Assembly: GCF_035285525.1 (NCBI RefSeq)
Contig: NZ_JAYKGW010000223.1
Location: forward strand, 1 to 31,098
Direction: 5' to 3'
Source of the DNA: Okeania sp.
Lineage (GTDB): Bacteria > Cyanobacteriota > Cyanobacteriia > Cyanobacteriales > Microcoleaceae
DNA length: 31,098 bases
Shown here: positions 1 to 31,098 of the stretch, piece by piece
How the letters are laid out: every line of letters starts with the position of its first letter
Numbering within the stretch: the first letter of the stretch is position 1
Translations under genes and position numbers: made by a program
Notes under the pieces: model-generated
Told to the model about the DNA's origin: nothing
Databases searched by the model: none
The model's input: the letters and a program-made list of their open reading frames with translations, nothing else

Positions 1-75
1 GATTCCTCTATGAAGTTGCCCTGAATACAATACTAAAAATATACATAGCCATAAGAAATTATTTGTCAGAAAAAA

Positions 76-111
76 CTGTAGGGGTTTGGTCTCCAAACCC
101 TCTACAAACCC
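76..111. repeat. Dispersed hairpin repeat (GTAGGGGTTTGGTCTCCAAACCC family)
   Basis: ctgtaggggtttggtctccaaaccc with the internal palindrome gggtttgg/ccaaaccc. Related copies lie at 3925-4090, 5997-6056 and 7537-7592. Confidence 0.8.
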
Positions 112-507
112 TGAATAAATCTAAGAGCATTGACAGATAAAAGTATAAGTATTCAACCGGACATAATATTACCCCACATTCCGACTACTTCCTCTATAAC
201 TTCTATTTCTCCTAAACTTCTAACTACTCCCTATCTTTTCTAACAAAAATTTATGAAATTAATATTACTAGACAGTCATCTATAAATTAGTTGACAATTT
301 CTTAATTATATGCTTAAAAGCTATGTTGAATTTTTAATAATCTCAATACTTACACAAAGGTACTAAATATAGAGTTAAAAAACGATTGCGCCATAGTTTT
401 AAGCACTATATCTAGGGTGTCTGGGTAAGTCCTATCTATTTAAACTTCTCTTAAACATCAACTGCTAATATACGCTCGGTGTTCAAACAAATAAACTAGG
501 AAATTTA

Positions 508-3500
508 ATGAGTAGCCCAAAACTCAGACCATTAGGTACTTACGAGACAGGACTCTTCGATGAGAGTGCTGCTGAAATTGTTGCTTATGACTCCAATACA
601 CAAAGAGCGTTTGTTGTCAATGCCAATAGTGCCACTATTGATGTATTAGACATTAGTAACCCTGCTAACCCAACTCGCATAAATCAAATAGAAGTTTCTG
701 GTGCAGGTGCTAATAGTGTTGCAGTTAATGACGATGGTATTGTTGCAGTTGCAGTTGAACCTAACAACAAACAAAACCCAGGAAGAGTGGCCTTCTTTGA
801 TGCTGATGGTACTAAACTCGGTCAAGTTACCGTAGGTGCATTACCAGATATGCTTACCTTTACCTCCGATGGTACAAAGGTATTAGTGGCAAATGAAGGA
901 GAACCTAACAACGACTATACTAACGACCCCCAAGGTTCCGTTAGCATTATTGATATTTCTGGTGGAGTAGAAAGTTTAACTCAAGATAATGTCTCTACCG
1001 CTGACTTTACTGCTTTCATCGGTCGCGAAGCAGAATTACGTTCCCGTGGCGTGCGGATATTCGGACCTGATGCAAATGCAGCTCAAGACTTTGAACCAGA
1101 ATATATTGCTGTTTCTCCTGATGACACTACAGCACTTGTCACTCTCCAAGAAAATAATGCTGTAGCAGTGATAGACATTGCCAATGCAACTGTTTTAGAC
1201 GTTCTCCCATTAGGAGTAAAAGATTACAGTCGCGGTCTGCCTAACTTAACACAATTTCAATTTTCTGACCTGCCAGTTTTAGGTAGAACCGAAGGCGGTC
1301 AAGATATTCTCCTGGGTGGTTTATCAGGATTATGGTTTGAAGGTGAAGACGAAAACGGTAACTTACAATTTGTGACCGTACCAGACCGGGGACCTAATGG
1401 CGCACCCACAGATGTAAACGGTGATGGAGAAAACGACAGACCATTTGCTCTGCCAGACTATCAAGCAAGAATTGTTCGCTTTACCTTAGATGAAGGTAGT
1501 GGCGATATTGAAATCACTGAAGAAATTATTTTAACTAGAGAAGACAACGGAGAGACAGTTCCCATAACAGGTTTACCTAATATTGAAGGAATAGACGAGA
1601 TACCAGTAGATCTTTCTGGTAACGTCCTAGAATATGACCCCTTCGGTGCAGACATGGAAGGTATTGTTATCAACCCTGCTGACAACACTTTCTGGACTGT
1701 AGATGAATATCGACCTGCTATCTACCAATTTGATACTAATGGTTCACTGCTAAACCGTTTCGTACCAGAAGGAACAGCAGCACTAGCAGAACCAGCAGAA
1801 GCACCAGGAACTTTTGGTACAGAAACCCTACCTGCAGAATATTCCAACCGTCGCTCGAACCGTGGTTTTGAAGCAGTTGCATTGGATACAGACGAAGGTA
1901 TTTTGTATAGCTTTATTCAAACACCTCTAGCAAATCCCGATCGCGAAACTTCGGACAACTCCAGCATTATCCGAATGCTAGGTATCGATCCCACTAATGG
2001 AACACCCGTAGCAGAATATGTCTACCTGCTAGAAAAACCTGATATCGGTGCTGGTCCGGTTGTTGATAAAATTGGAGATGCTGTCTACGATCCAGAAACT
2101 GGTAACTTCTTTGTTGCCGAAAGAGACTCTTCTGTCGATCCTACTGGCAAAAAGTTTATTTTTGAGATTGACCTCACAGGTGCAACTAACTTACTTGCTG
2201 ATAGTGCGCCAAGTTTACCAAACGGTGAAACTCTGGAACAACAAACTGCAGACAGTTTAGCAGCAGTAGGTATTCAAGCAGTTAATAAAATTAAAGTAAC
2301 TAACCTACCTTCCATTGGTTACACTGCTGGAGACAAAGTAGAAGGTTTATCTTTATTACCAGACGGACGGTTAGCGGTACTGAACGATAATGACTTCGGT
2401 TTATTAGATGAAGAAATTCCAGTTGATGGTACTGTTCCTCTTAACCCCGCTCCAGTACCAGTCGTTCTAGGTATAGTTGATTTCTCAACCCTAAGTAATC
2501 AACTTGACCCAAGCGATCGAGATGGTGGAATCAATCTCAATAACTGGCCTGTGTTCGGGTTATTCCAACCAGATAGTATTGCTTCTTTTGAGATAGATGG
2601 TGAAACCTACTATATAACAGCAAATGAAGGAGATTCCAGAGATTATGATGGTTTCTCAGAAGAAGTACGGGTAGCAGATGAGGAATATGTACTCGATCCT
2701 GAAACTTTTGATGTTGATGCCATAAAAGATGAAACTGCTCTAGGTCGTTTGCAAGTAACAATCACAGAAGGAGACCTTGATGGTGATGGCGATTTCGACC
2801 AAATATTTGGTTATGGCGGTCGCTCTTTCAGTATCTGGGATGCTACTGGTAACTTGGTGTTCGATAGTGGTGATGCTTTTGAACAAATTACTGCTCAAGA
2901 TTTCCCTGATAACTTTAATTCTGACAACGACGAAAATTCTTTTGATACTCGTAGCGATGCCAAAGGACCTGAACCTGAAGCTGTAACTATAGGAGTTTTA
3001 GACGATCAAACCTATGCTTTTATTGGTTTAGAGCGTATGGGTGGAATTATGGTTTATGATGTCAGCGAGCCGACAGCACCAACTTTTGAGCAATATATCA
3101 ATAACCGTGATTTCACAGCAGATGTTCAGACCAGTGCAGCAGGAGATTTAGGACCTGAAGGTTTAGCGTTTATTTCCCCAGAAGATAGTCCTAATGGAGA
3201 AGCGTTATTAGTAGTTGCGAATGAAGCTAGTGGTACTACTACTATTTATGAGTTTTCTCCAAACGACAAAATCATGGGAAGTTCTGGTGCTGACACTTTG
3301 AGTGGTTTCGGTGGAGACGATACTATTAGAGGTGGTGCTGGCAATGATAATATTAACGGCAACCGTGGAAATGACCGCATTAGTGGTGGTGATGGTAATG
3401 ACCGTGTGAATGGTGGTTTAGAAAACGATACTATTCTTGGTGGTGCTGGAAATGATACCTTAATTGGTCGTTTGGGTAATGACCGGATGTTAGGAGGTAG

Positions 3501-3927
3501 TGGAGAAGATACTCTCAGTGGTGGTCAAGGTCGCGATCGCCTCAATGGTGGTCCTGATGATGATGTCTTGACTGGTGGTGCGAGTATTGACAGCTTTATT
3601 TTTGCTAGCAATAGTGCATTTAGTGAGGCAAACTTAGGAGTAGATGAAATTACGGATTTCAATCCTGAGTTAGATTTGATTCTACTTGACTTAAGAACTT
3701 TTACAGAAATTACTACTGCTTCTGGTGAAAATATTGGGAATGAGTTTGCTATTGTAGGAAGTAATGGTGCTGCTGCTACCAGTAACGCTATGATTGTTTA
3801 CAATTCTAATAATGGTGGTTTGTTGTACAATGCTAATGGTAATGCAGGTGGTTTTGGAGATGGCGGTCAGTTTGCAACTCTAACTGATGCTCCTGACCTC
3901 GCAGCAGAAGATTTTGTGATCAGATAA
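508..3927 (+). CDS. Secreted beta-propeller protein (choice-of-anchor-I-like with inserted phytase-like esterase region) and a C-terminal RTX calcium-binding repeat block; possible phosphatase/phytase-like exoenzyme
   Basis: Uninterrupted 1139-aa ORF. Propeller-like segments: AEIVAYD, GPEPEAVTIG, GPEGLAFISPEDSPNG...LLVVANEASGTTTIYEF. Central segment: GGLSGLWFEG...DEYRPAIYQFD. Nonapeptide GGxGxDxxx repeats (GGAGNDNINGNRGNDRISGGDGNDRVNGG...) lie at about nt 3280-3585. There is no N-terminal signal peptide, which fits type I secretion. Confidence 0.85.
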   Translation: MSSPKLRPLGTYETGLFDESAAEIVAYDSNTQRAFVVNANSATIDVLDISNPANPTRINQIEVSGAGANSVAVNDDGIVAVAVEPNNKQNPGRVAFFDADGTKLGQVTVGALPDMLTFTSDGTKVLVANEGEPNNDYTNDPQGSVSIIDISGGVESLTQDNVSTADFTAFIGREAELRSRGVRIFGPDANAAQDFEPEYIAVSPDDTTALVTLQENNAVAVIDIANATVLDVLPLGVKDYSRGLPNLTQFQFSDLPVLGRTEGGQDILLGGLSGLWFEGEDENGNLQFVTVPDRGPNGAPTDVNGDGENDRPFALPDYQARIVRFTLDEGSGDIEITEEIILTREDNGETVPITGLPNIEGIDEIPVDLSGNVLEYDPFGADMEGIVINPADNTFWTVDEYRPAIYQFDTNGSLLNRFVPEGTAALAEPAEAPGTFGTETLPAEYSNRRSNRGFEAVALDTDEGILYSFIQTPLANPDRETSDNSSIIRMLGIDPTNGTPVAEYVYLLEKPDIGAGPVVDKIGDAVYDPETGNFFVAERDSSVDPTGKKFIFEIDLTGATNLLADSAPSLPNGETLEQQTADSLAAVGIQAVNKIKVTNLPSIGYTAGDKVEGLSLLPDGRLAVLNDNDFGLLDEEIPVDGTVPLNPAPVPVVLGIVDFSTLSNQLDPSDRDGGINLNNWPVFGLFQPDSIASFEIDGETYYITANEGDSRDYDGFSEEVRVADEEYVLDPETFDVDAIKDETALGRLQVTITEGDLDGDGDFDQIFGYGGRSFSIWDATGNLVFDSGDAFEQITAQDFPDNFNSDNDENSFDTRSDAKGPEPEAVTIGVLDDQTYAFIGLERMGGIMVYDVSEPTAPTFEQYINNRDFTADVQTSAAGDLGPEGLAFISPEDSPNGEALLVVANEASGTTTIYEFSPNDKIMGSSGADTLSGFGGDDTIRGGAGNDNINGNRGNDRISGGDGNDRVNGGLENDTILGGAGNDTLIGRLGNDRMLGGSGEDTLSGGQGRDRLNGGPDDDVLTGGASIDSFIFASNSAFSEANLGVDEITDFNPELDLILLDLRTFTEITTASGENIGNEFAIVGSNGAAATSNAMIVYNSNNGGLLYNANGNAGGFGDGGQFATLTDAPDLAAEDFVIR

Positions 3928-4090
3928 TATCAAATCCGGTAGGGGTTTGGTCTCCCAACCCTCGCCTAACTCTCTCCAAAACCCCTACCAACTATGAATT
4001 TTCCCCAATTTAGAGAAATGCTATAGCTAATATCAAATCCGGTAGGGGTTTGGTCTCCCAACCCTCTCCAAAACCCCTACCAACTATGAA
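3925..4090. repeat. Two direct copies of a long-loop hairpin repeat just downstream of the RTX gene; possible terminator function
   Basis: taatatcaaatccggtaggggtttggtctcccaaccctc...aaaacccctaccaactatgaa occurs at 3925-3998 and again at 4029-4090. Stem: gtaggggttt/aaacccctac. Confidence 0.8.
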
Positions 4091-4225
4091 ATTTAACCAC
4101 GAATGGCGATAGGAATTATATTACTCAGAAACCAACGGATTTGATATAAGACAAGAAAGGAAGAAAATTTAACAGAAAGAAAAATCTTAAATATAGTAAA
4201 TATTTCCGTTCTTCCTTCTTCCTTC

Positions 4226-4870
4226 TTACTCAGAATAAGTATAAAACCATAATGAATAATCTTCTAATAATTCTGAATTAGTAGAATCTTCTGCCACAGT
4301 TTCCAAATCAGCTAATGGCAATGTAAATTTGCGCTGATCTGTCGTGCGTTCCAACACAGCTAAAATTCCGTAATCTACATCAAATTTACTATCCAACTTT
4401 AACAAATTAAATTCATCTGTATAAGATGGTTGTGTCTTTTTTAGCTTTTGATATTCTTTTTGATATTCCTTTTTATTTCCCGGACCTATTGTATAATATT
4501 CCTCCCATTCAAATTCTTCCGTACCTGTAACTAAACAAGGAATTGTCAGATTTTGCTTGAGATATTTTAAATACTTTTTTAAATTAGTTAAATCAACTTC
4601 TAAATCTGTAGTTCTCAAAACTTCCTCTAATTTTTGTTCAAAAACTTCCCAATGAACTTGTTCTGCTTCATCATCATCTTCCATCCCTTGAAAAGCACCT
4701 ATCTGCTGTAAAAATTTTTCAATAGGTATATTTATAGTTATATTTTCTGCGCCATTTACCTTAGCAGATTTTCTTGATACAATAGTCTCATCAATTATAA
4801 TTGGTTTCAGCTTCCCGGTATCAGGTTGAGACTTGTTTTTATTTGGTTTTTGATTAGATTTTGACATCAA
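4226..4870 (-). CDS. CcbP-family (Anabaena calcium-binding protein-like) acidic protein with a Lys-rich N-terminal extension
   Basis: 214-aa ORF. The C-terminal half (YLKYLKQNLTIPCLVTG...GILAVLE...FTLPLADLETVAEDSTNSELLEDYSLWFYTY) follows the pattern I recall for Anabaena CcbP (YYYLDDTLEFPFMG...MYVEV...YTAKLSDIEAIDVDDDTQEAIADWLYWL). The assignment is from memory of that sequence. Confidence 0.55.
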   Translation of the reverse strand: MMSKSNQKPNKNKSQPDTGKLKPIIIDETIVSRKSAKVNGAENITINIPIEKFLQQIGAFQGMEDDDEAEQVHWEVFEQKLEEVLRTTDLEVDLTNLKKYLKYLKQNLTIPCLVTGTEEFEWEEYYTIGPGNKKEYQKEYQKLKKTQPSYTDEFNLLKLDSKFDVDYGILAVLERTTDQRKFTLPLADLETVAEDSTNSELLEDYSLWFYTYSE

Positions 4871-5192
4871 GTTTTTACCTTATTGAGGTTGATAATTTTA
4901 AAGAATATAAATAATAAAAAAAATTCAGATAACTTAACGGCAGATTCCATTTTTACACCCACGCTAGCCAGATACTCCCTACTTACGAAGATGAAGATCT
5001 AATTATTAAATCTTTAGTTCTGATGCTGGGAATTTACTATATCTTTCCAATGGATAATTGATAATGAAAGAGTTTTTTTAAATCTCAGGACTGACGTTGC
5101 TTTGCGTAAGTTCTGAATTTCTAATTTTCTAATGCTATAATTATTCATTACTTATTATTCATTATCAATTATTAATTAATAAATAGTAAACT

Positions 5193-5852
5193 ATGACACA
5201 AACAGCACAATCTCCAGAACCGATAATTTATCAAGGACAATTCGGAGATTTTACCATTACAAAAAGCGATCGCCAGGGTGTAATTATTTACCGTATTGGC
5301 TTAATGATAGCTGCTCTTAGTTTTGCATTAGGCAGCGCTTTGGTACTATGGCAAGGTAATAATCCTACTGTTATTCAAACATTAACACCTCTGATGGTCT
5401 GTTTTTGTCTGGGCTTAGGTATTAGTTTGGCCACGATTCATATTTATATGGCCATATTACACCAAATACTCCAGCTATTTTGGTTTATAGGGACTATTGC
5501 CACGGTAATTTTTGCAATTAATGGCAGTGAGCCTCTTGCTCTAGTAGTTTACAACAATCCGGTTACTATTTTTGGTGTTGGTTTTATCTTTGCTGCTTTA
5601 ACTGGTATTTACTTCAAAGAAGCTATTTGTTTTAACCGTTTAGAAACTAAATTCCTGACACCTTTAGTTCCCTTTTTACTCCTATCTCATTTAGGTAGTT
5701 TTCTATCTATTGAAGCGAAGGAGTTTTTATTAGGAACTTGGGCGTTTTTATTTATAGTTTTTGCTATTCGCAAGGCATTCCAACAAATACCTCCAGATAT
5801 TGGAGATAAGAGTGTTTTTGAATATTTACATCAACAAAAAAATCAGGCGTAG
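5193..5852 (+). CDS. Conserved integral membrane protein (about 6 hydrophobic helices; possibly DUF2301 family)
   Basis: 219-aa ORF with repeated hydrophobic spans (IGLMIAALSFALGSALVLW, LMVCFCLGLGISLATIHIYM, VTIFGVGFIFAALTGIYF, and others). The family name is a recollection only. Confidence 0.7.
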   Translation: MTQTAQSPEPIIYQGQFGDFTITKSDRQGVIIYRIGLMIAALSFALGSALVLWQGNNPTVIQTLTPLMVCFCLGLGISLATIHIYMAILHQILQLFWFIGTIATVIFAINGSEPLALVVYNNPVTIFGVGFIFAALTGIYFKEAICFNRLETKFLTPLVPFLLLSHLGSFLSIEAKEFLLGTWAFLFIVFAIRKAFQQIPPDIGDKSVFEYLHQQKNQA

Positions 5853-5996
5853 GAATGTTTCCACAAATTAGGAGTCATTTCAGGTGTAGGTTGGGTTGTT
5901 CGCGCACTTCGTTGCGAAGCATGGAACGAAACCGAAAAATAATAACGTTTTGTTGGGTTTCACGCTGTATCAGTCTACTAGATTGTCATATTTTAT

Positions 5997-6056
5997 TGTA
6001 GGGGTTTAGTTTCCAAATTTCTTATCTGTTCGGGTTTGGAGACCAAACCCCTACAG
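5997..6056. repeat. Hairpin repeat (GTAGGGGTTT...AAACCCCTAC family)
   Basis: ttgtaggggtttagtttccaaa...tttggagaccaaacccctacag, an inverted repeat. Confidence 0.8.
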
Positions 6057-6195
6057 TCTTTTTCACGAATTATTTCATATTGCTAGAATTGTGGTTTATT
6101 AATCTGAAAAGTGCTGTCAAAAAAAAAATTTCTGGCATGGGAGCAAGATACTCCCACTCTTATGGATTATACAGCGCTTTCCACCTGCCTTCATA

Positions 6196-7269
6196 TCAAA
6201 CTCGCCGACATAATATCCATCGTAACTCCATAGGTGGTTTACCATTCGCCAAGGGAAATATATCTCTACCAGTCGCCCAACTTTCAAACCAACTGGTGGG
6301 AGGCCATGCTGTTTCTGGTAAATGCTGACGTTCGTATTCTATAACTAACTGATTAGAAATTATTTCTAAAGGTAAACCTGCCATTGCTTTGGTTAACTCG
6401 GCACATGTAAACAAACTCGACCAACATAACTGCGCCATATCTCGCACTAACTTATCTGGTACATATTCATCTACTGCCAAAAACATATTGAATAACAGCA
6501 AACCCCCAGAGCAAATAACATCAGACATTTTTGCCAGAAATAACCTTAAGTCATCCACATCCCGAAAATGAGATACTACTTCCACAGCGATCGCTAACTG
6601 ATAAAAAGCTGGTTGCAGCCTTGTTAGTGGATCGAGAATATCCCCCTCCATGACATTTATTGGTAAATTTTCTGTAGCGATCGCTTTGTGCAACTCTTCA
6701 ATAAAAGTAGGGGTTAACTCCAGAATATCTACATAATGACCGTTTCGCGCCAAAGGTAAAGCATTCCTACCTGTTCCTCCTCCTACATCCAATATTTTTA
6801 AAGCACCATTTTCACTCAACTCTCCCACAACTGCTAACACTTTAGCATCAGGATGAGAACCAAATAAAGGAGGCTTTCTTTTCTCTACCCAATACTTATA
6901 CTCTTCTGCTAAAGTTGGAGTGCGAATATTTACTTGACAAGCCATACCTTTTTTGGGAGGCTTCACTAATTCATATTGAATAACTAACATGGAAGTTGCA
7001 GAAGCATTAAATCCTTCTACCAACTTTGTTTCTAGCATTTTTCGCAATTGTTGTTTTCTTTCATCAGGCATTGGTCTACCCAAATGAGAGAATAAATTTT
7101 CGACAATATTCATATAATATTCCAGCATACCAGGCAGACAAGGAACTATCAGCTCACCATGACCCGAAATGTAGCTATCAAGCTTATAAGCAATAGCTTT
7201 TTTGAGAATAGCTGGAGAAGTTACCAGTGGCAGTTGGTCATTTATTGGTAATGTCTGTTTTTGGTTCAT
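6196..7269 (-). CDS. Class I SAM-dependent methyltransferase with an N-terminal accessory domain
   Basis: Motif I is ILDVGGGTGRNALPLA, followed by VDILELT and MEGDILD. I place the start at the ATG at 7269 (MNQKQTLPIN...). The tracked ORF runs on to 7497 only by reading through a 46-bp tandem hairpin repeat, which yields the repeated peptide SKMLALF. Confidence 0.8.
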   Translation of the reverse strand: MNQKQTLPINDQLPLVTSPAILKKAIAYKLDSYISGHGELIVPCLPGMLEYYMNIVENLFSHLGRPMPDERKQQLRKMLETKLVEGFNASATSMLVIQYELVKPPKKGMACQVNIRTPTLAEEYKYWVEKRKPPLFGSHPDAKVLAVVGELSENGALKILDVGGGTGRNALPLARNGHYVDILELTPTFIEELHKAIATENLPINVMEGDILDPLTRLQPAFYQLAIAVEVVSHFRDVDDLRLFLAKMSDVICSGGLLLFNMFLAVDEYVPDKLVRDMAQLCWSSLFTCAELTKAMAGLPLEIISNQLVIEYERQHLPETAWPPTSWFESWATGRDIFPLANGKPPMELRWILCRRV

Positions 7270-7281
7270 TAGCAATTTTAG

Positions 7282-7372
7282 GGAGCAGGTAAGAGGAAAT
7301 AGTGCGAGCATCTTGCTCCCGCTTGAAGGAGCAGGTAAGAGAAATAGTGCGAGCATCTTGCTCGCGTTTGAG
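7282..7372. repeat. 46-bp tandem repeat (2 units), each with a GCGAGCATCTTGCTCGC-type hairpin
   Basis: ggagcaggtaagag(g)aaatagtgcgagcatcttgctc starts at 7282 and again at 7328. Related GGGAGCAAGATRCTCCC hairpins lie near 6138-6154 and 25501-25517. Confidence 0.85.
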
Positions 7373-7536
7373 AGAGTAGGAAGTAGAAGGAAAGAATTAA
7401 CAGATAGCAATCCTAAATTGGGTATAAGATTTTCAGGAATAAAGCCATGAATGCTATTGGCATGGTGTGTTAGCGGTAGCTTCACCGACCGACACACTAT
7501 ATATAGTACCTTTGCTTAAGTCCTGATTTTATCTAA

Positions 7537-7592
7537 CGGGGTTTGGTCTCCAAATCCCTGAGTGCTTCGGTTTGGAGACCAAACCCCTACAG
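7537..7592. repeat. Perfect 17-bp-stem hairpin repeat
   Basis: ggggtttggtctccaaa (7538-7554) pairs with tttggagaccaaacccc (7571-7587). Confidence 0.85.
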
Positions 7593-7890
7593 TTTGTTTC
7601 TCACCTATGATTTTATATCCCTATATCTACAATAGTTGAAATAGTTGATTAAATTTTTGATTTTTGGAAAAGTCAAATAGACATCTCAAAACAATAGAGA
7701 AAAGGGAAAAATAATTAGCTTGATTTTTGATGTTTGGAAAAGTTTAGTATAAAAGTTTAGTATCGGAGTTGCGAATAAATTTAGGACTTTCTCACTCCTA
7801 ACTTCTAAATTTTGACTTCAATAGGAGTCGCGAAGGAATTTAGGACTTTCTAACTCCTGACTCCTGACTTCTGACTCCTGAATTATGACT

Positions 7891-8196
7891 TTAATTAGTG
7901 CCTGCAAAAACTATTTCTGGTTCTGGAAACTTTTTCTGAGCTTCTGACAGTGGCCTTCTTCTGCCTTCTTCTTGCCAATAGTTAATTAATTCAGTAGCCT
8001 TATTTAGTAGATCTACCCGATCTATTTCGGAAATCCAATGCTTGGCTTCCATTTCTGTTCTTAGTTGTTCCCAAGCATCGTTCCTAGGCCAGAAAAAGTA
8101 ACAAGTTAAAGGACTGGTACCACTTCCTACCACTTGATCTACGGCAACTCCTACATTATCGTCTAACCAGACTACTTTTAATATAAATTTGGACAA
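7891..8196 (-). CDS. ycf65: 30S ribosomal protein PSRP-3 / Ycf65
   Basis: The 101-aa sequence [45 protein letters not shown] matches the well-known PSRP-3/Ycf65 N-terminal signature of cyanobacteria and plastids. Confidence 0.93.
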
Positions 8197-8274
8197 TTTA
8201 CCTCCTGAGCCAATTTTAGGCTATTTTTTCAACTTTAAACACACAAATTTTCATTATACCGTAAAAATGTAATT

Positions 8275-9063
8275 ATGAACAAAGCAATTTTAGTTTTTGA
8301 TATTGATGGTGTGATTCGGGACGTGGGTGGCTCTTATAGACGGGCGATCGCTGATACGGTAGAGCATTTTACATCCCCTGCATTTCGCCCCACTCTGACA
8401 GACCTTGACCAGCTTAAATCTGAGGGTGTTTGGAATAATGACTGGGAGGCTTCGCGGGAGTTAGTTTATCGCCATTTTGAGAAACAAGGTAAAAAACGGG
8501 AAGATGTAGATTTAGATTATCAAAAGTTAATCGCTTTTTTTCAGTCTCGTTATCGGGGTGTAGATGAGAATAACTGGAATGGTTATATTTGTGAGGAACC
8601 TTTGTTGGTAAGTTCTGGTTATTTTGAGCGGTTGACGGAAGCAGGGTTTTCTTGGGGATTTTTTAGTGGAGCGATGAGAGCAGAGGTTGCTTATGTTTTG
8701 GAAGGAAAGTTAAATTTGCTTTCTCCAGTTGTGGTAGCGATGGAAGATGCTCCGGGAAAACCAGACCCAACAGGTTTGTTTACAGTGATAGAGCAGTTAG
8801 AACAACAACATGGTTTTGATGAAAATCTACCTGTGATTTATGTTGGGGATACGGTGGGAGATATGTATACAGTCGAAAATGCTAGTCAAAAGATGCCATC
8901 GAGAACTTGGATGGGGGTGGGTGTGCTGCCTCCCCATGTTCAGGATGGTGGGGAAAGAGAAAAAGTTTATGTTGGTAAGTTACTGGAGGCAGGTGCAAAA
9001 GTGGTTTTGCATAATATTGAAGAGTTGTCTGTAGAAGCGATCGATAATTTAATAAATATATAA
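8275..9063 (+). CDS. HAD-superfamily hydrolase (TIGR01548-like)
   Basis: HAD motif I is VFDIDGVIRD near the N-terminus. Motif IV-like is YVGDTVGDM. ORF of 262 aa. Confidence 0.85.
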   Translation: MNKAILVFDIDGVIRDVGGSYRRAIADTVEHFTSPAFRPTLTDLDQLKSEGVWNNDWEASRELVYRHFEKQGKKREDVDLDYQKLIAFFQSRYRGVDENNWNGYICEEPLLVSSGYFERLTEAGFSWGFFSGAMRAEVAYVLEGKLNLLSPVVVAMEDAPGKPDPTGLFTVIEQLEQQHGFDENLPVIYVGDTVGDMYTVENASQKMPSRTWMGVGVLPPHVQDGGEREKVYVGKLLEAGAKVVLHNIEELSVEAIDNLINI

Positions 9064-9337
9064 TTACAGCAATGCATGAGGATCGTGAGGTACAGTTATT
9101 TGCAGTTCAGCCTTCGTTTGCTGTAACAATCAGGATCTTGAACTGCAAAAATCAATAACAGACTTCCAGTCTTTAACAAATAATGAGGTACTTCACGCAC
9201 TTGTTTCCTTTTATATTAGGACTTACGCAAAGAAACCCCGTTTCTAGGAGAAACGGGGTTTCTGGGTTCAGTTGCAATAGATGTAGGTTGGGTTGAGGGA
9301 CGAAACCCAACAACCATCTTTCTCTCCTCTTCCCTAA

Positions 9338-9448
9338 TAGACATCTCTAGAAAAGAGGGAGTAGAGAGTAGGGAGTAGGGAGTAGGGGGAAAGAATAGAT
9401 GATTTTTGTACGATTATTGATTTAATTTTTTATTTCTGGAGATGTCTA
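9338..9448. mobile_element. MITE-like element with TAGACATCTC terminal inverted repeats
   Basis: Left end tagacatctctagaaa, right end tttctggagatgtcta. A homologous copy in inverted orientation lies at 23964-24061. Solo ends occur near 7680, 9449-9463 and 29131-29145. Confidence 0.7.
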
Positions 9449-9469
9449 ATAGACATCTCCAATAATAAT

Positions 9470-9624
9470 AGGACTTACGCAAAGGCAGTAGATATGGAGT
9501 ATCGGTGCGTTAAGCTACGCTTTTCATGTCGCGCAGGGTTTCGGCGCTTGAGCCGACATATAAAGCGGAGCTTTGCGGAACGCAAAACTCACCCTACCAA
9601 TAGCGTTCATGGCTTTAGTCCTGA
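9470..9624. mobile_element. MITE-like dispersed repeat (AGGACTTACGCAAAGG ... CATGGCTTTAGTCCTGA family)
   Basis: An approximately 88-nt core is nearly identical, in inverted orientation, to 15347-15478. Partial relatives lie at 7446-7527, 9221-9270, 14510-14602, 15051-15143 and 25590-25800. Confidence 0.75.
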
Positions 9625-9837
9625 ATAAAAAGTAAAACCAAAATAGAAAATGTTAGAAAAACATAGCGAATAGCATATTCTGAAAGACTTTTAGAGCCAT
9701 AATCCCTAATTTTGGGGTGTATAATGAAACAGCCCTGCCTTGAAAGGGGAGGCTTGAGACCTTATTTCTTGGTCATATTAATAAATTTGAATTCATCACA
9801 ATCTATTAATGTTAGATTGAGTTATAAACTCTAAATC

Positions 9838-12800
9838 TTATCGAGAATGACTTACAGAATTTAGCATTATTTCTTTCAATTCTAACTTAACTTGTTCATA
9901 TTCCACATAAATTTTATCTAATAGCTCCAATGCTCCTTCAGTCATTTTGGCTCGACCTAAAATTTCCATTTCTCTACAAATTTCTGATAAATTGTATGCT
10001 CCGATGCTACCACAACTTCCATTTAAGGTGTGAGCTTGTAATGTCATTGCTACTACATCTTTTTCTTGGATCGCAATTGCAATTTTGTCCAATTGTTTAG
10101 AGCTTTCCTCTAGAAAAATTTCACCCATATTCTCAATAAAACTATCTGCATCTTCCCCAAACATATCTCGAAATTTATCTAAAGCATCTGGATCGATTGC
10201 AGGTTTAGTTGGTTTGAAATTGGTTTGGCTAGAAATTTCACTCTCAAAGTCTTGATGCTTAAGTTTCTCAAAATCTCCATTTGCATCTGAGATTTGGGCA
10301 AATGATTTAGTTAATTCTTCATCCAAGTCTTCAGGTGATATTAGCTCTGGTTCTGCAAAAGTTGGAACTGGTAATGGTTGCTCTATATGCTCACACTTAA
10401 GTAATGCTTGGATTAACTCTTCCACTCGAATAGGTTTACTGATGTAGTCATCCATACCAGCATTTAGACAGACTTCGCGATCGCCTTCCATAGCATTCGC
10501 TGTCATAGCAATAATCCGAGGTCTTTGGGTAGCATCTCTTTCCATCACAATCCGTTTTGTGGCTGTTAAACCATCCATTTCTGGCATATGAACATCCATG
10601 AAAATTACATCATAGGGCTGACGATCTATCGCTTCAATAACTTCCAAACCGTTGCTTACCACATCAGCATAATATCCCATCTTTTCCAGTAATTGGATTG
10701 CCAACTGTTGATTGACTATATTATCTTCTGCTAACAGGATTCTCAAAGGCAAACGATCAGACATTTCTGGATCGATTTCCAATTTTTGAAGAGGACGAGA
10801 TTGCTTGACTTTAATTGGCTGTCCGCCAAAAACTTTGAGTAAAGTGTTGCAAAGTTCAGATTGCTTAATCGGTTTACTCAACAGAGCAGCAAATTCAGAT
10901 TCATATTCGTCTAAATTATCTTCCGGGTAAGCAATCGAAGTTAACATGACTAAAGGTAAGTCCGTATATCGAGGATATGAATGAATTTCTTGGGCTAGAG
11001 TGACACCATCCATTTCCGGCATTTGCATATCCAGAATAGCCAAATCGAATTCTTTGTGACTATCTAGTTCCTCAAGTGCTTCCTCCCCAGAAGCTACTAC
11101 TCGAGGATATATTCCCCAAGATTCCATTTGCAATTTGAGAATTTTACGATTAGTGGCATTATCATCAACAACTAGAACTTTCTTATCGTTGAGTATAGAT
11201 TCTGTATTGAACAAACGTTGATTAGTATCGGAATCAACGACTTCCGTTTTGATGGTAAAGTAGAAAGTTGAACCCTCTCCTACTTTACTCTCAACCCACA
11301 TTCTACCTCCCATGACTTCACTGAGACGTTTAGAAATGGCTAATCCCAAACCAGTACCACCATATTGACGTGAGGTAGAAGAGTCTACTTGACTGAATGA
11401 TTTGAATAATCGATCCTGCTTATCTTCAGGAATGCCGATACCTGTATCTTTGACAGCAAAGCAAATTTCTGTATGGGTATCATCAATATACTTGGAACTG
11501 ATAGAGACTACAACTTCCCCTTCATGGGTAAACTTAATCGCATTTCCCAATAAATTAACTAAAATTTGTCGTACTCTCGTCACATCCCCAAGTACAGTAT
11601 AAGGAGTTTGCACATCAATTATATAAGCCAACTCTAAATTTTTATCTGCTGCTTTCGGAGCCAATAAATCCAAAGCATCTTCTACACAGATATGAATCTC
11701 AAATGGCTGCTTCTCTAACTCTAGGTTGCCAGATTCAACTTTGGAAAAGTCGAGAATATCATTGATAATTGTTAACAGTGAGTTACCACAATTACGAATG
11801 GTTTCGACAAAACTGCGTTGTTTTTCTTCTAAAGGAGTATCTAATAACAATCCCGTCATGCCAATCACCCCATTCATTGGCGTCCGAATTTCATGACTCA
11901 TTGTAGCTAAAAATTCCCCTTTGGCTCTCATGGCAACCAGAGCTTGATCTCGGGTTCGTTTTAATTCTTCTGCTACTTCCTGACGTTGTATTTCTCCACT
12001 AATCCATTGCGCCATTAGTTTCAACAGTTCCTGATTAACTCCAGTAAACGGTGTCAAACGAGGACTAAGACTAGAAAAATTCAGAGTTCCATAAACTACC
12101 CCATTACAAATTACCCGGATGCCAATATATGACTTCAATCCAAAAGTAGTATGACACAGATGATTTTTCCACTCAGGAGTATTCGCAGATTCAATACAAA
12201 CTACTTCTCTGCTTTGCATGGTTTCTTCGCAGTAGACTTGTTTGAGGTCAAAAACTGCTCCTTTAATCGTAGCTTTACTAGGAAGTTGGGCAGCAATAAC
12301 CTGATAGCGATCGCCTTGGATTCGGGAAACAATCCCAATTTCCATATTAAAATGTTTTCGCCCCATAGCTAGCAATCCTTGCAATCTTTGCTCAAAACTA
12401 CGGCCTCGCGCAGAAGTAATTTTGTATAGAGCTTGGATAGTTTCTTTACTTTCCTGAAGTTCTTTAACTCTTTGAGCCATTTGAATTGCGATCGTTAAAT
12501 GTCCGGCAATTTCCTCCATGAGTTCTAAGTCATTCTCTTGCCAATATCGAGGGGAACGACACTGATGAACTATTAATAAACCCCAAAGTTGAGTGGGAGT
12601 GGTTGGAACTTTACCATTATGATTAACATCTTGAGGTGGAGCGGAAAAAATCGGCAGCACCAGATTAGCTTTAACTTCAAATTGCTCTAAGAGTTGCCGA
12701 TGACAGTCTGTTAAATTTGCGGTTTGAATATCATTAACACTCCAATGATAACCATTTTGATAACGAGTTACTTTTCCCTTTTGGAAACAGGTATCAAGAA

Positions 12801-14487
12801 TCTCCAGATGTAAAGTAGGTGTCCATCCTTCCCCTACAGACTCTGCTACAACTGTACCATTCATGTCGGCAGCAAATTGATAAACAACCACGCGATCGCT
12901 ATCTAACAAGGAGCGAACTTCTGTCACTGTTGTTTCTAACATTTTTGGTAAATCTAAGGAAGACCGAATCTGATTAGTAATCTGTGCCACCAGTTTTTCT
13001 CGCTTAACTTGTATATTTAGTTGGCGAGATTTTTCTCGTTGTTTTTCTAACTCACTTTCTTTGACTTTTTGAATTTTTGCTTGACTTTCCTGGAGTGCTT
13101 GCACTTGTTGAGCCATTTGAATCCCGACTGTCAAATGTTCGGCAATTCTATCAATTAATTCTAAGTCACTGTCTCGCCAGTTTCGGGGAGCGTAACACTG
13201 ATGAACTATTAATAAACCCCAAAGTTGATTGGCTGACTCTGCATGGTTTTCCAGCTTGGAGTTAGTGTATTGATTATGAAAGCAAATAATTGGTACAACT
13301 AGATTCGCTTTCACTTCAAACCGCTCTAAAAGTTGGCGATGACATTCCGTTAAATTTGCGGTTTTAATATCGTTTACACTCCAACGATGACCTTTTTGAT
13401 AACGAGTGACTTCACCATTTTGGAAACAAGTATCAAAAATCTCAAGATGTAAAGTAGGAGTCCATTCTTTGCCAACAGATTCAGCTACAACTGTACCACT
13501 CATGTCCGCAGCAAATTGATAAACAATGACGCGATCGGTATCCAACAAGGCACGAACTTCTGTCACCGTTGTTTCTAAAATTTTTGGTAAATCTAAGGAA
13601 GACCGAATCTGATTAGCAATCTTGCCTAAAAGTTGTTCTCGCTTAAATAGTATATTTAATTCGCGAGATTTTTCTCGTTGTTGTTTTAACTCACGCTCTT
13701 TGACTTGTTCAATTGTTTCTTTACTTTCCTGAAGTTCTTGAACTTGTTGAGCCATTTGAATCGCGATCGTGAAATGTTCGGCAATCCTGTCAATTAATTC
13801 TAGATCGCTGTCTAGCCAATTTCGGGGAGCGCTACACTGATGCACAATTAATAAACCCCAAAGCTCTCCAGAAATAGATGATTCTGCATTCTTTTCCAAC
13901 TCGGAGTTAATATATTGTCTATGAAAGCAAATAATTGGTACAACCAGATTTGCTTTCACTTCAAACTGCTCTAACAGTTGGCGATGACATTCAGTTAAAT
14001 TTGCTTTTTGAATATCGTTGACACTCCACCGATGACCACGATCGTAACGAGTTACTTCACCATTTTGAAAACAGGTATCGTGAATCTCTTTATGTAAAGT
14101 AGGAGTCCATTCTTTTCCCACAGATTCAGCCAGAACTGTACCACTCATGTCCGGAGCAAATTTATAAACAACCACGCGATCGCCATCTAACAATGACCGA
14201 ACTTCTGTTACTGTTGTTTCTAGAATTGTTTGTAAATCAAGGGAAGAGCGAATTTGATTAATAATTTTTGCCAGGAGTTGTTCTCGTTTCACTTCAAGAT
14301 TAAGTTTACGAGTTGTTTCTTGCTGTTTTTCTAGTTCACTATCTTGAATGCGTTTAATTGTATTAATAAATTTGTAAGCAGTTACTAATACAATAGATAT
14401 TGTCAATCCTACAATCAAAATAGTAATTAGTAACCATTTATTCTGTATTAAAATAGAGAGTTCGGTGGTCAATGCTAGAGTTTCCAT
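9838..14487 (-). CDS. Hybrid sensor histidine kinase: TM helix, 3 tandem DXCF-type cyanobacteriochrome-like GAF domains, 4th GAF, HisKA, HATPase_c, 2 receiver domains, C-terminal HPt
   Basis: 1549-aa ORF. DTCF lies at aa 137-140, 352-355 and 565-568. The CH motif ([22 protein letters not shown]) lies at aa 167, 382 and 595. H-box SHEIRTP has its His at aa 865. The G-boxes are DTGIGI and GGTGLGLAI. Receiver motifs are [13 protein letters not shown] and [13 protein letters not shown]. The HPt motif is [12 protein letters not shown]. Confidence 0.95.
12460..14286 (-). repeat. Intragenic triplication: three GAF-plus-coiled-coil-linker modules of about 640 nt inside the kinase gene
   Basis: Modules at aa 68-250, 283-465 and 496-676 are clearly homologous at the protein level, with periods of 215 and 213 aa. 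Confidence 0.9.
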
Positions 14488-14967
14488 AGTATTAATCTAT
14501 CTCAATTGGGACTTAGGCAGAAACATCATTTTTTGTAGGGGGTAAATGGCATTTGTCCCCTCTACAAATAGGGTATTCTTGCATAATTTCTGTAAGTTCT
14601 GTTTCTTTTAATTTTTATATTTTTAGTTTAGCAGTTTTTTTTCATATTCTGATATTTTGGATTTGGATAAGTAGAGAAATACGAAAAATATGAGACTAAT
14701 TTTATCAAATATTATTACATTAATCACACAACTAACAAGATACAGACAACAGATAGGATCGAATAAAAAAATATTTAAAAATAGCAAAAAAAGTTTAATT
14801 TTGATAATTTATGGCATCTATGATTTTTTTTATTATAGGAATAAATAGCAATTAATATGTAACCACCTTTTTTGTTTAGATTTGGGATTCACGATATTAA
14901 GATTTATAAACCAGCTCCAAACTATTGATTTGAGGTAAAAATTTTATATACCTGAAAACTATGCAAT

Positions 14968-15011
14968 AATTAGTAAATAATTAGTAAATATTTAGTGAAT
15001 AATTAGTAAAT
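14968..15011. repeat. 11-bp tandem repeat x4 (aattagtaaat)
   Basis: aattagtaaat aattagtaaat atttagtgaat aattagtaaat. The period is one helical turn, and it sits in an AT-rich non-coding stretch. Confidence 0.85.
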
Positions 15012-15211
15012 ATACTGATGTTTTTACTTTTAATATTTTTGCTTAATCAGAACTTACGCAACTACAACGTATTTTCGTCATTGCCACCGAAGGGAAGCCA
15101 TCTCAAACCTCTGTTTTTCGTACCTCATGGCTTTAGTCCTATTAATGTTAGTTTTTGTTGATTTTAATGAATAAATAGGATAGTTTATAATGTTAAGTTA
15201 AACAATATAAA

Positions 15212-15313
15212 CGTAATTTTTCTTTCAACTGACTAACCACAATTTCTCAATCTATTCCTTCACCACGTCTGATTTATTCAATAGCTATATCTACTTTTTT
15301 TTAGTTTCTTCTA
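15212..15313 (-). pseudogene. Fragment of a parD-like antitoxin gene (C-terminal half, with stops)
   Basis: High (about 90% by eye) nucleotide identity over roughly 100 nt to the 3' half of the intact parD-like gene (about 23419-23520), on the same strand. The translation EETKKKVDIAIE*IRRGEGID*EIVVSQLKEKLR contains two stops. Confidence 0.6.
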
Positions 15314-15346
15314 TTTATTTATGATTAGACTCTATATATATTTAAT

Positions 15347-15478
15347 GGTAGGATGTGTTTTGCGTTCCGCAAAGCTCCGCTTTATATGTCGGCTCAAGCG
15401 CCGAAACGCTGCGCGACATGAAAAGCGTAGCGTAACGCACCAAGACTCTATATATATAGTTCCTTTGCGTAGTCCTGA
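15347..15478. mobile_element. Inverted, 5'-truncated copy of the 9470-9624 MITE-like repeat
   Basis: gttttgcgttccgcaaagctccgctttatatgtcggctcaagcgccgaaacgctgcgcgacatgaaaagcgtagcgtaacgcacc is the reverse complement of 9505-9590 with a few mismatches. It ends in cctttgcgtagtcctga. Confidence 0.8.
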
Positions 15479-15483
15479 AATAA

Positions 15484-15909
15484 TTAAAAAGGAGGATGTT
15501 CTCCTACTGAATAGAGTACCTGACGCAAATTAACCACTCCTTCTCTATTAAGTTTGAGAGCTTCTATTGTAGCGCGTCCTGTGGGAGTTAAGCCAATAAC
15601 TATAGTAAAATTTTCATTCCAAATAAAATGGTCATGCCATACTTGTTGACGAGGATTATATAACCCTACAAAGTTATTATTTATTGGGTCGCGCCATTCT
15701 GTTTTATTATATTTATGATTGTTACAACCTTGACAAGCAAGAGCGAGGTTTTCTAGTGTAGTTTTTCCTCCTTTACTCTGAGGAATAATATGTTCAATCG
15801 AAAAAGATTGCATGGCAAAACGCGCTTGAATAAGGCAATATTCAAAACAATTTTTTGCACGTTCGATAATAATTTTTCTTTGTTGGGTAGTGACTCTATT
15901 TTCAGACAT
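15484..15909 (-). CDS. Small HNH endonuclease
   Basis: HNH core: IEHIIPQSKGGKTTLENLALACQGCNNHK. Upstream Cys pair: CFEYC. 141 aa. The start overlaps the stop of the upstream ORF. Confidence 0.85.
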   Translation of the reverse strand: MSENRVTTQQRKIIIERAKNCFEYCLIQARFAMQSFSIEHIIPQSKGGKTTLENLALACQGCNNHKYNKTEWRDPINNNFVGLYNPRQQVWHDHFIWNENFTIVIGLTPTGRATIEALKLNREGVVNLRQVLYSVGEHPPF

Positions 15910-16303
15910 TTATTTCTGTTTTTCTTCCTAAGTTTTCCATTAAATCCACTAGAGAAAATCCTCGAATATTAGCTAATTCTACTAAATTTTCTAAACGCTT
16001 GGCTTCAATTTTTTCTATTTCCTCGCTTAATGTTAACAGTCGATTATATTCTGTCTCTTTCAGAGTTTCTGACTCTCGTTTAGTAATTAATTGTTGATAA
16101 TCTTTTTGAATTTCTGGAGGAATACCTTGATTAATTTTTGTCAATAGTTCCGCTTCTTTTTGCGGTAGTATTGAGGTACGACGTTTGGCTTGGAGGGCTA
16201 TTATTTGTGAGGCAAAATGCTCAAAATCTGGCAAACTTAATTGTTCGACTGCTTTGAGTAATTCTTCTGAAGATAGTTGTACTTCTATAGAAATTTTTGA
16301 CAT
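15902..16303 (-). CDS. Hypothetical helical protein translationally coupled to the HNH endonuclease gene
   Basis: 133-aa ORF rich in predicted helices and charged residues. Its stop overlaps the HNH ATG by 8 nt (AATGTCTGA). I recognised no catalytic motif. Confidence 0.65.
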   Translation of the reverse strand: MSKISIEVQLSSEELLKAVEQLSLPDFEHFASQIIALQAKRRTSILPQKEAELLTKINQGIPPEIQKDYQQLITKRESETLKETEYNRLLTLSEEIEKIEAKRLENLVELANIRGFSLVDLMENLGRKTEINV

Positions 16304-16607
16304 TTTTGATATCTTGATTTTTATATTGTAAAATAGTTTAGCATACAGTAGGTTGGGCTAAGCGACAGCGAACCCAACAATTTATCTATCTTTATTAGTT
16401 ATCTACCTTTGTTGGGTTTCGGGGTACCTCAACCCAACCAACAAACTTAATTGTTCCACAGCTTTGAGTAATTCTTCTGAAGATAGTTGTACTTCTATGG
16501 AAATTTTTGACATTTTTGATATCTTGATTTTTATATTGTAAATTAGTTTAGCATACAGTAGGTTGGGTTAAGCGAGAGCGAACCCAACCATTTATTTATT
16601 TATGATT
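16232..16607. repeat. 210-bp tandem duplication (1.8 units) of the leader plus first 24 codons of the 133-aa gene
   Basis: 16232-16397 and 16442-16607 are near-identical. They are separated by a gttgggtt...aacccaac hairpin. The upstream copy encodes only MSKISIEVQLSSEELLKAVEQLSL plus 12 unrelated aa before a stop. Confidence 0.9.
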
Positions 16608-19600
16608 AGTTGAAATTTTTACTTATTTCTTCTAAAGGAGGTGTAAAAACTTCTACTTTATATTCATTAATAGTTTCAGTAAAAATAAGTTCTGAACATT
16701 GGGAACGTAAAGATTTCCATAACATTGTTTGTTCATAATGTTCAAATTCTGCCGGAATGTAATCTAAAAGAGTTTTGGAACAAACAACAATTAATCTTTC
16801 TTGAACTCTCGAAAAAGCTACATTTGAGCGATTAAGATTGAGAATAAATTCCACATTTTTACTAATAGCAGACTGGTCGCTTGCTGTAGCAGAAACAATT
16901 ATATTGGGACGTTCGCCACCTTGGAATTTTTCTACAGTATCTATCACATCAACAGCATTTCCATGGTAATCTACTAATTCTGTTTTCAGTAGGGTTCTTT
17001 GGGCGCGATGTGGAGTAATAATTCCGACAGAACTATCAGGAATTTTACCACCGGCATCCAGAATTTTTTTAATTATTTCTACTTCTACTTGATTATTGCG
17101 TATTGACTTACGCTCAGAATGAAGAACAAGATAAAGACCTCTATTTCCTAGCAAAAGTTTTTCCCAAGTTCCATGTATTTCTTTTTCTTCTATATTTTTA
17201 TCTTTTTCTTTGCCTCGTAATTGAATATTATCTAACTTACTATAAAGCCGTGCAATAAGTTCGCGAATAACTGGCGGTAAACGAAAGGTAAAATTCAAAG
17301 CTGAACATAATATTGCTGTGTTAGGAATTTCAATATCTGGGTTTGATTTTAAGTTTTGAATAGCCTGATATGCACTAACATAAGGTTGGTAAGATACTAC
17401 AGGAGGACGGTCTTCATTTTCCCAATCATGGGTAATAATAGGAGTAAGTTGTCGATGGTCTCCAGCTAACATTATTTCACCATCATTTTTGACTAATGTA
17501 GCTAATGCTAGAAAGTGAGGAAATACCATCATACTTGCTTCATCAACAATAAGAATTGTTGTTTGAAAACCTTGAGGATAATCTTTTAAAAATTTCTTTC
17601 TTTGATTCAGTTCATTAACCATCTTTAAAATTGCATTGGTTGTTCCTCCAATTACTAAAACTGCATTTTTACGCATTCGATTAACATCACTGAAACAAGG
17701 TTTAGAAGAAAAAGAATTAATATTTGTATTTTGAAAATCCTCGTTGTTTTTAGGATCGACTCTGCTAACTTGAATTGATGATAAGTTGAAGTTTAAATTA
17801 GTAGCGTGTTGATTCAAAATAGGTAAAAGGCGATCTAGACGTGATAGTAATTCATCTACAGCTTTATGGGTATGGCTAGTAATAAGAACAATATCTCCAG
17901 GATAACTTCGCGCCAAAATTCTTAAAAAAGTAGCGATCGCTGTTGTTTCTGTTTTACCTGTACCTGGAGGACCTTGTAAAAGTTGAATCCTAGTTTTTAA
18001 TCCATTTATTATTGCTTCTATTTGCTTATCATCGAGCTTTTTATTATTTGGTAATGGTAAAGAGTTAAGAAAGTTTTGATATTTTTCTAAATCATTTTCT
18101 GAAGGATAAATTTGTGGTGGAATTTGAGGATTTTCTGGAGCTAACCATCGACAAACATGATTTCCTTGAGTATTCTGTAATTTTTCATCGACTTTTCCAG
18201 CTATAAAATCTGAGGGACTTTCATCAATAGTGGCAGTTAGAAAAATTTGTTCTTGATTTCTATTACTATAAGAATTACTAAATAACTTATATCTATCGGA
18301 CTGGCTAAAAATAGGAGATAGTTCTATCTGTTTAGTATCCCAATTTATTTCATTTACTATACAGGTACTGCCACCACGCAAAAGTTGATTAATTGTTTGA
18401 CCTTGATGTGGATTTTCAGCGCAGGGACTAAGCCTAACAAAAGAATCTTTATCTATTGTACAATTAGCTTGTAAAAGTTCAGAAGTAATACTATATCCAT
18501 CAAGATTAATTTCTGCTGTTAGTCTATTACCATTAGCTACTATATTTCTAACAGGTATTGTTCGACCTGAAGAAATACGATAGATAGGTGGAACTAAATT
18601 ATTTGCAATCCAATCTGTTACTTTAACGTGCTGATCTAAACGGAGAAAATCTATTCCTGCTTGAGCAGCATTATCTACACCTAAATTAAAATCTGGTAAA
18701 TTAGCAATAGTCAAAGATTCTTTTTTTATCTCTGGATTTTTAAATCTAATTCCCTCTTCAACCCACCTAATAGCATGAGTACGAGCGCGAAAATATTCTT
18801 TTAAATAGTTTGGTTTTTGTGCTTGATTATAATTTTGAATAGGTTTTTTTAGTTCGGCTTTAAGGTTTGAGTCATTAGGGTCAGGAAGTTTTCTCCAATA
18901 AGCACGCCAATAAGCTGCACTAAAAGAATTAAAATATCTTAGTCTAACTTCAAAGGGATGTTTACTAATATTGTCAGTATTTGATTTTGAAGTAGCCCAT
19001 TGATTATTACTTTCTATCTCTAAATTAGTTTTAAAGTCAAATATATCTTGAGAAAAAGCTCTATCTAAATCAACAAATTTTCCATTAATTTTTCGTCGCC
19101 AATGATAACGTCTGCCAAACCATTTAAGAGAAGTTACAACTACTAAATCTCTACCAGTCCATCCCAAAGCATAACGACGATCTACTTCATCATAAAGACA
19201 AGAATAAATTAGTTGTTCTAAACTTTCTCGACAACCAAGTAACTCCCGTAAATGACTCAGAAGTTGAGAACTAACACGGGAACAACCTTCTATCAGTTGA
19301 GTCATTTCCTGACGTGACCAAACATAAAAATGAATGGGAGCTTCTTCTGTTTCTGCAACTTCGGCGATAGTATCAACTAATTCTAATAAAAATCCTTGTA
19401 TTAACTCTTTTTCTGAACCATTGTCTTCTTTATATTCTCCCGTCCATGCAGATGTTTTGAATTTAATTATATCCTTACCTTCAAGTTCTTTTTCTTGGTA
19501 AACAGTTTTATTATTGTCATCTTTTCCTACTTCTATATACTCCTTAATTTTCGGGCATGGTTGCCATTTACCCTCTTCGTTTTTCTCAAATTTTGGATCT

Positions 19601-20787
19601 AATTTTCCGTGACTTTTAGTAGCATGAGCTGCTAGAGCGGCTATCCTATTTTCTACATAATCATATTCAACAGAAAGATAGACTCGAATCAGACTTTCTC
19701 CATTAATAATATGTTCGGGAAGTTGACTTTTACCTGAATATTTTGGCAGTGCTTCTACTTCATAAGTATCTGGATAAGAATCTCCATTAGGAAGAGTACG
19801 TTTACGAGTTTTTGCTTTTAACTGAAGAAGCTCTAAATTCTCTGTAAAACTTGTATCTTTTTCAATTTCAGCAGCTTGATTTCCTTCTAAATTAAGTTCA
19901 GATAAATCATCAAGATTGTTGACACCTACCTTATGCAATACCCTGACAATTGATGAATCTCTTCCTAACAATTCTAAACGTTTTTTTCTAGCACTTTCAG
20001 CTAAACAATGAACGCTTAATGTACAGTCGCTACATTTTTGGTCTAGCTGATAATCTAGATCGGATAAGTCCATTTCAACTATCCGCTTTAACACGCCGTC
20101 AGGTGCTAAAAGACGATTAATATCGGCTTTGATTGTATCTAAATTTAAAGCTGAAGATTTGATAATATCCTGACTTTTATTAGTATTTTCATCAATCCGA
20201 ACCACAACACATTCTATATTTTCTGGTTTGAGTTTTATTCCACAGATATTGATTGATTTTTTTTCTATTAACTGATGTACTAATATCTGATATAAACTAA
20301 CCTGTACTTGATGATAAGTCCGGTCTTTTCGAGATGCTTTACCTTCAACTAATCGTAATTTTGGTTCATCATTTTCCCACAGCAAAACTACAAAGTCAAC
20401 TTGTCCAGAAATATTAAACTCTCCCAGACTACCTTCTATAGAAATTTCTCGTCCATAAGCTTTTTGTTTTTCTGGCAAATTTTTCAGCTTTTCAACAAAG
20501 TCATTCCATTCAGTTGGTTGATTTTCTTGTTCAAAGTTATGACTCATTTTAGTTAAGTCAAGAAAGCCATCTTTTTGCAGCAAAATTTCCCATTCATTCT
20601 CTCTTATTCGACCTTCCTCTTCCAAAACTGGATCTAAAGAAGTACCAAAAATTAAGTTATAGAAAGGAATATCTTTTTTAGCAAATTCATAATCGTTATA
20701 TTTTAACTTAAATCGGCGATCGCATGATTGATAACGAATATATTCAGCAATATCGGTAGCTCGAACTGATAGTTTTTTTGTTGACAT
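16606..20787 (-). CDS. Fusion protein: Cas4/RecB-type Fe-S PD-(D/E)xK nuclease + RNase-H-like (TM0106-family-like) module + beta-rich linker + SF1B Upf1/Dna2-like helicase
   Basis: Intact 1393-aa ORF. Nuclease motifs: GQVD131FVV, LVE148GK150, Q160VQVSLY166. Cys cluster: C22 ... C252xxC255x5C261. Helicase motifs: GPPGTGKT (aa 939-946, nt about 17950-17973), IVDEASMM, AGDHRQLTPI, GIITPHRAQ, EKFQGGERPNIIVS, NVAFSRVQERLIVV. Confidence 0.9.
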   Translation of the reverse strand: MSTKKLSVRATDIAEYIRYQSCDRRFKLKYNDYEFAKKDIPFYNLIFGTSLDPVLEEEGRIRENEWEILLQKDGFLDLTKMSHNFEQENQPTEWNDFVEKLKNLPEKQKAYGREISIEGSLGEFNISGQVDFVVLLWENDEPKLRLVEGKASRKDRTYHQVQVSLYQILVHQLIEKKSINICGIKLKPENIECVVVRIDENTNKSQDIIKSSALNLDTIKADINRLLAPDGVLKRIVEMDLSDLDYQLDQKCSDCTLSVHCLAESARKKRLELLGRDSSIVRVLHKVGVNNLDDLSELNLEGNQAAEIEKDTSFTENLELLQLKAKTRKRTLPNGDSYPDTYEVEALPKYSGKSQLPEHIINGESLIRVYLSVEYDYVENRIAALAAHATKSHGKLDPKFEKNEEGKWQPCPKIKEYIEVGKDDNNKTVYQEKELEGKDIIKFKTSAWTGEYKEDNGSEKELIQGFLLELVDTIAEVAETEEAPIHFYVWSRQEMTQLIEGCSRVSSQLLSHLRELLGCRESLEQLIYSCLYDEVDRRYALGWTGRDLVVVTSLKWFGRRYHWRRKINGKFVDLDRAFSQDIFDFKTNLEIESNNQWATSKSNTDNISKHPFEVRLRYFNSFSAAYWRAYWRKLPDPNDSNLKAELKKPIQNYNQAQKPNYLKEYFRARTHAIRWVEEGIRFKNPEIKKESLTIANLPDFNLGVDNAAQAGIDFLRLDQHVKVTDWIANNLVPPIYRISSGRTIPVRNIVANGNRLTAEINLDGYSITSELLQANCTIDKDSFVRLSPCAENPHQGQTINQLLRGGSTCIVNEINWDTKQIELSPIFSQSDRYKLFSNSYSNRNQEQIFLTATIDESPSDFIAGKVDEKLQNTQGNHVCRWLAPENPQIPPQIYPSENDLEKYQNFLNSLPLPNNKKLDDKQIEAIINGLKTRIQLLQGPPGTGKTETTAIATFLRILARSYPGDIVLITSHTHKAVDELLSRLDRLLPILNQHATNLNFNLSSIQVSRVDPKNNEDFQNTNINSFSSKPCFSDVNRMRKNAVLVIGGTTNAILKMVNELNQRKKFLKDYPQGFQTTILIVDEASMMVFPHFLALATLVKNDGEIMLAGDHRQLTPIITHDWENEDRPPVVSYQPYVSAYQAIQNLKSNPDIEIPNTAILCSALNFTFRLPPVIRELIARLYSKLDNIQLRGKEKDKNIEEKEIHGTWEKLLLGNRGLYLVLHSERKSIRNNQVEVEIIKKILDAGGKIPDSSVGIITPHRAQRTLLKTELVDYHGNAVDVIDTVEKFQGGERPNIIVSATASDQSAISKNVEFILNLNRSNVAFSRVQERLIVVCSKTLLDYIPAEFEHYEQTMLWKSLRSQCSELIFTETINEYKVEVFTPPLEEISKNFN

Positions 20788-20900
20788 TAACGTAATTTAT
20801 TATTTAATTGGATATTTTAATTTTCGGCTTAATGTAATAGGAAATTATAACTCAATCTATACCAAATTATTATTCTATGACTACAAATATTAACGTATAT

Positions 20901-21142
20901 TTAATTTTTCACATGATAAATCACAGAATTGTTTGCATAATTTCTCACAAAACCACGAGTCTGCATTATCTGTTCAAATAATTCCGTAGATAAACTATTT
21001 TCTACACACCAAACTCCCGGTTTATGTAATTTTCCAAACAAAATTAATTCGGCAATACTACCAGTAACAGTATAGCAGTAATAATAGATTTAAGCATATA
21101 TTGGTCTTTGCAAAAATCCTCTGGTATCACTAAAACCTTCAT
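20901..21142 (-). pseudogene. Frameshifted small ORF translationally coupled (ATGA) to the upstream ATPase gene
   Basis: The ATG at 21142-21140 overlaps the ATPase TGA (21141-21139). Frame 1 gives MKVLVIPEDFCKDQYMLKSIITAIL..., stopping after 32 aa. A second frame continues TVTGSIAELILFGKLHKPGVWCVENSLSTELFEQIMQTRGFVRNYANNSVIYHVKN*. The family is unknown. Confidence 0.35.
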
Positions 21143-22428
21143 TCATTCACCTCATTATCACTGATCAACTCCATCACATTTTCTAACCAAGCTGACTCGT
21201 GAAGATGAGCCAAATTTTGTTCATTGAGAATACGCGGTGCATCTGGAATATCTAAAACACGGATAATTTTGGCATCCGCTCGGTTTTCTAAACGATAGAT
21301 TAATGATACTGCTTCTAAAGTGCGATCGCTAACCAATCTCAGTAACTGTGAAGAATGAGTAGTGGCAATAATTTGGATTTTTCCTTGATCAGCTTGACTT
21401 TCAATAAGTTTAAGTAGAAGATGCAAACGGGTGGGGTGAATACCATGATCTAGTTCCTCAAAAAAGTAAAATTGAGCTGACTCCGAACCGAGTCAAGCTG
21501 CAATCATTGCGAGAAAACGTAGAGTGCCATCTGATGCACTATAAGCTGATATTTTTTGTCCGTTTTCTTCCACTAAGGTTAATAAAGTTTTGCGTGTAAA
21601 ATCAGTCGGAAACTCAAAATCTTTAGCATCCATGGGAGTAAGTTCCCGTATCCATTCCAGGAGTGTTTCTTTTTTTTGGGTATTTTGACAAATATCTAAC
21701 AGTACAGATGAAAGATTTTCACCGCGATCGCCCAAAACATTCTGTCCGGGAAAGGAGGGTAAACGCATCACTTCAGGGTTGATATCCAGAAACCTCATAT
21801 TGCTAAATGCTTGTAGGGTAACTTTTAATTTCCCTCTTAAGGAAGTTGCTGGTATATATCTTTCTCCTATAGAAACATCTGTAATTATTTGTGCCATTTG
21901 TGAAAGAATAGGTTGATGAAAAGTTAAAGGAATTAGGGGATTTTGGTAGGCTTGATTATAGACTTTAACAATTAAACTTTTTCTTTCTTTTTAAACCTGT
22001 AATTTAGCTTCAATTAAACTTTCTGATTCACCAGTAAGTGTCAATCTTTCTGTAATAATATTCGGTGGTTGATTATCGCTTCCTAAATTAACCTCAATCT
22101 GATAAATTGCTTCTTTTTCAGTTTTCTTTCCTTGAAAATAATCGGGGATAGAAAATGTCACTTCTAAAGCAAAATTATTACCCTGAAAACCAACTTCTTT
22201 TGTACCTCCCCTAATGCCACGCCACTGCAAAACACCACCTTCTACATATTTTTCCCCCATAATTTCGGCAAGGTTATAGCCACGAGAAATACCGTGTAAA
22301 AATCGTAAGGCATCTCGAATGTTACTTTTTCCAGAAGCGTTAGTGCCGATTAAAATAGTAAATGGCTCTAGAGATAGTTCGGCATTTTTGAAGTTTTTAA
22401 AGTTTTTTAGTCGTAGTTTTTTTAGCAT
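21139..22428 (-). pseudogene. AAA_15/AAA_21-type (ABC/OLD-like) ATPase interrupted by two in-frame stop codons
   Basis: The three tracked ORFs (21991-22428, 21493-21897, 21139-21426) share one frame. Walker A is GTNASGKS. The signature-like motif is SDGTLRFLAMIAA. The Walker B/D-loop is FYFFEELDHGIHP, read across the gap, followed by IIATTHS. The only interruptions are TAA at 21991-21993 and TGA at 21493-21495. Confidence 0.8.
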
Positions 22429-22595
22429 AATATTGATCGGCTTTTCTCCTGTTTTTTTTCCTCTACTCTTTTGACATTATCAAAATTTTTGCTATAATAA
22501 AAATATTCAAACTTTACGGTCTAGTTTAAACAATAATTTGGTAGTTATGAGTATAATTTATCTATACCATATTGGCCAGCAAAATTTTCTTATCA

Positions 22596-22829
22596 ATGGA
22601 GAAGTTATGTATGTTTAAAAACTCTTCAATAATTAGTATATCTCCTGAAGTTATGGGAGGAACCCCAGTTTTTGGTGGTACAAGAGTGCCAGTAGAAACA
22701 CTTTTTGACTATTTAAAAGCAGGAGAAACTATTGATAATTTTCTTGATGGGTTTCCTAGCGTTACTAAAGAACAAGTAATTGGATTCTTAGAAGAAATAG
22801 AAAAGCAAATTATTCGTGTAGTGGCATAG
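22596..22829 (+). CDS. DUF433-family protein (antitoxin-like partner of a DUF5615/PIN-like toxin)
   Basis: ISPEVMGGTPVFGGTRVPVETLFDYLKAGETIDNFLDGFPSVTKEQV matches the DUF433 pattern. The start is uncertain: TTG 22572, ATG 22596 or ATG 22611. Confidence 0.8.
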   Translation: MEKLCMFKNSSIISISPEVMGGTPVFGGTRVPVETLFDYLKAGETIDNFLDGFPSVTKEQVIGFLEEIEKQIIRVVA

Positions 22830-22830
22830 A

Positions 22831-23151
22831 ATGAAGATTATTTTAGATGAATGTATAGATCGTAGGTTAGCAAGAGAATTTGTTGACTATGAAGTAAAAA
22901 CTGTGTCTCAGATGGGGTGGACAGGAACAAAAAATGGTCAACTTCTTGCTCTTGCAGAAACACAATTTGATGTTTTTATTACAGTTGACCGCAACTTATA
23001 ATTTCAATTGAATTTACCACAGTTTAATATTGCAGTGATTGTTTTACAAGCACCTTCAAATCGTTTAGTAGATTTGAAAATTTTAGTACCAAAAGTTATA
23101 GATGTTCTAGACATAATCTCTAAAAAAGAGGTTAGGGTTATTAGTTTATAG
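22831..23151 (+). pseudogene. DUF5615 (Mut7-C/PIN-like) toxin-like gene with an in-frame TAA
   Basis: It starts 1 nt after the DUF433 stop. The translation is MKIILDECIDRRLAREF...FDVFITVDRNL*FQLNLPQFNIAVIVLQAPSNRL..., with TAA at 22999-23001. The frame is otherwise intact through to TAG at 23149-23151. Confidence 0.75.
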
Positions 23152-23155
23152 AAGT

Positions 23156-23398
23156 TCAAGAATAAACTAATGTAGTAGCGCATCTACCTTTAAAATGTGG
23201 GTAAGTTTGAGTCCCCATAAAAACCTCTCCCCCAACCCTTCTCCTGCAAGGAGAGGGGAGAATCTTTCCCCCTTCCCTTGCAGGGAAGGGGGTTAGGGGG
23301 TTAGGTTTGACCCCTTTGGCAATATTGAAACTAGCAAAATAATCTATAATTTCGTTTAAATCTTTACTAGCAGAGGAAGTAATAATATAACGATTCAT
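23156..23398 (-). pseudogene. parE: ParE/RelE-family toxin gene disrupted by a hairpin-repeat insertion and 3'-truncated
   Basis: The N-terminus MNRYIITSSASKDLNEIIDYFASFNIAKG is ParE-like. It then reads through repeat DNA (VKPNPLTPFPAREGGKILPSPCRRRVGGE). A short FPxxGR-like remnant (TYPHFKGR) follows before the stop. Confidence 0.65.
23215..23325. repeat. Double-hairpin dispersed repeat inserted in parE
   Basis: cctctccc...tctcctgcaaggagaggggag and ccccttcccttgcagggaagggg are palindromes. This is typical cyanobacterial intergenic repeat DNA. Confidence 0.7.
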
Positions 23399-23400
23399 AA

Positions 23401-23661
23401 TTATTTTTGACGATATTGACGTAACTTTTCTTTCAACTGATTAACCACAATTTCTCCATCTATTACTTCACCTCGCTCGATTTCTTCAATAGCTATATCT
23501 ACTTTTTTTTGAGTTTCTTCTACCCATGTTTGATAGATTCTATCCTCTTCTTCTAATAATCTAAAAGCTTTGACAATTACTTCATTGGCATTTTGATATC
23601 TGCCAGTTTTTAGTTTTTCTTGGATGAACTCAGTTTGTTCTGAATTTAAAGTAATATTCAT
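23401..23661 (-). CDS. parD: ParD/CopG-type antitoxin
   Basis: 86 aa: MNITLNSEQTEFIQEKLKTGRYQNANEVIVKAFRLLEE. This is the ParD-family ribbon-helix-helix pattern. It lies 2 nt upstream of the parE remnant. Confidence 0.85.
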   Translation of the reverse strand: MNITLNSEQTEFIQEKLKTGRYQNANEVIVKAFRLLEEEDRIYQTWVEETQKKVDIAIEEIERGEVIDGEIVVNQLKEKLRQYRQK

Positions 23662-23963
23662 TGTTAATTTTGATAATTAAAGTTCCAGTTTTACACAGTA
23701 TTTTTCTAAAAAATATGCTTATATTTTGAGATTTTGGTTTTATTAAGAGATTAGCTCATAAAAATTTAGAATCATTAATCAGTATGCACTATTCCCCGCG
23801 AAAAGTCAGGGAATGTTTTTTTTATTGAGAAGTTTGTACTGTCGATTTAGCAATATCTTTGGTTTGTTTGCGTAAGTTCTAACTAAATCGACTTTAGAAG
23901 GGAATCTCCCCCGCTGCGGTTTCAAAGGGGGGAGAATGATAACTGTTGAACCGGATTCTCTAT

Positions 23964-24061
23964 TAGATATCTCTAAAAACAAAAATTAAAATCAATTCTG
24001 CCATACGAAATTATCAACTATTCTTCCCAGTTAAGTGTTCCCTCTTTTCTGGAGGTGTCTA
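23964..24061. mobile_element. Second copy (inverted) of the TAGACATCTC-TIR MITE-like element
   Basis: Left end tagatatctctaaaaa, right end ttctggaggtgtcta. The interior is the reverse complement of the 9338-9448 interior (gggaagaatagttgataat versus gggaaagaatagatgattt). Confidence 0.7.
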
Positions 24062-24100
24062 TTGCTTATATTGCAAGCAAAAAGCTTGCAATACAACAAT

Positions 24101-25399
24101 CTAATTTTTAACTTCAGAATTATTATTTTTGACTTCTGACTTCTTAGGTCGGCCTTCAGTATCATCCTTTCCTGCTGTCAGACTTTCCAAAGTAGCAGCA
24201 ACATCAATACCAGCAGTTTGCTTCAACTCCTCAAAGAAAGCAGCCATTTTTGTGGCATTGCTCCCACCTTGAGCATTAATCACAGTTACATTATCCACCT
24301 CAATTTCTGGTACTGTAGACACAATAATCTGCAACAACTCTTCCAACTTCTGATACAGAAAAACTTCCCGCGCATTTGCACCAGCAGCTTTCCAAGATTC
24401 TGCCAATTTACGAATCCCCTCAGCTTGTGCTTTTCCTGGTTCCACAATAGCAGCAGCATCACCCTTGGCACGAGCGACCAAACGCTTACATTCGGCTTCC
24501 GCAGGAGCAACTACATCTGCTTGTAACTGTTGTTCCACCTGTTTAATTCGTTCCTGTTGTACTGCAACTTCAGCTTGAGTCCGGGCTACTTGCGATCCAA
24601 TTTCTGCTTCAGCTTCAGCGACTACAGCTTGCCGTTTCGTTTTCGCATCTTTAATCCGCCTTTCGGCATCTGCACGAGCCATAGCAATGTCAGTTTCAAT
24701 CTGTTTAAGAGAAGTATTTTTATAGTTTTCGGCATCCCGCATAACTGATTCTGCCTGAGTTTGAGCTTCAGCAATCCGAGAATCTCGTAATAGTTCTGCT
24801 TGTTGCCTACGACCGATCGAATTAAGATATCCTACGTCATCGGAAATATTTTGAATTTGCAGGGTATCTAATATCAAACCTAATTTTTCCAAGTCGTCTT
24901 CTGCTTCTTCTAGTAAGTTTTTCGCGAATGCAATTTTATCTTCGTTCACTTGTTCCGGTGTCAGAGATGCTAACACACCACGCAAATTTCCTTCTAGAGT
25001 TTCCTGAGCTAACTTTTCAATTTCCTGGCGACTTTTTCCTAGCAAACGTTCAATGGCATTATGAATAGTAGGTTCCTCACCAGCAACTTTGATATTGGCT
25101 ACACTTTCGACAGTCAGAGGAATACCACCTTTAGAATAAGAATTAGTAACCTTGAGTTCAATAATCATATTACTCAAGTCCATGCGAAAAGCTTGTTCTA
25201 AGAGAGGCACGCGAATACTGCTACCACCTTTAACCAGACGATATCCAACTTTTTTGTCAGTATTACCAACCCGGTGACGACCACCAGCAAAAATTAAGAC
25301 TTCACTGGGTTGACAAATGTAATAAAGGTTGCGAATTACAAAAACACCCGCACCAGTTCCGAGGCCGAAAACTCCTAGTAATGCTAATATTATTTCCAT
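24101..25399 (-). CDS. Flotillin-family SPFH/Band 7 protein
   Basis: 432 aa with an N-terminal TM helix. SPFH core: LEGNLRGVLASLTPEQVNEDK...DDVGYLNSIGRRQQAE. A long Ala/Glu/Gln coiled-coil follows. Confidence 0.9.
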   Translation of the reverse strand: MEIILALLGVFGLGTGAGVFVIRNLYYICQPSEVLIFAGGRHRVGNTDKKVGYRLVKGGSSIRVPLLEQAFRMDLSNMIIELKVTNSYSKGGIPLTVESVANIKVAGEEPTIHNAIERLLGKSRQEIEKLAQETLEGNLRGVLASLTPEQVNEDKIAFAKNLLEEAEDDLEKLGLILDTLQIQNISDDVGYLNSIGRRQQAELLRDSRIAEAQTQAESVMRDAENYKNTSLKQIETDIAMARADAERRIKDAKTKRQAVVAEAEAEIGSQVARTQAEVAVQQERIKQVEQQLQADVVAPAEAECKRLVARAKGDAAAIVEPGKAQAEGIRKLAESWKAAGANAREVFLYQKLEELLQIIVSTVPEIEVDNVTVINAQGGSNATKMAAFFEELKQTAGIDVAATLESLTAGKDDTEGRPKKSEVKNNNSEVKN

Positions 25400-25589
25400 G
25401 ATTTTTTTACTCCTGAATTAATTGATAGAATAGTTAATAGGCAGTAGGCAGTAGGCAATATGGATGGAGGATTAAGATAACAAAAGGAATATCTGACACG
25501 GGAGCAAGATGCTCCCACTGCTGTACTTCATAATCTATGATTATGTCAAGCTGTTAATTACCCTCTTGCTCTACCTGATCTCGATCGGG

Positions 25590-25800
25590 ACTTACGCCAA
25601 GGCACTATATAGAGTCTTGGTGCGTTACGCTGCCGCTAACACACCCTACTGCATTGTTTCAGCTAAAATAGTGCATGATTATTTGTCATTGCGAACGATA
25701 GTGTTTGCGTAGCATTCCGGACCGAAAGCAATCTCAGACCAATTTCCTATTGCACCATTTAAGATGAAACAGTCCACTACCAATAGCGTTCATGCCTAAG
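25590..25800. repeat. MITE-like repeat (GGGACTTACGCCAAGG ... GCGTTCATGCCTAAGTTCT) between the two flotillin genes
   Basis: The ends and the internal gtgcgttacgc segment match the 9470-9624 family. A GGGAGCAAGATGCTCCC hairpin lies just upstream at 25501-25517. Confidence 0.65.
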
Positions 25801-25806
25801 TTCTAT

Positions 25807-27192
25807 TTATTTTTCAGCTTCGAGAGATTCAACTTTTTTGCGACCATTACTGCTGAAATTCCCTGTTATATCAACCCCAAGGGTTTGATTAACATTTTTG
25901 AGGAACTGGCGGAAGATTTCGGGATACGCATTGATCAAGCTAGCGATCGATTTACCATCCCCAGTATCAATAACGTTAACATTTTCCAGCTTAACTTGTC
26001 CTGGAACTTTCGCCGACTCCCGTAAAATCATGCTAATTTGCTGTAGATAGAATAACTCAGCAGCATCTTTACCAGTTTCCTGCCAAACTAAGGAAAGCAT
26101 ATCGTTAACTAAAGCTTCAGCATGAGCATTTTCTGATAATGAAGAAGCATTTCCTCTTGCTAACAGTTCTTTGGCTTGCCGTTGCGCATCTGCTGGTAAT
26201 ACTTCATCTGCTTCCAGACGCAATCTTTCTAATTCTGCACGAACTGTTTGCAATAATTGTTCTGCTCTCGCTCTAGCTTCTTTCCCCGCAGCAATAGTTC
26301 GTTCTTCTTCTGAACGCGCTTGCTGTTCCAGTTCAGCTTTGATTTTCCGCAGTTCGTTTTCTTTCTCAACTATTAATGTTGCTGCTTGAGTTTTGGCAAT
26401 TTCTGACTCTCGTTTAGATTCTGCTTCTACTTGTTCTGCTTCTGCTTTCGCATTAGATTCAGCAATTTCAGCATCTCGACGAATCATAGCAATTTGTTTG
26501 CGTCCGATGGAGTTGAGATAGTCTACGTCATCAGAAACACTTTGAATTTTGAGGATATCTAGTTGTAAACCCAGTTTGGCTAAATCACGACTCACATCTT
26601 CAGCAATGCGTTCGGCAAATTGAAGACGATCTTCATTCAGTTGTTCTGGGGTGAGAGTAGCGACAACTCCCCGGAGGTTTCCTTCTAAAGTTTCTCTGGC
26701 CACACGGGTAATTTCTGAGCGATCGCGATCCAGAAATCTTTCTATGGCATTACCTACTACTTTGGGGTCGTTAGAAACTTTAACATTAGCGATCGCTTGA
26801 ATATTTAGGGGAGTACCTCCTTTAGAATAAGCGTTACGAACTTCTACAGGAACTGGCATTGTCCGCAAGTCCATAGTTTTAGTTGTTTCCAGAATCGGAA
26901 TCGGAATTGCTCTACCACCAAAAATTACCCGATAACCAACTGTTTCCCCCTCTTTTGTTCGTCGTTTCCGACCAGATAAAATAAGAATTTCATTGGGTTT
27001 ACATATTTGGATGAAGGTATTGATAAACCAGATGAATATTAATACTCCAAATATGGATAGAGCGATTGGTAAACCAGAAGAAATTTCTGTAGTTAAGTTA
27101 TTAGGTTGATTAGTTTCTAAATCTCTAGAAAGTTGTGCAATTTCTACTGTAGTTATTTCGGTTTTTTCTGGCTCAAAAAATTGACTTTTCAT
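25807..27192 (-). CDS. Flotillin-family SPFH/Band 7 protein (paralogue)
   Basis: 461 aa with a TM helix (PIALSIFGVLIFIWFINTF). SPFH core: LEGNLRGVVATLTPEQLNEDR...DDVDYLNSIGRKQIA. A coiled-coil tail follows. Confidence 0.9.
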   Translation of the reverse strand: MKSQFFEPEKTEITTVEIAQLSRDLETNQPNNLTTEISSGLPIALSIFGVLIFIWFINTFIQICKPNEILILSGRKRRTKEGETVGYRVIFGGRAIPIPILETTKTMDLRTMPVPVEVRNAYSKGGTPLNIQAIANVKVSNDPKVVGNAIERFLDRDRSEITRVARETLEGNLRGVVATLTPEQLNEDRLQFAERIAEDVSRDLAKLGLQLDILKIQSVSDDVDYLNSIGRKQIAMIRRDAEIAESNAKAEAEQVEAESKRESEIAKTQAATLIVEKENELRKIKAELEQQARSEEERTIAAGKEARARAEQLLQTVRAELERLRLEADEVLPADAQRQAKELLARGNASSLSENAHAEALVNDMLSLVWQETGKDAAELFYLQQISMILRESAKVPGQVKLENVNVIDTGDGKSIASLINAYPEIFRQFLKNVNQTLGVDITGNFSSNGRKKVESLEAEK

Positions 27193-27437
27193 TAGCTAAA
27201 TTTCCTGATTACAAAGTGTGAAGTTAATAGAAAACTAGGGAATAGGTATGGAGGGAACAGGGAACAGTTAGGAAAAAAATTTCTAGTCTAAAATTTATCA
27301 AAATAATAGGGTTTCAAACTCCTCATTTATCGGCGAAATGTTTTTGGAGCAGGGCTTAATCCCCCTTGACAAAAACAACTTCTGACTTCTGACTTCGTTA
27401 ATATTAGTCTATGCCTTAACCAATTCTTTCTTAGCAT

Positions 27438-27782
27438 TTATTGCTCAACATTATGAAAAAATAAGGGGGAAACTACCCACACCTGATTATTTTCTGTGCC
27501 GACAATAAATACTTTTTCTCCTTTAGTAAATTCTCTAGATTCTTCTGTACGAGCAATTAGTTCCAGACTATAACCCTTAATATATAGACGTATTTTACCA
27601 CGACTATGAGTATCAAAAGGAATTTCTACAGTGCAAGGTAAACCCAAAAAATCTTGAGAATTAACTAGACTATTTATAACTTGTCGTTGACGAAAAATTG
27701 ACAACAATAAAACTATAAATATTCCAGCAAATATACCAATTCCTACTGAAATATAGGCTAGCATTAAAATTTGATTTTTCAT
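27438..27782 (-). CDS. Short NfeD-like protein (one TM helix + C-terminal OB-fold-like domain)
   Basis: 114 aa. The C-terminus GLPCTVEIPFDTHSRGKIRLYIKGYSLELIARTEESREFTKGEKVFIVGTENNQVWVVS parallels the C-terminus of the 202-aa neighbour. Genomic pairing with SPFH genes is typical of NfeD. Confidence 0.75.
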   Translation of the reverse strand: MKNQILMLAYISVGIGIFAGIFIVLLLSIFRQRQVINSLVNSQDFLGLPCTVEIPFDTHSRGKIRLYIKGYSLELIARTEESREFTKGEKVFIVGTENNQVWVVSPLFFHNVEQ

Positions 27783-27987
27783 CCTCTATACCTAAATCAT
27801 TTCAGTTATGAGTTATTATCAGTAGAGAGTGAACCTCAGACTAAAGTCTGAGGCTTGAAATACTGAATCAAATATTTTCTCTTAGTCGATTGCATATGGC
27901 GAGGAAACCTTGCCATCCCTCAACCGCTTTTCATACCCTTAAAAGGGGAGGCTTTAGACCTCGTTTTTTGGTAAAAAATCTATAACA

Positions 27988-28596
27988 TTAGTCTTCAGAC
28001 GATGTAGCCATCAAATCTTCTGATACTATCCATACTTTGTTATTTTCCATTCCCACTATAAACACTTTTTCTCCCTTAATAAACTCCTTATTTTCTTCAG
28101 TAAAAGCAATAAGTTCCACGATAGACTCCTTAACATTTACTCGAATTTTACCCTTACTTTTTTTATCAAAAGGAATTTCCACTGTTCCTGAAAGACCCAA
28201 CAAATCATCACTACGCACTAAACTATTAGCAGGACGATTTTTTAAATTATATAATACATAAGACATTATTGTGCCACATAAAATACCAACTATTATAGAA
28301 ATAATGGCAATTATATTAGCAGAAAGACGGGTAGAAAGATTAGATAGTACAACTCCAGTTAAGCCAAAAAAGCAACTACTAAAAGTCCAGAATTTCCAGC
28401 TCAAAAATGGTAGCCATAATCGCCGACGAGGTTGATGATATATTGAGGTATTACCTTCTTCTCTATTTTCTTGATTGATAATTTCTAGGTCTGCCTCAAA
28501 ATCTTGGTCAAAATCTACACCATCTAGACCAGCAAATGCGGAAAGTCCCACAAATACTCCACCAATAATTAGACAGAAAATATAAGCTGATTCCAT
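27988..28596 (-). CDS. NfeD/YqiJ-like membrane protein (N-terminal TM + acidic loop, more TM helices, C-terminal OB-like domain)
   Basis: 202 aa. The C-terminus is GLSGTVEIPFDKKSKGKIRVNVKESIVELIAFTEENKEFIKGEKVFIVGMENNKVWIVS. The architecture resembles E. coli YqiJ, the partner of flotillin-like YqiK. Confidence 0.75.
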   Translation of the reverse strand: MESAYIFCLIIGGVFVGLSAFAGLDGVDFDQDFEADLEIINQENREEGNTSIYHQPRRRLWLPFLSWKFWTFSSCFFGLTGVVLSNLSTRLSANIIAIISIIVGILCGTIMSYVLYNLKNRPANSLVRSDDLLGLSGTVEIPFDKKSKGKIRVNVKESIVELIAFTEENKEFIKGEKVFIVGMENNKVWIVSEDLMATSSED

Positions 28597-28668
28597 AAGC
28601 TGTCCTTACATAATTTTTAGTATCCTCATTTATATATTTTATATTGTGACAAATTAAGTTCCTGATTT

Positions 28669-29075
28669 GTCTATTTGTAAAAAAAATTTGTATTTGACTA
28701 GGAAAAACTTCAGGGGGCTTTAAATGCAACGTCCCTAGTTAGTATTGATAATTATGCAGAAACCAGGTTGCTCAAAGAAATGCTGAATGCTTACTTATCA
28801 ATTATTAATTATTGGTCTATTTGTAGAAAAAATTTGTATTTGATTGGGAAAAACTGTAGGAGGCTTTAAATGCAACGCCCCTAGTTAGTATTGATAATTA
28901 TGCAGAAACCAGGTTGCTCAAAGAAATGCTGAATGCTTAGTTATCAATTATTAATTATGGGTCTATTTGTAGAAAAAATTTGTATTTGATTGGGAAAAAC
29001 TGTAGGGGGCTTTAAATGCAACGCCCCTACTTAGTATTGATAATTATACAGAAACCAAGTTAATCAAATAAATTT
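28669..29075. repeat. 146-bp tandem repeat, about 2.7 units, each with a GTAGGGGGC...GCCCCTAC hairpin
   Basis: Units start with gtctatttgta at 28669, 28815 and 28961. The repeat is nearly identical from unit to unit. It lies between the TIGR03032-like gene and the nfeD-like gene start. Confidence 0.9.
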
Positions 29076-29174
29076 AGTTAAAAATCCGTTCATTAATGGA
29101 TTCTAATATCATGTTCGGTTTTGATTTTTAGAGATGTCTATTAATTACCTTATCGAGCAATTATTCATTATCAA

Positions 29175-30245
29175 TTATTCATTATCTATTGGGTCTAAAG
29201 TTAATATACGACTAATTTCATCTGTTTGAAACCCTAAAGCCATTGGTCGTTTAACTCCTGGTAATATTTGCACATCGTATAACTCTGTCACTACTCCTTC
29301 TAATCGTAACCATTCAACAATATTACCTGTATTAATATCAATTATCATCAAACCACAACGAGGTTCTACATTTTGCTCGAATAAATTTTCATCTAATTTT
29401 AACCCTAAAAAAGTCCTATCTCTTGGTTTAGATAATCCGACGATTGCCCAATTTTTCCAAAAGGCTAAACCTCGCAAATAACCAGGGCAAAAAGTTATTG
29501 GTTCAAACTTACCTTTATCTAAATCAACTACACCAAAAAAACCTTCTCCAGAATTTAATAACCATAACTTTCCTTGATAAAATCTGGGAGAATGAGGCAT
29601 AGATAAACCCCTCATAATAATCTCATTTGAAGGAACATCAATTAAACAACCACCATCCCTTCTTTTATCTCGCCAACCATTAATTATATTTGCAGAACTA
29701 ATAGCAGTAACATAGGTAGGTTTTCCTGCTACCATTGCTAAACCATTTAGGTGACAACGGTCTTCATTAATAACTTCAGAAATAAACGATGGCTTCCATA
29801 AAGGAGTACAACTATTTTTATGGCTAACTGTAGCTAAACAGTTCAATAAACTACTAACAAAAATGATTCTATCGTTATTATCAACGACCAAATCATGGAT
29901 ATCTAAATCACCAGTTGTATAACCTATTCTGGGCACATAAAGTTTATCATAACCATTGTAATATTGTTCTTCTTTGAGAATATTATCTAACTGCCAAACT
30001 TGATATTTTGAACTCATATATAGTCGTTCTGAAGTAGCATATAATCCCATAGCACGATCAAACAAACGTTCAAAACCAGAAAAGTTACCTTCGGGATTAA
30101 CCCCTAGAAAAAGTAATCTAGAAGTTTGGTAAGTTGTAAATACTAGGCTAATTTCTTCAGCTTTTAACCAATGACTAAAACTTCGAGAAGCTATAATTTG
30201 TGGATTAGATATTCCGGTATGATCAGAGCTATATTTTGTTTCCAT
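29175..30245 (-). CDS. Conserved hypothetical protein, probably TIGR03032/DUF4915 family (beta-propeller-like)
   Basis: Intact 356-aa ORF. The N-terminal pattern SFSHWLKAEEISLVFTTYQTSRLLFLG...FDRAMGLY matches my recollection of TIGR03032. The family call needs an HMM check. Confidence 0.6.
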   Translation of the reverse strand: METKYSSDHTGISNPQIIASRSFSHWLKAEEISLVFTTYQTSRLLFLGVNPEGNFSGFERLFDRAMGLYATSERLYMSSKYQVWQLDNILKEEQYYNGYDKLYVPRIGYTTGDLDIHDLVVDNNDRIIFVSSLLNCLATVSHKNSCTPLWKPSFISEVINEDRCHLNGLAMVAGKPTYVTAISSANIINGWRDKRRDGGCLIDVPSNEIIMRGLSMPHSPRFYQGKLWLLNSGEGFFGVVDLDKGKFEPITFCPGYLRGLAFWKNWAIVGLSKPRDRTFLGLKLDENLFEQNVEPRCGLMIIDINTGNIVEWLRLEGVVTELYDVQILPGVKRPMALGFQTDEISRILTLDPIDNE

Positions 30246-30684
30246 TTTTATCTTTATTTAGTTAGTTAAGTAGTAGTACTTTTAGGAATTTCCTAGTTGA
30301 AAGAGGGAATAGGAAACTGGAAAGGAAGGAGAAGGAGTAAACATAACATGTAATTAATTTTGCTTATGCACTTACACGCTCTATCAAATCGTCTTTTGTC
30401 AAAACAATATGCCATCCCTCCCTTCTTACTTCTGCAATATTATATACTTACATTATAAGTATTCAGCTATTAGCATTTTCTACGGAATGCTCCACAAACA
30501 GCTTTTAGCTTTTGAACTTAATAACTTACTAAAGGTAGTTCATAGCCTTTTTCTTTCCTGCGGAATGCTACGCAAACATAAGTTTAATTCTCGCTATTAG
30601 GCTAATTCCTCCTTTGGTATAAAAGTGAGTTAATAACTCATAGTTGATAGCTGATAGCTGACGGCTAAATGCTGATCTTATAAT

Positions 30685-30790
30685 ACTAAAGTTTTGAGGA
30701 AATAAAACATAGTCATACAAATTTCTTGATCTCAAACTGATGTAGAAATTGTTTACCCTGATAGTAATAGTCCACCTATGGCAGATAACA
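30685..30790 (+). pseudogene. Decayed duplicate of the leader and first 27 or so codons of the Uma2-family gene
   Basis: actaaagttttgaggaaataaaacatagtcataca...cctatggcagataac parallels 30896-31000, at an offset of 211 bp. The ATG is lost (ATA) and an early stop is present. Confidence 0.6.
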
Positions 30791-30919
30791 TCACAGTAAT
30801 AAATAGGTTGATTTTTTTGATAAAATAGGTAGTGTGGGGTGGTCTTTTAGGTACTAAAAACATACCATCCCACTACCAAATATAATATCTATTTGACTAA
30901 AGTTTTGAGGGAATAAAAT

Positions 30920-31098
30920 ATGGTAATACAAGTTCCTTTATTCCAAACTGAAGCAGAAATTATTTACCCAGATAGTGATGGTAAACCTATGGCAGATAAT
31001 AGGATTCAATTTCGTTGGATTACTCTTATTCAGAATAATTTAGACTCGTTCTTTGCTGATAATCCTGAAGTTTTCGTGGCTGGAGATTTACTTTAGTA
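30920..31098 (+). pseudogene. Uma2-family (DUF820) restriction-endonuclease-like gene, 5' part, with TAG where the conserved Trp codon is expected; cut by the window end
   Basis: MVIQVPLFQTEAEIIYPDSDGKPMADNRIQFRWITLIQNNLDSFFADNPEVFVAGDLL*. The family pattern as I recall it continues GDLxWYP. TAG lies at 31094-31096, followed by TA. Confidence 0.6.

Follow-up and report, generated by a model that had tools for sequence, protein, structure and literature searches.

The gene and the decayed island around it

The window, the whole stretch of 31,098 nucleotides of Okeania sp. DNA analysed here, bears on its minus strand an ORF (16606-20787) that runs uninterrupted from an ATG start through 1393 codons to its stop codon, intact as the earlier note had reported. 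The encoded protein is a 100% match to a deposited Okeania sp. protein, labelled there merely 'AAA domain-containing protein'. Our analyses show that a nuclease, an exonuclease-like domain and a helicase are fused here in a single chain, and that the Okeania copy retains all the catalytic residues, which are kept across 59 homologues.

The gene is flanked by decayed defence genes. Directly upstream, outside the unit, three ORF fragments (21139-22428, minus strand) cover positions 1-119, 187-299 and 322-405 of the profile of a PDC-M07A / HEC-01A / OLD-type ATPase (AAA_15/AAA_21), and since they tile one PDC-M07A/OLD-like ATPase, this gene is a pseudogene. Just downstream, also outside the unit, lies an overlapping ORF pair (15484-16303, minus strand), composed of a 133-aa ORF that gave no family match and a 141-aa HNH nuclease gene (15484-15909) resembling PtuB of Septu (5.5e-14). 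The pair was compared with the HNH pair in L004 and is unrelated to it. A ParD-like gene is found at 23401-23661. From about 14 to 24 kb the GC content is 0.30-0.33, lower than the 0.38-0.42 of the adjoining kinase and SPFH genes. The island of TA modules, an HNH pair and an OLD/ABC-like ATPase described previously is thus largely borne out by the ATPase pseudogene, the PtuB-like HNH gene, the ParD-like gene and the GC content. No methyltransferase is encoded in the 31-kb window.

Domain anatomy of the protein

Pfam profiles placed PDDEXK_1 at aa 18-261 (8e-10), AAA_11 from aa 917 and AAA_12 at aa 1163-1338, and two confident AlphaFold models were obtained, for aa 1-930 (pLDDT 86.6) and aa 690-1393 (pLDDT 84.9). 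Together with the Foldseek matches of both models, which include Dna2 and AddB as the earlier note had suggested, these results support its assignment of an Fe-S PD-(D/E)xK nuclease and an SF1B helicase, and all the residue positions that it gave, from the nuclease motifs to the helicase motifs, proved exact.

The first 270 residues (19978-20787, minus strand, as for all the segments below) form an Fe-S nuclease of the Cas4/Dna2/EXO5 type, with the motifs GQVD131FVV (128-134), LVE148GK150 and Q160VQVSLY166. Its catalytic residues D131, E148, K150, Q162 and Y166 and its cluster cysteines C22, C252, C255 and C261 are invariant in 53 core members, and the model of aa 1-930 matched EXO5 (7lw9), Cas4 SSO0001 (4ic1), Dna2 (5ean) and AddB; the nuclease domain also matches phage Cas4-like nucleases. 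In the following segment (aa 271-340; 19768-19977), the stretch LELLGRDSSIVRVLHKVGVNNLDDL at 271-295, followed by helices, has a conserved pattern that may be helix-hairpin-helix (HhH)-like, and the model is helical here; the call goes by that pattern, the segment giving no match to an HhH Pfam model.

At aa 341-560 (19108-19767) the model suggests an RNase-H-like (DnaQ/PolB-exo-like) domain, tentatively and at the level of fold. Its predicted secondary-structure order is beta1-3/alpha/beta4/alpha/beta5, and Foldseek returned the exonuclease-bearing DinG 9kqh (prob 0.97, E = 7.5e-3), with PolB-exo and PIWI matches of low probability. A candidate DEDD-type site would comprise D/E374, D376, E379, H486, E494, Y528 and E534, which lie partly in EYDYVEN (374-380) and HFYVWSRQE (486-494), and D376, H486, E/D494 and E/D534 are invariant in 59 family members, among homologues as low as ~23% identity. 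The fold matches and the acidic set thus favour the RNase-H-like domain that the earlier note had read here, but no Pfam or NCBIfam model matched it, PF13482 and TIGR03491 included.

The next region (aa 561-735; 18583-19107), alpha/beta and helical, is family-specific and very highly conserved (WFGRRYHW, QDIFDFK, RARTHAxRWxEE, DFLRLDQH), and Pfam and PDB searches with it gave no relative. What had been taken for a beta-rich linker at aa 700-900 does have beta character, with strands at about aa 743-856; since the model of aa 690-1393 aligns to Dna2 5ean over 702 columns (E = 9e-25), spanning the whole 704-residue segment, it is a Dna2/Upf1-type beta-barrel with connecting helices (aa 736-905; 18073-18582). 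The chain ends with domains 1A and 2A of an Upf1/Dna2-like SF1B helicase (aa 906-1393; 16609-18072), assigned from profiles, motifs and structure. Its set of motifs is complete: Walker A GPPGTGK945T (939-946), DEAS (1082-1085), GDHRQL (1109-1114), TVEKFQGGE (1284-1292) and NVAFSR (1322-1327), motifs V and VI being present.

In its predicted shape the protein is therefore a machine for cutting and unwinding DNA on the plan of Dna2, to which an exonuclease-like module is added, the layout proposed earlier. Dna2 (5ean) is the best structural match for both halves, and it has in the same order an N-terminal Fe-S PD-(D/E)xK nuclease with four cysteines, a beta-barrel and SF1B domains 1A/2A. However, the family has ~470 extra residues between nuclease and barrel (the HhH-like, RNase-H-like and family-specific segments), its sequence likeness to Dna2 is confined to the helicase motifs, and it is sporadic, mobile and methylase-linked rather than a universal replication factor.

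A patchy family linked to C5-cytosine methyltransferases

The architecture is distinct, as had been claimed, but not a one-off, for it is fixed throughout a fairly large family that forms 428 clusters when grouped at 50% identity. Members are scattered over bacteria and archaea (cyanobacteria, Myxococcota, Acidobacteria, Armatimonadota, Kocuria, one strain of Pseudomonas fulva), with 40-42% identity for those on haloarchaeal plasmids, and their presence within genera is patchy. No member was found in the phage collections searched, and in the PADLOC 2023 models the family is absent, partial helicase matches excepted. Across phyla the median identity of the protein is 46%, with no variable specificity region seen. 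The cyanobacterial clade keeps 61-76% identity across orders; yet 6 of its 29 copies are split or truncated, which weakens for this clade the argument that the only intact island gene must be under ongoing selection. Among these damaged copies, one that is 93% identical has a nonsense codon at E272. Between copies with 90-93% nucleotide identity, the shared stretch comprises the gene and 100-300 bp upstream and nothing further, and no synteny was found to be conserved beyond close relatives.

Outside the cyanobacteria, a C5-cytosine DNA methyltransferase lies within 1.1 kb in 17 of the 27 well-flanked loci, about a third of these lacking a methylase, and is adjacent in 23 of 50 loci overall; Vsr often accompanies it. 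Of the 23 adjacent methylases, 14 share the strand of the gene, and for 12 of these the gap is -58 to 118 bp. In the cyanobacterial clade, to which the window gene belongs, the count is 0 of 23 loci (Fisher p = 2e-5). The 139 nearest-neighbour ORFs include PF00145 22 times, Vsr six times, a SacI REase five times and HhH-GPD three times, and no other methylase family occurs twice among them. The adjacent methylases, which score as DrmMII/DruM-like, make up 10 lineages when divided at 50% identity, and between methylase identity and effector identity there is no correlation (rho = 0.12). In a neighbour-joining tree, built without support values, the cyanobacterial clade is nested inside methylase-linked clades. 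Outside cyanobacteria, pairing with a C5 methylase is the most frequent arrangement and also the ancestral one, and the solitary cyanobacterial form is derived; in essence the gene is not a single-gene system.

The other surroundings are variable. Integrases, serine recombinases and Rep/excisionase genes lie near homologues, as do BREX and DUF262 genes, R-M systems and, beside Kocuria members and the UvrD-fused variant P0080, YprA-type helicase systems. The neighbourhoods surveyed include defence genes, and the homologues are found in variable contexts, mobile elements and haloarchaeal plasmids rather than mainly in housekeeping replication/repair synteny. The cyanobacterial neighbours are mostly housekeeping genes, and replication genes occur at some loci, namely holA with a fragment of PolB in Anabaena and, beside a distant haloarchaeal paralogue, ThyA/DHFR/PolB.

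A possible restriction-like effector

We propose, with a probability of roughly one half, a restriction-like defence module whose nuclease effector is the product of this gene, a DNA-degrading motor built like Dna2 in a single chain. Such a module is undescribed, and the gene is probably its destructive half. The computation showed how the protein is divided into domains, which catalytic residues are conserved, how the family is related and what its gene neighbourhoods contain; enzymatic polarity, a role for 5-methylcytosine and defence itself are inferred. If the protein works like Dna2 and AddAB/RecBCD, a single-stranded 5' end or flap would enter the Fe-S nuclease first and then reach the SF1B helicase, which would pull it 5'->3' at the expense of ATP, while the RNase-H-fold insert may trim the opposite 3' strand through its DEDD-like acidic site, so that DNA bearing ends, nicks or gaps would be processively destroyed. 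In most lineages the C5 methyltransferase partner would mark the host DNA. Since methylases of diverse kinds are exchanged freely, while the effector is conserved and carries no variable specificity domain, protection is probably generic to 5-methylcytosine and independent of a matched recognition sequence. The cyanobacterial clade, the Okeania copy included, would have lost its neighbouring methylase and survived as a mobile single-gene cassette, presumably discriminating through resident genome methylation or access to DNA ends. If so, the solitary cyanobacterial gene would be a restriction-like effector working alone.

Several known systems share parts of this design. TM0106-type 'RecB family nucleases' (TIGR03491) combine a Cas4-like nuclease with PF13482 RNase_H_2, in the order seen here at fold level, but in the family a Dna2-type helicase is always part of the same chain, and searches of the window protein with TIGR03491 and PF13482 gave no match even at permissive thresholds, by which membership was rejected. 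AddAB and RecBCD also degrade ends processively with a helicase and two nucleases, AddB sharing the Fe-S nuclease, and RecBCD destroys restricted or linear phage DNA; they are, however, multi-subunit, Chi-regulated and housekeeping, with a RecB-type rather than RNase-H-fold second nuclease. In DISARM, Druantia II and BREX-type systems a conserved helicase/nuclease effector is likewise accompanied by an exchangeable self-marking methyltransferase, and two members of the family lie inside operons of YprA helicases, although the minimal unit here has two genes, the motor is SF1B and not YprA/SF2, and no DUF1998, PLD or PglZ partner is conserved. UvrD-Cas4 fusions, predicted to be ancillary defence components, are found near type III R-M systems and, like members of this family, near Dcm with or without Vsr or standing alone (Hudaiberdiev et al. 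2017, PMC5704561). They too join a Cas4-like Fe-S nuclease to an SF1 helicase, but this is an SF1A UvrD N-terminal to the nuclease, without RNase-H-like module or beta-barrel; variant P0080 has both UvrD and SF1B motors. Nhi carries a PD-(D/E)xK nuclease and an SF1B helicase in one polypeptide and needs both activities for anti-phage immunity (bioRxiv 10.1101/776245). Its nuclease is HsdR-like and its helicase DUF2075/Dda-like, with no Fe-S cluster or RNase-H-like module, and in PADLOC and Pfam the window protein matched neither Nhi nor DUF2075, nor any other model over its full length. The parallels drawn earlier with Nhi and TM0106 thus stand as analogies and fail as membership by sequence, and assignment of the family to Nhi, Mokosh, TM0106 or orthologous Dna2 was rejected.

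A less probable explanation, though the foremost of the others, is a repair enzyme tied to cytosine-5 methylation, which would cut out the nicked strand once deaminated 5-methylcytosine has been processed by Vsr or a T:G glycosylase, or clear DNA of covalently trapped C5-methyltransferases, and would travel with any C5 methylase as Vsr does. The neighbour link is indeed C5-specific and independent of methylase lineage, and Vsr in 11 loci and HhH-GPD in four suit a repair role equally well; a 5'->3' Dna2-like polarity would fit loading at a Vsr nick, and a solitary copy would stay useful in m5C-rich cyanobacterial genomes. However, most C5 R-M systems do without such a protein, most loci have no Vsr, members co-occur with BREX, YprA-type systems and DUF262, and sporadic presence, cross-domain transfer, plasmid carriage and frequent pseudogenisation are typical of defence cargo, not of repair genes.

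Somewhat less likely still is a general enzyme of recombination or of the resection of DNA ends, a bacterial counterpart of Dna2 or of AddAB in one chain, serving the DNA metabolism of host or mobile element, with the methylase link incidental. The Dna2-like fold with its Fe-S nuclease, the replication genes at some loci and the housekeeping neighbours in cyanobacteria agree with it; the lack of synteny beyond close relatives, the patchiness inside genera and the strongly non-random, C5-specific adjacency do not, and the NCBIfam Dna2/IGHMBP2 and RecD models matched partly and far under their cut-offs.

A restriction endonuclease of the classical kind, ATP-dependent and sequence-specific, is in our view improbable; its cognate methyltransferase would be the neighbouring one in other phyla and, in Okeania, would be encoded at another place in the genome. 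The orders gene-M-Vsr and Vsr-M-gene, with tight or overlapping gaps, mimic R-M-V operons, but the effector is highly conserved with no hypervariable specificity region, at least 10 methylase lineages accompany it, and in six loci the methylase already has a separate SacI-type REase as its partner, which means that the family protein is not always the sole restriction component. Finally, a relic without function, left in an island under decay, as the broken ATPase and the damaged cyanobacterial copies might suggest, is very unlikely given the uninterrupted 4.2-kb ORF, the retention of every invariant catalytic residue and the identity held by the clade across orders.

Domain composition of the nuclease-helicase protein

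Our results show that the uninterrupted 1393-aa ORF of the Okeania sp. window (16606-20787, (-) strand) encodes a Dna2 scaffold into which about 470 residues (aa 271-735) are inserted. A deposited Okeania sp. protein, identical to the ORF product, bears the sole annotation 'AAA domain-containing protein'. The earlier note had described this ORF as a fusion of an Fe-S nuclease, an RNase-H-like domain and an SF1B helicase, and had proposed a single-gene nucleic-acid defence system; the observation is real and the interpretation is right in part. The nuclease residues D131, E148, K150 and Q160-Y166, the cysteines C22, C252, C255 and C261, the HhH-like stretch (271-295), the motifs EYDYVEN (374-380) and HFYVWSRQE (486-494), and K945 with the remaining SF1 helicase motifs all lie exactly at the positions it gave. 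Pfam matches are restricted to PDDEXK_1 (aa 18-261), AAA_11 and AAA_12, with none between about aa 270 and 900, and searches of NCBIfam, PADLOC and PDB sequences returned helicase stretches only, all far below family cut-offs. Around 600 residues of conserved protein are covered by neither Pfam nor NCBIfam models, and the current defence-finder profiles miss the family.

The N-terminal part was modelled with AlphaFold2 (aa 1-930, from 53 homologues; pLDDT 86.6, pTM 0.86). Its N-terminus resembles EXO5, Cas4 SSO0001, Dna2, AddB and phage Cas4-like nucleases, and its middle gave weak matches to the exonuclease-bearing DinG 9kqh (prob 0.97), to the exonuclease domains of poxvirus family-B polymerases and to Argonaute PIWI, all of them toward the RNase-H-like fold, with a fitting order of secondary structures; these matches were obtained with the whole aa 1-930 model. 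D376, H486, E/D494 and E/D534 are invariant in 59/59 aligned homologues, even in those from Bathyarchaeia and Chloroflexota, whose identity is about 23%. Because of these fold matches, the secondary-structure order and the invariant acidic set, a third, DEDD-like catalytic centre is likely in the window protein, as a candidate rather than a proven one. The RNase-H-like domain suggested to follow the nuclease is thus backed by weak fold matches and conserved acidic residues, but by no sequence profile: PF13482 and TIGR03491 did not match any of 11 diverse middle domains up to E = 10, and an HMM of the middle region found nothing meaningful among PDB sequences. The window protein likewise departs from TM0106 (TIGR03491), having no TIGR03491 match and no PF13482 RNase_H_2 domain after the Cas4-like nuclease.

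A second model (aa 690-1393, pLDDT 84.9) aligns to Dna2 5ean over 702 columns (E = 9e-25), and then to Upf1, IGHMBP2 and Sen1. The stretch described in the earlier note as a beta-rich linker corresponds, by the 5ean alignment, to the Dna2/Upf1 beta-barrel. Besides the HhH-like segment and the RNase-H-like domain, the insert includes a family-specific region of very high conservation (WFGRRYHW, QDIFDFK, RARTHAxRW), without known relative. With Dna2 the window protein shares the N-terminal PD-(D/E)xK nuclease with a four-cysteine Fe-S cluster, as well as the beta-barrel followed by the C-terminal SF1B domains 1A and 2A. By sequence the Dna2 similarity is confined to helicase stretches (TIGR00376 scores 89.8 bits over partial stretches, against a cut-off of 348.9), and the family is patchy, plasmid- and element-borne and variable in context, unlike a housekeeping enzyme of replication and repair. 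The window protein is Dna2-like in layout, and not a Dna2 orthologue.

Past helicase motif III, a loop, 'PIITHDWENEDRPPVVSYQ' (ORF aa 1115-1133, about nt 17389-17445), is nearly invariant in the family, with H1120, W1122, E1125, D1126, R1127, P1128 and P1129 conserved. It is the sole internal low-confidence stretch of the helicase model (pLDDT below 50), and could serve either as a functional element peculiar to the family or as a contact between domains.

Distribution and genomic neighbourhoods of the family

When 1.84 billion representatives were searched exhaustively with aa 1-930, 428 clusters at 50% identity were obtained. The complete members are essentially all 1330-1530 aa long, and the architecture of the family is therefore fixed. 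Many are cyanobacterial (61-76% identity); members at 40-57% identity occur in Myxococcota, Acidobacteria, Armatimonadota, Kocuria aegyptia, one Pseudomonas fulva strain, Enterobacterales MAGs and haloarchaeal megaplasmids. A scan of genome collections, in which the generic GPPGTGKT pattern dominated, returned 8 true relatives, and metagenomes were scanned with an alignment of the middle domain. No match was obtained in 50,697 phage records (tblastn) or in IMG/VR, and a Foldseek search of viral structures matched the Cas4-like domain alone.

The neighbourhoods of 89 non-redundant loci were analysed by script. An adjacent C5-cytosine methyltransferase, a trait of R-M systems, is present within 1.1 kb in 17 of the 27 non-cyanobacterial loci flanked by 1.5 kb or more on each side, and in 23 of all 50 non-cyanobacterial loci; it lies on either side of the gene, on the same strand in 14 of the 23, with gaps of -58 to 118 bp in 12 of these 14. 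The 139 nearest-neighbour ORFs include PF00145 (22), Vsr (6), SacI-type REases (5), HhH-GPD glycosylases (3), resolvases (2) and integrases (2), and no N6 or N4 methylase family was seen twice among them. The link thus singles out C5 methylation and is not a matter of generic defence-island clutter. The loci are found on integrative elements and plasmids, and adjoin BREX, DUF262 proteins, a giant HNH protein and YprA-type (DISARM/Druantia-like) helicases.

A neighbour-joining tree without support values groups the cyanobacterial sequences as a single clade, itself embedded in methylase-linked lineages. This clade, to which the window gene belongs, has an adjacent C5 methylase in 0 of 29 loci, and in 0 of the 23 whose flank is usable on one side or both (Fisher p = 2e-5 versus the other clades). 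The loss of the methylase in one lineage is a natural experiment, in which paired and solitary forms can be compared directly. The cyanobacterial neighbours are mostly housekeeping genes with no recurrent theme, toxin-antitoxin or defence-like genes being occasional. Copies at 90-93% nucleotide identity have in common no more than the gene and 100-300 bp upstream, with homology ending at the stop codon; the gene thus moves in the manner of a single-gene cassette. Splits affect six of the 29 copies, and a 93%-identical copy (L093) carries a GAA-to-TAA nonsense mutation at E272 (L093 nt 669-671).

Several variants were also observed. Six cyanobacterial entries of 1122-1134 aa (P0054, P0057, P0064, P0066, P0067 and P0116) all begin at the equivalent of window aa 257 ('MSVHCLAES'), within the Fe-S motif, with the rest intact, and could represent a nuclease-less or split-gene sub-lineage. 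A 2104-aa protein (P0080; L168 8001-14315) has a UvrD helicase fused ahead of the whole protein; its operon also encodes an Eco57I-type methylase and a 2109-aa YprA-type helicase, and an EVE-domain gene lies downstream. The Kocuria locus (L009 14205-24067) contains, in this order, the gene, the C5 methylase, a 990-aa unknown protein and a 1779-aa YprA-type helicase, and these last two loci look linked to DISARM/Druantia/ARMADA-like systems. On haloarchaeal plasmids (L170, L171, L173) the paralogues are distant, with an identity of about 27%, and the annotation of some reads 'bifunctional RecB family nuclease/DEAD/DEAH box helicase'. In 3 of 5 plasmids they adjoin or lie near Piwi-domain (prokaryotic Argonaute) genes; two of these three plasmids also carry an 'RNase-H-like + DEAD/DEAH helicase' gene pair, and on the Salinigranum plasmid a Mre11/Rad50-like pair comes after. 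Two further loci, one flanked by a dCMP deaminase, a thymidylate-synthase-family gene and a dCTP deaminase (L004 14308-16682) and the other by ThyA and DHFR (L174 3311-5296), are reminiscent of the pyrimidine-modification modules of mobile elements.

Known systems and possible modes of action

Several known systems were compared with the window protein. Nhi, named in the earlier note, joins an HsdR-like PD-(D/E)xK nuclease to a DUF2075/Dda-type helicase (bioRxiv 10.1101/776245), neither of which is matched by the window protein in Pfam or PADLOC. Mokosh (MkoA/MkoC) is matched by C-terminal helicase stretches alone, the best being aa 1105-1350 against positions 818-1089 of the MkoA profile, and its PLD-type domain is absent from the window protein by Pfam; PLuB, DpdJ and RecD2 share generic helicase stretches only. 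The closest published concept to the family is the UvrD-Cas4 fusion, which occurs near Dcm/Vsr and type III R-M genes and for which an ancillary role in defence was predicted (PMC5704561). In that fusion an SF1A UvrD helicase lies N-terminal to the nuclease, whereas the window helicase is of the SF1B type (AAA_11/AAA_12) and C-terminal, and P0080 alone in the family adds a UvrD module; the Dcm neighbourhood, with or without Vsr, is seen at the level of the family, though not in the window. We found no named system of this composition in the literature, the nearest mentions being UvrD-Cas4 and 'DNA2-like' reports. The family belongs among the defence-associated nuclease-helicase fusions linked to methylases, to which it adds a further, probably catalytic, module and a link to C5 methylases that is strikingly specific and holds whatever the methylase lineage.

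What may the window protein do? We propose that it is a restriction-like DNA-degrading effector, which is the best-supported reading, with a probability of about one half. Dna2 and AddAB/RecBCD provide the analogy for the routing of the strands: the 5΄ strand would enter the Fe-S nuclease and then reach the 5΄ to 3΄ motor, the 3΄ strand would be processed by the RNase-H-like domain, and the partner C5 methylase would shield the host DNA. Pairwise identity among the methylases shows no correlation with that among their partner effectors (Spearman 0.12, p = 0.12), the 25 full-length methylases represent 10 lineages at 50% identity, and no hypervariable region was seen in the effector across the aligned family. 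Because methylases are exchanged around a conserved effector, 5-methylcytosine in general is probably what protects. In the cyanobacterial form, discrimination might depend on resident methylation or on access to DNA ends.

An enzyme repairing the liabilities of 5-methylcytosine would fit the glycosylase neighbours and Vsr, which clustering places in 11 loci, but it fits badly with a sporadic, plasmid-borne and often decaying distribution, and we consider it rather unlikely. That the protein serves general end resection is a weaker proposal, which we regard as unlikely. A classical REase, sequence-matched to its methylase, is disfavoured because co-variation between the two is lacking, and a SacI REase is already present in six loci; this explanation is improbable. 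That the gene is a dead remnant is most improbable; the Okeania copy has kept all the invariant residues.

If the restriction-like reading is true, the family would be an uncharacterised two-gene module spread across bacteria and archaea, with three catalytic activities in one Dna2-shaped chain and an interchangeable methylase partner, in which self and non-self are told apart by the 5-methyl mark itself and not by a matched recognition site. A gene of the window type could be one cause of transformation resistance in some cyanobacterial strains. More speculatively, and we consider this unlikely, the family may follow a new R-M logic, in which the restriction part has no specificity of its own: a Dna2-like translocator would degrade any loadable DNA, and 5-methylcytosine in any context would stop or exclude it. 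The methyl mark would then resemble a 'Chi' that is independent of sequence, and an antidote could come from any C5 methylase. This would explain the strict C5 link, the free exchange of methylase lineages and the persistence of solitary genes in heavily methylated cyanobacterial genomes.

Surroundings of the Okeania gene

The window gene is flanked on one side by a PDC-M07A/OLD-type ATPase pseudogene in three fragments (21139-22428, (-) strand), and on the other by a 133-aa ORF and a PtuB-like HNH gene (15484-16303, (-) strand). A ParD-like gene lies further upstream, GC is low across the whole stretch, and PSRP-3/Ycf65, CcbP and a GAF hybrid kinase are encoded nearby, which confirms that the DNA is of cyanobacterial origin. 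The ATPase pseudogene (PDC-M07A/HEC-01A/OLD-type) and the HNH gene could each be one half of a Septu-like ATPase+HNH system, into or beside which the nuclease-helicase cassette may have inserted or landed. A similar 133-aa and HNH pair occurs in L004, but it does not qualify as a conserved partner: the 133-aa proteins are not related to each other, and the resemblance of the HNH proteins is confined to the motif.

Short segments of 90-215 bp (22454-22593, 22943-23156, 23960-24063, 9335-9452 and 27294-27396) recur with 72-88% identity at unrelated positions of related contigs, and twice inside the window, and are probably dispersed cyanobacterial repeat elements. Just past the low-GC stretch, two SPFH/Band-7 (flotillin-like) genes are arranged in tandem (432 and 461 aa; 24101-27192, (-) strand).
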